Of a stretch of 64,000 bases of DNA, positions 1 to 64,000 are shown one piece after another; within the stretch, counting starts at the first letter, position 1, and each line of letters opens with the position of its first letter. The stretch is from Candidatus Binatia bacterium (GTDB lineage: Bacteria; Desulfobacterota; Binatia; UBA9968; JAJDTQ01): NCBI GenBank assembly GCA_963666515.2, contig OY762897.2, positions 1,184,001-1,248,000 of the forward strand, in the 5' to 3' direction. The notes below the pieces were generated by a model. The model saw nothing but the letters and a program-made list of their open reading frames with translations, had not been told where the DNA came from and searched no databases. A program made the position numbers and the translations under genes.

Positions 1-888
1 AAGCGCGTGAACGGCAGTTGCGGCGACCGCGTCCGCGGCATCCTGATCCCGCGCGAATCCGAATCCTGCACCCTCGACCTGCTGCGGGCCACCCGCAAGG
101 CCGCGGACGAACTGAAGGTGCCGATCTCGACCCACGCGGCCTACAACATCATCGAGTTCTACCAGCTCGTGACGGATCATCGCATGACTCCGGTGGAGCT
201 GCTGGAGTCGGTGGGCCTGCTGGGACCCGACCTCACCATCGGCCACGGGAACCTGGTGGCCGAGAACCCGCAGCTCAACTTCTCGGGCGGCCGCGACATC
301 GAGCTGATGGGGGAGTACGGCGTGTCCATCTCCCACTGCCCGGTGAACATCGCCCGCCGCGGCCGTTGCCTCGACTCCTGGGAGAAGTACCGCAAGGCCG
401 GCGTCAACATCGCGCTGGGCAGCGACACCTACCCGCGCGATTTCATGATGCAGATGCGCGTCGCCTCCTACTTCGGCAAGGTCATCGGCCACAACCTGCG
501 GTCGGCCACGGCCGCGGAGGTCTTCGAGGCCGCCACCTTGGGCGGGGCGCGGGCGCTTGGGCGGGACGACCTGGGGCGCCTGGCGCCGGGAGCCCGGGCG
601 GACATCATCATCGTGGATCTGTCCGGTCGCGGCACCCTCCGGTACGGGCCGGTGCGCGACCCCATCAAGGCCGTGGTGGAGTGCGGCATCGGCGACGACG
701 TCCGCACGGTCATCGTCGACGGCCAGGTGTGCGTGGAGGAGGGAGAAGTCCGCGGAGTGGATATGGAGACCCTGCGGGCGCAGGCGCAAGAGGCCGCGGA
801 GTCCGCCTGGGATCACTTGGCGGACTGGGACGCGCTGGGCCGCACCGCGGAGGAGATGAGCCCCTGGTCCTATCCGCTCATGAAATGA
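1..888 (+). CDS. Amidohydrolase family protein (chlorohydrolase/deaminase-like), 5'-truncated by window
   Basis: Frame open from base 1; STHAA, GH, SHCP, ALGSD and GRLAPGARADIIIVD motifs. Confidence 0.85.
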   Translation, partial: KRVNGSCGDRVRGILIPRESESCTLDLLRATRKAADELKVPISTHAAYNIIEFYQLVTDHRMTPVELLESVGLLGPDLTIGHGNLVAENPQLNFSGGRDIELMGEYGVSISHCPVNIARRGRCLDSWEKYRKAGVNIALGSDTYPRDFMMQMRVASYFGKVIGHNLRSATAAEVFEAATLGGARALGRDDLGRLAPGARADIIIVDLSGRGTLRYGPVRDPIKAVVECGIGDDVRTVIVDGQVCVEEGEVRGVDMETLRAQAQEAAESAWDHLADWDALGRTAEEMSPWSYPLMK

Positions 889-927
889 ACTTGTCCATGA
901 AGTGAACCCGTCCGCCAACGCCCGCAA

Positions 928-1046
928 CGTCATTCCGGCGGAAGCCGGAATCCAGGGGAGGCGGGGTAATGCGATTCCTGTCCCCCGCCACACCCCACCT
1001 GGATTCCGGCTTCCGCCGGAATGACGGAGGGGCTGCGGGAATGACG
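928..1046. repeat. REP-like inverted repeat pair between convergent genes
   Basis: 29-bp CGTCATTCCGGCGGAAGCCGGAATCCAGG (928-956) with exact reverse complement at 998-1026; partial third copy GCGGGAATGACG at 1035-1046. Confidence 0.8.
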
Positions 1047-1060
1047 GTTTCGCGGGGTGG

Positions 1061-1936
1061 TCAGCCGGTCCGGCGCTGCAGCAGGATTCCACCCACGATC
1101 AACGCCAGCCCCGCCACGGTGCTCGGGTAGATGGGCTCTCCCACGATCAGCGCGATCACCAGGAGCGAGAGAAACGGCGTCAGGTAGACCAGTTGCCCCA
1201 CCTGCGCCGTGGTGCGGGAGAGCTTCAGAGCCCGGAGCCAGGCGACGAACGCGATGCCCATCTCGAACGTGCCGATATACAAGGCCCCCGCCAGACCCGG
1301 TATCGCCGGCGTCTCCAGGGTGCCCGCGAGCCACGCGAAGGCGCCCGAGAAACCGCACCCGAACACGAAGTTGACCAGCAGCCGCGTCACCGGGTCGCGG
1401 CGGTCCTTCACGCCGTAGATCCAGTAAAGCGTCCAGATCAGCGTGCTTCCCAGCGCCAGCGCCACGCCCCGCGGGTTGGCCAGGTCGAGCGCCAGCAGGT
1501 CTCCCCGGGTGGCGATCACCGCCACGCCGGCGAAGCTGATGGCCATGGCCGCCACCGCGCGGACGCTGATGGGTTGCCGGAGCAGCAGGATGGAGAACAG
1601 CGCCAGCACCATGGGCCAGGTGAAGTTGAGGGTCAGAGCCTCCTGCGCCGGCAGCAGGTCGTAGGCCCTGAACAAGACGAGGTAGTAGAGGAAGGGGTTC
1701 AGGAGGCCCAGGCAAAGCGAGGCGCAGAGGTCGCGGAGGTCCCACTCCCGGAGCTGCCGCATACGCCCGGTAGCCAGGGTGATGCAGAGCAGCACGCCGG
1801 TGGAGACCAGCGAGGAGTAGAACACCAGGGCGTCGGCGCCCACATGGCGCAGAGAGAGCTTGAACGCGGTCGCCACGGTGGACCAGCAGGCCACGGTGGC
1901 GGCGGCGTAGAGGTAGGCCTTGGTCTGGTTCTGCAT
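1061..1936 (-). CDS. DMT/EamA family transporter
   Basis: 291 aa, about 10 hydrophobic segments in two EamA repeats. Confidence 0.85.
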   Translation of the reverse strand: MQNQTKAYLYAAATVACWSTVATAFKLSLRHVGADALVFYSSLVSTGVLLCITLATGRMRQLREWDLRDLCASLCLGLLNPFLYYLVLFRAYDLLPAQEALTLNFTWPMVLALFSILLLRQPISVRAVAAMAISFAGVAVIATRGDLLALDLANPRGVALALGSTLIWTLYWIYGVKDRRDPVTRLLVNFVFGCGFSGAFAWLAGTLETPAIPGLAGALYIGTFEMGIAFVAWLRALKLSRTTAQVGQLVYLTPFLSLLVIALIVGEPIYPSTVAGLALIVGGILLQRRTG

Positions 1937-2099
1937 GGACGGTTCGCCGTTCCGGCAACGCTACCACGATTCCGGTCCGCCATCGACGCCGCCCCGAATC
2001 CCCGGCCTCGACAAAAACCTTTGGCGACGCGGAGTTGCAATTGCACCGGCATTCCGCTACCGTAGCCTTTCGTTCGCAGTTCATCCCTCGAGGTTTTCA

Positions 2100-3176
2100 T
2101 TGAGTCGTAGAGAATCGGTAGATGCCCTCCGAAAAAAGATCGACCGAGTTGATTCCAGGATTGTAGAGCTTCTCAACGAGAGAGCATCCCTTGCCCTGAA
2201 GATCGGGCATCACAAGCATCAGACAGGAAAGCCCGTTTACGTGGCCAGCCGCGAGCGGGCCGTGTACCGGCAGATAACCGAAGCCAGCACGGGGCCGTTG
2301 CCGGCGGCGTCCCTCCGCGCCGTCTTCCGGGAGGTGTTGTCGGCCTGCCGCGGCATCGAGGCGCGGATGAACGTGGCGTTCTTCGGCCCCGAGGCGACCT
2401 TCACCCACATGGCCGCGCAGCGGCATTTCGGCAGCACCGTAGACTACTCCCCCGAGCCCACCATCGACGACGTCTTCCGGGAAGTGAGCGCCCGCAACGT
2501 CGACTACGGCGTGGTCCCCGTGGAGAACTCCACCGAAGGGGTGGTGACCCACACCCTGGACCTGCTGCAGGAGTCGGACGTCCAGATCTGCGGAGAGGTC
2601 AGCATCGATATCGAGCTGTGCCTGCTGTCCCGGTCGGGACGGGCGAAGGACGTGCGGCGCATCCTCTCCCATCCTCATGCCCTGGGCCAGTGCCGGCGCT
2701 GGCTCGCCGCCCACCACTCCGACGCCGTTGTCGAGGAGGTGTCGAGCACGGCGCAAGCCGCCAAGGAGGCGCGCTCGGACCGCACCGCCGCGGCGGTGTC
2801 CAGCCGGCTCGCCGGCGACATCTATGGGCTCAGGATCGTCCAGGCCAACATCGCCGACAACCACGACAACATCACGCGGTTCTTCGTGATCGGGGACGAT
2901 GCGCCGTCGTCCACGGGCGAGGACAAGACCAGCATCGTCTTCGCGGCCAAGGACCGTGTCGGCGTGCTCCACGACATGCTGGCGCCGTTCGCGAAGCACG
3001 GCATCAACCTCACCAAGATCGAGTCGCGTCCGTCGCGCCAGAAGGCTTGGGAGTACGTGTTTTTCATCGATTTCAGAGGCCATCAACAGGAACCCCGAGT
3101 GAAGCGCGCCCTGGGCCAGCTCGCCGCGAGCTGCGTCTTTCTCAAGGTCCTCGGATCCTATCCCAGCAGCCTATGA
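2100..3176 (+). CDS. pheA: Chorismate mutase/prephenate dehydratase (P-protein)
   Basis: LRKKIDRVD CM domain, ENSTEG, TRF, IESRPS ACT motif; TTG start inferred. Confidence 0.93.
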   Translation: MSRRESVDALRKKIDRVDSRIVELLNERASLALKIGHHKHQTGKPVYVASRERAVYRQITEASTGPLPAASLRAVFREVLSACRGIEARMNVAFFGPEATFTHMAAQRHFGSTVDYSPEPTIDDVFREVSARNVDYGVVPVENSTEGVVTHTLDLLQESDVQICGEVSIDIELCLLSRSGRAKDVRRILSHPHALGQCRRWLAAHHSDAVVEEVSSTAQAAKEARSDRTAAAVSSRLAGDIYGLRIVQANIADNHDNITRFFVIGDDAPSSTGEDKTSIVFAAKDRVGVLHDMLAPFAKHGINLTKIESRPSRQKAWEYVFFIDFRGHQQEPRVKRALGQLAASCVFLKVLGSYPSSL

Positions 3177-4279
3177 GCATCGTCGAAAAGGTTCCGGACC
3201 ATATCCGCCGCATCGTGCCGTACGTGCCAGGCAAGCCCATCGACGAGGTGGAGCGGGAATACGGCATCCAGGGATCGGCCAAGCTGGCGTCCAACGAGAA
3301 CCCCCTGGGGCCGTCGCCCAAGGCCGTGGCCGCGATGCGGGAGCGGCTGGAGGAGTTGCACCTCTATCCGGACGGCGGCTGCTTCCATCTCCGGCAGGTC
3401 CTGGCCGCCAAGCTCGACGTGGAGCCCGAGCGGCTGATCTTCGGCAACGGCTCCAACGAGTTGATCGAGCTGGCGGTGCGGACGTTCCTGCGTCCGGGGG
3501 ACGAGGCTCTGATCTCCCGGGGCTCCTTCGTGGCCTACGGCCTGGCGCTGGACGCCCTGGGCGCCACGGTCCGGGCGGTGCCGCTGAAGGACTACGGTTT
3601 CGACCTGGAAGCCATGGCCCGGGCCTTGACGCCGGAGACCCGTTGCGTCTTCCTGGCCAACCCCAACAACCCCACGGGCACCATCTACAGGCGGCCCGAG
3701 TGGGAGGAGTTCCTCGAGCGGGTGGGCCCCGAGGTGCTGGTGGTGGCGGACGAGGCCTACTGCGAGTACGCCGCGGACCCGGACTACCCGGACTCCCTCG
3801 ATGATCGCCGCCCGGACCGCACGGTCCTGACCCTCAGGACCTTCTCCAAGGTGTACGGGCTCGCGGGGCTCCGCATCGGGTACGGCATCGCCCAACCCGA
3901 GGTGGTGGCGATGATGAACCTGGTGAGGGAGCCCTTCAACGTCAACGCTGCGGCCCAGTGGGCGGCGACCGCGGCGGTGGACGACGCCGAGCACCTGCGC
4001 CGGAGCATCGAGGTCAACCGGCAGGGGCTGGAGTTTCTGACGGACGGCCTCACGGCCCTCGGCGTCGAATGGGTGCCGAGCCAGGCCAATTTCATCCTGG
4101 TGCGCACCGGCGAACCGGGCCGCGTGTACGAAGCGCTGCTGCGCAGGGGCGTCATCGTGCGGCCCGTGGGCCCCGACTTTCCCGAGCACGTGCGCGTGAC
4201 CGTGGGGACCCCGGACGAGAACCGCAAGTTCCTGGACGGCCTGGCGCAGATCCGGGAGGCGGACGGGGGCGGGCGCTGA
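3173..4279 (+). CDS. hisC: Histidinol-phosphate aminotransferase
   Basis: KLASNENP, NPNNPTG, RTFSKVYGLAGLRIGY; ATGA overlap with pheA stop. Confidence 0.93.
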   Translation: MSIVEKVPDHIRRIVPYVPGKPIDEVEREYGIQGSAKLASNENPLGPSPKAVAAMRERLEELHLYPDGGCFHLRQVLAAKLDVEPERLIFGNGSNELIELAVRTFLRPGDEALISRGSFVAYGLALDALGATVRAVPLKDYGFDLEAMARALTPETRCVFLANPNNPTGTIYRRPEWEEFLERVGPEVLVVADEAYCEYAADPDYPDSLDDRRPDRTVLTLRTFSKVYGLAGLRIGYGIAQPEVVAMMNLVREPFNVNAAAQWAATAAVDDAEHLRRSIEVNRQGLEFLTDGLTALGVEWVPSQANFILVRTGEPGRVYEALLRRGVIVRPVGPDFPEHVRVTVGTPDENRKFLDGLAQIREADGGGR

Positions 4280-5133
4280 TGTTCCGGACCATGGTGATCG
4301 CGGGCGTGGGGCTCATCGGCGGCTCGATGGCGCTGGCGGCCAGGGAGCGCGGGCTGGTGGAACGGGTCGTGGGATACGGCCGCAACGAGAAGACCCTGCG
4401 CCGGGGACGGAAGATAGGCATCCTGGACGGCTATTTTCTGGACCCCGGTGATTTTCCCGGGGAGGCCGATTTCCTGGTGCTGGCCACGCCGGTGGGCGCC
4501 ACGGCGCCGGTGACCCGGTCGTTCCTCCCGCGCATCCACCCGCGTTGCCTCATCAGCGACGTCGGCAGCGTGAAGCGCCGGGTGGTGGCGGACATGGAGC
4601 GGTTGCTGAAGGGGGGTCCCCCGTTCGTGGGCGCGCATCCCATCGCCGGCAGCGAACAGTGGGGTCCCGACGCGGCCAGGGCGGACCTGTTCGTCCGCCG
4701 CCGCTGCATCCTGACCCCGACCGGAAAAAGCGATCCCCGGGCGGTGAGGAAGCTGCAGGCGTTCTGGCGCCGGGTCGGGTCCAGGGTCGAGCTGATGGAC
4801 GTGCGTCTCCACGACCGGATACTGGGCGTGGTCAGCCACCTGCCTCACGTGGCCGCCTCGGCGCTGGTGAACGCCCTGGAGCGGACGAGGATCGATTCGC
4901 TGGACCTGGCCGAGTATTGCGGGTCGGGGTTCCGGGACACCACCCGTATCGCCGCGGGGCGGCCGGAGCTGTGGCGCGATATCTGCCTGCTCAACCGCGA
5001 GGCCGTGCTCAAGGGGCTCCGGGAGTACGTGCGGGCGCTGGAGAGGATCTCGGACAGCATCCGCCGGGACGACGGGCCGCGGCTGGAGCGGGAGCTGGAA
5101 CAGGCGTTGGCGACGCGCAAGAGGATGTCGTAG
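4279..5133 (+). CDS. tyrA: Prephenate/arogenate dehydrogenase
   Basis: GVGLIGGS, DVGSVK, HPIAGSE, SHLPH, GFRDTTRIA. Confidence 0.92.
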   Translation: MFRTMVIAGVGLIGGSMALAARERGLVERVVGYGRNEKTLRRGRKIGILDGYFLDPGDFPGEADFLVLATPVGATAPVTRSFLPRIHPRCLISDVGSVKRRVVADMERLLKGGPPFVGAHPIAGSEQWGPDAARADLFVRRRCILTPTGKSDPRAVRKLQAFWRRVGSRVELMDVRLHDRILGVVSHLPHVAASALVNALERTRIDSLDLAEYCGSGFRDTTRIAAGRPELWRDICLLNREAVLKGLREYVRALERISDSIRRDDGPRLERELEQALATRKRMS

Positions 5134-5136
5134 GAC

Positions 5137-6417
5137 ATGGCGGTCAGGGTCGAACAGGCGACGCGGCCCCTGCGGGGCGAGCTGGAGGTTCCCGGGGACA
5201 AGTCCGTCGGGCATCGCGCCGTGATCATGGGGGCGGTGGCGCGGGGCGAGACGCGCATCGCCAACCTGTCCCGCGGGGCCGACAACTCCAGCACGGTGAC
5301 GGCGTTCAGGGGCATGGGCGTGCGGTTCCGGCGCGACGACGACGTGTTGTGCATCGAAGGCCGGGGCTGGGACGGGTTGCAGGCGCCCGGCGAAACCGTC
5401 GACTGCGGCAACTCCGGCACCACCATGCGGCTGCTCGCGGGAGTGCTGGCGGGCCGGCCCTTCGAGGCCTGCCTCGACGGCGACGGCTCCCTCCGCACCC
5501 GGCCGATGAAACGGATCATCGAGCCGCTGACGCGGATGGGAGCCCGGGTGACCGGCAACGACGGCAGCGCGCCCCTGGAGATCCACGGCGGGGGCCTCCA
5601 CGGCATCGAGTACGCTTCGCCGGTGGCCAGCGCCCAGGTGAAGTCCGCGGTGCTGCTGGCGGGCTTGCAGGCCGGCGGGGAGACCTGCTTCGAGGAGCCG
5701 CACCGGTCGCGGGACCACACGGAGATCATGGCCCGGGGCTTCGGCGCCTCGGTGGAAAGCGACGACCGGACGGTGAGGGTACGGGGCGGACAGGAGCTTT
5801 CGGGGACGCGGCTCAGGGTCCCGGGCGACCTGTCGTCCGCCGCGTTCCTGTTCGTGGCCGCGGCGACCATACCGGGTTCCGACGTGTGCGTCCGCGGCGT
5901 GGGCTGCAATCCCACCCGCGGCGGCGTCATCGACGTGCTGCGGGCCATGGGCGCGGACATCGAGGTGACGCGGACCTGGGAGGAAGCGAACGAGCCGGTG
6001 GCCGACTTCCGGGTCCGGGGCGGCGTGCTCAAGGGCACGGAGGTCGAGCCGGAGCTGGCCCCCCGGACCATTGACGAGTATCCGGTGCTGTTCGTGGCCG
6101 CGGCGCTGGCCGAGGGGTCCACGCTGTTCCGCGACGTGGGCGAGTTGCGGTTCAAGGAATCCGACCGCATCGCCACCATGAGCCGCGAGCTTTCGAAGAT
6201 GGGCGTGAAGGTGGACGTGAGCGGCGACGACGTGCGGGTCGAGGGCGCCGGCGCGCTCAGGAGCGCGTCGGTGGAGAGTCACGGCGACCACCGGGTGGCC
6301 ATGGCGCTGGCGGTCGCCGGCCTGTCGACGCCGGGCGGGATGCTCCTGTCGGACGAGGAATGCGTCAAGGTATCCTTCCCGGGTTTCTTCGAGAGCCTGG
6401 CGAAGATCCGCGCCTGA
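5137..6417 (+). CDS. aroA: 3-phosphoshikimate 1-carboxyvinyltransferase
   Basis: PGDKS, GNSGTT, SAQVKS, RDHTE, KESDR, DHR motifs. Confidence 0.96.
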   Translation: MAVRVEQATRPLRGELEVPGDKSVGHRAVIMGAVARGETRIANLSRGADNSSTVTAFRGMGVRFRRDDDVLCIEGRGWDGLQAPGETVDCGNSGTTMRLLAGVLAGRPFEACLDGDGSLRTRPMKRIIEPLTRMGARVTGNDGSAPLEIHGGGLHGIEYASPVASAQVKSAVLLAGLQAGGETCFEEPHRSRDHTEIMARGFGASVESDDRTVRVRGGQELSGTRLRVPGDLSSAAFLFVAAATIPGSDVCVRGVGCNPTRGGVIDVLRAMGADIEVTRTWEEANEPVADFRVRGGVLKGTEVEPELAPRTIDEYPVLFVAAALAEGSTLFRDVGELRFKESDRIATMSRELSKMGVKVDVSGDDVRVEGAGALRSASVESHGDHRVAMALAVAGLSTPGGMLLSDEECVKVSFPGFFESLAKIRA

Positions 6418-6485
6418 GAGGGTCGGTGCGCGAAGTTCGGTTCCGGGCCACCGGTTGTGCCCGGTGGCGAGTGAGGATAGGATAG

Positions 6486-7156
<671 letters not shown>

Positions 7157-7160
<4 letters not shown>

Positions 7161-9004
7161 CCGAAGGTGAGGAGAACAGGAGCGAGGAGACTTCGCAGGG
7201 CCACGAGACTTCGCCGGTCGAAGAGACTTCGGCGGTGACGGAGACTGCGGCGGCGCAGGAAGAGCCGGCGGGCCAGGAGCAGCCGGCGGCCGAGGACGAC
7301 TTTCAGTCGCTGTTCGAGGAGAGCCTGCAGGCGGTGAAGCCGGGCGGCGTGGTCACCGGAAAGGTGGTCGATGTCAACCCGACCCACGTGGTGGTGGACG
7401 TGGGCTACAAGACCGAAGGCCGCATCCCGGTCCAGGAGTTCCAGGACCGCACGGGAACGCTGCAGGTGGGCATCGGCGACGACGTGGACGTCTTCTTCGA
7501 GTCCCCCGAAGGGGACCGGGGCGAGATCGTGCTGTCCCGCCAGAAGGCCGAGAGCATCAAGGTGTGGGACCGCATCGAGAAGGCGCACGACCAGATGACC
7601 CCCATCGAGGGCACCATCGTCGCCCGGGTCAAGGGCGGCTTCAAGGTGGACCTGGGCGTGGACGGTTTCCTTCCCGGCTCCCACGTGGACATACGGCCGA
7701 CCCGGAACCTCGACCAGTTCGTGGGCAAACGGGACCGTTTCACGATCCTCAAGTACAACAGGATGCGCGACAACGTCGTGGTTTCGCGCAAGGTGCTGCT
7801 CGAGAAGGAACGCGAGGTGCTCAAGAAGGAGACTCTCGCGGTCCTCGACGAGGGCGTGATCCTGGAGGGGGTGGTCAAGAACATCACGGACTACGGCGCG
7901 TTCGTCGACGTGGGCGGCATCGACGGGATCCTCCACATCACCGACATGTCGTGGGGCCGCGTGAACCACCCGAGCGACCTGTTGAGCCTCGGCGAGACCA
8001 TCCGTGTGGTGGTGCTCAAGTTCGACAAGGAGAGAGAGCGGATCTCCCTGGGGATGAAGCAGATCACCCCGGACCCCTGGGAGTCGGTGGCGGAACGGTA
8101 TCCGGTGGACTCGAAGATCACCGGCAAGGTGGTGGGCCTGACCGACTACGGCGCGTTCGTGGAGCTGGAGAAGGGCGTCGAGGGGCTGATCCACGTGTCG
8201 GAGATGTCCTGGGCCAAGAAGCTGTCCCACCCCTCCAAGGTGGTCCAGGTGGGGGAGACCGTGGAGGCCATGGTCCTGAACGTGGATCCCGGGCGCCGGC
8301 GCATTTCGCTGGGGCTGCGCCAGGTGCTCCCCAACCCGTGGTTCCTGGCGAAGGAGAAGTACCCCGAAGGCAGCATCGTCAAGGGCCCGGTGCGCAACAT
8401 CACGGACTTCGGAGTGTTCGTGGGGGTCGAGGAGGGGATCGACGGACTGATCCACATCTCGGACCTGGACTGGACCCGGAAGATCAAGCACCCCTCGGAG
8501 CTCTACAAGAAGGGCGACATGGTGGAGGCCAAGGTGCTCGGCGTCGACCCGCAGGTGGAGCGCTTCTCGCTCGGTGTGAAGCAGATGACCATGGATCCGT
8601 GGGAACGGGTGGTCAAGGAGAACCCGCCGGGGTCGCGGGTCACGGGAGCCGTCGTGCGGGTGCTCGACTTCGGAGTGTTCGTGCGCGTGGCCGAAGGCGT
8701 GGAGGGGTTGATCCACGTGTCCCAGCTCAGCACCGAGCACGTCGAGAAGCCTTCGAGCCTCTACCAGGTGGGCGACGAGGTCGAGGCGGAAGTGGTCAAC
8801 GTGGACCTGAAGGAACGGAAGATCGGGCTCAGCATCCGCGCGCTCAAGCGGTCCGAGGAAAGGGAGGAGCTGGAGACCTATCTGAAGCGCGAGAAGGAGG
8901 CGGGCCGGTTCTCGTTCGAGACCATCCTGAACGAGGAGCTGAAGCTGGACCGGGAAGGTCGCCCGGAGGCAGAGACGCAAGACAGCGACAAGGACAAGGC
9001 ATAG
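7157..9004 (+). CDS. rpsA: 30S ribosomal protein S1
   Basis: Six S1 repeats (YGAFV..GLIHVS); conserved cmk-rpsA-ihfB order. Confidence 0.97.
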
Positions 9005-9046
9005 AGGCCGCCAGCTTGCGCCGGATGCACCTTTTCGGGGAACGGC

Positions 9047-9346
9047 ATGACAAAGCGAGACCTGATCGAAGAGATCAATGAACGATTTCCCCACCTCTCC
9101 CGTTTCGACGCGGAGGTGATCGTCAATTCGGTCTTCGACTCCCTGATCGCCGCCCTGCAACGGGAAGAACGCATCGAGATCCGCGGCTTCGGCAGTTTCG
9201 TGGTAAAGCACCGCCGGGCTCGCGACGGGCGCAACCCCAAGACCGGGGAGGTCGTATCCGTGTCCTCCAAGCGAGTGCCGTTTTTCAAGGTTGGCAAGGA
9301 GCTTCGCCTGCGGGTCAACCAGAGCCCTGCTGCCGAGGATGGATGA
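9047..9346 (+). CDS. ihfB: Integration host factor subunit beta
   Basis: RIEIRGFGSF, GRNPKTGE, FKVGKELR; follows rpsA. Confidence 0.92.
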   Translation: MTKRDLIEEINERFPHLSRFDAEVIVNSVFDSLIAALQREERIEIRGFGSFVVKHRRARDGRNPKTGEVVSVSSKRVPFFKVGKELRLRVNQSPAAEDG

Positions 9347-10796
9347 AGCTTCAAGAAACACAGCGACAGGATCGAATGGTCTGGCAGGAGGAACCCGAGT
9401 GGAATCCATCGACACCCTGGGCGAACTGAAACGCAGCGGAATCGCCGTGAGGTCCGTGCGCGACGAGATGCGCAACAACCTCATGAATCTTCTCAAGTCC
9501 GGGGAGCGCATGCTGCCGGGCATCGTGGGCTACGACGAGACGGTGGTCCCGGAGATCGAGAACGCCATCCTGTCGGGCCATCACATGGTCTTTCTCGGCG
9601 AGCGGGGTCAGGCCAAGTCGCGCATCATCCGCGGCCTCACGCTGTTGCTGGACGAGAAGATCCCGCGGGTGAAGGGTTGCGAGATCAACTGCGACCCCTT
9701 CCAGGTGATCTGCGCTCCGTGCCGGCGCCGCCTCAACGAGCAGGGCGACGACCTGGAGGTGGAGTGGATCGGCCGGGAACACCGCTACGGCGAGAAGCTG
9801 GCGACCCCGGACGTGTCCATCGCCGACCTCATCGGCGAGATCGATCCCATCAAGGTCGCGGAAGGGCGCTACTTGGCCGACGAGGAGACCATCCACTACG
9901 GCCTGATCCCCCGCACCAACCGCGGCGTCTTCGCGGTCAACGAGCTGCCCGACCTGACGGAGAAGGTGCAGGTGGGGCTCTTCAATCTCATGGAGGAGAA
10001 GGACGTCCAGATCAAGGGGTACAAGGTCCGTCTTCCCCTCGACGTGGTCATCGTGGCCAGCGCCAACCCCGAGGACTATACCAGCCGCGGCCGCATCATC
10101 ACGCCCTTGAAGGACCGCTTCGACGTGCAGATCCGCACCCACTATCCGCGCCAAGTGGAGCACGAGATCGACATCATGGAGCAGGAATCCGCCTCGCTCG
10201 ACGGCCGCAGCCGGGCGGTGGTGATCCCCGAGTTCATGAAGGAGGTGCTGGGCCACCTGACCTTCGAGGCGCGCAACTCCAGCGAGATCAACCAGTCCTC
10301 CGGCGTCAGCGTCCGCATCAGCATCAACAACTACGAGAGCATGATCAGCAACGCGGAGAAACGAGCGCTGCGGCTGGGCGAGACCGACATCGTGCCGCGG
10401 GTCAGCGACCTGCACGCGGTGCTTCCCTCCACCTGCGGAAAGATCGAGGTCGAGTACGTGGGCGAGGAGAAGAACGAGGAAGAGCTGATCGAGCGGCTCC
10501 TGAACCGGGCGATCCTCAAGACCTTCGACGCCCGCTTCGACGTGAACGCGCTTCAGAGCGTCATCGAGTACTTCAACTCGGGCTGGGGGGTGGAGGTCTC
10601 CGACGAGATGCGCTCGGAGGACTACCTGGAGGGCATCAAGGAGATACCGGGCCTGCAGGAAGCCATCCGCTCCCTGGGGGAGGTGGACTCGCCGGGTTTC
10701 CTGGCCTCCGCCACGGAGCTGGTGCTGGAGGGCCTGCACCTGCACCAGAAGCTCAACAAAGAGGCCGAAGGGGGCCGCATCACCTATGGCAAGTGA
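9339..10796 (+). CDS. Mg-chelatase-like AAA+ ATPase
   Basis: Walker A GERGQAKS, NELPDL, SANPEDYTSRGRIITPLKDRF. Confidence 0.85.
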   Translation: MDEASRNTATGSNGLAGGTRVESIDTLGELKRSGIAVRSVRDEMRNNLMNLLKSGERMLPGIVGYDETVVPEIENAILSGHHMVFLGERGQAKSRIIRGLTLLLDEKIPRVKGCEINCDPFQVICAPCRRRLNEQGDDLEVEWIGREHRYGEKLATPDVSIADLIGEIDPIKVAEGRYLADEETIHYGLIPRTNRGVFAVNELPDLTEKVQVGLFNLMEEKDVQIKGYKVRLPLDVVIVASANPEDYTSRGRIITPLKDRFDVQIRTHYPRQVEHEIDIMEQESASLDGRSRAVVIPEFMKEVLGHLTFEARNSSEINQSSGVSVRISINNYESMISNAEKRALRLGETDIVPRVSDLHAVLPSTCGKIEVEYVGEEKNEEELIERLLNRAILKTFDARFDVNALQSVIEYFNSGWGVEVSDEMRSEDYLEGIKEIPGLQEAIRSLGEVDSPGFLASATELVLEGLHLHQKLNKEAEGGRITYGK

Positions 10797-10869
10797 TTGC
10801 CGGCTCACGGGCCGAAGCCCGCTCGCAGGAACCGCCGTCCCGCGCCGCGCGAGCCGCGGTTGACCCGTC

Positions 10870-12462
10870 ATGATACACGCCCGCTACAGCCGCTGGAACG
10901 GCGCCCAGGAGAGGTCCCTCAGGCCGGACGACGTGTTCGACCAGCTCAACGAGCACCTGGACGAGACCGGCGACCTGCAGCAGTCCATGCGCCGCCTGAT
11001 GCAGCGCGGGATGGGCGAGGACGAGGAGCGGACCGCCGGCCTCGACGACCTGCTGTCACAGGTGGCCCGCGAGAAGCGGCGGATGTACGAGCAGTATCAG
11101 ATCCGCTCGGCCCTCGACGAGATCCAGGAAGCGTTGCAGGACATCGTCGCCAGGGAACGCGATACCCTCAAGCAGAAACCCGACCGGGCCGAGGCCGAGA
11201 AGAAGGACGAATTCCTCCAGCACCTCCCGCCCAAGCTGAGCGACGCCATCGAGCGGCTGGCCGGCTACGGTTTCGAGAACCCCGAGGCCAAGAAGGATTT
11301 CGAGGAGATCCTCTCCCAACTCGACAAGATCCGCCGCCTGGAAAACTACATTCGACGTGAAGGAAACCTCTTCAGAGGCCAGGAATCGTTGAACTTCGAG
11401 GAAGCCTCGGAGCTCCAGGAGCGTATGGAGGGCCTGCAGAAGCTGGAGGGCCAGTTGTCCAGCAGCCAGCCCAAGGACGTGGACATGGACCTGCTGAACA
11501 GCCTTCTCGGCGCCCAGGCCCAGGAGGACTACGAAGGGGTCATGCGGCTGGAGTCGTCGCTGGAAGACGGCGGCTACGTGGTGGACAAGGGCGACCACTT
11601 CGAGCTGACGCCGCGCGGGGTGCGCCGCATCGGCCAGATCGCCCTCCGGGACATTTACAAGCAACTGGCCCGGGACGCCGCCGGACGGCACCAGATCGCC
11701 CGTCACGGCTCCCAGGAGATGGTCCCCGAATCCAGCAAGCCCTACGTCTCGGGCGACCCCCTGAACCTGAACCTCAACGAGACGCTGCGGGCGGCCCTGC
11801 GTCGCGACGCGAAACTGCCGCTGAGTCTCGATCCGAGGGACTTCATGGTCTTCGACTCGCAGTACTCGACGCGGGCCGCCACGGTTCTGCTGCTGGACAT
11901 GAGCTGGTCCATGAGCTGGGACGGCCGCTTCGCCGCGGCCAAGAAGGTGGCCCTGGCCATGGAGTCCCTGTGCCGCTCCAAGTACCCCCAGGACTATTTC
12001 GGCATCGTCGGCTTCTTCACCCGGGCGGTGGAGTTGAAGGCGAAGGACCTGCCGGAAGCCACCTGGAACATGGGAGACCCGTTCACCAACCTCCAGGACG
12101 GGCTCCATCTCGCCATCGACCTGCTGAAGAAGCGGAGCGCCACCCGCAACCAGCAGATCATCGTCATCACCGACGGCCAGCCCACCGCCTACTGCCGCCA
12201 GGGACGGCTCTACTGCGAATGGCCGCTGAGCTTCGGCGGCATCAGCCAGCGCGCGGCCGAAGAGACCCTGAAGGAGGCCAAACGGGTCACCCAGCGGGGC
12301 ATCACCATCAACACCTTCATGCTCGACGACAGCCCGGTGCTGAAGGGCTTCGTGGACGAGATGACCCGGCTCAACAAGGGGCGCGCCTTCTACACACGTC
12401 CCGACCGCCTGGGACAGTACCTGCTCGTGGACTACCTGCTGGGCCAGCGGCGCAAGGTTTAG
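10870..12462 (+). CDS. VWA domain-containing protein (partner of upstream AAA+ ATPase)
   Basis: MIDAS DMSWSM, FTN, ITDGQPT. Confidence 0.85.
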   Translation: MIHARYSRWNGAQERSLRPDDVFDQLNEHLDETGDLQQSMRRLMQRGMGEDEERTAGLDDLLSQVAREKRRMYEQYQIRSALDEIQEALQDIVARERDTLKQKPDRAEAEKKDEFLQHLPPKLSDAIERLAGYGFENPEAKKDFEEILSQLDKIRRLENYIRREGNLFRGQESLNFEEASELQERMEGLQKLEGQLSSSQPKDVDMDLLNSLLGAQAQEDYEGVMRLESSLEDGGYVVDKGDHFELTPRGVRRIGQIALRDIYKQLARDAAGRHQIARHGSQEMVPESSKPYVSGDPLNLNLNETLRAALRRDAKLPLSLDPRDFMVFDSQYSTRAATVLLLDMSWSMSWDGRFAAAKKVALAMESLCRSKYPQDYFGIVGFFTRAVELKAKDLPEATWNMGDPFTNLQDGLHLAIDLLKKRSATRNQQIIVITDGQPTAYCRQGRLYCEWPLSFGGISQRAAEETLKEAKRVTQRGITINTFMLDDSPVLKGFVDEMTRLNKGRAFYTRPDRLGQYLLVDYLLGQRRKV

Positions 12463-12520
12463 CGTCGCCGAACAGCCTGATCGCGGAAGCGCTGGAGGGC
12501 AGGGCGCGACGGGGAACGTG

Positions 12521-15118
12521 ATGGAGCGGACACGGCTCACGCCCATGATGCACCAGTACCTGGAGATCAAGGATCGGCACCGGGACGCCATCCTGTTCTT
12601 CCGGCTCGGGGACTTCTACGAGATGTTCTTCGAGGATGCGGAAAAGGCGTCCAAGGTGCTCGACATCGCCTTGACCAGCCGCGGCCAGAGCAACGGCGCG
12701 CCGGTGCCGCTGTGCGGCGTGCCGCACCATGCCGCCACCCCGTACATCGGCAAGCTCCTGTCCGCCGGCTTCAAGGTGGCGGTGTGCGAGCAGACCGAGG
12801 ACCCCAAGCTCGCCAAGGGCGTGGTGCGGCGCGAGGTGATCAAGGTCATCAGCCCGGGCACCCTCACGGAGGGGGAGGGGCTCGACGCCGAGGTCAACAA
12901 CTTCCTGGCCGCGGTGACCGCGGCCCGCGACGAATACGGGCTCGCGTTCACCGACGTCACCACCGGCGAGTTCCGCTTCACCCAGATGAAGGGCTACGCC
13001 GCCCTGACCGGCGAGCTGGGGCGGATCCAGCCGCGCGAGCTGCTGGTTCCCGAGGCCCATTCCGCAGCCCTCGGCAGCCTGCGCGAAGACTACGCCGGCG
13101 TGCACTGCACGCCGGGACCGGACACGTGGTTCTCGGGCGCCGCGGTCCAGAGGCTGGACGGCGCCGGCCTCTACCGGGGGCCGCAGGACGAGTGGCCGCT
13201 GGGGGTCCGCGCCGCCGCCGCCATTCTGGCCTATCTGGAGGACCGCTCGCCCGGCGCGGCGCAGGTGTTGACCGGGCTGGAGCCCTATCGCGCCTCCGGG
13301 TTCCTCATGCTCGACGAGAGCACGCAGGCCAACCTGGAGCTGCTGCGCAGCTTCGACGGGAGCAGGCGGGGCTCGCTGCTCGGCGTCCTGGAGCCGCCCC
13401 GCACGGCCATGGGCGCGCGGGAGCTGCGCAAGTGGATCCTCTACCCGTTGCTGGACGAACACGAGATCCGCCGCCGGCAGGACGCCGTGGAGGAACTGCT
13501 GGACGATCCGGACGCGCGCCGGGGGCTTCGGGAGGCGCTCCGGGGCGTCCAGGACCTGGAGCGGTTGTCCGGCCGCATCGCCTCCCGGAGCGCGTCGGCG
13601 CGGGACCTGACCGCCATCAAGGACACGCTGCGCGCGCTGGAAGGGGTGCGCGAGCGCCTCGACAGGTGCCGTAGCGAGTTGCTGGCCGAGGTCCGGTCCG
13701 GGCTTCACGCGGTGCCGGAAGTGGTGGATCTGGTGGAGCGGGCGGTGGTGGACAGTCCGCCGGCCACGGTCCGGGGCGGCGGTTTCGTGCGCGCCGGATT
13801 CGACGAGGAGCTGGACGCGCTGTCGGCCATCCGCAGCAACGCCAAGGGCTGGATATCGGAGCTGCAGCACAGGGAGCGCCAGCGCACCGGCATCCAGTCC
13901 CTGAAGGTGCGCTACAACAAGGTGTTCGGCTACTACATCGAGGTCACCCGCGCCAACCTCGCCAACGTGCCGGAGGACTACCTCCGAAAGCAGACCCTGA
14001 CCAACGGCGAACGGTTCATCACGCCGGAGTTGAAGGACTACGAGGCCCGGGTGCTGGGCTCCGACGAGGAAATACTGAAGATCGAGGCGCGGATCTTCGC
14101 CGAGCTGCTCGACCGCATCGCGGTTCACCACCCTTCCATCAAGCAGTCCGGTCTGGCGCTGGCGAGGCTGGACACCTTGCTGGCGCTGGCGGAGACCGCC
14201 GAAAGCGGCCGTTTCGTCCGCCCGCGGGTGGACTCCAGCCTGACCCTCTCCATGCGCGGGGCGCGGCATCCGGTGGTGGAGGCAGTGTTGGGCCGCGGCG
14301 GCTTCGTCCCCAACGACTGCGAGATGGATTCCGAGACCACCCAGATCAAGCTCCTGACCGGTCCGAACATGGCCGGCAAGTCCACCTACATGAGGCAGGT
14401 GGCGCTGGTGGTGATCCTCGCCCAGATGGGCGGCTTCGTGCCCGCGGACTCCGCCCACGTGGGCTTGGTGGACCGCCTGTTCACCCGCTTCGGCGCCACC
14501 GACGCGCTGGCGTCCGGAGAGTCGACCTTCATGGTGGAGATGAAGGAGACGGCGCGCATCCTGCGCCTGGCCACGCCGCGAAGCCTCATCCTGCTGGACG
14601 AGGTGGGGCGCGGCACCAGCACGTTCGACGGCATCTCCATCGCCTGGTCGCTCGCCGAGTTTCTGCACGAGTCGCCGCACCGGCCGCGGACGTTGTTCGC
14701 CACCCACTACCACGAACTGACGGGCCTGGCGCGCACGCGCGAGCGCGTGAGGAACTTCAACTTCGCGGTCAAGGAGTGGCAAGGGGAGGTGATCTTCCTG
14801 CGCACTCTCAAGGAGGGTCCGGCCAGCCGCAGTTACGGCATCCAGGTAGCCGGCCTCGCGGGGTTGCCGGGTTCCCTCATCGAGCGGGCCAGGGAGATCC
14901 TCGGGAACCTGGAAGGCGAGGAGCTGAACGCCTGGGGACGGCCGCGGCTGGCGGGGGCCGAGCCGGCCTCGGAAGGGGTCCAGTTGGAGCTGTACGAGCC
15001 GCGCCCCGACGGGCTGCGGGAGAAGCTCCGGGACATCGACACCAGCGGTCTCACTCCCCTGGAGGCATTGAACGTGCTGGACGGGCTCGTGACGGAGGCC
15101 AGACGGGGGCCCGGTTGA
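12521..15118 (+). CDS. mutS: DNA mismatch repair protein MutS
   Basis: TPMMHQY, GDFYEMF, TGPNMAGKST, STFMVEM, DEVGRGTST. Confidence 0.97.
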   Translation: MERTRLTPMMHQYLEIKDRHRDAILFFRLGDFYEMFFEDAEKASKVLDIALTSRGQSNGAPVPLCGVPHHAATPYIGKLLSAGFKVAVCEQTEDPKLAKGVVRREVIKVISPGTLTEGEGLDAEVNNFLAAVTAARDEYGLAFTDVTTGEFRFTQMKGYAALTGELGRIQPRELLVPEAHSAALGSLREDYAGVHCTPGPDTWFSGAAVQRLDGAGLYRGPQDEWPLGVRAAAAILAYLEDRSPGAAQVLTGLEPYRASGFLMLDESTQANLELLRSFDGSRRGSLLGVLEPPRTAMGARELRKWILYPLLDEHEIRRRQDAVEELLDDPDARRGLREALRGVQDLERLSGRIASRSASARDLTAIKDTLRALEGVRERLDRCRSELLAEVRSGLHAVPEVVDLVERAVVDSPPATVRGGGFVRAGFDEELDALSAIRSNAKGWISELQHRERQRTGIQSLKVRYNKVFGYYIEVTRANLANVPEDYLRKQTLTNGERFITPELKDYEARVLGSDEEILKIEARIFAELLDRIAVHHPSIKQSGLALARLDTLLALAETAESGRFVRPRVDSSLTLSMRGARHPVVEAVLGRGGFVPNDCEMDSETTQIKLLTGPNMAGKSTYMRQVALVVILAQMGGFVPADSAHVGLVDRLFTRFGATDALASGESTFMVEMKETARILRLATPRSLILLDEVGRGTSTFDGISIAWSLAEFLHESPHRPRTLFATHYHELTGLARTRERVRNFNFAVKEWQGEVIFLRTLKEGPASRSYGIQVAGLAGLPGSLIERAREILGNLEGEELNAWGRPRLAGAEPASEGVQLELYEPRPDGLREKLRDIDTSGLTPLEALNVLDGLVTEARRGPG

Positions 15119-16224
15119 TACGTTTGCTGGCGTCGCTGTTGCTGCTGTGCAGCGTTGGCGCGGTGTCCGAGGCGTGGGCGGCGCGCCTCACGGGCGTGCG
15201 CCACCTGTCCTCGTCCAACTATACGCGGGTGATCCTCGACCTCACCGGCCGGGTGAGGTTCACGGTGCAGACCCTGGCGGCGTCTCCCAAGAAGGGTATT
15301 CCTCCAAGGGTCTACATGGATCTGGCGGGGACCCGTCTGGCGACGCGGCGGCGTCGCGTGGAGGTCGGGGACCGCCTGGTGCGGCGGGTCCGGCTCGCCC
15401 AGTTCAAGGCCGACGTGGTGCGGGTGGTGCTGGACCTCAAGCACCCGGGCAGCCACGACGCCGCACTGATGGCCAACCCGCACCGCCTCCTGGTGGACGT
15501 GGAGCGCCGCCGCGGGTCCGCGGCGCGCCGGCAACGGGCGGTGCGCAGGATCGTGCTGGACCCCGGTCACGGCGGGAAGGATCCCGGAGCCGTCGGCGCC
15601 GGCGGCCTCAGGGAGAAGGACGTGGTGCTGCGGATCGCCAGGAAGCTCGCGCCGAGGCTCCGGCGCGCCATGGGCGTGGACGTGGTCCTTACCAGGAAAA
15701 CGGACGTCTTCGTGTCGCTCAAGGCGCGCACGGCCATGGCCAACGCGGAAAGCGCGGACCTCTTCCTTTCCATTCACGCCAATGCCAGCCACAATCGCAG
15801 GGCGGGAGGGCTGGAGACCTACTATCTGGACAAGACCACGGACGAAGCCACCATGAAGCTGGCCGCCAGGGAGAACGGGACCGCGCGCCGCAACCTGACG
15901 GACTTGCAGATCATGCTGAGCGACCTCAAGCTGAGCGCGTACCTCAAGGAGTCCATCAGCCTGGCCAAGCACCTGCAATCATCGGTGGTGCGGAATACCC
16001 GGCCCCACTACCCGCGCGCCAAGGACCTGGGAGTGAAGAAAGGGTTGTTCTACGTGCTGGTGGGCGCGCGGATGCCGTCGGCGCTGGCGGAGCTGTTTTT
16101 CGTGAGCAACCGCCGCGAGGCCCGCGCGCTGCAACGCCCGAAGTTCCAGGACGCCATCGTCCGGGGACTGTCCCGCGGCATCACGGACTACGCCGACAGA
16201 CTGCGGCAGAGGGAGGGGTTTTGA
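15115..16224 (+). CDS. N-acetylmuramoyl-L-alanine amidase (AMIN + Amidase_3)
   Basis: Signal peptide, LDPGHGGKDPGA, EK, SIHAN; TTG start inferred. Confidence 0.9.
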   Translation: MIRLLASLLLLCSVGAVSEAWAARLTGVRHLSSSNYTRVILDLTGRVRFTVQTLAASPKKGIPPRVYMDLAGTRLATRRRRVEVGDRLVRRVRLAQFKADVVRVVLDLKHPGSHDAALMANPHRLLVDVERRRGSAARRQRAVRRIVLDPGHGGKDPGAVGAGGLREKDVVLRIARKLAPRLRRAMGVDVVLTRKTDVFVSLKARTAMANAESADLFLSIHANASHNRRAGGLETYYLDKTTDEATMKLAARENGTARRNLTDLQIMLSDLKLSAYLKESISLAKHLQSSVVRNTRPHYPRAKDLGVKKGLFYVLVGARMPSALAELFFVSNRREARALQRPKFQDAIVRGLSRGITDYADRLRQREGF

Positions 16225-16250
16225 GCGCGGGAGCGCGGTCGGGGGACGGC

Positions 16251-18980
16251 ATGCCCGACGTGGAGAACCACGCTGAAGGCCACGGAGCGTTCTGGCCGCG
16301 GCTCTCGGAGCAGCACCTCCGGAACCCCGTGGCGCGGGACGGGGTGCGGACCTACATCGACCTGGGGCGGCAGCGGCTGCTGGAGGCCCACCGGGCCGGG
16401 GCCTCGGGCACGGACGTGGTGCGGGCCCACGGGGAGATGGTCGATTGCCTCCTGCGGCGGCTGTTCGAGACGGCCGTGGACGAGTGCCGCGCTACGCGTC
16501 CGGGGCTCAAGGGCCGTTGCGCCCTGGTGGCCCAGGGCGGATACGGGCGGGGCGAGCTGAACCCCCATTCGGACATCGACGTCCTCTTTCTCTACGGTTG
16601 GCGCGCGGCCTCGTACGTGGAGTGCGTCGCCGAGAAGATCCTCTACCCCTTGTGGGACGCCGGCCTGACGGTGGGCCATGCCACCCGGACGGTGGCGGAA
16701 TGCGCGCGGCACGCACGGAGCGACCACGTGATCCAGACGGCCCTGGTGGACGTACGCCACGTGTGCGGCGACGCGCGCCTGTACCGGGACCTGGAGAAGG
16801 TGGTGTGGCGGCAGCTCAGCGGAAGCGCCCGCGACCGGTTCGTCGAGACCAAGGTCGGCGAGCACGGACGGCGGCGCCAGCGGTACGGCGAGTCGGTGTT
16901 CCTGCTGGAGCCCGACGTGAAGGAGGGCCAGGGCGGCCTGCGCGACATCCATTCCGCCATGTGGATCGCCCGCGCCAAGTGCGGCGCCGTCGGGCTCCGG
17001 GACCTGCCGGGAACGGGCCTGCTGGAGCCCCGGGATACGGCCGCCCTGGAGCGCGGGCGGGACTTCCTCTGGCGCACCCGCAACGAGTTGCATTTCCTGG
17101 CCGGACGGCACCAGGACCGGCTGACCTTCGAGTCCCAGGAGCACGCCGCCCGGGAGCTGGGTTTCGAGCGGGAGGAGCGGTTGAGCGAGGTGGAGACGTT
17201 CATGCGGTCCTACTACCTGCACGCCGAGGAGGTGAGCCGGCTGTCTTCGCTCGTCATTCACCGCGCGGTGGAGCACGACCCCTCCCGGCGCAGGCGGCCC
17301 CGGCCGGGGCGCGAGCTGCGTCCCGGCGTGCGGATCGTGGGACGGACCCTGGCGGCGGCGCCCGAGAACGGCGTCGAGCGCGGTCCCGAAGAGTTGCTGG
17401 GACTCTTCGCGGACCTGCAGAAGTACCGGCTGAGCCTGGGGCAGGACTCGCAGGAGATCGTCAGGGCGCGGGTGAAGGCCACGGGAGAGGAGTTGCCGGG
17501 CTCGGCCGCGGCCAACCGCGCTTTCCTCGGCATCCTGCGCGGCAACGAGTGGATCTACGAGACCCTGCTGGAGATGCATCGGGCCGGGGTGCTGGATGCC
17601 CTGGTCCCCGAGTTCGGCCGGGTGCGCTGCATGGCGCTGCACGACCTCTACCACATCTATACCGTGGACCAGCACCTGATGCGGGCGGTGAAGGAGTTCG
17701 AGCGGCTGCGCTCGGGGGAGTTCGAGGATTCGCTGCCGCGCCTGTCGCAGCTCGCCCGGGAGGTGGAAAGGCCGGAGATCCTGATCCTTGGCATCCTGTT
17801 CCACGACATCGGCAAGGGGCAGGGCGGCGGCCATTCCGAGCTGGGACGGGTGATGGCGCTGGAGGCGGCGCGGCGCATGGGCCTCAACGTGGACGAACAG
17901 GACCTGCTGGCGTTCCTCGTGCTTCATCACCTGCTGCTCACGGGCACGGCTTTCCGCCGCGATATCCAGGACGAGAAGACCGTCGCGGACTTGGCCGACA
18001 TCATGGGCAGCGCGGAGAACCTCAAGGCCCTGTACGTGCTGACGTACTCGGACGTGAAGGCGGTGGGGCCGGACGTGTGGAACACCTGGAAGGCGTCGTT
18101 GCTGGAGGAGCTGTTCAGCCGCACGCTGGAGGTCCTGGAGGAGCGCGAGAAGGGCGAGTCCGGCCGGCCGGACCAGGACCTCAAGGTGCGGCGGATACAG
18201 GACCGGCTCATGGCCCGGCTCGACGCGGAACACCCGGCGGACGAGGTGCGGCGGGATTTCATCGAGGCCATGCCCGGGCGCTACTTCCTCACCACTCCCG
18301 AGGAAGCCATGCCGTTCCACTACCGGCTGCTGCGGCGGCTCCGGGGCGAGCCGTTCCTGGCGGCCGTGTTCCACCATCCGGAGCACGGCCACAGCGAGGT
18401 GGCCATCTGCGCCCAGGACCAGCCCGGACTGTTCGCGTCCATCGCCGGCGTTTTCGCCGCCATGGAGATGAACGTGCTGAGCGCGCGCATCAACACCCGC
18501 CGGGACGGCCGCATCCTCGACGTGTTCCGCATCTCGCACCAGGGCAGGGCCGAGGTGCTCATGGACCCGGGGAAGTGGTCGCGCATGGAGCTGACGCTGG
18601 GGCGGGTCCTGAAGGGCCAGACCGGCGTCGCCGAGCTGGTGGCCCGGTCGCGGCCGGCGTTGTCGCGGAGGCCAGCGGTGAAGGCCCCCACCCAGATCCG
18701 CTGGGACAACGCCGCGTCGGATGACTTCACCATCATCGAGGTCTACACCCGGGACCGGCCGGGGGTTCTCTTCACCATCACCTACCTGCTCTCGAAGCTG
18801 GAGTTCTCCATCCACCTGGCCAAGATCTCCACCGACGTGGACCGGGTGGCCGACGTTTTCTACGTCGCGGACGCGACGGGGAAGAAGATCCTCGACGAGG
18901 GACGCCTGGAAGGGTTGAGGGATGCCCTGCACGACGAACTGGACCCCGAAGATGACCGACGAGCTTACCCGGCCGGTTGA
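16251..18980 (+). CDS. glnD: [Protein-PII] uridylyltransferase
   Basis: GGYGRGELNPHSDID, GGLRD, HIYTVDQH, HDIGKG, two ACT domains. Confidence 0.95.
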   Translation: MPDVENHAEGHGAFWPRLSEQHLRNPVARDGVRTYIDLGRQRLLEAHRAGASGTDVVRAHGEMVDCLLRRLFETAVDECRATRPGLKGRCALVAQGGYGRGELNPHSDIDVLFLYGWRAASYVECVAEKILYPLWDAGLTVGHATRTVAECARHARSDHVIQTALVDVRHVCGDARLYRDLEKVVWRQLSGSARDRFVETKVGEHGRRRQRYGESVFLLEPDVKEGQGGLRDIHSAMWIARAKCGAVGLRDLPGTGLLEPRDTAALERGRDFLWRTRNELHFLAGRHQDRLTFESQEHAARELGFEREERLSEVETFMRSYYLHAEEVSRLSSLVIHRAVEHDPSRRRRPRPGRELRPGVRIVGRTLAAAPENGVERGPEELLGLFADLQKYRLSLGQDSQEIVRARVKATGEELPGSAAANRAFLGILRGNEWIYETLLEMHRAGVLDALVPEFGRVRCMALHDLYHIYTVDQHLMRAVKEFERLRSGEFEDSLPRLSQLAREVERPEILILGILFHDIGKGQGGGHSELGRVMALEAARRMGLNVDEQDLLAFLVLHHLLLTGTAFRRDIQDEKTVADLADIMGSAENLKALYVLTYSDVKAVGPDVWNTWKASLLEELFSRTLEVLEEREKGESGRPDQDLKVRRIQDRLMARLDAEHPADEVRRDFIEAMPGRYFLTTPEEAMPFHYRLLRRLRGEPFLAAVFHHPEHGHSEVAICAQDQPGLFASIAGVFAAMEMNVLSARINTRRDGRILDVFRISHQGRAEVLMDPGKWSRMELTLGRVLKGQTGVAELVARSRPALSRRPAVKAPTQIRWDNAASDDFTIIEVYTRDRPGVLFTITYLLSKLEFSIHLAKISTDVDRVADVFYVADATGKKILDEGRLEGLRDALHDELDPEDDRRAYPAG

Positions 18981-19869
18981 CCTGTTCATCGAGATGTCAG
19001 CCGTGGAGCGGGGGTTGGCGGCCAACACCCTGGAGGCCTATAGCCGCGACCTGAACCGCCTGGCGGAGTTCCTCTCGCGGCGCGGCGTCCGCGCCTGGGG
19101 GGACGCCGGCAAGTCGGACCTGAGGGCGTACATCGCCGATCTCAGGGACTGCGGGCTGAGCGAGCGCTCGGTCGTGCGCCTGTTGGGCAGCATGCGGCGG
19201 TTCTATCGCTTCCTGCTCAAGGAGGAGTTGGTATCGAGCGACCCGCTGCCCGAGTTTTCGTCCCGCGGCGCCGCCGGCCGCCTTCCCGACACCCTGGGCA
19301 GCGCGGACATGCGCGCGCTGCTGGAGCAGCCCGAAGAAGCGAAACCCCTGGGCGCCCGGGACCGCGCCATGCTGGAGTTGCTCTACGGCAGCGGACTGCG
19401 GGTCTCGGAGCTGGTCTCGCTGACGCTCAGGCAGGTCAACCTGGAGGGCAACTACCTGACCGTCAAGGGGAAGGGGGCGAAGGTGCGCCTGGTCCCGTTC
19501 GGCCGCTGGGCGCGGGACCGCCTGCAGCGTTACCTCAAGGAGGTCCGCCCGCGCTTCCTGACGCGCGGTTACAGCGACTACGTGTTCCTCACGCGTTCGG
19601 GCAAGCCGCTCACGCGCCAGGGGTTCTGGAAGCTGCTGCGCGGATACGCCCGCCGGGCCGGGTTGCAGCACCGCGTCACCCCCCATACGCTGCGCCATTC
19701 GTTCGCGACCCACCTGCTGGAGGGAGGCGCCGACCTGCGCGCGGTCCAGTCGATGCTCGGGCATTCGGACATCGCCACCACCCAGATATACACCCACGTG
19801 AGCCGGAGCCGCATCAAGAAGGTCCACCGGCAGTTCCATCCCCGCGAGGCCCCGGACGCCAAGCGTTAG
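18952..19869 (+). CDS. xerD: Site-specific tyrosine recombinase XerD
   Basis: LYGSGLRVSEL, TRQGFW, HTLRHSFATHLL, LGHSDIATTQIYTHV. Confidence 0.93.
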   Translation: MTDELTRPVDLFIEMSAVERGLAANTLEAYSRDLNRLAEFLSRRGVRAWGDAGKSDLRAYIADLRDCGLSERSVVRLLGSMRRFYRFLLKEELVSSDPLPEFSSRGAAGRLPDTLGSADMRALLEQPEEAKPLGARDRAMLELLYGSGLRVSELVSLTLRQVNLEGNYLTVKGKGAKVRLVPFGRWARDRLQRYLKEVRPRFLTRGYSDYVFLTRSGKPLTRQGFWKLLRGYARRAGLQHRVTPHTLRHSFATHLLEGGADLRAVQSMLGHSDIATTQIYTHVSRSRIKKVHRQFHPREAPDAKR

Positions 19870-19929
19870 CGGCTTCCGGGACGCGGAAGCCGTGTTGTGT
19901 TTTCGCAACGCGTCACTTAAAAATGTCCA

Positions 19930-20586
19930 ATGCCTCAAGAGTTCCTGTGGCAGTTGTCCATCTGGGCGTTCCCGGTCCTGGTGGCCATCGTCTTTCACGA
20001 GGTGGCCCACGGCTGGGTGGCTTACCGATTGGGCGATCCAACCGCCGCGGTCATGGGGCGCCTGACCCTGAACCCCTTGTCCCACATCGACGTCATCGGA
20101 ACGGTGCTGCTCCCGGCCCTGCTGATCTGGGCCGGCGGGCCGGTGTTCGGCTACGCCAAGCCGGTCCCGGTGGACTACGGCAACCTGAAGGATCCGCGGC
20201 GCGACATGATATGGGTGGCGCTGGCGGGGCCGGGCGCCAATCTCATTCTGGCCGTCCTGAGCCTGATGCTGGTGAAGTTCATCCTGATGGGCGGGGGCGT
20301 GGTGACCGGCTCGGTATCCGAGTACCTGTGGTACATGTGCCTGACCAGCGTCCGCATCAACGTCATGCTGGCGGTGTTCAACGTCCTGCCGGTGCCGCCG
20401 CTGGACGGGGGCCGGGTGCTGGTGGGCCTTTTGCCGGAGCCGCAGGCGATGCAGGTGGCCCGCGTCGAGCCCTTCGGCCTCATCATCGTGGTCGCGCTGC
20501 TGATGACCGGAGCGTTGACCTACACGCTGGTGCCGATCATGGACTTCGTGGTCTGGTTTCTGGCCGTCCTCGTCGGAGTCGTGTAA
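19930..20586 (+). CDS. Site-2 protease family (M50) membrane metalloprotease
   Basis: HEVAH and NVLPVPPLDG motifs; precedes trpS. Confidence 0.92.
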   Translation: MPQEFLWQLSIWAFPVLVAIVFHEVAHGWVAYRLGDPTAAVMGRLTLNPLSHIDVIGTVLLPALLIWAGGPVFGYAKPVPVDYGNLKDPRRDMIWVALAGPGANLILAVLSLMLVKFILMGGGVVTGSVSEYLWYMCLTSVRINVMLAVFNVLPVPPLDGGRVLVGLLPEPQAMQVARVEPFGLIIVVALLMTGALTYTLVPIMDFVVWFLAVLVGVV

Positions 20587-20596
20587 GCTGAGACCC

Positions 20597-21574
20597 ATGG
20601 AAACCATCGTAAGCGGGGCGCGCCCCACCGGACTTCTTCACCTCGGTCATCTCCACGGCGCCCTGCGCAACTGGGCCGCATTGCAGGAGAGCTACCGCTG
20701 CTTCTTCTTCGTCGCCGACTGGCACGCGCTGACCACCGACTACCAGGCCCCGGACAACATCACGGAAGGGACCCGGGCCATGGTGGCCGAATGGCTCAGC
20801 GTCGGCCTCGACCCGGCAAAGTGCACCATCTTCCGCCAGTCCGACATCAAGGAGCACGCCGAGCTTCACCTCCTCCTGTCGATGCTGACGCCGGTGTCCT
20901 GGCTGGAGCGGAATCCCACCTACAAGGAGCAGTTGCGGGAGATCAGCGAACGGGACCTGTCCACCTACGGCTTCCTCGGCTACCCGGTGCTGCAGGCCGC
21001 GGACATCATCATGTACAAGGCCCACCGGGTGCCCGTGGGCGAGGACCAGGCCCCCCACGTGGAGTTGACGCGCGAGATCGTCCGCCGGTTCAACAGCTTC
21101 TACGGCCCGGTCTTCCCGGAACCGGAAGTGCTGCTTACGGAGACCCGGCGGCTGCCGGGCCTGGACGGGCGCAAGATGAGCAAGAGCTACGGCAACTCGG
21201 TGCTGCTCTCGGATACTCCCGAGGCCATCGACCGGAAGCTGAGCCGCATGGTGACCGACACCGCGCGCGCCCGGCGGACGGACCCCGGCGAGCCGGAGAA
21301 GTGTCCGGCCTTCAACCTGCACAAGATCTACTGCACTCCCGAGGAGATCCAGGAGGTGTCCGAGGGATGCCGCAGCGCCGGCATCGGCTGCCTCGACTGC
21401 AAGAAGGTGATGATCCGCCACGTCATCGACGACCTGGCGCCGTTCCGGGAGAAGAAGGCCCACTACGAGAAGCGTCCGGACGACATCCGCGACGTGATCG
21501 CCGAGGGCAACCGGGTCGCCGGCGAGCAGGCCGCGGAGACCATGAGCGAGGTGCGGTCGGCGTTGACGCTCTGA
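20597..21574 (+). CDS. trpS: Tryptophan--tRNA ligase
   Basis: HLGH, YPVLQAADI, VPVGEDQ, KMSKS. Confidence 0.97.
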   Translation: METIVSGARPTGLLHLGHLHGALRNWAALQESYRCFFFVADWHALTTDYQAPDNITEGTRAMVAEWLSVGLDPAKCTIFRQSDIKEHAELHLLLSMLTPVSWLERNPTYKEQLREISERDLSTYGFLGYPVLQAADIIMYKAHRVPVGEDQAPHVELTREIVRRFNSFYGPVFPEPEVLLTETRRLPGLDGRKMSKSYGNSVLLSDTPEAIDRKLSRMVTDTARARRTDPGEPEKCPAFNLHKIYCTPEEIQEVSEGCRSAGIGCLDCKKVMIRHVIDDLAPFREKKAHYEKRPDDIRDVIAEGNRVAGEQAAETMSEVRSALTL

Positions 21575-21586
21575 GCGGCTCCGGTC

Positions 21587-22342
21587 ATGGCGGTGCACGT
21601 TCAACTGCAGATCTACGAAGGTCCCCTGGACCTGCTGCTCCACCTGATCAGGAAGAACGAGCTGAGCATCACCGACGTTCCCATCGCGTCCATCACCGAG
21701 CAGTATCTCGCGGCGCTGGATCTGATGCAGGGTCTCAACCTCGACGTTTCCGGGGAGTACCTGGTCATGGCCGCGACCCTGCTGCACATCAAGTCGAAGA
21801 CGCTGTTGCCCGCCGAGGAAGCGGACGACGACGAAGACGAGGAGGGCGGCGATACCCGCGAAGAGCTGATCCGCCGCCTGCTGGAGTACGAGCGCTTCAA
21901 GAACGCGGCGCGGGAGCTGGAAGAGCGGGAGATACTCAACCGGGACGTGTTCGTCCGGCAGGGGCGCTCCGAGCGCGTGACCGACGTGAGCTTCGAGCAG
22001 CTTTCGGTGTTCGACCTGATGTCGGCGCTGCAACGGGTGCTGGAACGGTTTCCGGGGCCTTCCGTGCACACGGTGGTGCAGGAGACGGTGTCGGTGCGGG
22101 AGCGCATGACCTACGTCCTCGACGAGCTGCACCGGAGGTCGTCGGTGGCGTTCCACGAGCTGTTCGACTCGGCGCGCACGCGAATGGAGGTGGTGGTGAC
22201 CTTCCTGGCCCTGCTGGAGCTGATCCGCATCAGGGCCGTGCACGCCTTCCAGAAGGAGCGCCTGGGCCCCATCGTCATGGAGCCGATGCTGTCCCTTTCC
22301 GAAGCCAACGCGGCCATGGACGCCGGGACCCCGGAGGACTGA
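21587..22342 (+). CDS. scpA: Segregation and condensation protein A
   Basis: YEGPLDLLLHLI, FLALLEL. Confidence 0.95.
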   Translation: MAVHVQLQIYEGPLDLLLHLIRKNELSITDVPIASITEQYLAALDLMQGLNLDVSGEYLVMAATLLHIKSKTLLPAEEADDDEDEEGGDTREELIRRLLEYERFKNAARELEEREILNRDVFVRQGRSERVTDVSFEQLSVFDLMSALQRVLERFPGPSVHTVVQETVSVRERMTYVLDELHRRSSVAFHELFDSARTRMEVVVTFLALLELIRIRAVHAFQKERLGPIVMEPMLSLSEANAAMDAGTPED

Positions 22343-22375
22343 CCCGGACGGCCTCCTGTCAGCGGGGACACCATC

Positions 22376-23014
22376 ATGGAGAACGAGCAGCTCAAGGCGG
22401 TCATCGAGAGCCTCCTGCTGGCGGCGGATGGCCCGGTGTCCGCGGACCGGTTGCGGAACGCCGTGGGCGACGAGATCCCGCGCAAGCAGATCACCGACGC
22501 CCTTGGGGAGTTGCGGGACGAGTACGAACGGACCGGCCGGGGCCTGCGGCTCGCCGAGGTGGCCAACGGCTACCAGTTGAGGACCCCCCGCGAGCACGCG
22601 GAGTTCGTCCGGCGGCTCACCGCCGTCAGGCCCGCGCGTATGAGCCGGGCGAACCTGGAGACCCTGGCCATCATCGCCTACCGCCAGCCCGTGACCCGGG
22701 CGGAGATCGAGGATATCCGCGGGGTCAACGTGGACGGCGTCGTATCCACGCTGCTGGAGCGGCGGCTGATCCGCATCGTGGCGCGGAAGGACGTGCCGGG
22801 AAAGCCCTTTCTCTACGGCACCACCCGCGAGTTCCTGGAGGCGTTCAACCTCAAGGACCTGAAGAGCCTGCCGACCCTCCAGGAGATGGAGGACATGCCC
22901 CAGGCGTTGCGGGAGCCCGGGGACGGCGAACCGGATGGCTCCGCGACCGACGCCGAACAAGCTCCCGACGGCGGAGAAGAATCACCGGCGGGCGAGAAAG
23001 GCGATACGGATTGA
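22376..23014 (+). CDS. scpB: SMC-Scp complex subunit ScpB
   Basis: ETLAIIAYRQPVTRAEIEDIRGV, YGTT. Confidence 0.95.
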   Translation: MENEQLKAVIESLLLAADGPVSADRLRNAVGDEIPRKQITDALGELRDEYERTGRGLRLAEVANGYQLRTPREHAEFVRRLTAVRPARMSRANLETLAIIAYRQPVTRAEIEDIRGVNVDGVVSTLLERRLIRIVARKDVPGKPFLYGTTREFLEAFNLKDLKSLPTLQEMEDMPQALREPGDGEPDGSATDAEQAPDGGEESPAGEKGDTD

Positions 23015-23017
23015 GCC

Positions 23018-23746
23018 GTGGAACGGCTTCAAAGGATCATCGCGCACGCGGGGCTGGCTTCGAGGCGCCAGGCGGAACAGTGGATCCTCGAAGGTCGCAT
23101 CACGGTCAACGGACGCCGGGTCCGGGAGCTGGGGACCCGCGCCGATGCCGCCCGTGACAGCATCCGGGTGGACGGACGGGTGCTGCGGCCCGCGGCGTCC
23201 CGGATATACCTCGCGTTCCACAAGCCCGCCGGCGTCATCACCACCATGCGGGACACCGAAGGTCGGCCCTCGGTAGCGGAGTACCTCCGCGCGGGCGGCC
23301 ATCCGCAAGGCGTGGTTCCCGCGGGGCGCTTGGACTACGCCACTTCCGGCCTCCTGCTGCTCACCAACGACGGCGACCTGGCCCACCGCCTCACCCATCC
23401 CCGCTACGGCGTCCCCAAGACCTACGAGGTCAAGCTGAGCGGGATGCCTTCCGAAGCCCAACTGGAGCGGCTGCGGCGCGGGGTGAGGCTGGACGACGGG
23501 GTAACGGCGCCGGCGGACGTGAGGGTGTTGCGGCGGCTGAAGCAGAAGGTGTGGCTCCAGGTCGAGCTGCGGGAGGGGCGCAACCGGGAGATCCGCAGGA
23601 TGGTGGAAGCCGTGGGACACACGGTGGAGCGGCTCGTGAGAAGCCGCTTCGGCCCCGTCGCCCTCGGCCAACTGGGCCGGGGCGAGATGCGTCCCCTGAC
23701 CGAGGCGGAGGTGGTGCGGCTCAGGCGGGCGGTGTCGCTGGCGTAG
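23018..23746 (+). CDS. rluB: RsuA/RluB family pseudouridine synthase
   Basis: S4 domain ASRRQAE, GRLD, EGRNREIRRM; follows scpB. Confidence 0.85.
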   Translation: MERLQRIIAHAGLASRRQAEQWILEGRITVNGRRVRELGTRADAARDSIRVDGRVLRPAASRIYLAFHKPAGVITTMRDTEGRPSVAEYLRAGGHPQGVVPAGRLDYATSGLLLLTNDGDLAHRLTHPRYGVPKTYEVKLSGMPSEAQLERLRRGVRLDDGVTAPADVRVLRRLKQKVWLQVELREGRNREIRRMVEAVGHTVERLVRSRFGPVALGQLGRGEMRPLTEAEVVRLRRAVSLA

Positions 23747-23776
23747 GGCGGTTTACGATACCGGGGAGAGCAGTCC

Positions 23777-24337
23777 ATGGCGACCCACGATCATCATCAC
23801 CACGCGCATCACCACCACGGAGGCGGCGGCTACCGTTTCTGTCCCCGTTGTGCCGGGACGTTGACGCCGCGCGTGGTCAAGAGCAACGAGCCCAAGCGCT
23901 TGGTCTGCGAGAAGTGCTCCTTCATCTTCTACCAGGACCCCAAGGTGGTGGCCGGAACCATCTGCACCCTGGACGGCGGCGTGGTGCTGCTGCGCCGCGG
24001 CATCGAGCCGGCCATGGGGATGTGGGTCTTCCCCGGCGGCTACGTGGACCGGGGCGAGAGCACCACCGAGGCCGCGGTCCGCGAGACCTGGGAGGAGAGC
24101 AACCTGGAGGTGGCGACGCGGTCGCTCCTGGGGGTCTATTCCTACTCTGGCTCGCCCAACGTGATCATCGTCTACGTCGCCGAGGTGCTGGGAGGGACCC
24201 TGACGGCCGGGGACGAGAGCACCGAGGCCGGGACCTTTCCGCTGTCGCGGATTCCCTGGGACCATCTCGCCTTTCCCAGCACGGTGGAAGCCCTCAGGGA
24301 TTTCGAGCGTTTCTACGGGAAAGGACAACTGTGTTAA
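23777..24337 (+). CDS. NUDIX hydrolase with zinc ribbon and His-rich N-terminus
   Basis: FCPRC..CEKC, Nudix box [21 protein letters not shown]. Confidence 0.88.
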
Positions 24338-24383
24338 TGAAGAAGAGGTTCGCAGAAAATCAATTCGGAAAGGAGATTCTTTG

Positions 24384-24842
24384 ATGGCGATGCCAAACGT
24401 GGGGGAAAAGGCCCCCGAGTTCAGCCTGCCAGTCACCCGGGAAGAGAACGTGTCCCTGAGCGACTACGCGGGCAAGAAGAACGTCGTGCTGGCGTTCTAT
24501 CCGCTGGATTTCACCGGCGGCTGAAAGCAGGAATTGAGCAACTTCGAGGCTGACAAGGCCAGCTTCGAAGCCAAAGACGCTCAGGTCCTGAGCGTAAGTG
24601 TCGATTCGGTGTTCGCCCACAAGGCGTTTGCCGAGCAGATGGGCGGGATCAGCTTCCCGATGCTGTCGGACTTCTATCCCCACGGCGCGGTCTGCGAGCA
24701 GTACGACTGCCTGCGCGACCAGGGTTTTCCCAAGAGAGCTGTCTTCATCATCGACAAGCAGGGGACCGTGCGGTACTCCAAGCTCTACGAGGGCGGCATC
24801 CCGGAGAACGCGGAACTGCTGGCGGAACTCGACAAGCTGTAG
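24384..24842 (+). CDS. Peroxiredoxin (AhpC/TSA, AhpE-like), probable selenoprotein with Sec at codon 47
   Basis: SD AGGAG 24371-24375; frame [31 protein letters not shown](24522-24524)-KQELSNF.. continues into the 24534-24842 ORF; TGA occupies the PxxxTxxC cysteine position. Confidence 0.9.
24535..24583 (+). promoter_or_regulatory. Putative bacterial SECIS element
   Basis: Stem CTTCGAGGCTG (24542-24552)/CAGCTTCGAAG (24560-24570) with 7-nt loop, outer TGAGC/GCTCA pair, just 3' of the in-frame TGA. Confidence 0.65.
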
Positions 24843-24862
24843 CCGCGTTTATCGCAGAGAAT

Positions 24863-24899
24863 CGGAACAGGGGCGGCGTGTGCGTCGCCCCTGTTTCCG
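24863..24899. terminator. Hairpin between convergent genes, probable terminator
   Basis: CGGAACAGGGGCGGCG-TGTG-CGTCGCCCCTGTTTCCG. Confidence 0.6.
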
Positions 24900-24965
24900 T
24901 TTGCGGTCCGGGAATCCTTCGCCTTGCGTCGCTTCTGGCGTCGCCGGCCTCGCGTGGTGGCGGTG

Positions 24966-26027
24966 TCAGAAGGGCAGCGAGTGCACCACCGCTGGGATCT
25001 TCTCGTCCCCGTGCCCGATGGTGACGTCGCTGCCGGGCTCGATGTAGTCTCGATGGACGTAGCCGAGGGCGATGGGGCACCCGAGCCGCGGTGAGGTCGC
25101 GGCGCTGGTGACGCGGCCGATGCTGCGGTCCTCCCCGAGCACCGGGTCGCCCGGGTCCGGGACGGTGCCGCCCCGGATCTCCAGACCCACGAGCTTCCGG
25201 TTCACGTGGCCCCGGGAGTGGATGCGCTCCACGGTTTCCTGTCCGAGATAGCATCCTTTGGTGAAGCTGACGGAGCCGTCCAGGCAGGTCTCCAGCAGCA
25301 GCGTGTCCGCGTCCATGTCGATCCCGTACCGGGGAATCCCGGCCTCGATTCGAAGGGTCTCCTGAGCCTCCAGCCCGATCCACGGGATGTTCCGCGCCGC
25401 CGGGTGCGCCGCCACGGCCGGGAGTCCATCCCGCGACACCACTAGATCAAAGCCGCTTTCTCCGGTGTGCGTCGCCCGCACGACCCGGAGCCGGATGCCG
25501 GCGCATTCGACTTCCCCATGGCGCAACTCCCCGGCCGGCAACGAACCGGCATCCAGAAGCTCGGACAGGGCGGTTTCCGCCCGCGGCCCCTGGACCGACA
25601 GCATGGCCAGACCGGGGGACAGGTCTGCGATTTCCACTTCGTCCGCGATCAGGTAACGGTCCAGGTGCTCCAGGACGCCGGAGACGAGGGGCTCGTCCAG
25701 GTCCACGAGGAAAGCGTCGCCGGTGCGGAACACCCGTACGTCCGCCAGTATCTTCCCCTGGATGTTCAGCACCGCGGCAGGCACGCCTTCGCCCGCGCCG
25801 AGGGCCTTGACGTCGTTGGAGAGCATGCCCTGAAGCCACTCGGCGCTGTCCGGCCCGCTGACGGAGAGCAGGGTCCGGTCCGCCAAGTCGTGCCAGCCAG
25901 CGGCGGAACGTACCGCGTCGTACTCCGCGGCGGCGTTGCCGAAACGGGCCGGCAGCCTCCATCCCCCGCGCTCGAGGAAGACCGCGCCGTTCCCTTTGTG
26001 GAAGTCGTCGAGGGACGATATCTTCAT
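24966..26027 (-). CDS. YgfZ/GcvT-family folate-binding protein
   Basis: KGCYLGQE signature, GcvT-like N-terminus. Confidence 0.85.
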   Translation of the reverse strand: MKISSLDDFHKGNGAVFLERGGWRLPARFGNAAAEYDAVRSAAGWHDLADRTLLSVSGPDSAEWLQGMLSNDVKALGAGEGVPAAVLNIQGKILADVRVFRTGDAFLVDLDEPLVSGVLEHLDRYLIADEVEIADLSPGLAMLSVQGPRAETALSELLDAGSLPAGELRHGEVECAGIRLRVVRATHTGESGFDLVVSRDGLPAVAAHPAARNIPWIGLEAQETLRIEAGIPRYGIDMDADTLLLETCLDGSVSFTKGCYLGQETVERIHSRGHVNRKLVGLEIRGGTVPDPGDPVLGEDRSIGRVTSAATSPRLGCPIALGYVHRDYIEPGSDVTIGHGDEKIPAVVHSLPF

Positions 26028-26107
26028 GGCGACGGTTACCGTAACCGGGTTGGCGCCGCATGGCAACGGGCTTCGCCGGCGGCCCGTGACGAACGGGGGA
26101 CGAGAGC

Positions 26108-27055
26108 ATGGCCAAGACCGCAAGGGACCTGGATCTTCGCAAGCTGGAGATATTCTACTGGGTGGCCGAGCTGCGCAGCTTCTCGCTGGCCGCGGAACAC
26201 TTCTCCCTCAGGCAGCCTACCGTGACCGCGCACGTGCAGACCCTGGAGCAGCAACTGGGCTGCGAGCTGTTCAGGCGATCCGGCGGCCGGTTCGACCTGA
26301 CGTCCACCGGGTGGATGCTCTACGAGCAAGCCGGCGCGGTGCTGAAGCTCAAGAACCAGGCGCTGGCGGCGCTGGACCGCATCCAGGGAAAGGTGGAAGG
26401 GGAGTTGCGGTTGGGGGGCAGCAACGTCCCCGGAGAGCACATCCTGCCGGGCGTGCTGGGGAGCTTCGTGGCGCGGTTTCCGGACGTGCGGCCCGTGCTC
26501 CGCATCGGCGATTCCGCGGCCATCGTGGCCGAGATCCTCGACGGCACGCTGGAGCTGGGTTTCACCGGCTTCCGCACCCGCGACGACCGGTTGAGGTACC
26601 GCAAGACGTGGCAGGACGAGATGATCGTGGCGGTGCCCGCGAACCATCGTTGGGCGGGCTTGAAGCAGGTGGCTATCCAGGACCTCGGCAAGGAGCCGTT
26701 CATTTCCCGGGAAGGCGGGTCGGGGACGCTACGCTCGTTCCTGCAGCTTGTGTCCAAACGCGGGGAGGACCCGGAGCGGTTCCTCAGGGTGGGCATGGAG
26801 CTGGGCAGCACGGCCGCGGTCAAGGAAGCGCTCATGGAGGGGTTCGGCTTCTCCGTCCTTTCCCGTGCCGCCATCCGGCGAGAGGTCCAGCAGGGTCTCA
26901 TCAAGGAGGTGCGCATCAAGGGCCTGGACCTGGTCCGGCCTTTCTACCAGGTGACCCACCGCGAGCGCCCGTTGGCGCCGGTGCCGCGCGCCTTCGTCCG
27001 GTTCCTGAACCGCGCCCCCCGGACCCATCTATGGGAGCCTGTGAACCATAGCTAA
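26108..27055 (+). CDS. LysR family regulator (CysL-like, resembles selenium metabolism-associated LysR)
   Basis: HTH SFSLAAEHFSLRQPTVT, SNVPGEHILP, REGGSGT, ELGSTAAVKEA. Confidence 0.85.
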   Translation: MAKTARDLDLRKLEIFYWVAELRSFSLAAEHFSLRQPTVTAHVQTLEQQLGCELFRRSGGRFDLTSTGWMLYEQAGAVLKLKNQALAALDRIQGKVEGELRLGGSNVPGEHILPGVLGSFVARFPDVRPVLRIGDSAAIVAEILDGTLELGFTGFRTRDDRLRYRKTWQDEMIVAVPANHRWAGLKQVAIQDLGKEPFISREGGSGTLRSFLQLVSKRGEDPERFLRVGMELGSTAAVKEALMEGFGFSVLSRAAIRREVQQGLIKEVRIKGLDLVRPFYQVTHRERPLAPVPRAFVRFLNRAPRTHLWEPVNHS

Positions 27056-27091
27056 TGCCTATTTGACATATAGGTCATCTTGATATCCAAT
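27048..27091 (+). promoter_or_regulatory. LysR-type operator with sigma70-like promoter of the ABC operon
   Basis: ATAG-N7-CTAT (27048-27062), ATAG-N7-TGAT (27070-27084), TTGACA (27063-27068)-N17-TCCAAT (27086-27091). Confidence 0.6.
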
Positions 27092-27119
27092 CTACCGAAA
27101 ATCGCTTCGGGAGGTACGC

Positions 27120-27983
27120 ATGAGACAGAAACTGACTTGGCTGCTTGGTTTGGTGGTGCTGGTTGTCTGGATGATCTGCGGCGTTGCCGCGGCGGACACT
27201 CTGAGGGTTTCGGCCATCCCGGACGAGGACCCGCAGGAGCTTTTGCGCAAGTACAAACCCTTCACCGACTACATCGAGAAGGAAGTGGGGATGAAGGTCA
27301 AGTTCGTCCCGGTGGTGGACTACGCCGCCACCGTGGAGGGGCTGGCCGCCGACCGCCTGGACATCGTCTGGTACGGCGGCTTCACGTCGGTCCAGGCCGT
27401 CCTGCGGGCCAAGGGCGCCACGCGGCTGGCCATGCGCGAGGAGGACGCGAGCTTCAAGAGCGTCTTCGTCGCGCGCACGGATTCCGGCATCAAGACCCTG
27501 GCCGACCTCAAGGGAAAGACCTTCGCGTTCGGGAGCGTCAGCTCCACCTCGGGTCACCTCATGCCGCGCCACTTCCTCAAGGCCGCGGGCATCGAGCCGG
27601 AGCGGGACTTCAAGAAGTTCGGCTTCAGCGGCGCCCATGACGCCACCGCGGCGTGGGTGGCGGCCGGGCGCGTGGACGCCGGCGCGCTCAACTTCCTGGT
27701 GTGGAAGAAGCTGGCGGACAACAAGAAGATCGACACCGGCAAGACCAACGTGTTCTGGACCACCCCGCCCTACGTGGACTACGTCTGGGTGGCCCGCGGC
27801 GGCGTGCCCGAGGAGGTCCGGGAGAAGTTCAAGCAGGCTCTCCTCAAGCTCGACTACTCCGATCCCGCAGACAAGAAGATCATGGATCTTCAACGCACCA
27901 AAAAGTTCATTCCGGCCAAGGACTCGGACTGGGACGGGATCCAGAAGGCGGCCATCGCCGCCGGGATGCTCAAGGTCAATTGA
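27120..27983 (+). CDS. PhnD-like ABC substrate-binding protein, resembling the putative selenate-binding family
   Basis: Signal peptide, SAIPDE, WYGGFT, SSTSGHLMP, GAHD, TPPYVDYVW. Confidence 0.8.
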   Translation: MRQKLTWLLGLVVLVVWMICGVAAADTLRVSAIPDEDPQELLRKYKPFTDYIEKEVGMKVKFVPVVDYAATVEGLAADRLDIVWYGGFTSVQAVLRAKGATRLAMREEDASFKSVFVARTDSGIKTLADLKGKTFAFGSVSSTSGHLMPRHFLKAAGIEPERDFKKFGFSGAHDATAAWVAAGRVDAGALNFLVWKKLADNKKIDTGKTNVFWTTPPYVDYVWVARGGVPEEVREKFKQALLKLDYSDPADKKIMDLQRTKKFIPAKDSDWDGIQKAAIAAGMLKVN

Positions 27984-28792
27984 CGGGCTCGCAACAATAT
28001 CACCTGGAGAAGCTCCGAAAGGTGTTCGGACGCGACCAGGTGGCGCTGGAGGGCTTCGACCTGAAGGTCGCCCGCGGCGAGCGGGTGGCCCTCATCGGGC
28101 CCAGCGGCGCCGGGAAGACCACGCTCTTCCGCATGCTCAACTGCACCATCCGCCCCACCTCCGGCAGTCTCCGCATCGGCGGCCAGGAGGTGGGGGAGCT
28201 GTACGGCCGGCGGCTGCGGGAGATGCGCCGCCGCATCGGCACCATCTACCAGCAGCACAACCTGGTGCCGCGCCTCCGGGTGGTCCATAACGTGCTATCC
28301 GGGAGGCTGGGGAGCTGGTCCCTGCTCGGCTCCCTGGCCTCGCTGATGCGGCCGTCCCGGCTGGAACCCGCCCACCAGGCCCTGGCCGAGGTGGGCATCG
28401 GCGAGAAGCTCTTCAGCCGCACGGACGAGCTTTCCGGAGGCCAGCAGCAGCGGGTGGCCATTGCGCGGGTGCTGATGCAGGACCCCGACGTGATCCTGGC
28501 GGACGAGCCGGTGTCGTCGGTGGACCCGTCCCTGGCCGAGACCATCATCAAGCTCCTCATCGCCATCAGCGACGGCACCCGCAAGACGCTGCTGGTGAAC
28601 CTTCACAGCACCGACCTGGCGCTGGCGTACTTTCCCAGGGTCATCGGCATGAAGGCGGGGGTCAAGCTGTTCGACACCTCTGCGACCCGGGTCACCCCGG
28701 AGCTTCTGCAGGATCTCTATTCCGGCCATGCGCCGGAAAACGGCGCCGGCGAACCTCTCCATGAACCGGAGCATCAGCGGGTCGCGATCTAG
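27980..28792 (+). CDS. PhnC-like ABC ATP-binding protein
   Basis: [31 protein letters not shown]; TTG start overlapping upstream stop. Confidence 0.88.
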
Positions 28793-29648
28793 CCCGGCGT
28801 CCGCCGGCCGCGGTCCCTGGACAATCGGGTCGCAATCGATCTTCCCCTACGTCTTCGGGGGCCTGTTCCTCCTGCTGCTGGTGGATAGCTGGCGCCGCGC
28901 CGAGGTGAATCCGGGGATCTTTTTCGAGCCGGAGGGCAGGGAGCACCTGTGGCAGTTCGTCACCGGCATGTACCCGCCGGAGCTGTCGTGGGACTTCCTG
29001 TCGCTGATGATCCGGCCCACCCTGGAGACCGTCCAGATCTCGGTGATGGGGACGCTGATCGCCGTGGTCATCGGATTTCCGCTCGGCTTGCTGGCCACCA
29101 GCACCTTCAGCTTCCAGGGCATCCTTCACGAGACCGAGCACCGGGGCTTCGGCCTGCGGCACGGCTTCAAGGTCTGTCTCTACGGCCTGGCGCGGGGGCT
29201 GCTGAGCCTCTTCCGCTGCATCCCGGAGTTCGTCTGGGCCTTCATGTTCGTGCGCGCGGTGGGGCTGGGGCCTTTCCCCGGAGTGCTGGCCATCGGGGTC
29301 GCCTACGGCGGCATGCTGGGCAAGGTCTACTCCGAGATATTCGAGTCGGTGAACACCCGCCCGCTGGAGGCCATCCAGTCCACCGGCGCCGGTCGGCTGC
29401 AGATATTCTTCTACGGCTGGTTCCCGCAGGTGCTGCCCAACATCACCTCCTACACGCTGTACCGCTGGGAATGCGCCGTGCGGACCTCGGCCATCCTGGG
29501 GCTGGTGGGCGCCGGCGGCATCGGCCAGCAGATCGAGATCTCCATCCGCATGTTCAACTTCCACGAGGTTACCACGCTGCTGGCGATCCTGTTCGCGCTG
29601 GTGGCGGGAGCCGACTACGTGAGCGCCAGGGTGCGGTCGCTGCTATGA
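28761..29648 (+). CDS. PhnE-like ABC permease 1
   Basis: Hydrophobic; RCIPE, YTLYRWECAVR, GAGGIG. Confidence 0.87.
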   Translation: MNRSISGSRSSPASAGRGPWTIGSQSIFPYVFGGLFLLLLVDSWRRAEVNPGIFFEPEGREHLWQFVTGMYPPELSWDFLSLMIRPTLETVQISVMGTLIAVVIGFPLGLLATSTFSFQGILHETEHRGFGLRHGFKVCLYGLARGLLSLFRCIPEFVWAFMFVRAVGLGPFPGVLAIGVAYGGMLGKVYSEIFESVNTRPLEAIQSTGAGRLQIFFYGWFPQVLPNITSYTLYRWECAVRTSAILGLVGAGGIGQQIEISIRMFNFHEVTTLLAILFALVAGADYVSARVRSLL

Positions 29649-30520
29649 ACCACGCCGTCACCACCGCCGAAGAGGTGGCGGCCCTCAAGGCCGGCGCCCG
29701 CGACCGCTCGCGATGGTCCACCTTCACGCTGCTGGCGCTCCTGGCGGCGCTCTTCGTATGGAGCTACCAGGGATCGGAGATTCGTCTCGGCATGCTCTTC
29801 AGCGCCGAAGGAGGCGGGGCCATCGCCGGGTACGTGGAGCGGCTGTTCCCGCCGGACCTGTCCGGGAAGGTGGTGGCCGACGCCGTGGCCGGCGCTTGGG
29901 AGACCTTGGCCATCTCCTTGATCGGCACCCTGCTTTCCGTGGTCATCGCGCTGTCTCTGGCCTTCTTCGGCTCCCGCAACCTGGTGTACGCGGGACTGCT
30001 CTACGAGATGGAACCCCGGCGCCATCGGGTGCTGCTGCTGCGCATCCCATACCTGACGGCCAAGGCCATCCTCAACTTCCTGCGCACCATCCCGGAGATG
30101 CTGTGGGCGCTGGTGTTCGTCTTTCTCGTGGGCCTGGGCCCCTTTCCCGGCGTGCTGGCCCTGGGAGTCCACACCGGCGGCGTGCTGGGGAAGCTGTTCG
30201 CGGAGGTGCTGGAGGACGTGGACCTACAGCCCGTGGAGTCGCTGCAGTCCACCGGCGCCGGCAAGATCCAGATCCTGTTCTACGCCATCCTGCCGCAGGT
30301 CCTGCCGCAGTTCATCTCCTACACGCTGTACCGCTGGGAAGTGAACATCCGCGTGGCCGCGGTCCTGGGCTTCGTGGGCGCCGGCGGCCTCGGCCAGCGC
30401 ATCCACATCGCCATGAGCCTGTTCCTGGAGCAACAGCTTCTGACGCTGCTGATGGCCCTCTATATCCTGGTGACCGCGGTGGACTACCTGAGCGCGTACC
30501 TGCGGCGCCGGGTGGTGTGA
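29645..30520 (+). CDS. PhnE-like ABC permease 2
   Basis: RTIPE, YTLYRWEVNIR, GAGGLG; ATGA coupling. Confidence 0.87.
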   Translation: MNHAVTTAEEVAALKAGARDRSRWSTFTLLALLAALFVWSYQGSEIRLGMLFSAEGGGAIAGYVERLFPPDLSGKVVADAVAGAWETLAISLIGTLLSVVIALSLAFFGSRNLVYAGLLYEMEPRRHRVLLLRIPYLTAKAILNFLRTIPEMLWALVFVFLVGLGPFPGVLALGVHTGGVLGKLFAEVLEDVDLQPVESLQSTGAGKIQILFYAILPQVLPQFISYTLYRWEVNIRVAAVLGFVGAGGLGQRIHIAMSLFLEQQLLTLLMALYILVTAVDYLSAYLRRRVV

Positions 30521-30540
30521 GCGGGAGCCCGCCCGGTGCG

Positions 30541-31575
30541 TCAGGGCCGGACCACCACCTTCAGAGCCTCCTTCGCCATCATCGACCGCAGCGCCTTCTC
30601 CAGATCGTCCAGCGGCACCTCGGCAGACAACAAGGGCCGCGGGTCCAGCACATTGCGGCCCAGCATGTCCAGGGCTCGTGAGACCGTGGCCGGCCGGTGG
30701 TGATAGGCTCCCTTGAGGGTGATCTCGTTGTAGTGGACCTGCGCCGTGTCCAGGGACACCTGCGTCCCCGGCGGGCAGCCGCCGAAGAAGTTGACCACGC
30801 CGCCGGGACGGACGCAGGCGAGAGCGTCCTCCCACACGGCAGGGACGCCGGTGGCGTCGATGGCGCAGTCGAAACCGAGTCCGTCCGCGGAACGGGCACG
30901 AAGCCGCTCCGCCCCCCCGCCCCCGCGGGCTACTTCGACCAGCTCCCGGGCCCCGAGGGCGCGGGCCACGTCGAGCCGTTGCGGATTCGGATCGGCCGCC
31001 ACCACTCGATGTCCTCCGACCGCAAGCACGGCCGTCAGCAACGCTCCCATGGGACCGGCCCCGTACACCAGCACCTCGGAATCGTCCGGGAGACCGCAGG
31101 CGTCGATGGAGTGGATGACGCAGGCCAGCGGCTCCGTCACCGCGGCGATCTCGTAAGGGAGATCAGGGCCGATCGGGTGAGTGCTGGCTTCGACGAACCG
31201 CCGCGGAAGCAGGACGTATTCCGCAAACGCCCCGTTGATATACTGGAGGTCCCGACACAGGTTCTCGCGGCCCGCGCCGCAGTACGCGCAGCGCCCGCAC
31301 GACGCCGAGTTGACCACCACCACCCGGTCGCCCCGATTGTAACCGGCCACCCCCGGCCCCACTTCCTCCACCATGCCCGCGAACTCGTGCCCGAACGGCG
31401 TCGGCACCCGCAGCATCCGCGGATGCCCGCCCCGCCGGAACACCTTTACGTCGGTGCCGCAGGTGGTGGCCGCCCGTATCCTGACCAGCATCTCCCCCTC
31501 GGCAGGGGAAGGCACGGCCTCTTCCCGCAACTCGATGTGCTCGGGGCCGAGCAGGTATATGACCCGGTGTTTCAT
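30541..31575 (-). CDS. Zinc-dependent medium-chain alcohol dehydrogenase
   Basis: CGTD, GHE, CxxCxxCx7C, GAGPMG. Confidence 0.9.
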   Translation of the reverse strand: MKHRVIYLLGPEHIELREEAVPSPAEGEMLVRIRAATTCGTDVKVFRRGGHPRMLRVPTPFGHEFAGMVEEVGPGVAGYNRGDRVVVVNSASCGRCAYCGAGRENLCRDLQYINGAFAEYVLLPRRFVEASTHPIGPDLPYEIAAVTEPLACVIHSIDACGLPDDSEVLVYGAGPMGALLTAVLAVGGHRVVAADPNPQRLDVARALGARELVEVARGGGGAERLRARSADGLGFDCAIDATGVPAVWEDALACVRPGGVVNFFGGCPPGTQVSLDTAQVHYNEITLKGAYHHRPATVSRALDMLGRNVLDPRPLLSAEVPLDDLEKALRSMMAKEALKVVVRP

Positions 31576-31728
31576 GGCAAGGAGGACGCGCAACGAGCCG
31601 TCCCCACGGCGTAACACTTGTGAAATGGAACGGGCAAGCGGGTTCGGGGCGGGAGATGCCCTCCACTTGGCCCGGCCCAAGTTTCCAAGCCGTGGCAGGC
31701 ATGATAGGTTGAAGGTCCTACAGCAAGC

Positions 31729-31818
31729 GGAGAGGTGGCCGAGTCCGGTTGAAGGCGCCTGACTCGAAATCAGGTTTACCTACGGGTAACGGGGGTTCGA
31801 ATCCCTCCCTCTCCGCCA
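31729..31818 (+). tRNA. tRNA-Ser (anticodon CGA)
   Basis: GGAGAGG acceptor stem, CCTGA-CTCGAAA-TCAGG anticodon arm, long variable arm, GGTTCGAATCC, encoded CCA. Confidence 0.95.
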
Positions 31819-31888
31819 CTGTCTTTCATCGACCTCCACCGTGCCCATATTCATAGTCATCATGCCACTGGAGGAAGGGCATTCGGTC

Positions 31889-33028
31889 ATGATTGAATGG
31901 CTCGGCATCGGCCACCTTTTCGAGCTTTCCCGGGCGGAAGCGGTTGCGGGGCTTTTCACCCCGCTGGCGGTCTTTGCCGTATTCTTCCTGGCGCAGCTCG
32001 TGCTGCCGGGAAGGTGGGTTCCGGGCTACGTCATCAATCCGGAGACCGGCGAACCGCGCAATTACCGGCTGAACGGTCTCCTGGTCTTTTCCATCGCGGT
32101 GGTCGTGTGGGCTTTCGAGCTCACCGGGATGCCGCGTGACTGGTTCTACCGGTCCTCCATTCATTCCGTCGCCGGCGGAACGGTCTTCGCCAGCATCGTT
32201 ACCGTCATCGCGGTGTTCCGCCAGCCGCAGGGCAAGGTACGGAACCCGCTCCTGGCGCTGTGGTTCGGTCGCGCCCAGGAGCTGTCCTTCTTCAACGAAC
32301 GCTTCGACGTGAAGATGTACCTCTATGTCGTCGGCGGGACGATGTTGTCGCTCAACGCCCTGTCCGGGGCCGTGTACCACTACCAGCTCTTTGGTGAAGA
32401 CTCCAATCCGGGCGTTTTCCTGTATGCGGCGTTCTTCACGTTCTACATACTGGACTACTTCATCTTCGAGCGGGTCCAACTCTACACATATGATCTGATC
32501 CACGAGAATCTCGGCTTCAAGTTGTTCTGGGGCTGCTTCGTGGTCTACGGGTGGCTGTTCATCCTCCCGTTGTGGGGCATGGCCGCTTATCCGCACCCCG
32601 GATTCTCGCCGGCATGGACGAACGTCTGGCTCATCGGAACGGCCGCGCTGTTCCTGTTCGGCTGGGGCATCTCGCGCGGCGCCAACATGCAGAAATACAC
32701 GTTCAAGCGATGGCCCGACCGCCGGTTTCTCGGCTTCATGGAGCCCGAGTACATCGAGGCCGGCGACCGCAGGATCCTGTGCAGCGGCCTGTGGGGAGTC
32801 GCCCGCCACTTCAACTACCTGGGCGAGGGCTTCCTTGCCTTGGCCATAGCCCTGGTATTCGGCTACTTCACCAATCCGTGGGCCTGGACCTACTTCGTCT
32901 TCATCGTCTCGCTGTTCACCTACCGTCAACTCGACGACGACAAGCACTGCGCCGAGAAGTACGGCGCCGACAAGTGGGCGGAGTACCAGGCGCGGGTGAG
33001 GTACCGGATCGTTCCCGGCGTTTACTGA
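31889..33028 (+). CDS. ERG4/ERG24 family sterol reductase-like membrane protein
   Basis: Multi-TM; SGLWGVARHFNYLGE and DDKHCAEKYG..WAEYQARVRYRIVPGVY match family signatures. Confidence 0.85.
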   Translation: MIEWLGIGHLFELSRAEAVAGLFTPLAVFAVFFLAQLVLPGRWVPGYVINPETGEPRNYRLNGLLVFSIAVVVWAFELTGMPRDWFYRSSIHSVAGGTVFASIVTVIAVFRQPQGKVRNPLLALWFGRAQELSFFNERFDVKMYLYVVGGTMLSLNALSGAVYHYQLFGEDSNPGVFLYAAFFTFYILDYFIFERVQLYTYDLIHENLGFKLFWGCFVVYGWLFILPLWGMAAYPHPGFSPAWTNVWLIGTAALFLFGWGISRGANMQKYTFKRWPDRRFLGFMEPEYIEAGDRRILCSGLWGVARHFNYLGEGFLALAIALVFGYFTNPWAWTYFVFIVSLFTYRQLDDDKHCAEKYGADKWAEYQARVRYRIVPGVY

Positions 33029-33125
33029 GGCAGAATCGGTTTCTTCCGAAACGTGCCGGGTTGCTGGTTGTAGCCCGGAAAATTTGATAAACACAGGGTC
33101 CCGCCGGCGCCACGGCAACCGTCGC

Positions 33126-33258
33126 CGGGATGTTGATTGCTGGCAGTCGGGTCCCGTGCAAGTGGGTCCCGCAAACCCCGTCAGGTCCGGAAGGAAGCAG
33201 CGGTAGCGGACCGCCCCTGTGCCACGGGGAAGCCTGGCTGTCGGCAATGAGCATCCCG
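33126..33258 (+). ncRNA. ffs: Signal recognition particle RNA
   Basis: Conserved TCAGGTCCGGAAGGAAGCAGC core, flanking complementary arms, position upstream of dnaX; ends approximate. Confidence 0.9.
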
Positions 33259-33356
33259 CCACGCAAGGGGCTTCGGGTGCGCAATCGCAGCGGAAAATTC
33301 ACCTCCTGACGGCGCCTCCAAGGCCCGCCGGGGACACTCGGAGCGGCCTCGACGTC

Positions 33357-35135
33357 ATGTCTTATCTCGTTCTGGCCCGCAAGTGGCGCCCGCAGAGCTT
33401 CGCGGACATGGTGGGGCAGCAGCACATCGCCCGGGTCCTCACCAACGCCATCCAGAGCGGCCGCATCGCCCACTGCTATCTCTTCACGGGCGTCCGCGGC
33501 GTGGGCAAGACCAGCGCCGCGCGCATCCTGGCCAAGGCCCTGAACTGCGAGGGCGGACCCACGCCCACGCCCTGCAACGAATGCGTCCGTTGCGCGGAGA
33601 TCAACGAGGCCCGCTCCATCGACGTGTACGAGATCGACGGCGCTTCCAACCGGGGCATCGACGAGGTCCGCCAGATCATCGAGAACGTGCGCTACCAGCC
33701 CGCGGCAGCGCGCTTCAAGGTGTACATCATCGACGAGGTCCACCAAGTGACCAAGGACGCCTTCAACGCACTTCTCAAGACGCTGGAGGAGCCGCCGCCG
33801 TTCGCCAAGTTCATCCTCGCCACCACCGAGGTCCACCGCCTCCCGGAGACCATCCTGTCCCGCTGCCAGCGCTTTGATTTCCGCCGCATCGAGGTCCGTG
33901 ACATCCACCAGCGGCTGCGGCAAATCGCCGACGTGGAGGGTTTGAACATCACCGACGGCGCGCTGGCGCTGATCAGCCGGGCGGCCCAGGGCAGCATGCG
34001 CGACGCCCAGTCGTTGCTGGAACAGGTGCTTTCCTTCGCGGATCCCGAATCGGAGGGCGTGAACGAGCCGCTGTTGCGGGACATTCTCGGCGTCGCCGAG
34101 CGGCGCGTGCTCCACGAGATTTCGGCTGCGGTGGTCGCGGGGAATGCCGCGGAGTGTCTCCGGCTGGTTGCGGAGGTGGCTGATCACGGGGTGGACTTGG
34201 CAGCCCTTTCCCGCGAGCTGGTGGAGCACTTCCGCAACCTCCTGGTGGTTCGCCTGATGGATGGGAGGGCGGACCCGGGCAACGATGGCGGAGACGAGGC
34301 CCGGTCCCGGCGGCTCATGGACCTGACCGGCGAGGAAATTTCCCTGCTCCGGGACCAGGTGGCGTCGGTCGATCCCGAGGCCCTCATCGGTTACTACCGG
34401 TTCATCGTCCAGGGGGATGAGATCGTCGCCCGTTCGCCGTATCCGAGGTTCGACCTGGAGGCGTCGCTGGTCCGCGTGGCGACCTTGCCTCGAACGGTGA
34501 ACATCGCCGACGCCATCGAAGAGTTGCAGCGGCTCGAACGCAAGCTGGAAGATGGCGCGCCTTCCCGCGGTGAGATGCCGCGCACCGAAGGTGGTCCGAC
34601 TCGGGAGACGGGACCGGTTCAGGAAGTGGAGCCGGTTCGAGAGGCAGAACCGGTTAAGGACGCGGAGCCAGTGACGGACCCGGAGCCGGCCACGGACCCG
34701 GAGGCGAGCACCGGCGCTTCACCGGACCGCGCGGCCCAGGAACCGGCGCGTCCGCCCGCGGCCCCGGAGGAAGAAGCAGGGGCGGAGCAACCGGTTCCCG
34801 AGCCGGTTGCGGCCGAGTGGAGCCGCTTTCTCGATTTCGTGGCGGGCGAAAATCCATTCTTGGCGTCGACGTTGCGTCAGGGCAGGCTCCTCGAGATCTC
34901 CGCCGCGGGCGTGCGGGTCGGCCTCGATGAGCTGTTCCACCTGGGCTATCTTCGGGATGGCGAGAACATGGCTCTTTTCGAGCGGTATCTTGAGCGGTTC
35001 TTCCGGCGCAAGATGACGGCGGCGGTGACAGCGGCGGAAGCGGACGATGCCAAAGACGCGCCGGCTCCGGGCCAGGAGAGCGCGGAAGACATCATCGACG
35101 AGGCGGTAAGGATATTCGGCGGCACGGTGAAGTAG
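33357..35135 (+). CDS. dnaX: DNA polymerase III subunit gamma/tau
   Basis: YLVLARKWRP, GVRGVGKTS, IIDEVH, NALLKTLEEP, SRC. Confidence 0.96.
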   Translation: MSYLVLARKWRPQSFADMVGQQHIARVLTNAIQSGRIAHCYLFTGVRGVGKTSAARILAKALNCEGGPTPTPCNECVRCAEINEARSIDVYEIDGASNRGIDEVRQIIENVRYQPAAARFKVYIIDEVHQVTKDAFNALLKTLEEPPPFAKFILATTEVHRLPETILSRCQRFDFRRIEVRDIHQRLRQIADVEGLNITDGALALISRAAQGSMRDAQSLLEQVLSFADPESEGVNEPLLRDILGVAERRVLHEISAAVVAGNAAECLRLVAEVADHGVDLAALSRELVEHFRNLLVVRLMDGRADPGNDGGDEARSRRLMDLTGEEISLLRDQVASVDPEALIGYYRFIVQGDEIVARSPYPRFDLEASLVRVATLPRTVNIADAIEELQRLERKLEDGAPSRGEMPRTEGGPTRETGPVQEVEPVREAEPVKDAEPVTDPEPATDPEASTGASPDRAAQEPARPPAAPEEEAGAEQPVPEPVAAEWSRFLDFVAGENPFLASTLRQGRLLEISAAGVRVGLDELFHLGYLRDGENMALFERYLERFFRRKMTAAVTAAEADDAKDAPAPGQESAEDIIDEAVRIFGGTVK

Positions 35136-35156
35136 CGTGCCGGAGGGAGTGGTCTC

Positions 35157-35483
35157 ATGAGCGAGGGTTTCGGCGGCATGGGCGGCCTCATGAAGCAGGC
35201 CCAGGAGATGCAGGCGAAGCTTGCGAAGATCCAGGAAGAGCTGGCGAAGAAGACGGTGGAAGCCACCTCGGGCGGGGGCATGGTGCGCGTCACCGTCAAC
35301 GGCCAGTTCATGCTTGCTTCCATCAAGGTGGACCCCAGCGTCATCGATCCGGACGACGTGGAGATGCTGGAGGACCTGGTGCGCGCGGCCGTCAACGAGG
35401 GGCTCCGGCGCGCCCGCGACATGGCCTCGGAGGAGATGAGCAAGCTCACGGGAGGGTTCAAGATCCCCGGGTTGACGCCATGA
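35157..35483 (+). CDS. ybaB: YbaB/EbfC nucleoid-associated protein
   Basis: MKQAQEMQ, GGGMVRV, LEDLV; between dnaX and recR. Confidence 0.93.
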   Translation: MSEGFGGMGGLMKQAQEMQAKLAKIQEELAKKTVEATSGGGMVRVTVNGQFMLASIKVDPSVIDPDDVEMLEDLVRAAVNEGLRRARDMASEEMSKLTGGFKIPGLTP

Positions 35484-36100
35484 CCGGATATCCGGCGCCG
35501 CTGGCCCGGGTGATCGAGCAGCTCGGCAAGCTGCCCGGCATCGGCGAGAAGACCGCGGGGCGCCTGGCCTTCCACATGCTCAAGGAAGGCAAGGATTCGG
35601 TGCTGGCGCTGGCGGGGAGCATGGAGCGGCTCAAGCGCGAGATGGGCCTCTGTCCCGACTGCTTCGGCCTCAGTGAAATCCCGCCCGGAACGGAAGAAGT
35701 CGCCCGCTGCAAGGTCTGCCGCGACCCCGGCCGCGACAGTCACACCATATGCGTGGTGGAGGAGCCGTCGGACCTCATGGCGGTGGAGCGTTCAGGGGAG
35801 TACAAGGGGCTTTACCACGTGCTCCACGGCGCCATCTTCCCGCTCAACGGCGTCGGCCCCGATGCCTTGAAGATCAAGGAGCTCATGGCCCGTATCCGGG
35901 CCAACCCGCCGGCGGAGATCATCGTCGCCACCAACGCCACGAGAGCGGGCGAGGCCACCGCCCTCTACCTGGCCAAGATGGTGAAGCCTCTCGGCATCCG
36001 CATCACCCGCATCGCCCGCGGCCTGCCCATGGGCGGAGAGATCGAGTACACCGACGCCGGCACGCTTGGCGAAGCCCTTGACGGGCGGCGCGAGTTGTAG
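35480..36100 (+). CDS. recR: Recombination mediator RecR
   Basis: LPGIGEKTA, C4 zinc finger, ICVVE, YHVLHG. Confidence 0.96.
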   Translation: MTGYPAPLARVIEQLGKLPGIGEKTAGRLAFHMLKEGKDSVLALAGSMERLKREMGLCPDCFGLSEIPPGTEEVARCKVCRDPGRDSHTICVVEEPSDLMAVERSGEYKGLYHVLHGAIFPLNGVGPDALKIKELMARIRANPPAEIIVATNATRAGEATALYLAKMVKPLGIRITRIARGLPMGGEIEYTDAGTLGEALDGRREL

Positions 36101-36103
36101 GTT

Positions 36104-36133
36104 GCCCCGCCGGATGGCCGGGGCGCCTTTTTT
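36104..36133 (+). terminator. Rho-independent terminator after recR
   Basis: GCCCCG..CGGGGC hairpin followed by a T tract. Confidence 0.65.
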
Positions 36134-36243
36134 GTTGCTTTTTCTGGATGGCCCGTTAAGATTTGAAATTAACCGCCGATATATATGATTGGAGAGGATC
36201 GAAGGAGGTTTCATCGCGGCAAAACGAAGGAACGGGTGAGGAA

Positions 36244-36516
36244 ATGAACGTGGACACCATCAGTATCATCATCTCCGTCGTTACGGTCGGCGTAGCGGGC
36301 GGCGCTTTCACAATGGCCGGGTTCAGGCATGTGCGTGAGGATATGGACCGGCGTTTCGGTGAAATGCGTGACGACATGGATCGGCGGTTCAGCAACTCGG
36401 ACGCACGCTTCGCGGAATTGCGCGAGGACATACGCGAAGTGCGACGCGACGTCAATACGCTGCAGGAAGCAGTGGGCGCCTTGAGAGAGCGCACCGGCAG
36501 CACCCTTCCCAGCTAG
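36244..36516 (+). CDS. Small hypothetical protein, one TM helix plus coiled coil
   Basis: SD GAGG before ATG; hydrophobic N-terminus; repeated (V/M)R(E/D)DMDRRF. Confidence 0.65.
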   Translation: MNVDTISIIISVVTVGVAGGAFTMAGFRHVREDMDRRFGEMRDDMDRRFSNSDARFAELREDIREVRRDVNTLQEAVGALRERTGSTLPS

Positions 36517-36523
36517 TGCTCTG

Positions 36524-37762
36524 TCAGCAGCACGGCATCGGGTTCTCGATCAGGTTGTAGACGCTGTCGAAATTGACCTCGTTGATGGTCTTCTGGATCT
36601 TGTAGAAGCGCGGCGGCTCGTTGTCCAGGAACACCATGATGGCGGTCTCGATGGGCGGGCAGTCCGGCTTCACGCAGGGGACTTCCTTGATGGTGATGGG
36701 GGTCTTGGACGGGAACTCCAGCGCCTGCCGCACCCAGATGCGGATCTGGTCCAGGGTGAAGGAAGACACGTCGCGATAGATGTCCAGGTCGCCGTCTGAG
36801 GCGGCATCCTCCTCCGAGCGCAGGCAAGTCTTGAGGCCGCCTTGCAGCTCTTCCCCGTCCAGGTTCCGGCCGATGAAGACAAGCCGGTTGAGGCGTTCCT
36901 CGCCGTCCTCCCACTCCCGGCCGAGCTTTCCCTGAAACAGACTGTGCACCCCATGGAACACGAACTGGTGCGAGTCGCCGTACATGTTGAGGATGCCCTT
37001 CATGCGCAGAATGTCGGGCCCCTTCTCCGCCAGCACCGAGCGGAACCAGTGGCTCAGGCGCGTCTTGTTGAGATCTCCGGCCTGCACGAACGAGACGGTC
37101 TTGACCGAGGGCTGGTGCTCGTGGTGATGGCCATCCCGTAGCGCCTCCCGCTTGGCCTCCAGGTCGAAGGCGTGCATCTCCAGTAGTTCGCCGATATCCA
37201 CTTCGGCGTTCAGCGTGGGGGTCAAGCGGGCGGTGGGGTTTATTTCCCCGAGCCTGGCCGTCAGCTCGTCCACTTCTTCCGGCGTGATGAGGTCGGTCTT
37301 GTTGAGCAGGATAGCATCGGCGCAGGCGATCTGGTCCCGTGCCTCGTGCTGGACGGCAAGCTGCTGCTCGATATGTAGGCCGTCCACCACGGTCACCACG
37401 GCCTGGAGCTCGAAATCCAGGCCGATGCGTTCGTCCAGCAGCAAGGTCTGCACGATAACCGTGGGGTCCGCCAGACCCGAGGTTTCCACCACGAGATAAT
37501 CGAAGGTGTCGCGCCGTTCGAGTAGTTGCAACAGCACCCGCAGCAGGTCGCCCTGGACCGCGCAGCAGATGCAGCCGTTGTTCATCTGGAAGATTTCCTC
37601 TTCCGAGGAGATGATGAGGTGGTGGTCGATGCCCACCTCGCCGAACTCGTTGATGACCACGGCGATGCGGTAGCCGTGGGGTGCGGTGAGGATGCGGTTG
37701 AGCAGGGTGGTCTTGCCCGCTCCGAGAAAGCCCGTGAGGATGACGACGGGTATCTTGGCCAT
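36524..37762 (-). CDS. COG0523 (CobW/YjiA) GTPase metallochaperone with extra C-terminal Cys-rich domain
   Basis: GFLGAGKTT, NEFG, GCICC, ETSG, NKTD, CobW_C RMKG..FHGVH, then an ~85-aa extension ending PCC. Confidence 0.9.
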   Translation of the reverse strand: MAKIPVVILTGFLGAGKTTLLNRILTAPHGYRIAVVINEFGEVGIDHHLIISSEEEIFQMNNGCICCAVQGDLLRVLLQLLERRDTFDYLVVETSGLADPTVIVQTLLLDERIGLDFELQAVVTVVDGLHIEQQLAVQHEARDQIACADAILLNKTDLITPEEVDELTARLGEINPTARLTPTLNAEVDIGELLEMHAFDLEAKREALRDGHHHEHQPSVKTVSFVQAGDLNKTRLSHWFRSVLAEKGPDILRMKGILNMYGDSHQFVFHGVHSLFQGKLGREWEDGEERLNRLVFIGRNLDGEELQGGLKTCLRSEEDAASDGDLDIYRDVSSFTLDQIRIWVRQALEFPSKTPITIKEVPCVKPDCPPIETAIMVFLDNEPPRFYKIQKTINEVNFDSVYNLIENPMPCC

Positions 37763-37831
37763 GACAGCCTCTGTGCGGGTCCCGCCTCGGGGGACCCATC
37801 GCCGGTGGTTTCGTCCGGTCCCTGCGGAGTG

Positions 37832-40132
37832 CTACTTCCGGTCGCGTTCCTCCAGCGCCCAGAACACCCGCTCCGGCGTCAGCGGCAGGTCGCGGATACG
37901 CGACTTGATGGCGTCCGCCACCGCGTTGCCGATGGCCGCCGGCGTGGGCGCCAGACCCGGCTCGCCCAGCCCCTTGGCGCCGTAGGGCCCTTCGGGCTCG
38001 GCGCACTCGACGACGATGGGAATGATCTCGGGCACGTCCAGCGACGTCACCAGGTGGTAGTCCAGGAACGACGGGTTCCGCACCTTGCCGTTCTCGTCGA
38101 TGACCAGGTTCTCGTGGAGCGCTGAGCCGATGCCCATGGCCACGCCGCCCTCGATCTGCGCCACGCAGTTGAGCGGGTTGATGGCCTTGCCAACGTCGTG
38201 GGCCGCGGACAGCCGGTGCAGCCGCACCCTGCCGGTCTCCTCGTCCACCGAGACCTCGGCGGCCTGGGTGGCGTACATGTAGAAGGCCGAGGCGTGGTCG
38301 CTGTGGCCGGTCTCCAGGTCCAGGTCCTTGCCGATCTCGTAGGTGTAGGAGCCGTCGCCCCGGAGCACGGCTTCGCCTCCGAGCCCGCGCCGGACCAGCT
38401 CGCCGTAGGTCAGCGCCATGTCCTCATGGTCCTTGAGGTGGACCTTGCCGCCGGTCACCACCAGCTCCTCCTGCTTGCCTTCGAGCGCGGGTCCGGCCAT
38501 CTCCAGGAGCTGTTCGCGGGCGTGGATGGCCGCCCGGCGCACGGCGTTGCCCATGTGGTAGGTGCTGCGGCTGGAGGTGGTGGATGCGTCGAAGGGGATC
38601 AGGTCGGTGTCCAGCGGCGCCACCTGGACCTGCTCGATGGGCACCCGCAACTCTTCGGCGGCCACCTGCGCCAGGATCGTGTTGCATCCCTGGCCGATCT
38701 CCACCGTGCCCGCCAGCACGGTGATTTCGCCGTCGGCGTCCACCAGCACGCCGGCGTTGGAGGTGGTAGGCGACCGGGTGGGCTTGGAGATGCAGGCCAG
38801 TCCGCGTCCGACCCCGGCAGGCTTGGGCTTGCCCCAGTCGATGGCCGCCGCCGCCTTGGTCAAGGTCTCGGTGAGGCCGACGTTGTGCAACTGCTCGCCC
38901 CAGTAGGCCATGTCGCCGTCCACGAAGACGTTCTTGAGGCGGAAGTCCACCGGGTCCATGGCCAGCCTGCGGGCCAGCTCGTCCATGTGCTGCTCGGTGG
39001 CCCAGGCGCCCTGGGGGATGCCGTAGCCGCGATACGCTCCGGCCACGGGCTTGTTGGTGTACACCGCGTAGCCGTCCACGTGGACGTGGGGGATGCGGTA
39101 GGGGCCGGGGGAGGGGAGGCTGCCGCGGATGCACACCGTCGGGCTCTTCTCCGCGTAGGCGCCGCCGCCCCAGTAGAGCGTCATGTGGCGGGCCATGAGC
39201 GTGCCGTCGTTCTTGACCCCGCTCTTGATGTGAACGGTGGCCTCGTGGCGCACCAGCGTGGAGATGAACGTTTCCTCGCGGTTGAACTTCACCCGCACCG
39301 GACGGCCATTCGTATGGAACGCAAGGCCCATGGCGATGGGCTCCAGCTTGAGGCCGCCCTTGGAGCCGAAGCCGCCGCCCTGGAGCGGGTTGATGAGACG
39401 GATCTGCTCCTGCGGCAGGCCCAGGGCCTCGGACACCTCGGTGAGCGCCCGGAAGGGCGCGTCGTTGGCCACCCACACGGTGACCCGTCCGCTGTCGGGA
39501 TCCACCTGGGCGTGGGCCGAATGGGGCTCCATGGCGGCGTGCTGGATGATCGGCACGTAGTACTTTTCCTCCAGCACCATGTCCGATTGCCGAAAACCCT
39601 CGGCGGTGTCCCCGGTGCGCAGCTTGAAGTGCTCGCACACGTTGGGCATGGGCGCGCCGACGATGAACGGGGCCTTGCGATAGCCCTCGAACTCCTCGTG
39701 GATGGCCACGGCGCCGGGCTGGCAGGCGTCCTCAGGGGTGAAGTAGGCGGGCAGGTCTTCGTACACCACCTCGATGAGCTTGAGCGCCGCCTGCGCGGTG
39801 TCCTCGTCCACCGCGGCCACCGCGGCGACGGGCTCGCCGATGTAGCGGACCTTGCCCTGGGCCAGGAACGGCTTGTCCTTGATGGACTCGCCGTGGGTCC
39901 AGGGGGTGTCCTCGCCGGAAATGACCGCCACCACGCCGGGATGCCGGCGCGCCTTCTCCAGGTCGATGCTGACGATGCGCGCGTGCGCCCGGGTGCTGAA
40001 CAGCACCTTGCCGTGCAGCATGTCCGGCAGCACCAGGTCGTACCCGTACGTGGCCGTCCCCGTGACCTTCTCGTCCACGTCGATGCGGGTGACCGGGTGG
40101 CCGACGACCTTGAGATCGTTGAGATCACTCAT
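37832..40132 (-). CDS. Xanthine dehydrogenase family molybdopterin-binding subunit
   Basis: GGGFGSK, AYRGYG, EIGQG, AKGLGEP. Confidence 0.92.
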   Translation of the reverse strand: MSDLNDLKVVGHPVTRIDVDEKVTGTATYGYDLVLPDMLHGKVLFSTRAHARIVSIDLEKARRHPGVVAVISGEDTPWTHGESIKDKPFLAQGKVRYIGEPVAAVAAVDEDTAQAALKLIEVVYEDLPAYFTPEDACQPGAVAIHEEFEGYRKAPFIVGAPMPNVCEHFKLRTGDTAEGFRQSDMVLEEKYYVPIIQHAAMEPHSAHAQVDPDSGRVTVWVANDAPFRALTEVSEALGLPQEQIRLINPLQGGGFGSKGGLKLEPIAMGLAFHTNGRPVRVKFNREETFISTLVRHEATVHIKSGVKNDGTLMARHMTLYWGGGAYAEKSPTVCIRGSLPSPGPYRIPHVHVDGYAVYTNKPVAGAYRGYGIPQGAWATEQHMDELARRLAMDPVDFRLKNVFVDGDMAYWGEQLHNVGLTETLTKAAAAIDWGKPKPAGVGRGLACISKPTRSPTTSNAGVLVDADGEITVLAGTVEIGQGCNTILAQVAAEELRVPIEQVQVAPLDTDLIPFDASTTSSRSTYHMGNAVRRAAIHAREQLLEMAGPALEGKQEELVVTGGKVHLKDHEDMALTYGELVRRGLGGEAVLRGDGSYTYEIGKDLDLETGHSDHASAFYMYATQAAEVSVDEETGRVRLHRLSAAHDVGKAINPLNCVAQIEGGVAMGIGSALHENLVIDENGKVRNPSFLDYHLVTSLDVPEIIPIVVECAEPEGPYGAKGLGEPGLAPTPAAIGNAVADAIKSRIRDLPLTPERVFWALEERDRK

Positions 40133-40622
40133 GGGCCTGTCCTTTGCCTGCGCGCCGCCGCAACTCGGCGGCGGCATCCTGGACCGCCTCGACGATCTTC
40201 ACGTATCCGGTGCAGCGGCACAGGTTGCCGGAGAGGGCGAAGCGGATGTCGTCGTCGGTGGGGTTCGGGTTCTCGTCCAGGAACGATGCGGCCATCATGA
40301 GCATGCCGGGGGTGCAGTAGCCGCACTGGGCGCCGCCGTCCTCGATGAAGGCCGCCTGGATCGGATGGTAGACATCGCCGTCCTTGAGCCCCTCGATGGT
40401 CACGACGTCGGCGTCGCTCAGTTCGCCGGTCAGCACCAGGCACGAGTTCACCGGCTTGCCGTTGAGGTAGACCGTGCACGCGCCGCAGTCGCCGGTGCCG
40501 CAACCCTCTTTGGTGCCGGTGATCCCGATCTCGTCCCGGAGCAGGTCCAGCAGCAGGCGGTGCGCCGGCGCGTCCACCGAGGCGGGCTTGCCGTTCAAGG
40601 TGAATTCAACAGGTTGGCTCAT
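40125..40622 (-). CDS. Xanthine dehydrogenase family 2Fe-2S subunit
   Basis: KEGCGTGDCGACTV, QCGYCTPG, NLCRCTGY. Confidence 0.93.
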   Translation of the reverse strand: MSQPVEFTLNGKPASVDAPAHRLLLDLLRDEIGITGTKEGCGTGDCGACTVYLNGKPVNSCLVLTGELSDADVVTIEGLKDGDVYHPIQAAFIEDGGAQCGYCTPGMLMMAASFLDENPNPTDDDIRFALSGNLCRCTGYVKIVEAVQDAAAELRRRAGKGQAHE

Positions 40623-40666
40623 GGATATTGAGGCTCCTTCTCGTCCTGGGGCTGCGTTCAGTCGCA

Positions 40667-40691
40667 GAGGGCGACCGCGGGTCGCCCCTAC
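40667..40691 (-). repeat. Single GTAG-type REP palindrome
   Basis: Minus strand GTAGGGGCGACCCGCGGTCGCCCTC in an intergenic spacer. Confidence 0.55.
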
Positions 40692-40714
40692 AAAGCCCCT
40701 CCGATTCCTTGCCG

Positions 40715-41632
40715 CTATGCGTAGCGGCGGTCTCTGCGGCTGGTCCACGGCACCGGGCCGTTTCCCGCGGCGGCGTTCAAGAGCGCGCGCTTGGTGTTCA
40801 CCCGGACCATGGCCCTGCGGTACTCGGCGGACGAGCGCACGTCGCTGATGGGGCTGCACTCCTCCGAGGCCTTCCGGCCAGCTTCCGCCGCCAGTTCCTC
40901 GGTCAGTACCTGTCCCTGGAGCACGGCTTCCGCCTGAGGCGCCCGCATGGGAGTGGGGGAGACCGCACCCAAGGCGATGGCGATGCTTTCGCAACGCCTG
41001 TCGGCCTCGGCCAGCGTCAGGGTGACGGCTACTCCTATGTAGGCCAGGTCCATCATGTCCCGGGGTGAGAACTTGATGTATTCGCCCACCAAGCGCGGGT
41101 TCTGCGGCGGGATCGATATCTCGGTGAGAATCTCGCCGGTCTCCGCCACGGTCTGGCCGGGGCCGCGAAAATAGTCCTTGAGGTCGAGGACCCGTTCGCC
41201 GCCGGCGCCGGCCAGCTTCGCCCTGGCGTCCAGCGCCAGCAGGGGCGGGGCCACGTCAGCGGACGGGGTGGCGTTGGCCATGTTGCCGCCGATGGTGGCG
41301 CGGTTGCGGATCTGGATCGAGCCGACCTCCGCGGCGCTCTGGGCCAGGAACGGATAACGTCCGACGATGAGAGGGGAGATCTCGACCTCTCGCATGGTGG
41401 TCAGGGCGCCGATGGTGATGCCGCCGTCGTCCTCTTCGCGAATCCCCGACAGCGACGGGATGCGTTTGAGGTCCACCACGTACTTGGGCACCAGTCCCTT
41501 CTCCTTCATGGCGATGACGAGGTCGGTGCCGCCGGCCAGGAAGTGGCCTCCGGGTCCGCCGTCCAGCATGATCCGGGTGGCCTCCGCGAGGCTCGTGGGC
41601 TGATGAAACTCCAGGGGTTCAGTGCGCTTCAT
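40715..41632 (-). CDS. Xanthine dehydrogenase family FAD-binding subunit
   Basis: AGGTDL, IRNRATIGGN, PISDVRSSAEYR. Confidence 0.92.
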   Translation of the reverse strand: MKRTEPLEFHQPTSLAEATRIMLDGGPGGHFLAGGTDLVIAMKEKGLVPKYVVDLKRIPSLSGIREEDDGGITIGALTTMREVEISPLIVGRYPFLAQSAAEVGSIQIRNRATIGGNMANATPSADVAPPLLALDARAKLAGAGGERVLDLKDYFRGPGQTVAETGEILTEISIPPQNPRLVGEYIKFSPRDMMDLAYIGVAVTLTLAEADRRCESIAIALGAVSPTPMRAPQAEAVLQGQVLTEELAAEAGRKASEECSPISDVRSSAEYRRAMVRVNTKRALLNAAAGNGPVPWTSRRDRRYA

Positions 41633-41636
41633 GGCA

Positions 41637-43010
41637 TCAATCCGGCACCGGGTACACCATCTGTCCGATGGGCTCGCCCACGGGTTCGCCGTCCTGCATC
41701 TGCACGTGGCCCCGCACGATGGCCATCACGGGCATGCCCTTGACCTTCCAGCCGTGCCACGGCGAGGGGTTGTTCTTGCTGTGCAACTTGTGGATGTCGA
41801 TGGTGCCTTCCTTGTCCATGTCGACGATGGTCACGTCGCCGTCGGAACCCACTCGGAGCGCGCCCTTCTGGGGATAGATTTGCCATACTTTCGCTGGGTT
41901 TTCCGAGGCTACCCTCACGTAATGGTTGAGGCTCATGCGGCCCTTGTTGACCTCCGTGAGGATCAACGGGACGGCGGTCTCGACCCCGCAGAACCCGGAG
42001 ATGCAGTCCCAGATGGCGGGCTTCAGCATGTTGCCGTCGGTGTCCGCGCCCTTCTCCTCCAGGGTGTGGGGCGAGTGGTCGGTGGCGATCATGTCCACGT
42101 AGCCGTTGAGCAGGCCGTCCCACAACACCTCGCCGTGGTCCCGGGTGCGCACCGGCGGGTTCATCTTGAGCAGCGGCCCCACCTTCTCCATGTCCTTGGG
42201 CTCCCGCAAGAGGTAGTGGGGGCCGGTCTCGGCGGTGATCCGGAGCCCGCGCGCTTTGGCGTCGCGGACCATGCCGGCGGCCTGCTTGGAGCTCATGTGC
42301 AGCACGTGCATCTTGGTGCCGAAGGTCTCGGCGAAGAAGATGGCGTGGTGCACCGATTCCGCCTCGCAGATGGCCGGGCGGGTGGACTCCCAGTTCACGG
42401 GGGCGGTCTTGCCCTCCTCCTTGATGCGGTTCAGGTGGTGGTACATGATCTGCCGGTTCTCGGCGTGGATGCACAGCGGCAGCCGGGACTCGGTGATGTT
42501 CTGGAACACGTCCTGACAAACGCCGTCGTCCGGGAAGGGCAGGTTGCCGATGGTCTCGCCGAAGAAGATCTTGTAGCCCACCGCTCCGACCCGGGCCATG
42601 GGTAGGATCTGGTCGGCGTTGGTCTGCACCACCACCCCCAGCAGCGCGAAATCCAGCAGCGATTTCTCCTCGGCCAGCTTCTTCTTCTCCTCCACCTGCT
42701 CGGGATGGGTCACCGGCGGGATCGTGTTGGGCATGTCCACCACGCAGGTGATGCCCCCCGCGACGGCGGAGCGGGAGCCGGTGCCGAAGTCCTCCTTGTG
42801 GGTCATGCCGGGCTCGCGGAAGTGGACGTGGCCGTCGATGAGGCCGGGAAGGATGTGCTTGCCCTTGGCGTCGATCTCCCGTGCGCCTTCCGGCAGCGAG
42901 TCGTCCGTGCCGATGGCCACGAATTTCCCGTCGTGGATGGCGACCCCGCCTTCGAACGTGTTGTCGGGCGTCACCACGGTGCCGTTCTTGATCACCATAT
43001 CTGCTTTCAT
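41637..43010 (-). CDS. Allantoinase/dihydroorotase-like cyclic amidohydrolase
   Basis: DGHVHFREPG, DMPNT, HAE, KMNPP, ATDHSPH. Confidence 0.88.
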   Translation of the reverse strand: MKADMVIKNGTVVTPDNTFEGGVAIHDGKFVAIGTDDSLPEGAREIDAKGKHILPGLIDGHVHFREPGMTHKEDFGTGSRSAVAGGITCVVDMPNTIPPVTHPEQVEEKKKLAEEKSLLDFALLGVVVQTNADQILPMARVGAVGYKIFFGETIGNLPFPDDGVCQDVFQNITESRLPLCIHAENRQIMYHHLNRIKEEGKTAPVNWESTRPAICEAESVHHAIFFAETFGTKMHVLHMSSKQAAGMVRDAKARGLRITAETGPHYLLREPKDMEKVGPLLKMNPPVRTRDHGEVLWDGLLNGYVDMIATDHSPHTLEEKGADTDGNMLKPAIWDCISGFCGVETAVPLILTEVNKGRMSLNHYVRVASENPAKVWQIYPQKGALRVGSDGDVTIVDMDKEGTIDIHKLHSKNNPSPWHGWKVKGMPVMAIVRGHVQMQDGEPVGEPIGQMVYPVPD

Positions 43011-43270
43011 GGATGCTCCCTTCGCGACGGAGGAACGGATGTCCGGCGGACATGACGGCCTGCAGAGCAACGCGCCGGGCGTGCCCGCGGACAGGTTGTT
43101 TGTTAGGAAAAAACCGCCGTTAAATCAACCCTGACCGCGCGGGTTTCAAGTTGAAATCCCGCGACTTGTGTGCAATAGGTGGCTCATTCCAGTTCCGGGC
43201 CGGGTGCCTGCGGTGCACGGCCCGGTCCCTCGATCAGCCTTGGCGGCGCGGTCCGCGACGGAGGTTGCCG

Positions 43271-44419
43271 GTGAACGACGACAGAGTCATGGTCGATATC
43301 AGGAGCCTCGAGAAATACTTCGGGGAAGGCTCCGAAAGGGTCCACGTCCTCAAGGGCGTTTCGCTCCAGATCCCCGAAGGCTCGCTCTACACCTTCCTGG
43401 GCCCCAGCGGCTGCGGCAAGACCACCACGCTGCGTTGCGTGGCCGGGCTGGAGCGGCCGGAGAGCGGCGTCATCGACATCGACGAGAGGGCGGTGTTCAA
43501 CTCCGCGGGGGGCGCCTACGTGCCGCCCAACCACCGGCCCATCGGCATGGTGTTCCAGTCCTACGCCATCTGGCCGCACATGACGGTGGCGGAGAACGTG
43601 GGCTATCCGCTCACCATCCAGCGCAGGCCCAAGGCCGAGATCCGCAGCCGGGTGGAGGACGTGCTCAAGATCGTGGGTCTGGCCGGGCTGGAAGAGCGGC
43701 CCGCGCCGAAGCTGTCGGGCGGACAGCAGCAGCGGGTGGCCTTCGCGCGGGCGCTGATCAACGAGCCCAAGGTCATGCTGCTGGACGAGCCGCTCAGCAA
43801 CCTCGACGCCAAGCTGCGCGAGCAGATGCGCTACGAGATCAAGGCGCTGCAGCGGCGCGTCAACATCACCACCATCTACGTCACCCACGACCAGGCCGAA
43901 GCGCTGGCCATCTCCGACCAGATCGCGGTCATGCACGGCGGCAAGCTCATCGAGGTGGGGGACCCCCACCAGCTCTACGCCAAGCCCAAGCGCAAGTTCA
44001 CCGCCACCTTCCTGGGGTTGACCAACCTCATCAACGGCAAGGTCGCGGAGGCGGGCGCCAACTCCCACCCCAGCCGGTTGGATACCGAGTTCGGCATGAT
44101 CACTTTCGCTCCCGCGGTGCCCATGGACCAGGGCACGGAGGCGGTGATCTCCATCCGTCCCGAGAACATCTCGGTGGCGTCGGAAGCGCCCGCGAGCATG
44201 GACAACGTGCTGCAGGGGACGCTGCATGACGCCGTCTTCATGGGCGACGCCTACCACTGCCAGGTCAAGGTGCGCGAGCAACTCATCCGTGTGCACACGC
44301 ACCCGGCCAACGCCGTGCCCGTGGGGACCAACGTCTACCTGACCCTCGACCCCGAAAGCTGCAACGGACTGCCCGCGGACGACACCGAGGGCATGGACGA
44401 CACCATGATGGGGGACTGA
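43271..44419 (+). CDS. ABC transporter ATP-binding protein (PotA/FbpC-like, C-terminal TOBE-like domain)
   Basis: [40 protein letters not shown]. Confidence 0.9.
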   Translation: MNDDRVMVDIRSLEKYFGEGSERVHVLKGVSLQIPEGSLYTFLGPSGCGKTTTLRCVAGLERPESGVIDIDERAVFNSAGGAYVPPNHRPIGMVFQSYAIWPHMTVAENVGYPLTIQRRPKAEIRSRVEDVLKIVGLAGLEERPAPKLSGGQQQRVAFARALINEPKVMLLDEPLSNLDAKLREQMRYEIKALQRRVNITTIYVTHDQAEALAISDQIAVMHGGKLIEVGDPHQLYAKPKRKFTATFLGLTNLINGKVAEAGANSHPSRLDTEFGMITFAPAVPMDQGTEAVISIRPENISVASEAPASMDNVLQGTLHDAVFMGDAYHCQVKVREQLIRVHTHPANAVPVGTNVYLTLDPESCNGLPADDTEGMDDTMMGD

Positions 44420-44512
44420 CCCGTACTGGCAATATTCGCCACGGGCCGGTATAAACAACGAGATATCCCATTGGACTGACGAGAGAATATCGAAGGAAGG
44501 AGCCGACATTCT

Positions 44513-46000
44513 ATGGCAGCAGTAGAGGCAACCAAAATCGCCGAGAAAGAGTTCAGGGGCGAGGGAACCCCCACCTACACCGATTTGCGGGAGTGGCTGG
44601 AGATCGTAGAAGCCTTCGGGCAGTTGAAGAAGGTCGACGGGGTCGACTGGAACCTGGAGATGGGAACCCTCTCCGAGCTGATCGCCCAGGGCAGCAGCGG
44701 ACCCGTCCCCGCCGTGCTCTACGACAAGATCAAGGACTACCCCGAGGGCTTCCGGGTGCTGTTCGCCCAGAACGCTTCGTTCAAGCGCATGGCGCTGGCG
44801 CTGGGCCTGCCCCTCGACTACACGGACCTGGACCTGGTGCGGGCGACCCGCACGAAGATCTCGCAGCATAACCCGATCCCGCACCGCGTGGTGGACACCG
44901 GGCCGGTGATGGAGAACGTCCTCAAGGGCGACGACATCAACCTGCTCAAGTTTCCGGTGCCGTTCGTCCACGAGCTGGACGGCGGACGCTACATCGGCAC
45001 GGGCTGCCTGGTGGTGACCAAGGACCCAGACGAGGGCTGGGTCAACTTCGGCACCTACCGCGGCATGGTGCAGGACGAGACGAGCATGAACGTCTACATC
45101 TCGCCCGGCAAGCACGGCCGCATCCAGCGGGACAAGTGGTTCGACCGGGGCGAGAAGTGTCCGGTCATCGTGTGCGTCGGACAGGACCCGGTGCTGTTCA
45201 TGGTGTCGGGCAACGAGGTGGACTACGGCGTGTCCGAGTACGACTACGCCGGCGGGCTCAAGGGGCACCCCATCGACGTCATCAACGGCGAGGTCACCGG
45301 CCTGCCGTTCCCGGCCCATGCCGAGATCGTCATCGAGGGCTTCATGGACCCCGAGGAGCGCGTCACCGAAGGGCCGTTCGGCGAGTGGACCGGCTACTAC
45401 GCCAGCAACAGCCGCCCCGAGCCGCTTATCCGGGTGCAGCGCATCTACCACCGCAACGACCCGATCCTCACCGCGGCCCGGCCCGGGCGTCCGCCTTCGG
45501 ACTACTCCATCGCCAAGTGCATGGTGAAGGCCGCGCTCATCTGGGACCAGGTGGAGAAGGCCGGTGTGCCCGACGTCAAGGGCGTGTGGTGCCACGAGGC
45601 GGGCGGCGGCCGTCTGCTGAACATCATCTCCATCAAGCAACGGTATCCGGGCCACGCGCGCCAGGCCGGCATGGTGGCCTCGCAGGTTCACGCGGGCGCC
45701 TACCTGGGCCGCTACGTCATCGTGGTGGACGACGACATCGACCCCACCAAGACCTTCGACGTGCTATGGGCCCTGGCCACCCGCTCCGACCCCGTGGACT
45801 CCATCGACATCCTGCGGCGCTGTTGGAGCGGCCCGCTCGACCCGCGCATCCAGCCGGGCAAGAAGGGCTTCAACTCCCGCGCCATCATCGACGCCACCCG
45901 CCCCTTCGAGTGGATGAAGGACTTCCCGCCCGTGGCCGAGTCGACACCCGAGCTGAAGCAGAAGGTGTTCGACAAGTGGCGCCACGTGATCGAGGCGTAG
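44513..46000 (+). CDS. UbiD family (prFMN-dependent) decarboxylase
   Basis: DGGRYI, NFGTYR, EGPFGEWTGYY, VVDDDID, WALATR. Confidence 0.92.
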   Translation: MAAVEATKIAEKEFRGEGTPTYTDLREWLEIVEAFGQLKKVDGVDWNLEMGTLSELIAQGSSGPVPAVLYDKIKDYPEGFRVLFAQNASFKRMALALGLPLDYTDLDLVRATRTKISQHNPIPHRVVDTGPVMENVLKGDDINLLKFPVPFVHELDGGRYIGTGCLVVTKDPDEGWVNFGTYRGMVQDETSMNVYISPGKHGRIQRDKWFDRGEKCPVIVCVGQDPVLFMVSGNEVDYGVSEYDYAGGLKGHPIDVINGEVTGLPFPAHAEIVIEGFMDPEERVTEGPFGEWTGYYASNSRPEPLIRVQRIYHRNDPILTAARPGRPPSDYSIAKCMVKAALIWDQVEKAGVPDVKGVWCHEAGGGRLLNIISIKQRYPGHARQAGMVASQVHAGAYLGRYVIVVDDDIDPTKTFDVLWALATRSDPVDSIDILRRCWSGPLDPRIQPGKKGFNSRAIIDATRPFEWMKDFPPVAESTPELKQKVFDKWRHVIEA

Positions 46001-46055
46001 GGCTTCGTTTCGAGGCTATGAAAAAGGGCCGGGGGCGTTACGCTCCCGGCCCTTT
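45798..46055 (+). repeat. Direct repeat copy 1 (ubiD-family 3' end plus terminator)
   Basis: About 95% identical to 47222-47480 by manual alignment. Confidence 0.95.
46021..46055. terminator. Bidirectional intrinsic terminator
   Basis: AAAAAGGGCCGGGGGCG-TTA-CGCTCCCGGCCCTTT. Confidence 0.8.
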
Positions 46056-46066
46056 GCACATGGGGA

Positions 46067-46324
46067 TTATTGGTCATCGGTTGCCGCCAAGCGCTCCTTG
46101 AGGTCTTGGAAAGAGGCTTCGTTCAGGCCAGTGGCAGCCTCGATTACATCCCACTTCACACCCACCTGCAACAGGCTTTCGACTGTATTCACGCGCCCTT
46201 TGGCTTCGCCCCTCGCTTCACCCTCGGCGCGGCCTTCTTCCCTGCCCTTCGCCTCACCTTGGGCTCTGCCTTGTTCCCTGCCTAGTTCCCTGCCTTGTTC
46301 AATGAGTTGCTGGGCGTAGGACAT
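46067..46324 (-). CDS. Putative in-frame small C-terminal protein (RpnS-like) nested in rpn
   Basis: GAAGGAGGAATC immediately before internal ATG (MSYAQQLIEQG..), 85 aa. Confidence 0.6.
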   Translation of the reverse strand: MSYAQQLIEQGRELGREQGRAQGEAKGREEGRAEGEARGEAKGRVNTVESLLQVGVKWDVIEAATGLNEASFQDLKERLAATDDQ

Positions 46325-47065
46325 GATTCCTCCTTCGGGGCTTCCGCCGAGCCGCTGCCAGTGGTCCTGCAGGAGCTGGATCTCCTTGTCGTCCTGGGTG
46401 TTCAACAGGTAGTGGCCGACCGTGCCAGCATATTCCCCTTCGCCCGCGCTACGCAACTCCAACAACAACTGCGCCACCATCTCGATGGCCGCATGGAGTT
46501 CCTGCCGGCACGCCGCCATCATGGCCAGCCGCGCAATCCGTCCCTTCAGGTCCCCGCCCACATCTCCGGGTCCGAGCCGGGTCTGGTCCAGCATGTAGTG
46601 CTCGAAGCGCACCATCCACGGCAGGCGGCGCTGGGGTTCCGGGAACAGGTCGTCGAACCGTGTGGAGTGGTTCCAGTGGCTGGCCCCCTGGTAGAACACC
46701 ACCGGCACGATGGGGTGCAACATGCCCTGCGGCGTCTCCCGCAGTTGCGCATCCCAGATGCCCATGCAGTACTTGAGCATCCGGAACGGCATCAGCCGGT
46801 CCGGAGTGGACTGGTGTTCGAGCAGCACGTAGATCCATAGCGGATCGTGGGAGGCGCCGAAGGCCGCCTTGAACAGCAGGTCGGCTTCGCTTCTGCGCAA
46901 CTCGTCATCCACGAACGACGCATCGACGGACGCCAGGGTGTTCCAGTCGATGCGGTCCCGAAACTCCGCTGGCAGGACCGGGCACAGCAGGCCCGCCGCT
47001 TCCCTCGGGTCGGCGAAGGTCTTGCGGAACAGGTTGTCATTCGGGTGAACCAGTTCGTCCGCCAC
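46067..47065 (-). CDS. Rpn (YhgA-like) recombination-promoting nuclease / putative transposase
   Basis: DNLFRKTF, SFVDDELR..ADLL, YVLLEHQS, MPFRML.Y, PVVFYQG, C-terminal (E/Q)G repeats; GTG start inferred. Confidence 0.88.
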   Translation of the reverse strand: MADELVHPNDNLFRKTFADPREAAGLLCPVLPAEFRDRIDWNTLASVDASFVDDELRRSEADLLFKAAFGASHDPLWIYVLLEHQSTPDRLMPFRMLKYCMGIWDAQLRETPQGMLHPIVPVVFYQGASHWNHSTRFDDLFPEPQRRLPWMVRFEHYMLDQTRLGPGDVGGDLKGRIARLAMMAACRQELHAAIEMVAQLLLELRSAGEGEYAGTVGHYLLNTQDDKEIQLLQDHWQRLGGSPEGGIMSYAQQLIEQGRELGREQGRAQGEAKGREEGRAEGEARGEAKGRVNTVESLLQVGVKWDVIEAATGLNEASFQDLKERLAATDDQ

Positions 47066-47221
47066 AGCGTCCTCCGGTTGCCTTGCGTCGGGGGTCAGCG
47101 GGAGTGGATGCCGTTGCGGTAATCCGCTCCCTTCTGTATACATCGGCGCTGTACGGAGAAACTTTAGTCCGGAGTTCCGTGGAACTTCGGTTTAGTGAAG
47201 TTGACCCGGAGGAAGATCGAC

Positions 47222-47480
47222 ACTCCATCGACATCCTGCGGCGCTGCTGGAGCGGCCCGCTCGACCCGCGCATCCGGCCGGGCCAGAAGGGCTTCAACTT
47301 CCGCGCTATCATCGACGCCACGCGCCCCTTTCGAGTGGATGAAGGACTTCTCGCCCGTGGCCGAGTCGACACCCGAGCTGAAGCAGAAGGTGTTCGACAA
47401 GTGGCGCCACGTGATCGAAGGGTAGGGCTTCGTTTCGAGGCTGTGAAAAAGGGCCGGGGGCATTACGCTCCCGGCCCTTT
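47222..47480 (+). pseudogene. Direct repeat copy 2: degenerate duplicate of ubiD-family 3' end and terminator
   Basis: About 11 substitutions and a 1-bp frameshifting insertion relative to 45798-46055. Confidence 0.93.
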
Positions 47481-47483
47481 CTT

Positions 47484-47690
47484 TCAGACTTTATAAAGTC
47501 CTTTGCGGCTCATTCCCGCATCGCGAGCCAGCCGGCTCACGTTCCCGACGGGGGCGATGTCGTTCAGGGCGGCACAAATAAGACTTCCGTCGCCGAGGTC
47601 TTCCTCGGCGCACGCCTCCAGGTAGAGGCGCGCGTCTTCTTCCGTGTGGAGGTCCTCCGTCACATCCCATTTCGTGAACGATTCGTTCAT
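47484..47690 (-). pseudogene. Truncated addiction-module antidote (HI1420-like HTH antitoxin)
   Basis: WDVTEDLHTEEDARLYLEACAEED..ALNDIA..SRLARDAGMSRKGLYK, then stop next to the repeat; normal C-terminus missing. Confidence 0.75.
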
Positions 47691-47749
47691 TTCTGCCTCC
47701 AGTCTTTCGCCAACTGTGCCGCGCGCTCGATGTCGCGTTTCTGGCTGGC
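47687..47749 (-). pseudogene. C-terminal remnant of RelE/HigB-like addiction-module toxin
   Basis: ASQKRDIERAAQLAKDWRQK* whose stop overlaps the antitoxin ATG (ATGA). Confidence 0.55.
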
Positions 47750-47840
47750 CGCTTGGAGCCAAAGCCAGTTTGATTTTTCTGTAATGTGCGGTAAAGTAAC
47801 AGGATTCTAGGAGCAAAACCACCGAGTAGCCGTGCCTGCC

Positions 47841-48011
47841 ATGACCAACGAAGTTCTTGATTTCGCCGCTTTGACCGTCGGTATCGCGATCCTGGCGTTC
47901 TTGTGGAATCTTCACAGGGACATCGCGAATCTATGCGAACGGATGGCACGTCTTGAGGGTCTGTTGGAGGGGTTCACCCAGAGTGGCAAGCCCCCGTCAA
48001 CCCAACCGTAA
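47841..48011 (+). CDS. Small 56-aa membrane/coiled-coil protein (not in ORF track)
   Basis: MTNEVLDFAALTVGIAILAFLWNLHRDIANLCERMARLEGLLEGFTQSGKPPSTQP. Confidence 0.55.
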   Translation: MTNEVLDFAALTVGIAILAFLWNLHRDIANLCERMARLEGLLEGFTQSGKPPSTQP

Positions 48012-48129
48012 AACACCCACGCATCGTGGTGCACTTCCTGGCAGCGCCCGCCATTCGCCCAGCGCCTCCGTGCCGCCAAGCTCAGCAATGAACCGGAAAG
48101 TCATCAGAGATGATGGGTCGCTTCGGAAA

Positions 48130-48999
48130 TCAGCCTTCTATAAGCGACCGAACAAGGGTTTGTGACCGACCAGCGATGAAGCGACTTTGTTGAACAGTGG
48201 ACATGTTGATCCGTTTGACTATGTGCTCTTTGCTTCGATCCAAAGGCCACAGAATTTCTCGGTCAGGATACGGCGTTGGCATTACAGCTACATCGGGAGA
48301 AACTGGAAGCCAACAGCCTCTTGCCTCGCCAGCATCGACTGTGGTGATTCCGCGGCTTCCGATCACAAAGCTCCTTTTCTGGTGATAAATTACGGCGATG
48401 AGTATACCTGTGTTACGGCAGAGTTGTTCAACATCCTCTCGTAGAATCTTATGATCACCGGTTGCAAACCGCGCTTTGTTGTTTTGCTTCACTGCGGCTT
48501 TTATCTTCATGATTTCTTGATTCCTATTGGACAATAAAGGTTTGGAGTCCATAGAGCCGGTGGAGGCGCACAACTGTTCAATTGCACTTGCCCAAGCGTA
48601 TTCAAATGGCTCGTCGCTCGACAAGTCTTTCATAATGAATTCCGGTGTTCTACGGCACATAGAAGCATAGAACTGCTTCCAGGAGTCCCGTTCGTCTAAT
48701 GAAAGACGAGGCGGCTCTCTTCTGCGCCCTCTCGTGACAATCTTCTCTATCACCGGAGCAGCAGCACTCTCGATTTTCTGAAGAAGCCTTTCGTTTCTAT
48801 CGTCCTTGATATCGATATCTTCCGGATCGTGATCGGTGTAGAGATCACGCTCCCTAAAAATTTTATTTGGACTAGTTGAGAAAGCAACTCTCGTATCCTT
48901 GTTGCCTGCCCATATGCGCCTCCCGTCGCAGAAATTCCGCAGAAGAAGCTGCGGAACATAGTGGTGGTTCCTGGACCTAGACAAAATCGGACCTCTCAA
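48130..48999 (-). CDS. DUF4238-like protein
   Basis: N-terminal HHYVPQLLLRNF, FVIGS, LPVSPDVAV, IN..FIAG pattern; visibly AT-richer than flanks. Confidence 0.75.
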   Translation of the reverse strand: MRGPILSRSRNHHYVPQLLLRNFCDGRRIWAGNKDTRVAFSTSPNKIFRERDLYTDHDPEDIDIKDDRNERLLQKIESAAAPVIEKIVTRGRRREPPRLSLDERDSWKQFYASMCRRTPEFIMKDLSSDEPFEYAWASAIEQLCASTGSMDSKPLLSNRNQEIMKIKAAVKQNNKARFATGDHKILREDVEQLCRNTGILIAVIYHQKRSFVIGSRGITTVDAGEARGCWLPVSPDVAVMPTPYPDREILWPLDRSKEHIVKRINMSTVQQSRFIAGRSQTLVRSLIEG

Positions 49000-49017
49000 C
49001 TACGTTACTCTGACTTG

Positions 49018-49226
49018 GGGATCGCCGACCACGATACCCTGAGCCAATCCGGTCTCTGGTGGGCATTTTCCACAACCCGAGCGCCAAGCATATGGATCGC
49101 TATCTGGAAGAATTGGAGTGGCGCTACAGCAACCGGAAAAATGCCCACATCTTCCGGGATACCCTGGCTCGGATCATGAATACCTAGCCACTGGAGTTCT
49201 GGGATCTGGTGGCTGATTCTCCTTGA
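49018..49226 (+). pseudogene. IS1595 (ISXO2-like) transposase remnant
   Basis: GIADHDT then, in another frame, RSLVGIFHNPSAKHMDRYLEELEWRYSNR..IFRDTL with internal stop. Confidence 0.7.
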
Positions 49227-49439
49227 CATTCCCGGCCTGCCTGTCCTAACCTAGCTTCCCCGTCGCTACTATCACGCGGAGCCCGTGTGTCGGGTCATCC
49301 GCCGAATACAAGAACCCTCGCCGGTCATGGGATAGCTCCGTGCGCCTTGTTGAATACGCGGAACCATGACAATTCCGTTGTGGTAGTAGCACTGGCCCGG
49401 CAATCTCGCGGGCATGGCGCAGCAGGAAGAGGGAAGTCG

Positions 49440-50117
49440 ATGATGGTGAAACGTCTTGTATTTGGAGTGGTGGCGATCTGCCTCGCAATCGCCGGTTGCA
49501 GGACCGACGTAACCGTGGAGGTCTATTCGTCCGACCTGCGGGCCGTCACTGCTGATACCCCCCTGTCCACAGCTGGAACGATGGCTATCCAGATCCCTTC
49601 GGCCAGCGAGTGCGACAAGTATACCGCGCAGATCGTGGCAATTATGAAGGGTGTTGTGGACAAGTTCATGCCGCAGGGATGCAAGAGCGTCGGGATGGAT
49701 TCGTTCCTGATGGCGGAGATCTCTGTTCCTGTCGTCGTTGATCCAGACTGGAAGGGTGGCAATCAGCTGTTTGAACTCTTGGTGGCGGTAGCAGATGATC
49801 ATCCTGACCTGAGAGGCCGAATTGTAATAGTAGGGCTGAACCGCGACAAGTACGAGATCTTGAGCAAGCGGATGCGGAAGGAATTTCACCAGAAATTGGA
49901 CTTGGCCAAATCAAAGTTGACCATTGTTCTGCGCAACGATGAACGGCAAGACGCGAGGTTTCAGGTGGACATGGTGTTCGTCGACGGCGAGCCCAGGAAC
50001 ATGCAGACCCTTAACCTGAAGCGCAGAGGTGTGGCAAGAATCGAGCTGTCCAATGTTCATGCGGCTTTCCTCGAGAAGGAAGGCTCTACAAGTGCCTTCC
50101 TTCTCATGGCGCACTAG
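49440..50117 (+). CDS. Hypothetical lipoprotein
   Basis: MMVKRLVFGVVAICLAIAG-C lipobox; 225 aa. Confidence 0.7.
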   Translation: MMVKRLVFGVVAICLAIAGCRTDVTVEVYSSDLRAVTADTPLSTAGTMAIQIPSASECDKYTAQIVAIMKGVVDKFMPQGCKSVGMDSFLMAEISVPVVVDPDWKGGNQLFELLVAVADDHPDLRGRIVIVGLNRDKYEILSKRMRKEFHQKLDLAKSKLTIVLRNDERQDARFQVDMVFVDGEPRNMQTLNLKRRGVARIELSNVHAAFLEKEGSTSAFLLMAH

Positions 50118-50418
50118 TTCTCCGATTTTTCGCGTGCAGGTCCCGAACCTCCGCCTCGTGGTTCCCACGTGACCGCTCCGCCCCCTTGGAGAAACCTCCT
50201 TCATCCCCTCTACCGCCCGCAGGCGCTCACTTGGTTCGGGTGGACGTTGTGCCGCATGGCGATCTCCTGGATTGTCTTGTCTCCGCGCAGCGCCTCCAGG
50301 GCCGCCTCCGCCTTGAACTCCCCGCCGAACTGTCGCCGTGTGCTCATCGCGTATCCTTCCTTCATTCAGTCGGCGGAATACACCTTAGCAACCTGTCCGA
50401 TTTTCGAGGATCACCTCA
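50112..50418 (-). mobile_element. IS3 family remnant: left end plus decayed orfA
   Basis: End TGAGGTGATCCTCGAAAATCGGACAG at 50418; orfA from 50347 MSTRRQFGGEFKAEAALEALRGDKTIQEIA..VHPNQVS, frameshifted tail EAEVRDLHAKIGEL. Confidence 0.8.
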
Positions 50419-50546
50419 GTTCAATCCGCATCAGGTAACCGGCAGGAGCCGAAGATGGAGAGCGCGAGTTAACGTTTGACGATGAAGGTCGTGGGGGTGC
50501 GGGAGGCTTCGGGGTTGGCGGGCTTGGTGGCCAACCGCTTTGGGGC

Positions 50547-51053
50547 CTAGCTCGCATAGCGGTGCGCCTCCACCTTATATGCGGTATCGGCGCACCGAGC
50601 GTTCAGCCGTGGGTGGGTGGGAATATCCACAAGACTCGCCGTTTCATGGGCGGCCTTCATGATTTCACTGGCAGCAACCTGTATCGCTTCGTCGGTTGTC
50701 CCGTCTTCGGCCGCAATGCGTTGCCAAAGCAGACGAATGGCGATCTCGTGTTTCTCCATACTGGTGCAGACCACGGTCAGTTTCGCCACCGTCGTTGCGG
50801 GGTCAACAATCAGGTCAAGAACCACGACGGCACCGACTACGGCGACCAGGACCTCGGGCAGCGCGGCCCACGAAACAAGATCGACGAGGGATGCGATTGC
50901 GCCTATGCCGGACAAGGCGAGCACGGCACGAACCGCATTTCTCCAGCGGACATATCGTCCACGTAAGGCGTCGAAGTATCTGGAGACTCGGGCGATCTCC
51001 AGGAGGTCGTCCCAGACCTGGATTCTTGTCTGATCCGAAGCCATATCTCCCAT
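50547..51053 (-). CDS. Hypothetical two-TM protein (SLATT-like architecture)
   Basis: Helix ..SRYF..RY.RW, two adjacent hydrophobic helices, C-terminal helical tail. Confidence 0.6.
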   Translation of the reverse strand: MGDMASDQTRIQVWDDLLEIARVSRYFDALRGRYVRWRNAVRAVLALSGIGAIASLVDLVSWAALPEVLVAVVGAVVVLDLIVDPATTVAKLTVVCTSMEKHEIAIRLLWQRIAAEDGTTDEAIQVAASEIMKAAHETASLVDIPTHPRLNARCADTAYKVEAHRYAS

Positions 51054-51116
51054 GTACCAAACGGCGGGTGTTTGTCAATCCGCAGTCAGGTCCTCATTGA
51101 CCCCCGGGTAGACGAT

Positions 51117-51983
51117 CTATGGCTCCTGCAGGTTGGCGAGGATCTTCCGGGTGGAGAGGGAGCGGTTGAGGGTGTAGAAGTGGATGCCGGGCGCGCCTCC
51201 GTCCAGCAGCGCGCGGCACTGTCGCGTGGCGTGGTCGATGCCCACCTCGACGACCGCGTCGGCATCGCCGGATACCGCCTCGAGCTTTGCCAGCAGGGGG
51301 CCGGGGATGGCGGCGCCGCACATCTGGGTGAAGCGTTTGATCTGGGCGGTGTTGGTGACGGGCATTACGCCGGGAACGATGGGTGTGACGATACCACGGG
51401 AACGCGCCCGTGACACGAAGTCGAAGTAGTCGCGCTCGTCGAAGAAGAGTTGGGTCACGACGAAGTCGGCGCCGGCGTTGACCTTGCGCTTGAGGTTGAG
51501 CAGGTCTTCCTCCGGGCTCGGCGCCTCCGGGTGCGTCTCCGGATAGCCCGCGCCGCCGATGCAGAAGTCCTTCTGCCCGCGAATGAACGCGATAAGTTCG
51601 TTGGCGTGTGCGAATCCCTGGGGGTGTGGGACGAACTCCGTGTCGCCCCGGGGCGGGTCGCCCCTCAGCGCCATGATGTTCTCGATGCCGGCGGCCTCGT
51701 ATTCGTCGAGGAGCTGACCGATCTCTTCCCGACCGTGTCCCACGCAGGTTAGGTGGGCCATGGCCTCGATGCCGGCCTCGCGCTTGATCCTTTGGGTGAT
51801 GGCGACGGTCTTCTCGCGGGTGCTGCCTCCGGCCCCATAGGTGACCGAGACGAAAGCCGGCCCCAGCGGTTTGAGGTTGGCCACGGTGTCGAACAGGGCG
51901 TCGACGCCGCGGTCGTCCTTGGGCGGGAAGAACTCGAAGGAAAAGAGCGGGCGTTCCTGGCCGAAGCGGTCCCGGATCTTCAT
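51117..51983 (-). CDS. metF: 5,10-methylenetetrahydrofolate reductase
   Basis: SFEFFPPK, VTYGAGG, AHLTC, ALRGDPP, TQLFF, HFYTLN. Confidence 0.96.
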   Translation of the reverse strand: MKIRDRFGQERPLFSFEFFPPKDDRGVDALFDTVANLKPLGPAFVSVTYGAGGSTREKTVAITQRIKREAGIEAMAHLTCVGHGREEIGQLLDEYEAAGIENIMALRGDPPRGDTEFVPHPQGFAHANELIAFIRGQKDFCIGGAGYPETHPEAPSPEEDLLNLKRKVNAGADFVVTQLFFDERDYFDFVSRARSRGIVTPIVPGVMPVTNTAQIKRFTQMCGAAIPGPLLAKLEAVSGDADAVVEVGIDHATRQCRALLDGGAPGIHFYTLNRSLSTRKILANLQEP

Positions 51984-54202
51984 CCGCCGCCTTCCCCGCC
52001 GGCCGCGCGCAGTGAGCGCCATACCCGCTCCGGCGTGAGCGGCAGGTCGAAGATCTGGACGCCGGTAGCGTGGGCCAGGGCGCCGGTGACGGCGGGCGCC
52101 ACCGAGAAGATGCCGCCTTCGCCCATGCCCCGGCTGCCGTAGGGGCCCAAGCCGTCGCCGTTCTCCACCAGCACCGTGTGAAAGCCCCGAGGCATGTCCG
52201 AGAAGGAGGGGATGCGGTAGTCCACCAGGTTGGAGTTCACGAGCTGTCCGCCCTCGTAGATCATCTGCTCGAAGAGGGTGTGGCCGAGGCCCATCATGGC
52301 CGCGCCTTCTTCCTGGCCCTCGCACTGGACGGGGTTGATGGCCTTGCCGACGTCGGCCACCGACAGGTAGTCGGCCACCGAGACGGCGCCGGTGTCGCGG
52401 TCGATGTCCAGCTCCACCGCGCCCATGCCCACCTCCCAGACCACCGGCAGGACGTCGTTGATGATCTCGGGGCCCACCGTGCCGGTGCCGACCAGCTCGC
52501 CGGCGGCGGCCCCGAAGCGTTTCGCCAGCGCCTCGGCAAAGGTCATGCGGGCTTCCCCGCACACCAGCGCGCCGTCCATCAGCCGGATCTCGCCGGCGCG
52601 CGCGCCGAACGCCGCGGCGCCGATCTTGAGGAGCTGGCGCTTGACGTCGCGGGCGGCCTGCTGTACCGCCCGCCCCATGAGCGTGGTGGAGCGGCTGGAG
52701 CCCGTGGAGCGGTCGTAGGGCGTGATGGCAGTGTCCGCGCCCGTCATGCGGATGCGCTCCAGCGGGAGCTGCAGCTCCTCGCCCACGAACTGGGACAGCA
52801 CGGTGCGCACTCCCTGGCCCATCTCGCTGCTGCCGGCCATGATGGTGGCGGCGCCGTCTGCCTGGAGCCTTACCATGGCCACGGTGATGGGCTGGCCGCC
52901 GGCGTTGGTCATGCCGCAGGCCAGGCCCACGGGCGCCCCGGCCTTGGCCGAACGCTTCTTCCAGCGGCTGGCCCGCACCAGCCGCTTGAGCGTCACCGCC
53001 AGGTTGACATCCAGGGGGCGCAGCCCCGGACGCATCACCTCGCCGCGCTTGAGCAGGTTCCTGAGTCTCAACTCGGCCGGGTCCATGCCGAGGCTCGCGG
53101 CGATGACGTTCATCTGGCTTTCGCCGGCGAAGATCGACTGGGGGCCGCCGATGGAGCGGAAGGAGCCGGCGCCGCCGCTGTGGGTGTAGACCGCGTAGGC
53201 GTCGGTGTGAATGTGCGGGATGCGGTACGGGCCCAGCACCCGGGTGGCGGCGCGGGTGGCCACTTGGGGGCCGTTGTCCATGTAGGCCCCGGTGTCCAGG
53301 TAGATATCCGCTTCCCGCGCCATGATGATGCCGTCCTGCCGGACGCCGGTCTTCAGCCGCACCTTCGCGCTGTGCCGCCGCACCGTCAGCATGGCTTCCG
53401 CCACCGACAGGCAGACCCGCACCGGACGCCCCACCTTGCGCGAGGCCGCTACCACCAGCGGCTCGATCTTGGCGTAGGACTTGCCGCCGAAGCCGCCGCC
53501 CAGGTAGGGGACGTTGAGGCTGACCCGGCTGGCGGGGAGCCCGAAGATGCGTGCCAGTTCGGCCTGCACCAGGAACGGATGCTGCGCCGACGACCACAAC
53601 ACGATGCGGTCCCCCTGGTGGTCGGCGATGACGCCGTGGGGCTCCATCGAGTAGTGGTAGATCATGGGGAAGGTGAAGGAGTGCTCGAAGATATGCTCCG
53701 ACTGCGCGAAGCCTTCGGTCACGTCGCCGCGTCTCACCTTGTCATGGCCGCAGATGTTGCCGCCCTGGTCCTCGTGCACCAGCGGCGCGTCTGGGGCCAG
53801 CGCGGCGTCGAGTCCCACCGCGGCGGGTAGCTCCCGGTAGACTACGTCGATTTCCGCGGCCGCCTGCTCCGCGGTCAGCGGGTCCTCGGCCGCCACCACC
53901 GCCACCGGCTCGCCGGCGTAGCGGACGCGCTCCAGCGCGATGAGCGGGCGTCCGGCGTAGTGGGGATCCAGGCCCGCCACGTCGCGGCCGGTGAGCACGC
54001 CGGCCACCCCCGGCAGCTTCTCGGCCGCGGCGGCGTCGATGTCCTCGATGAGCGCGTGGGGGTACGGGCTGCGCAGCACGTGGCCGTACAGCATCCCGGG
54101 TATCTCCAGGTCCCCGGTGTACTTGGCCTGCCCCGTCACCTTGTCGACGCCGTCGACCCTGCGGGTGTTGGCGCCGACGTATTTCAGTTGACGATTCGCC
54201 AT
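51980..54202 (-). CDS. Xanthine dehydrogenase family molybdopterin-binding subunit (second, stand-alone)
   Basis: KVTGQAKY, MEPH, GGGFGGK, EMGQG, RGMGEG. Confidence 0.9.
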   Translation of the reverse strand: MANRQLKYVGANTRRVDGVDKVTGQAKYTGDLEIPGMLYGHVLRSPYPHALIEDIDAAAAEKLPGVAGVLTGRDVAGLDPHYAGRPLIALERVRYAGEPVAVVAAEDPLTAEQAAAEIDVVYRELPAAVGLDAALAPDAPLVHEDQGGNICGHDKVRRGDVTEGFAQSEHIFEHSFTFPMIYHYSMEPHGVIADHQGDRIVLWSSAQHPFLVQAELARIFGLPASRVSLNVPYLGGGFGGKSYAKIEPLVVAASRKVGRPVRVCLSVAEAMLTVRRHSAKVRLKTGVRQDGIIMAREADIYLDTGAYMDNGPQVATRAATRVLGPYRIPHIHTDAYAVYTHSGGAGSFRSIGGPQSIFAGESQMNVIAASLGMDPAELRLRNLLKRGEVMRPGLRPLDVNLAVTLKRLVRASRWKKRSAKAGAPVGLACGMTNAGGQPITVAMVRLQADGAATIMAGSSEMGQGVRTVLSQFVGEELQLPLERIRMTGADTAITPYDRSTGSSRSTTLMGRAVQQAARDVKRQLLKIGAAAFGARAGEIRLMDGALVCGEARMTFAEALAKRFGAAAGELVGTGTVGPEIINDVLPVVWEVGMGAVELDIDRDTGAVSVADYLSVADVGKAINPVQCEGQEEGAAMMGLGHTLFEQMIYEGGQLVNSNLVDYRIPSFSDMPRGFHTVLVENGDGLGPYGSRGMGEGGIFSVAPAVTGALAHATGVQIFDLPLTPERVWRSLRAAGGEGGG

Positions 54203-54226
54203 GCCGGCGCCCCTGCTCCGTCCCGC

Positions 54227-55255
54227 TCAGAAGCCGTACAAGGCCCGGGGGTTGTCGTCCAGGATCTTGGCCACCGACGCGGGGCTGACCTTGCCGTCGT
54301 CCTTGAGCTTTTCCAGCGCCAGGATCTCGCTGGAGGTGTCGTTGTGGCCGTAGTCGGTGCCGATGATGATGTTGTCGTCGCCGGTGTATTCCAGCACGTA
54401 GTCCAGGTCGTCGTCGGTCTGGCAGGCGACGAAGATGCGGCTGTCGCTGAGAAGGCTGCGGGACAGCTCGATGCCGCGCTTCTGGCGGAAGCGCTTGGCG
54501 AGGTCGTGGAACACGTAGGGGACCCACTGCGCGCTGACCTCGATGAAGCCGATGCGCAGTCTCGGGAATCGCTCCGGAACGCGGTCCCAGATCACGGAAT
54601 GGAACGAGCCCACCACCGCGAGCTTGAATTTGTTGAAGCCGGGCTCGTCGAAGAAGAGGTCGTGCTGCGTGAAGCTGCCGGTGGCCGAGTGCACGCACAG
54701 AGGCACGTTGGCGTCGCTCAGGGCCTCGTAGAGCGGGGTGAAGTAGGGGTCGCTCAGACGCCGGTCGCCGATGAGGCCGGGGACATAGACGCCGCAGGCG
54801 CCGTGCTGCAGCACGAAGTCCAGTTCCTTCAGAGACTCGTCCATGCTGCGCAGGGGCAGTATCGCCGCCCACCGGAGCCGGTCCTGGCCTGCCTTCCAGA
54901 TGTCGCACAGCCAGCGGTTGTAGCTTTTGAACAGCGCCATCTCCACCTCGGGCTTGTCAGTGACGGGACGCAGGAAGATGGTGGGGTAGAGCACCTGCAT
55001 AAGCACGCCCATCTCGTCCATGTGCCGCAGCCGGGAGGCGATGTCCGACATCTCGCGGGATTCCTCGGGAGTGTCATGGCCGACGTTGTCGGACTTGGCA
55101 AAAAGCCTTCCGTCCACCAGCCAGTACTCGCCGCTGTCTCCGGCTTCATTGGTGGAAGTCACGATCTGCGGGCGGTAGGCCTTCTCCGCCCCCTCCATGT
55201 ACTCCCAGGTCCGGTTGGTCTCCAGGACGTGCGCGTCTGCATCGATGACCGCCAT
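54227..55255 (-). CDS. Amidohydrolase_2 family protein
   Basis: IDADAHV, VLYPT, CVHS, GTDYGHND. Confidence 0.88.
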   Translation of the reverse strand: MAVIDADAHVLETNRTWEYMEGAEKAYRPQIVTSTNEAGDSGEYWLVDGRLFAKSDNVGHDTPEESREMSDIASRLRHMDEMGVLMQVLYPTIFLRPVTDKPEVEMALFKSYNRWLCDIWKAGQDRLRWAAILPLRSMDESLKELDFVLQHGACGVYVPGLIGDRRLSDPYFTPLYEALSDANVPLCVHSATGSFTQHDLFFDEPGFNKFKLAVVGSFHSVIWDRVPERFPRLRIGFIEVSAQWVPYVFHDLAKRFRQKRGIELSRSLLSDSRIFVACQTDDDLDYVLEYTGDDNIIIGTDYGHNDTSSEILALEKLKDDGKVSPASVAKILDDNPRALYGF

Positions 55256-55308
55256 GATTTGACCTCCAGTCAGATGTCGATTGAGTCCGGTTCCAGCAAT
55301 TTAGACGA

Positions 55309-56025
55309 CTACACGAGGCTCATCAACTCGTGTAGTCCGCGGATGCGCGCGGCGCCTTCGTGCCGGGTGTCGCCGTCGCGGTCCAGCAGCACGGGCCGGA
55401 CGCCGGCGCGCAGCGCTCCCTCGATGTCCGTCTCCGGGCTGTCGCCGACGTGCAATGCCTCGTCCGGCGCGATGCCGTGGCGTTCCAGCGCCAAGTGGAA
55501 GATTCCCGCGTCGGGCTTGGCGGAGCCCGCGCTGCTCGATATGAACACCGAGTCGAAGTAGTCCGCAATGCCCAGCCCGCGGATGATCTCCAGCACCCGG
55601 GAGTCGAAGTTCGAGATCATCGCCAGGATCAGGCCGCGCCCTTTCAGGGCCTCCAGCGTCGTCCGCGCGTCGTCGTAAAGCTCCCATGAGTCGGGGCGGG
55701 CGAAGTAAGCGAACAGCTCGTCGAAGTAGTCCTCGAAACGAAGGAAGGTCCCCGCGGGCTCGAACACGCGCCGCACCACGTCGCGCCACCAGGCCCGTTC
55801 CAGCGCCTTCAGCCGCGGGCCGTCCGATCCCGGAAAGGCCATGGGCGGCGCGGTGGCGAAGCAGTGGCGGAACTGCCGCGACACCTCTTCGTGGGGCACG
55901 TCCATGCCGTATCGTTGCGCCATCTCCGCATAGGTGACGGCAACGGGTTTCACGGATTCGAACAGGGTTCCGGCGGCGTCCAGGAAGACGGCCCTGGGCT
56001 TGGCGACGGGTCCGGGAGGTGTCAC
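55309..56025 (-). CDS. HAD-IA family hydrolase (REG-2-like)
   Basis: FLDAAGTL, SNFD, KPD, HVGD..DIEGA; start uncertain. Confidence 0.85.
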   Translation of the reverse strand: MTPPGPVAKPRAVFLDAAGTLFESVKPVAVTYAEMAQRYGMDVPHEEVSRQFRHCFATAPPMAFPGSDGPRLKALERAWWRDVVRRVFEPAGTFLRFEDYFDELFAYFARPDSWELYDDARTTLEALKGRGLILAMISNFDSRVLEIIRGLGIADYFDSVFISSSAGSAKPDAGIFHLALERHGIAPDEALHVGDSPETDIEGALRAGVRPVLLDRDGDTRHEGAARIRGLHELMSLV

Positions 56026-56064
56026 TTTTCGCGTATTTCCCGAGTATTGGCTATAGTTGAAGGA

Positions 56065-56892
56065 ATGGCTCGGCTTCATTATGGACCCACGGAGCAGGCT
56101 TTGTCCAGCGACGCCTGGACAGACGAGCTGGGGGCTGCGGCGGAGGCGGCGCGCGCCGCGGGCGAGATCATCGCAGGGCTCTACCGGGGCGACTACCAAG
56201 TCGAGGAGAAGTCCCGCGGCAACCCGGTCACCACCGCCGATCTCATGGCCAACCGGGCCATCCGGGAGATCCTGGCGGCGCGTTTCCCGGAAGACGCGTG
56301 GCTCTCCGAGGAAGACGCCGACGATCCCGGCAGGCTGGACCGGAGCCGTGTGTGGATCGTGGACCCCCTGGACGGCACCCGGGAGTTCATTCGCGGGGTC
56401 CCGGAGTTCTGCGTGTCCATCGGGCTTGCGGTGGACGGGCGTCCGGTGCTGGGGGTGATCTGTCACCCGCTCCGGGCCGAGCTGTTCGACGCGGTAAGGG
56501 GAGGGGGCGCCCGGCTGAACGGCGAACCGCTGGGGGTGGGCACGCCGGTGAACGGGGAACGTCCGCGCCTGCTCATCAGCCGCTCCGAGCCGCGCCGGCG
56601 CCTTGACGAACTGGCCGGGGAGTTCACGCTGGAGCCCATGGGCAGCATCGCCTACCGGCTGGCTTCGGTGGCCCGCGGGCGGGCGGACGCCACCGTGACC
56701 TTCCGCCGGGTCAAGGAATGGGACGTGTGCGCCGGCATCGTCATCGTCGAGGAGGCCGGCGGCCGTGCCGTGACCGCGCGCGGGGAGCGTCCGGCCTTCA
56801 ACCGGCCGGAGCCGGTGCTCCAGCAGCTCGTGGCCGGAAGCGAATCCTCCAGCGCCAGGATACAGTCCCTGCTGGCCCGGCTGCCGGAGTAG
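56065..56892 (+). CDS. CysQ/inositol monophosphatase family phosphatase
   Basis: PVTTAD, LSEE, WIVDPLDGTREF, EWD. Confidence 0.88.
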   Translation: MARLHYGPTEQALSSDAWTDELGAAAEAARAAGEIIAGLYRGDYQVEEKSRGNPVTTADLMANRAIREILAARFPEDAWLSEEDADDPGRLDRSRVWIVDPLDGTREFIRGVPEFCVSIGLAVDGRPVLGVICHPLRAELFDAVRGGGARLNGEPLGVGTPVNGERPRLLISRSEPRRRLDELAGEFTLEPMGSIAYRLASVARGRADATVTFRRVKEWDVCAGIVIVEEAGGRAVTARGERPAFNRPEPVLQQLVAGSESSSARIQSLLARLPE

Positions 56893-56912
56893 GAGGCCTG
56901 GAAGGCGCCGGC

Positions 56913-57242
56913 ATGGCGAGTTGCAACTACTGTGGCGAGAAGGCCGGCATCTGGGCCCGGGTCTGCAAGGAATGCCGGCGGCTGGAGGAGCAGGCTCGCG
57001 CCTATGGAGGACAGGTGGGCTTCAGCGAGCTGCTGGACCGCCTGGAGGAGACCGGAGTCCCGCCCGACAAGATCATGCGGTTCCTCAAGGCCGACCCGGA
57101 CGGTCGCGGCAGCGTGCGGGACCGCCTGACCGCGGACATGACCAACGAGCTTTTGAAGATCATGGGGATCAACGAGCGGCAGACGCCGGACGACGTGGAA
57201 CGCATCCGCAAGAGCGGCGAGAAGGTTCCCGAAACCGACTGA
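56913..57242 (+). CDS. Hypothetical protein with N-terminal CxxC..CxxC
   Basis: MASCNYC..CKEC; co-oriented within operon. Confidence 0.65.
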   Translation: MASCNYCGEKAGIWARVCKECRRLEEQARAYGGQVGFSELLDRLEETGVPPDKIMRFLKADPDGRGSVRDRLTADMTNELLKIMGINERQTPDDVERIRKSGEKVPETD

Positions 57243-57265
57243 TCTCCTCCGCATCCGCCCGAGTC

Positions 57266-57754
57266 GTGGAACTGACCCTGTACCTGTCGGCGGTCTTTCT
57301 AGCCGTGTACTTGGTGGCGTTGACGGTGCGCCGGCTGCGCTTCCGGCGCGACCGGGCGCGGATGGCGCGGGAGGCGCGGGCCGGCGGCAAGGTGGTGGCC
57401 GGAATCGACGATGTGCCCGCGGGGACGGTCAGGAAGTTCTGGCTGATCTGCGGGAAGTACCGGGTCGATTGCTTCGTGGTGAACCACCGGGGAGAGTTTC
57501 GCGCCTACGTCAACAGTTGCCGCCACATGGTGACGCCGCTGGACTTCGTCCGCTACCAGTTCTTCACCGAGGACGGCAACCACCTGATGTGCGCCACCCA
57601 CGGCGCCCTCTACGAGCCCGACACCGGCCTGTGCGTGGACGGTCCGTGCAAGGGACTCTCGCTGCACGCGCTGCCCGTGCTTGTGGACCGGGGCGAGATC
57701 GTTGTAGGTTGTCCGCCGGGGGACCTGTCGTTCCTGCGGGAGATGGCGGACTAG
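57266..57754 (+). CDS. Rieske [2Fe-2S] protein with N-terminal TM anchor
   Basis: CRH..CATHG Rieske motifs; GTG start inferred. Confidence 0.82.
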   Translation: MELTLYLSAVFLAVYLVALTVRRLRFRRDRARMAREARAGGKVVAGIDDVPAGTVRKFWLICGKYRVDCFVVNHRGEFRAYVNSCRHMVTPLDFVRYQFFTEDGNHLMCATHGALYEPDTGLCVDGPCKGLSLHALPVLVDRGEIVVGCPPGDLSFLREMAD

Positions 57755-57765
57755 CGAAGAATTTC

Positions 57766-58122
57766 ATGGCAAGACGTCCAGCAGGCAAGCGGGTCGGCCG
57801 CAGGGAAGACTTTCCCGACGGCACGAGCCGGAAATTCACGCTCCGTTGCCGCGGCCAGAGCCTCGAAGGCTTCGTCTTCGGGTTCGGGGGGGAGCTTTTC
57901 GCGTACGTGAACCGCTGCCGTCACATCCCCCTGCCCATGGATTGGCTGGACAACCAGTTCTTCTCGGTGGACGAGAAGTACGTGGTGTGCGCCAACCACG
58001 GCGCCCTCTACGAGCCCACCACGGGCGAGTGCGTGTGGGGTCCGTGCGCCGGGGCTTGGCTCAGGAAGGTGCCCCTCAAGGTCGAGGCCGGCACGGTGCG
58101 GGCGTTCTGTCCCGACGACTGA
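57766..58122 (+). CDS. Rieske [2Fe-2S] ferredoxin
   Basis: CRH..CANHG Rieske motifs. Confidence 0.85.
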   Translation: MARRPAGKRVGRREDFPDGTSRKFTLRCRGQSLEGFVFGFGGELFAYVNRCRHIPLPMDWLDNQFFSVDEKYVVCANHGALYEPTTGECVWGPCAGAWLRKVPLKVEAGTVRAFCPDD

Positions 58123-58137
58123 GGGGAGGTGACCGGA

Positions 58138-58482
58138 GTGGCCGACTGTCTGTTCTGCGGCATCGCCAGCGGAGACATCCCCGGAGACATCGTTTACCGC
58201 GACGAATCGGTGCTCGCCTTCCGGGACATCGACCCCAAGGCGCCCGTGCATCTCCTGATCATTCCCAGGAAGCACGTTGCCGGCGTCCACGAGCTGGAGG
58301 CGGAGGACGAGGAGGCCATGGGGCGCGCGATGACGGTGGCCAGGCGGCTGGCGGAGGAGCACGGCGTCTCCGAGAGCGGCTTCCGCATCGTCGTCAACAC
58401 CGGGCCGGACGCCGCCCAGAGCGTCCACCACATTCATTTGCACCTCCTCGGCGGAAGGTCGCTGGGCTGGCCGCCGGGGTGA
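58138..58482 (+). CDS. Histidine triad nucleotide-binding protein
   Basis: DCLFC, HIHLHLLGG. Confidence 0.92.
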   Translation: MADCLFCGIASGDIPGDIVYRDESVLAFRDIDPKAPVHLLIIPRKHVAGVHELEAEDEEAMGRAMTVARRLAEEHGVSESGFRIVVNTGPDAAQSVHHIHLHLLGGRSLGWPPG

Positions 58483-58507
58483 GGGAAGGGAAAGGACAAG
58501 CCAGGAC

Positions 58508-59068
58508 ATGATCAACGCGACGCAGCTTCGGAACGGCATGATCATCATCTACGAGGGAGACCTCTACCGGGTCACCGCTGTCAAGCACCTGACGCCCGGC
58601 AAGGGCCACGGCTTCATGCAGACGAAGCTCAAGAACCTGCGGACCGGGGTCGGCACCGAGCACAAGTTCCGCTCCGAGGAGAGGGTCGACCGGGCCACCC
58701 TGGAGAGCCGCGAGATGCAGTATCTCTACGCCGAGGACGACCGTCACACCTTCATGGACACGGAAAGCTACGAGCAGACCGAGCTTTCGTCCGACGACGT
58801 GGGGGACATCCTGCCGTTCCTCCTGCCGACCCAGGTGGTGACCGTGGAGCTGTTCGACGGCAGTCCGGTGGGGGTGAGCCTGGGTTCGGCGGTGGAGCTT
58901 GAAGTGGTGGAGACCGAGCCGTCCATGAAGGGAGCCACCGCGTCGGCCTCCTACAAGCCCGCCACGCTTGAAACCGGCGTGACGGTCCAGGTACCGCCGT
59001 TCATTCAGATCGGCGACCGGATTCGGGTGGATCCGTCAGAAGGAAAATATATCGAGCGGGCGAAGTAG
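58508..59068 (+). CDS. efp: Elongation factor P
   Basis: TPGKG loop, KPATLETG, VPPFI. Confidence 0.95.
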   Translation: MINATQLRNGMIIIYEGDLYRVTAVKHLTPGKGHGFMQTKLKNLRTGVGTEHKFRSEERVDRATLESREMQYLYAEDDRHTFMDTESYEQTELSSDDVGDILPFLLPTQVVTVELFDGSPVGVSLGSAVELEVVETEPSMKGATASASYKPATLETGVTVQVPPFIQIGDRIRVDPSEGKYIERAK

Positions 59069-59654
59069 CCGCGACGGCTTCCCACACCCTCGCCACCGTC
59101 CTTTCGAGGTCGGCGAGGGCGCCGTCGTTGTCGATGACGAAGTCGGCGAGCCGGCGTTTTTCCGCCAGCGGCATCTGCGCCTCGAGGTGCCGCTGGATCG
59201 CGGCGTCGTCGAGACCGTCCCGCCGGCGCAGCCGCTCCTCCTGGATGTCGCGCCGGCACGCCACCAGCATGACCGGACGCAGCCAGTGGTGGATCTTCGC
59301 CTCGAACAGCAGCGGCGCGTCGTAGATGACGAACTCGTGTTCCCGGGAGTGCTCGACGATGCGCTGTCTCGCCAGGGCGCGGATGCGCGGGTGGGTGATG
59401 GCGTCCAGGCGCTTGCGCCGGTCCGGGTCCTGGAAGATGACGCCGCGGATGTGCGCGCGGTCGAGGGTGCGGTCTTCCCGGAGCGCCTCCGGGCCGAACA
59501 GCTCGACGATCTCCCGCCAGGCCTCCCGGTCGGGCTCGACGATCTCCCGCGCCAGCCGGTCGGCGTCGACGATGGCGGCGCGGTCGCTCAGGATGGCCGA
59601 TACCGTGCTCTTGCCGGTGGCGATGCCTCCGGTCAAGCCGAGGACCTTGGCCAT
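59001..59654 (-). CDS. coaE: Dephospho-CoA kinase
   Basis: GLTGGIATGKSTV, ITHP, DAPLLFE, ADFVIDN. Confidence 0.94.
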   Translation of the reverse strand: MAKVLGLTGGIATGKSTVSAILSDRAAIVDADRLAREIVEPDREAWREIVELFGPEALREDRTLDRAHIRGVIFQDPDRRKRLDAITHPRIRALARQRIVEHSREHEFVIYDAPLLFEAKIHHWLRPVMLVACRRDIQEERLRRRDGLDDAAIQRHLEAQMPLAEKRRLADFVIDNDGALADLERTVARVWEAVAATSPARYIFLLTDPPESGRRSE

Positions 59655-59766
59655 GTCACGCCTCGCGGGAGTCGGGTGTCCGGGACATCATGGGCTAATC
59701 TCGTAGCAAGTCCGGGATGCCGCGGCAACCGCGTCGAACGGGACGGAAACGGAGCGGGTGGACAGC

Positions 59767-60879
59767 ATGAAAGTGCCGCTGCTGGACCTGAAGGCCCAGT
59801 ATGAAAGCATCCGGGAGGAGATCGACGAGGCCGTCCTGAGGGTCTGCGCCTCCCAGCGCTTCATCCTGGGTCCGGAGGTGGCGGAGTTGGAGAACGAGGT
59901 CGCCGCCCGCACGGGCGCGCGGTTCGCCGTGGGGGTGTCGTCCGGCACCGACGCCTTGCTGGTGTCGTTGATGGCCCTGGGCATCGGACCCGGCCATGAA
60001 GTGATCACCTCCGCTTACTCGTTCTTCGCCAGCGCCGGCGTCATCGTGCGGCTGGGCGCGCGGCCGGTCTTCGTCGACATCGACCCGGACACGTTCAACA
60101 TGGATACGGCGGCGGTGGCGGCGCGCATGACCGAGCGCACCCGGGCCATCATGCCCGTCCACCTCTTCGGCCGCAGCATGGACCTGGACCCCATCCTGGA
60201 GCTGGCCGGGCAAGCGGGCGTCGCCGTAGTGGAGGACGCCGCGCAGTCCTTCGGCGCCGCCGATGCCCGGGGCAGGGCGGCGGGGACCGTGGGCGCCGCG
60301 GGCTGCTTCTCCTTCTATCCCAGCAAGAATCTCGGCGCCTTCGGCGACGGCGGCATGGTGGTCACCGGCGACGAGGAGCTGGCCGCGCGCATCCGCATGC
60401 TTCGGGTCCATGGGGAAGCGCCCAAATACCATCACCAGCTCGTCGGCGGGAACTTTCGCCTGGACAGCCTCCAGGCCGCGGTCCTGCGGGTGAAGCTCGG
60501 TCACATCGACGAATGGACCGAGGCGCGGCGCCGGGCCGCGCGGCGCTACCGGGAGCTTCTCGAAGACGAGGCGTCCGCGGAACGCCTGGTCCTCCCCCGG
60601 GACTGTCCCGGCCACGTCCACAACCAGTTCGTCATCCGCTCGCCGGAGCGCGACCGCCTGCGGGCCTTTCTGACCGACGGGGGCGTCGGCACGGAGGTCT
60701 ACTACCCGTTGCCGCTGCACCTTCAGGAATGTTTCGGCTCGCTGGGCTACGGCGCAGGGGACTTCCCGCACGCCGAGGCCGCGGCGCGGTCCTCGCTGGC
60801 CCTGCCCATCTATCCCGAGATCACGCTGTCCCAGCAGCAGCACGTCTGCGGGCAGATACATGGGTTCCTCGAAAGCTGA
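59767..60879 (+). CDS. DegT/DnrJ/EryC1/StrS family aminotransferase
   Basis: [27 protein letters not shown]. Confidence 0.93.
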
Positions 60880-60912
60880 CGACCGATGAGTCCTTTGTGC
60901 TATAGTCCCGGC

Positions 60913-62724
60913 ATGGCCTATCGAAGTCTTGCGGATCTCTTTCTGTCCCACGCGGAGGCGCGGCAGGAGCGTGTGATGTACCGTTTCTGGCGCGACGGCC
61001 GCTGGTGCGACCAGACCTGGGCGGAGGCGGCCGCGGAGGTGGAGAGCATCGCCCTGGGACTCTTGGCTGCGGGCGTGCGCAAGGGCGACCGCGTGGCCGT
61101 GTTCGCCCCCAATCGCGTGGAGTGGTGCCTGCTGGACTGGGCGAACATCTGCATCGGCGCTCTGACCGTGCCCCTTTACGCCTCCAACACGCCGGCCCAG
61201 GTTCAATACATCGTGCGGCATTCCGAGGCCGCGGTGCTGGTGGTGGATTCCCGGGCCGCGCTGGAAGCGCTGGACGTCTCGTCGCCGGCGCTGGCGTCGG
61301 TCAGGACCAGGGTGCTGCTGGACGCGGAGGACGCGGGCGCGGAAGACGGCGAGGCGGTTCCGGGTACGGTGTCGCTGGAACGGATGAAGGCCATGGGGAG
61401 GGATTACGGCAAGGAGCATCCGGGGGCGTTCCGCGAGTCCGCGGCGGCGCTGGAGTCCGGGGACGATCTCACCATCATCTACACCTCCGGCACCACGGGC
61501 GAGCCCAAGGGCGTCGTCACCACCCACGGCCACTACCTTTTCGTCATTGCGGCGGCACTGGACGCCATTCCGTTCGGCGAGGACGCCGTGGCGCTTCAGT
61601 TCCTCCCCCTGGCTCATTCGTTCGGCCGCCTGGAGCATTTCGTGGCCGCGGCCCGGGGCTACCTGTGCGCGTTCGCCCGTTCCATCGAGACCCTTTCGGC
61701 GGACCTGCAGGCGGTCAGGCCGACCGTGCTGTTCTCGGTTCCCCGCGTGTACGAGAACGCCCACCGGCGCATCCTCAACCGGGTCGAGAGCGGCAGCCCC
61801 ATCCGCCAACGGCTGTTCCACTGGGCGGTGGGCGTGGGCAAGCAATACAGCGACCGGGCTCGCAGGGGCGAGAGCATCGGCTTGTGGCTGCGGTTGCGGC
61901 ATCGGCTGGCCGACCGCCTGGTGCTCTCCAAGGTCCGCGAGGGCATGGGGGGACGGCTGTGGCTGGCCATATCCGGCGGCGCGTCGCTCTCGGATCCCAT
62001 CGCCGATTTCTTCCAGGCCATGGGCATCTGGATCGTGGAAGGGTACGGGCTGACGGAGACTTCCACCGCGACTCACGTGAACCGGTTGGACCGCTACCGT
62101 GTGGGCACCGTGGGGCTGGCCCTGGAGGGGGTGGAGTGCCGCATCGCCGATGACGGCGAGATCCTGATCCGTGGCGCCAGCGTCATGAAGGGCTACTTCA
62201 AGGACCCGGCCGCGACCCGCGAGGCCATCGACGAGGACGGGTGGTTCCACACCGGTGACGTGGGCCAGATCGAGGACGGCGGGTTCCTGCGCATCACCGA
62301 CCGCAAGAAGGACCTCATCGTGACCTCCGGCGGCAAGAACGTGGCTCCGCAGATGATCGAGAACCATCTGCGGGAGGAACCGCTGATCAGCCAGGCCATG
62401 GTGTGGGGCGACAGGACCAGCCACCTGGTGGCGCTGGTCACGCTGGACCGCGACGAGGTCGCGCGCTGGGCGGAAAAGGAAGGGGTCGAGCTGGGGAGCG
62501 GGGAAGACGCGGCCGCGGACCCCCGGGTGGCCGACTGCCTGCGGCAGCGGATCCGCGAACGCAACCGGGAGCTGGCGCCTTTCGAGGCGGTCCGCGACTT
62601 CCGCATCCTGCCCGGGGACTTCTCCATCGACACGGGCGAACTGACCCCCAGCATGAAGCTGAAACGCCGGATCGTGCTGGAGCGCCACGGGGAACTGCTG
62701 GAGGAGATGCTGAAGCAGCGTTGA
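60913..62724 (+). CDS. Long-chain fatty acid--CoA ligase
   Basis: YTSGTTGEPKG, GYGLTE, WFHTGD, DRKKD, GGKNVAP. Confidence 0.93.
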   Translation: MAYRSLADLFLSHAEARQERVMYRFWRDGRWCDQTWAEAAAEVESIALGLLAAGVRKGDRVAVFAPNRVEWCLLDWANICIGALTVPLYASNTPAQVQYIVRHSEAAVLVVDSRAALEALDVSSPALASVRTRVLLDAEDAGAEDGEAVPGTVSLERMKAMGRDYGKEHPGAFRESAAALESGDDLTIIYTSGTTGEPKGVVTTHGHYLFVIAAALDAIPFGEDAVALQFLPLAHSFGRLEHFVAAARGYLCAFARSIETLSADLQAVRPTVLFSVPRVYENAHRRILNRVESGSPIRQRLFHWAVGVGKQYSDRARRGESIGLWLRLRHRLADRLVLSKVREGMGGRLWLAISGGASLSDPIADFFQAMGIWIVEGYGLTETSTATHVNRLDRYRVGTVGLALEGVECRIADDGEILIRGASVMKGYFKDPAATREAIDEDGWFHTGDVGQIEDGGFLRITDRKKDLIVTSGGKNVAPQMIENHLREEPLISQAMVWGDRTSHLVALVTLDRDEVARWAEKEGVELGSGEDAAADPRVADCLRQRIRERNRELAPFEAVRDFRILPGDFSIDTGELTPSMKLKRRIVLERHGELLEEMLKQR

Positions 62725-62734
62725 GCGGGAAGGG

Positions 62735-62810
62735 TGGAGGCGGCGGGCGGATTCGAACCGCCGCATGGAGGTTTTGCAGACCTCTCCCTTAACCACTTGG
62801 GTACGCCGCC
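62735..62810 (-). tRNA. tRNA-Cys (anticodon GCA)
   Basis: Minus strand GGCGGCG..GAGGT-CTGCAAA-ACCTC..GGTTCGAATCC..TCCA. Confidence 0.95.
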
Positions 62811-63002
62811 CGGTAGAACCTTTGTGTCTAACACACACCGCCGTGGTTTTTCAAGCTGAGCCGGGACGTTGAAGTAACTTGAAAAATCAACTATTTTTGA
62901 CGTTCGAGAGGTAGTCACACCCGATCGGCGGGCGGCGCGGGGAGCTTTGCTCCTCATGGCGCGGCCGCGTCCGTCCCGGATTCGTTTCAGGAGCGTTCTG
63001 CC

Positions 63003-64000
63003 ATGGCCACCATGATAACCGAAGAGTGCATCAACTGCGGCGCTTGCGAACCGGAATGTCCCAACGAAGCCATCACCCAACAGGATGACCTGTACGTCAT
63101 CGACCCGGTGCTGTGCACTGAATGCGTCGGGTTTCACGACTACGAGGCGTGCGCCGCGGTCTGTCCGGTGGACTGCTGCGTGACGGATCCCAACAACGTC
63201 GAGCCCGAGGGCGTGCTCATCGACCGGGCGAGGGAGCTGCACCAGGACGTCGATTTCGGCGAGGTCTTCGAATCCCGTTTCCGTACGTCGGAGGGCGCGC
63301 CCGAAGCCGCGGAGGCCCCGGCCGCGCCGGCAGCCGCTCCGGTGGCGGAGGCCGCCAACGGCGCTGCCGTGCCCGCCCCGGCTCCCGCCGCTCCGATGGC
63401 GGCGCCGGCCGCACCGCCGCCGGTAGCCGCGGTCGCCGCCGCAGTAGAGGAGGAGCTCGAGGAAGAGGAGCCCCCGCGGGAGCCCAAGACGTTCCCCGGG
63501 CAGCTACCCATGGGCTTCGAGGACCTGGTTCAGCGGATACAGACCAGCGAATCGGGCCTGCTGCGCATGACGGTGCTCCTGCTTCAGCCGCTGCTCGGCG
63601 CCTTGCCACGGGCGTCGCGGGACGACTTGGCGGAATTGACCGGCCGCCCTTACTTCGTGGAGGGCGCGGCGGTCTCTCTCAACATGATCCTCAACATGAT
63701 CCTCTATCCGGTGGTGTTCATGGCCGCGGGCATCGGCGTGGAAGGACTGGGCCTGGCCTTCGACAAGGGCGTCAACCTGTACATCCTGGCAGGCTTCCTG
63801 GTGTCGCTGGCGGAGGTACTGTACCGGCTGCGCCATAGCGTCTTCCGCGCCGTGCCGGTGGAGCAGGTCGCGGTGAGCGCGGCCCTCTACGGCGTTCCGA
63901 TGGCGATCCTCCTGCGGCCGGTGTCGTCGCATCGGGGGAAGCTGCTGCGGAGGATTCCCGTGCCCGTCGAGGGGTTCTACGACTCCAGGTTCGTGGAGAA
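63003..64000 (+). CDS. YfhL-type 2x[4Fe-4S] ferredoxin fused to Ala/Pro linker and membrane domain, 3'-truncated by window
   Basis: MATMITEECINCGACEPECPNEAI..CTECVG..CAAVCPVDCC; frame stays open to the window end (absent from ORF track). Confidence 0.85.
   Translation, partial: MATMITEECINCGACEPECPNEAITQQDDLYVIDPVLCTECVGFHDYEACAAVCPVDCCVTDPNNVEPEGVLIDRARELHQDVDFGEVFESRFRTSEGAPEAAEAPAAPAAAPVAEAANGAAVPAPAPAAPMAAPAAPPPVAAVAAAVEEELEEEEPPREPKTFPGQLPMGFEDLVQRIQTSESGLLRMTVLLLQPLLGALPRASRDDLAELTGRPYFVEGAAVSLNMILNMILYPVVFMAAGIGVEGLGLAFDKGVNLYILAGFLVSLAEVLYRLRHSVFRAVPVEQVAVSAALYGVPMAILLRPVSSHRGKLLRRIPVPVEGFYDSRFVE

Follow-up and report, generated by a model that had tools for sequence, protein, structure and literature searches.

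A probable AhpE-like selenocysteine peroxiredoxin gene in a Candidatus Binatia bacterium and its candidate two-hairpin SECIS element

The gene described here lies in a window (the whole stretch of DNA analysed, 64,000 nucleotides) of the genome of a Candidatus Binatia bacterium, and as a whole it is best explained as encoding an AhpE-like selenocysteine peroxiredoxin (Sec-Prx) whose UGA at codon 47 would be recoded through a two-hairpin SECIS, in which a first hairpin, P1, serves as a spacer and a second one, P2, as the distal SelB site; to this whole reading we assign a probability of about 0.6. That it is a real selenoprotein gene with selenocysteine (Sec) at codon 47 appears, judged from sequence, nearly certain. 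A 152-aa Sec-Prx had been proposed in a sequence-only reading of the same DNA, and this proposal is sustained by selA, selB, selD and tRNA-Sec genes scoring over their cut-offs, by conservation of the TGA and by an mRNA hairpin that tracks TGA versus Cys at the site. The features are collected in Table 1.

Table 1. Positions of the features discussed; coordinates are those of the window unless C1 is given.
Feature	Position	Strand	Basis or remark
Shine-Dalgarno sequence AAGGAG	24370..24375	+	sequence; 8 nt 5′ of ATG
AhpE-like peroxiredoxin CDS, 152 codons (catalytic P40, T44, U47, R118)	24384..24842	+	PF00578 and AhpE matches
In-frame TGA, codon 47, peroxidatic position, putative selenocysteine	24522..24524	+	ortholog conservation, Sec machinery
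Hairpin P1 of 11 bp, spanning +18 to +46 relative to the UGA; its loop ACAAGGC lies at 28 nt	24542..24570	+	proposed spacer hairpin
Hairpin P2 of 8 bp within codons D65-V71; its loop GUC lies at 60 nt	24577..24595	+	proposed distal SelB-binding SECIS
Cys104, helix alpha4, clade-typical	24693..24695	+	C in 49/57 orthologs covering the position
Cys109, replaces V of the Y-G-V motif, clade-typical	24708..24710	+	C in 53/57 orthologs
Strong hairpin just 3′ of the stop, before the convergent YgfZ/GcvT-like gene	24863..24899	+	-35 kcal/mol, z -5.0 (24843-24905)
Likely Sec TGAs, part 1	C1 +81476, -317837, -689887, -807302, -860917, +914845, -1114737, +1444541		G[G/U]-loop hairpins
Likely Sec TGAs, part 2	C1 -1718829, -2127487, +2384013, +3054816, -3156448, +3385692, +4473220		G[G/U]-loop hairpins

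The sequence-only reading had described a good Shine-Dalgarno sequence and an ATG opening a peroxiredoxin (Prx) N-terminus, a TGA exactly at the peroxidatic position, a frame that resumes through the catalytic Arg region and an ORF track reporting only the C-terminal piece, and each of these observations was confirmed. The Shine-Dalgarno sequence and the start codon are placed as in Table 1, and all 30 ortholog loci shown have an AGGAG/GGAGG-like motif 5′ of the gene. In alignment with Mycobacterium tuberculosis AhpE, the TGA falls on the catalytic Cys. Translation of the coding sequence yields 152 residues with TGA47 as the sole internal stop, and the frame stays open to a TAG with the catalytic Arg, R118, present and invariant across 93 aligned sequences. 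The ORF list (minimum 80 aa) contains just a 102-aa piece starting at TTG 24534; likewise, the protein collection entry for the gene is a 102-aa fragment, and those of relatives are pieces of 70-105 aa or carry W at the site.

At the ortholog loci a NUDIX gene is near in 40/40 cases and a YgfZ/GcvT-like gene in 34/40, and we saw no functional link of these neighbours to the Prx gene. In the window the former encodes a NUDIX hydrolase that has a Zn-ribbon and a His-rich tail at its N-terminus (23777-24337, +), 46 nt upstream. The hairpin just 3′ of the stop codon is a possible terminator, and it was not called by the terminator scan, whose one call, on the minus strand, corresponds to P2 and was regarded as incidental; a sigma-70 promoter scan found none. 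Elsewhere in the window, at 31826-31900 and 33160-33260, a short text occurs almost identically in two opposing frames (FLPDLTGFAGPTCTG, PSGPDGVCGTHLHGTR), flanking the gene 31841-33028, and these repeats recall what we take to be duplicated SRP-RNA-like pieces before dnaX.

The read-through protein scores 131.5 bits on PF00578 (Pfam) over residues 6-131, and it is nearest to AhpE both in sequence and in structure: its best PDB sequence matches are M. tuberculosis AhpE (E 1e-29), and its AF2 model (pLDDT 97.3) gives TM values of 0.92-0.94 to AhpE at 38% identity. The active-site motif P40-L-D-F-T44-G-G-U47 conforms to the Pxxx(T/S)xxC/U pattern of the peroxiredoxin superfamily. With M. tuberculosis AhpE (Rv2238c), a 1-Cys enzyme, it shares sequence, fold, a short C-terminus (at 152 aa the C-terminal extension is absent) and the SDF(Y/W)PHG segment, and differs from it in having Sec for Cys, the PLDFTGGU loop and the extra C104 and C109. 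The reductant of the mycobacterial enzyme is mycothiol/mycoredoxin. The active-site signature of AhpE is PxAF(T/S)xxC, and a Gly before the catalytic residue is a trait of PrxQ (PMC5302317, in excerpt); since in PLDFTGGU the A is replaced by D and a Gly precedes the U, we call the protein AhpE-like only.

The Sec-Prx as a kind of protein is already known, being a listed family (Prx, PF00578, TxxU; PMC13188914, PMC1088965 and PMC1794560, all in excerpt). With the known TxxU members the present protein shares the common Prx fold, PxxxTxxU, a UGA at the peroxidatic position and a host with selA/B/C/D. In the parts of the literature covered, neither an assignment of a Sec-Prx to the AhpE subfamily nor a position for a Sec-Prx SECIS was found. 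PrxU of Eubacterium acidaminophilum, which we take to be an experimental example of a Sec-Prx, differs from the protein described here, which is AhpE-like, 152 aa long and scores 83.5 bits on the PrxU model (NF040737) against a curated cut-off of 270; no NCBIfam model was over its cut-off.

The sequence-only reading had also suggested that the CEQYDC pair, that is Cys104 and Cys109, the only Cys residues of the protein, might supply a resolving thiol, and this part did not hold. In such a scheme Cys109 (or Cys104) would resolve Sec47 as a selenenylsulfide, which would give the Prx fold a sixth resolving position. Its appeal lies in the high frequency of both residues among the orthologs (Table 1), with Cys109 present also in 76/78 truncated close homologs, and in the 37 full-length Cys-type homologs, which have Cys at neither position (A/S/G/V at 104). 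The two residues occur independently, however: 46 orthologs have both, 7 only C109, 3 only C104 and 1 neither, with about 45.6 expected to have both. By the model, moreover, 104 (alpha4) and 109 fall outside the five known Prx resolving positions (N-terminal, alpha2, alpha3, alpha5 and C-terminal; PMC4749874, in its available parts), so that the protein is neither of the 2-Cys nor of the atypical 2-Cys type, and 56/150 Sec-Prx of the distal-hairpin type described below have no Cys at all in the aligned domain. Because there is no covariation, because there are orthologs with neither residue and because no known resolving position is involved, a resolving thiol is unsupported; we regard it as doubtful and a 1-Sec cycle with an external reductant as more likely.

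The genome carries the machinery that a selenoprotein needs. The selA, selB and selD genes form one cluster (C1 4043412-4047708), all over the family cut-offs, and selD itself has an in-frame TGA (C1 4043412-4044335, -); tRNA-Sec(UCA) is also over its cut-off. Among relatives, selA and selD were found in 58/61, two of the remaining three having tRNA-Sec, and selB in 4/4 distant carriers of the gene. The same holds for the codon: an ortholog with one TGA is present in all 27 same-genus genomes and in most same-order genomes, and TGA stands at codon 47 in 59/59 distinct ortholog CDSs (at least 65% identity, codon 47 covered), so that neither chance nor sequencing error accounts for it. Thus neither a genome devoid of Sec genes nor a family in which the relatives all carry Cys, which together would have pointed to a nonsense mutation or a sequencing error, was what we found. 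On both sides of the TGA dN is far below dS in 8/8 pairwise comparisons, dS being saturated in some. Metatranscriptome contigs from relatives (85% cut-off), which as contigs cannot show transcription, span the TGA in 4/4 cases with no difference there among the matches listed; they carry no weight in the argument made here.

Bacterial SECIS elements have been reduced to a consensus rule in which the loop lies 16-37 nt after the UGA (PMC13188914, in excerpt), and the loop G is usually about 20 nt from it (PMC4605307, available parts). Unexplained exceptions to the 16-37 nt rule exist (PMC13188914, PMC10778597 and PMC12013277, in excerpt). As far as the available text of two reviews of 2025 and 2026 goes, some bacterial SECIS fail this model and distinct classes must exist, the classes themselves being left undescribed, and in one test 13% of the known genes escaped bSECISearch (PMC13188914, PMC12013277).

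Two hairpins follow the UGA in this gene. P1 (-17.1 kcal/mol, 7-nt loop, 11 bp) and P2 (-12.6 kcal/mol over 24570-24602, 3-nt loop, 8 bp) both fall within a loop of 3-9 nt, a stem of 4-16 bp and an energy of -7.5 kcal/mol or lower. The loop rule requires a G at loop position 1 or 2, mostly as N1-G[G/U]-N-N2; P2 fits it as G-GUC-C, and P1 does so only with its closing pair opened, and then as GA. In spacing, P1 at 28 nt is inside the 16-37 nt range and P2 at 60 nt is outside. No single hairpin therefore fits all the rules, because P2 fails the spacing and P1 the loop pattern. Compared to the bSECISearch consensus (PMC13188914, in excerpt), P2 is alike in its 3-nt loop, 8-bp stem, N1-G-U-N-N2 apex and energy below -7.5 kcal/mol, and differs in that its loop lies 60 and not 16-37 nt from the UGA, with a separate hairpin between. 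Its apex is also similar to the minimal SECIS of E. coli shown in PMC3834832 (in excerpt), whereas the E. coli fdhF SECIS is, in the available parts of PMC4513850, one extended stem-loop whose lower part unwinds, and here there are two hairpins in tandem.

With the first 11 nt past the UGA held unpaired, the pair probabilities of P1 are at least 0.95, and six of its seven outer pairs are kept in 46/46 distinct ortholog 60-mers, the seventh in 45. In this gene 43% of the synonymous-codon samples fold as well as P1, which is not beyond the null, and the peptide is enough to account for it. P2 is strongly constrained at its synonymous positions: 59/59 orthologs use GCT for Ala66, GCT making up 3% of the Ala codons genome-wide, and Ser70 is AGC and Gln67 CAG in 59/59, while the wobble base of the P2 loop varies freely; among the other A/G/P/T/V/S/L/R columns examined, none keeps one and the same codon throughout. 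As a lone SECIS, P1 was demoted, since the synonymous null was not significant here and P2 emerged. Rfam over 24300-24950 gave no score near a gathering threshold.

For a survey of hairpin type against TGA or Cys, the homolog set was widened with order, phylum, Burkholderiales, Myxococcales and metagenome sequences, and 350 loci were reduced to 287 distinct TxxC/U genes (189 TGA, 98 Cys) by dropping 12 loci without TxxC/U (mostly UxxC Prx-like or indel-shifted), duplicates and genes with <90 nt after the codon. Among these sequences, which are related to one another, the +60 hairpin was found in 151/189 TGA genes versus 2/98 Cys genes. The TGA genes comprised 150 with the distal hairpin only, a class defined partly by the P2 loop, 21 with a proximal SECIS only, 1 with both and 17 with neither, and a proximal SECIS was seen in 1 of the 98 Cys genes. 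The +60 hairpin and a normal proximal SECIS nearly exclude each other: 21/22 TGA genes with an ordinary proximal SECIS have no P2. When only peptides capable of encoding the stem were compared, it was present in 141/154 Sec genes that lack a proximal SECIS and in 0/19 Cys genes, where codon usage alone would give 6.5 and 0.6, respectively, and the matched-peptide control thinned to <75% identity gave 38/45 Sec versus 0/10 Cys. For the 54 Sec genes left by thinning to <75% identity, 92% of the cells pair in register, compared to 22-39% when slid, and P2 shows compensatory double changes across clades (T-A/C-G, G-C/A-T, C-G/T-A). Folding of the region +10 to +51 against synonymous nulls gave a mean z of -2.59 for the 150 distal genes and of -0.37 for the 98 Cys genes. 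These results demonstrate RNA-level selection on both hairpins, linked to the TGA.

The interval between the UGA and P2 holds a hairpin of variable sequence in 150/150 distal-only genes, which starts at +10 to +18 and is joined to P2 by a linker of median 3 and maximum 6 nt. With this hairpin collapsed, the effective distance of the P2 loop has a median of 24 nt (range 20-33) and is within 16-37 nt in 150/150. The loop sequence of P2 is not independent evidence, since its GU coincides with a conserved Val (U+62 in 49/49 Cys genes). One locus, L203, keeps the P2 stem with an AUU loop, and L061, L064, L066 and L171 have a stem mismatch. In a quick tree, genes of the distal type fall interspersed among Cys clades, with 16 changes of which at least 7 are forced by starred branches; the phylogenetically independent-pairs test on it, underpowered with 3 and 5 pairs, gave a median p of 0.5 and never the opposite direction.

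Same-order genomes (e.g., loci L058-L076 and L205-L224) have up to 11 Prx-like matches each, many with TGA, in clades with WTPT-U, LDFTP-U, FTFV-U and W-U-P-x-C motifs, and proximal and distal SECIS occur within one genome. A strict proximal or +60 hairpin is lacking in the TGA-Prx L215, L217-L219, L223, L300, L336, L148, L191 and L224, several of which have a one-codon insertion.

Loops of the G[G/U] type are also found in the other 16 likely Sec genes picked out in the genome, at +16 to +21 in 15 of them and at +33 in selD, a pattern that P2 fits and P1 (GA/AC) does not. At least 15 are further likely selenoprotein genes (Table 1), for a total of about 17 with the Sec-Prx gene and selD; their motifs are presumably AhpD-like, GrdB-like, rhodanese, UGSC, OsmC-like (2), Bcp, deiodinase-like, SQR, DsbA and ArsC-like. 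Four more TGAs on C1 (-3615578, -3514720, +4307767 and +2782644) are coding-like on both sides with no SECIS-like hairpin; +2782644 looks like a broken transposase, and for the other three, adjacent genes or nonsense changes are possible explanations. The selD genes of the order (L004, L359-L386) have a 5-bp hairpin at +11 to +23 followed by a SECIS-like GUN-loop hairpin at about +33, in 24/28 distinct sequences by MFE fold, so arranged that the selD signal may be a miniature of the two-hairpin design.

The roles of the two hairpins could also be exchanged, with P1 as the SelB-binding SECIS of a Sec-Prx, normally spaced and with an atypical loop starting with GA, and P2 as an accessory acting by pausing the ribosome, by stacking on P1 or by helping refolding. 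P1 has the spacing and the energy for such a function; in 42 representatives its loop is at +25 to +31 in 42/42, does not exceed 9 nt in 41/42 and has a G among its first two bases in 21/42, and L203 has a P2 without the loop G. Yet G[G/U] is found in only 4/42 of these P1 loops, which vary widely in sequence and length, whereas the genome's other Sec genes use G[G/U] loops. The fixed length, the register and the near-absolute synonymous constraint belong to P2 and not to P1, and the near absence of P2 from genes with an ordinary proximal SECIS argues in the same direction. This exchange of roles is in our view unlikely. A single composite SelB-binding surface made by P1 and P2, through a coaxial stack or through contacts to different winged-helix domains, would agree with the short linker and with the conserved positions of both hairpins, but P1 has no conserved sequence, its internal loops vary and the first hairpin of selD is just 5 bp, which makes such a surface quite improbable.

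The reading of UGA47 as something other than Sec, whether it is decoded as Cys or Trp or lies in a nonsense pseudogene, in a split gene or in a misassembly, is highly improbable, since TGA is the commonest stop of the genome (897/1686 long coding ORFs), the only UCA-anticodon tRNA among the 51 tRNAs found is tRNA-Sec, both halves of the gene are under purifying selection and Trp cannot serve as the peroxidatic nucleophile. It could draw on five database entries with W at the site (P0002-P0005, P0069), which lie on 1-2 kb contigs and most plausibly reflect the genetic code chosen by the gene caller, and on the third relative missing selA and selD, the same-order genome G029 (240 contigs, 100% marker completeness), which has several TGA-containing Prx genes and in which selA, selB, selD and tRNA-Sec were sought across the 240 contigs and none was found, probably an assembly gap.

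For the two-hairpin Sec-Prx, the mechanism that we infer, from selenium incorporation, SelB binding to P2 and the spacer role of P1 to the substrate and the reductant, would run as follows. UGA47 would be recoded by SelB and Sec-tRNA via the two-hairpin element. The ribosome covers about 11 nt (PMC4513850, in excerpt), and with the UGA in the A site about 11 nt would be within the mRNA channel. P1 would fold out from +18 to +46 as a spacer, bringing P2, with its G-GUN-C apical loop at nominal +60, effectively to about 33 nt from the UGA here and to 20-33 nt across the family, and SelB would bind P2 at this shortened distance. In the protein, by analogy with the family, Sec47 held by Pro40, Thr44 and Arg118 would attack the hydroperoxide, and family chemistry suggests that an external thiol or redoxin most likely reduces the selenenic acid, in the manner of a 1-Cys Prx.

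Our literature search found no published account of a bacterial SECIS that is distal or made of two hairpins; supplements and key primary papers were outside the search and a prior description is possible. The same search found no paper on Binatia and selenocysteine. The enzyme itself is an ordinary, mis-annotated selenoprotein, and the signal matters more. On balance we favour the existence of a two-hairpin class of SECIS, widespread and undescribed, in which SelB would be able to act from a loop 60 nt past the UGA because the spacer between them can fold into a hairpin. If this is true, the class serves most of the AhpE-like Sec-Prx sampled (Binatia and its phylum, Burkholderiales, Myxococcales and many metagenomes), with a miniature in selD, and the real rule would be the effective (folded) distance and not the linear one. 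The candidate class is concrete, phylogenetically broad and directly testable in a reporter. If it is right, the search rules for SECIS would change and many missed selenoprotein genes would be recovered, and the residues that directly follow Sec (helix alpha2 in this case) would be freed from a fixed SelB-binding sequence, which is relevant also to the design of recombinant selenoproteins.
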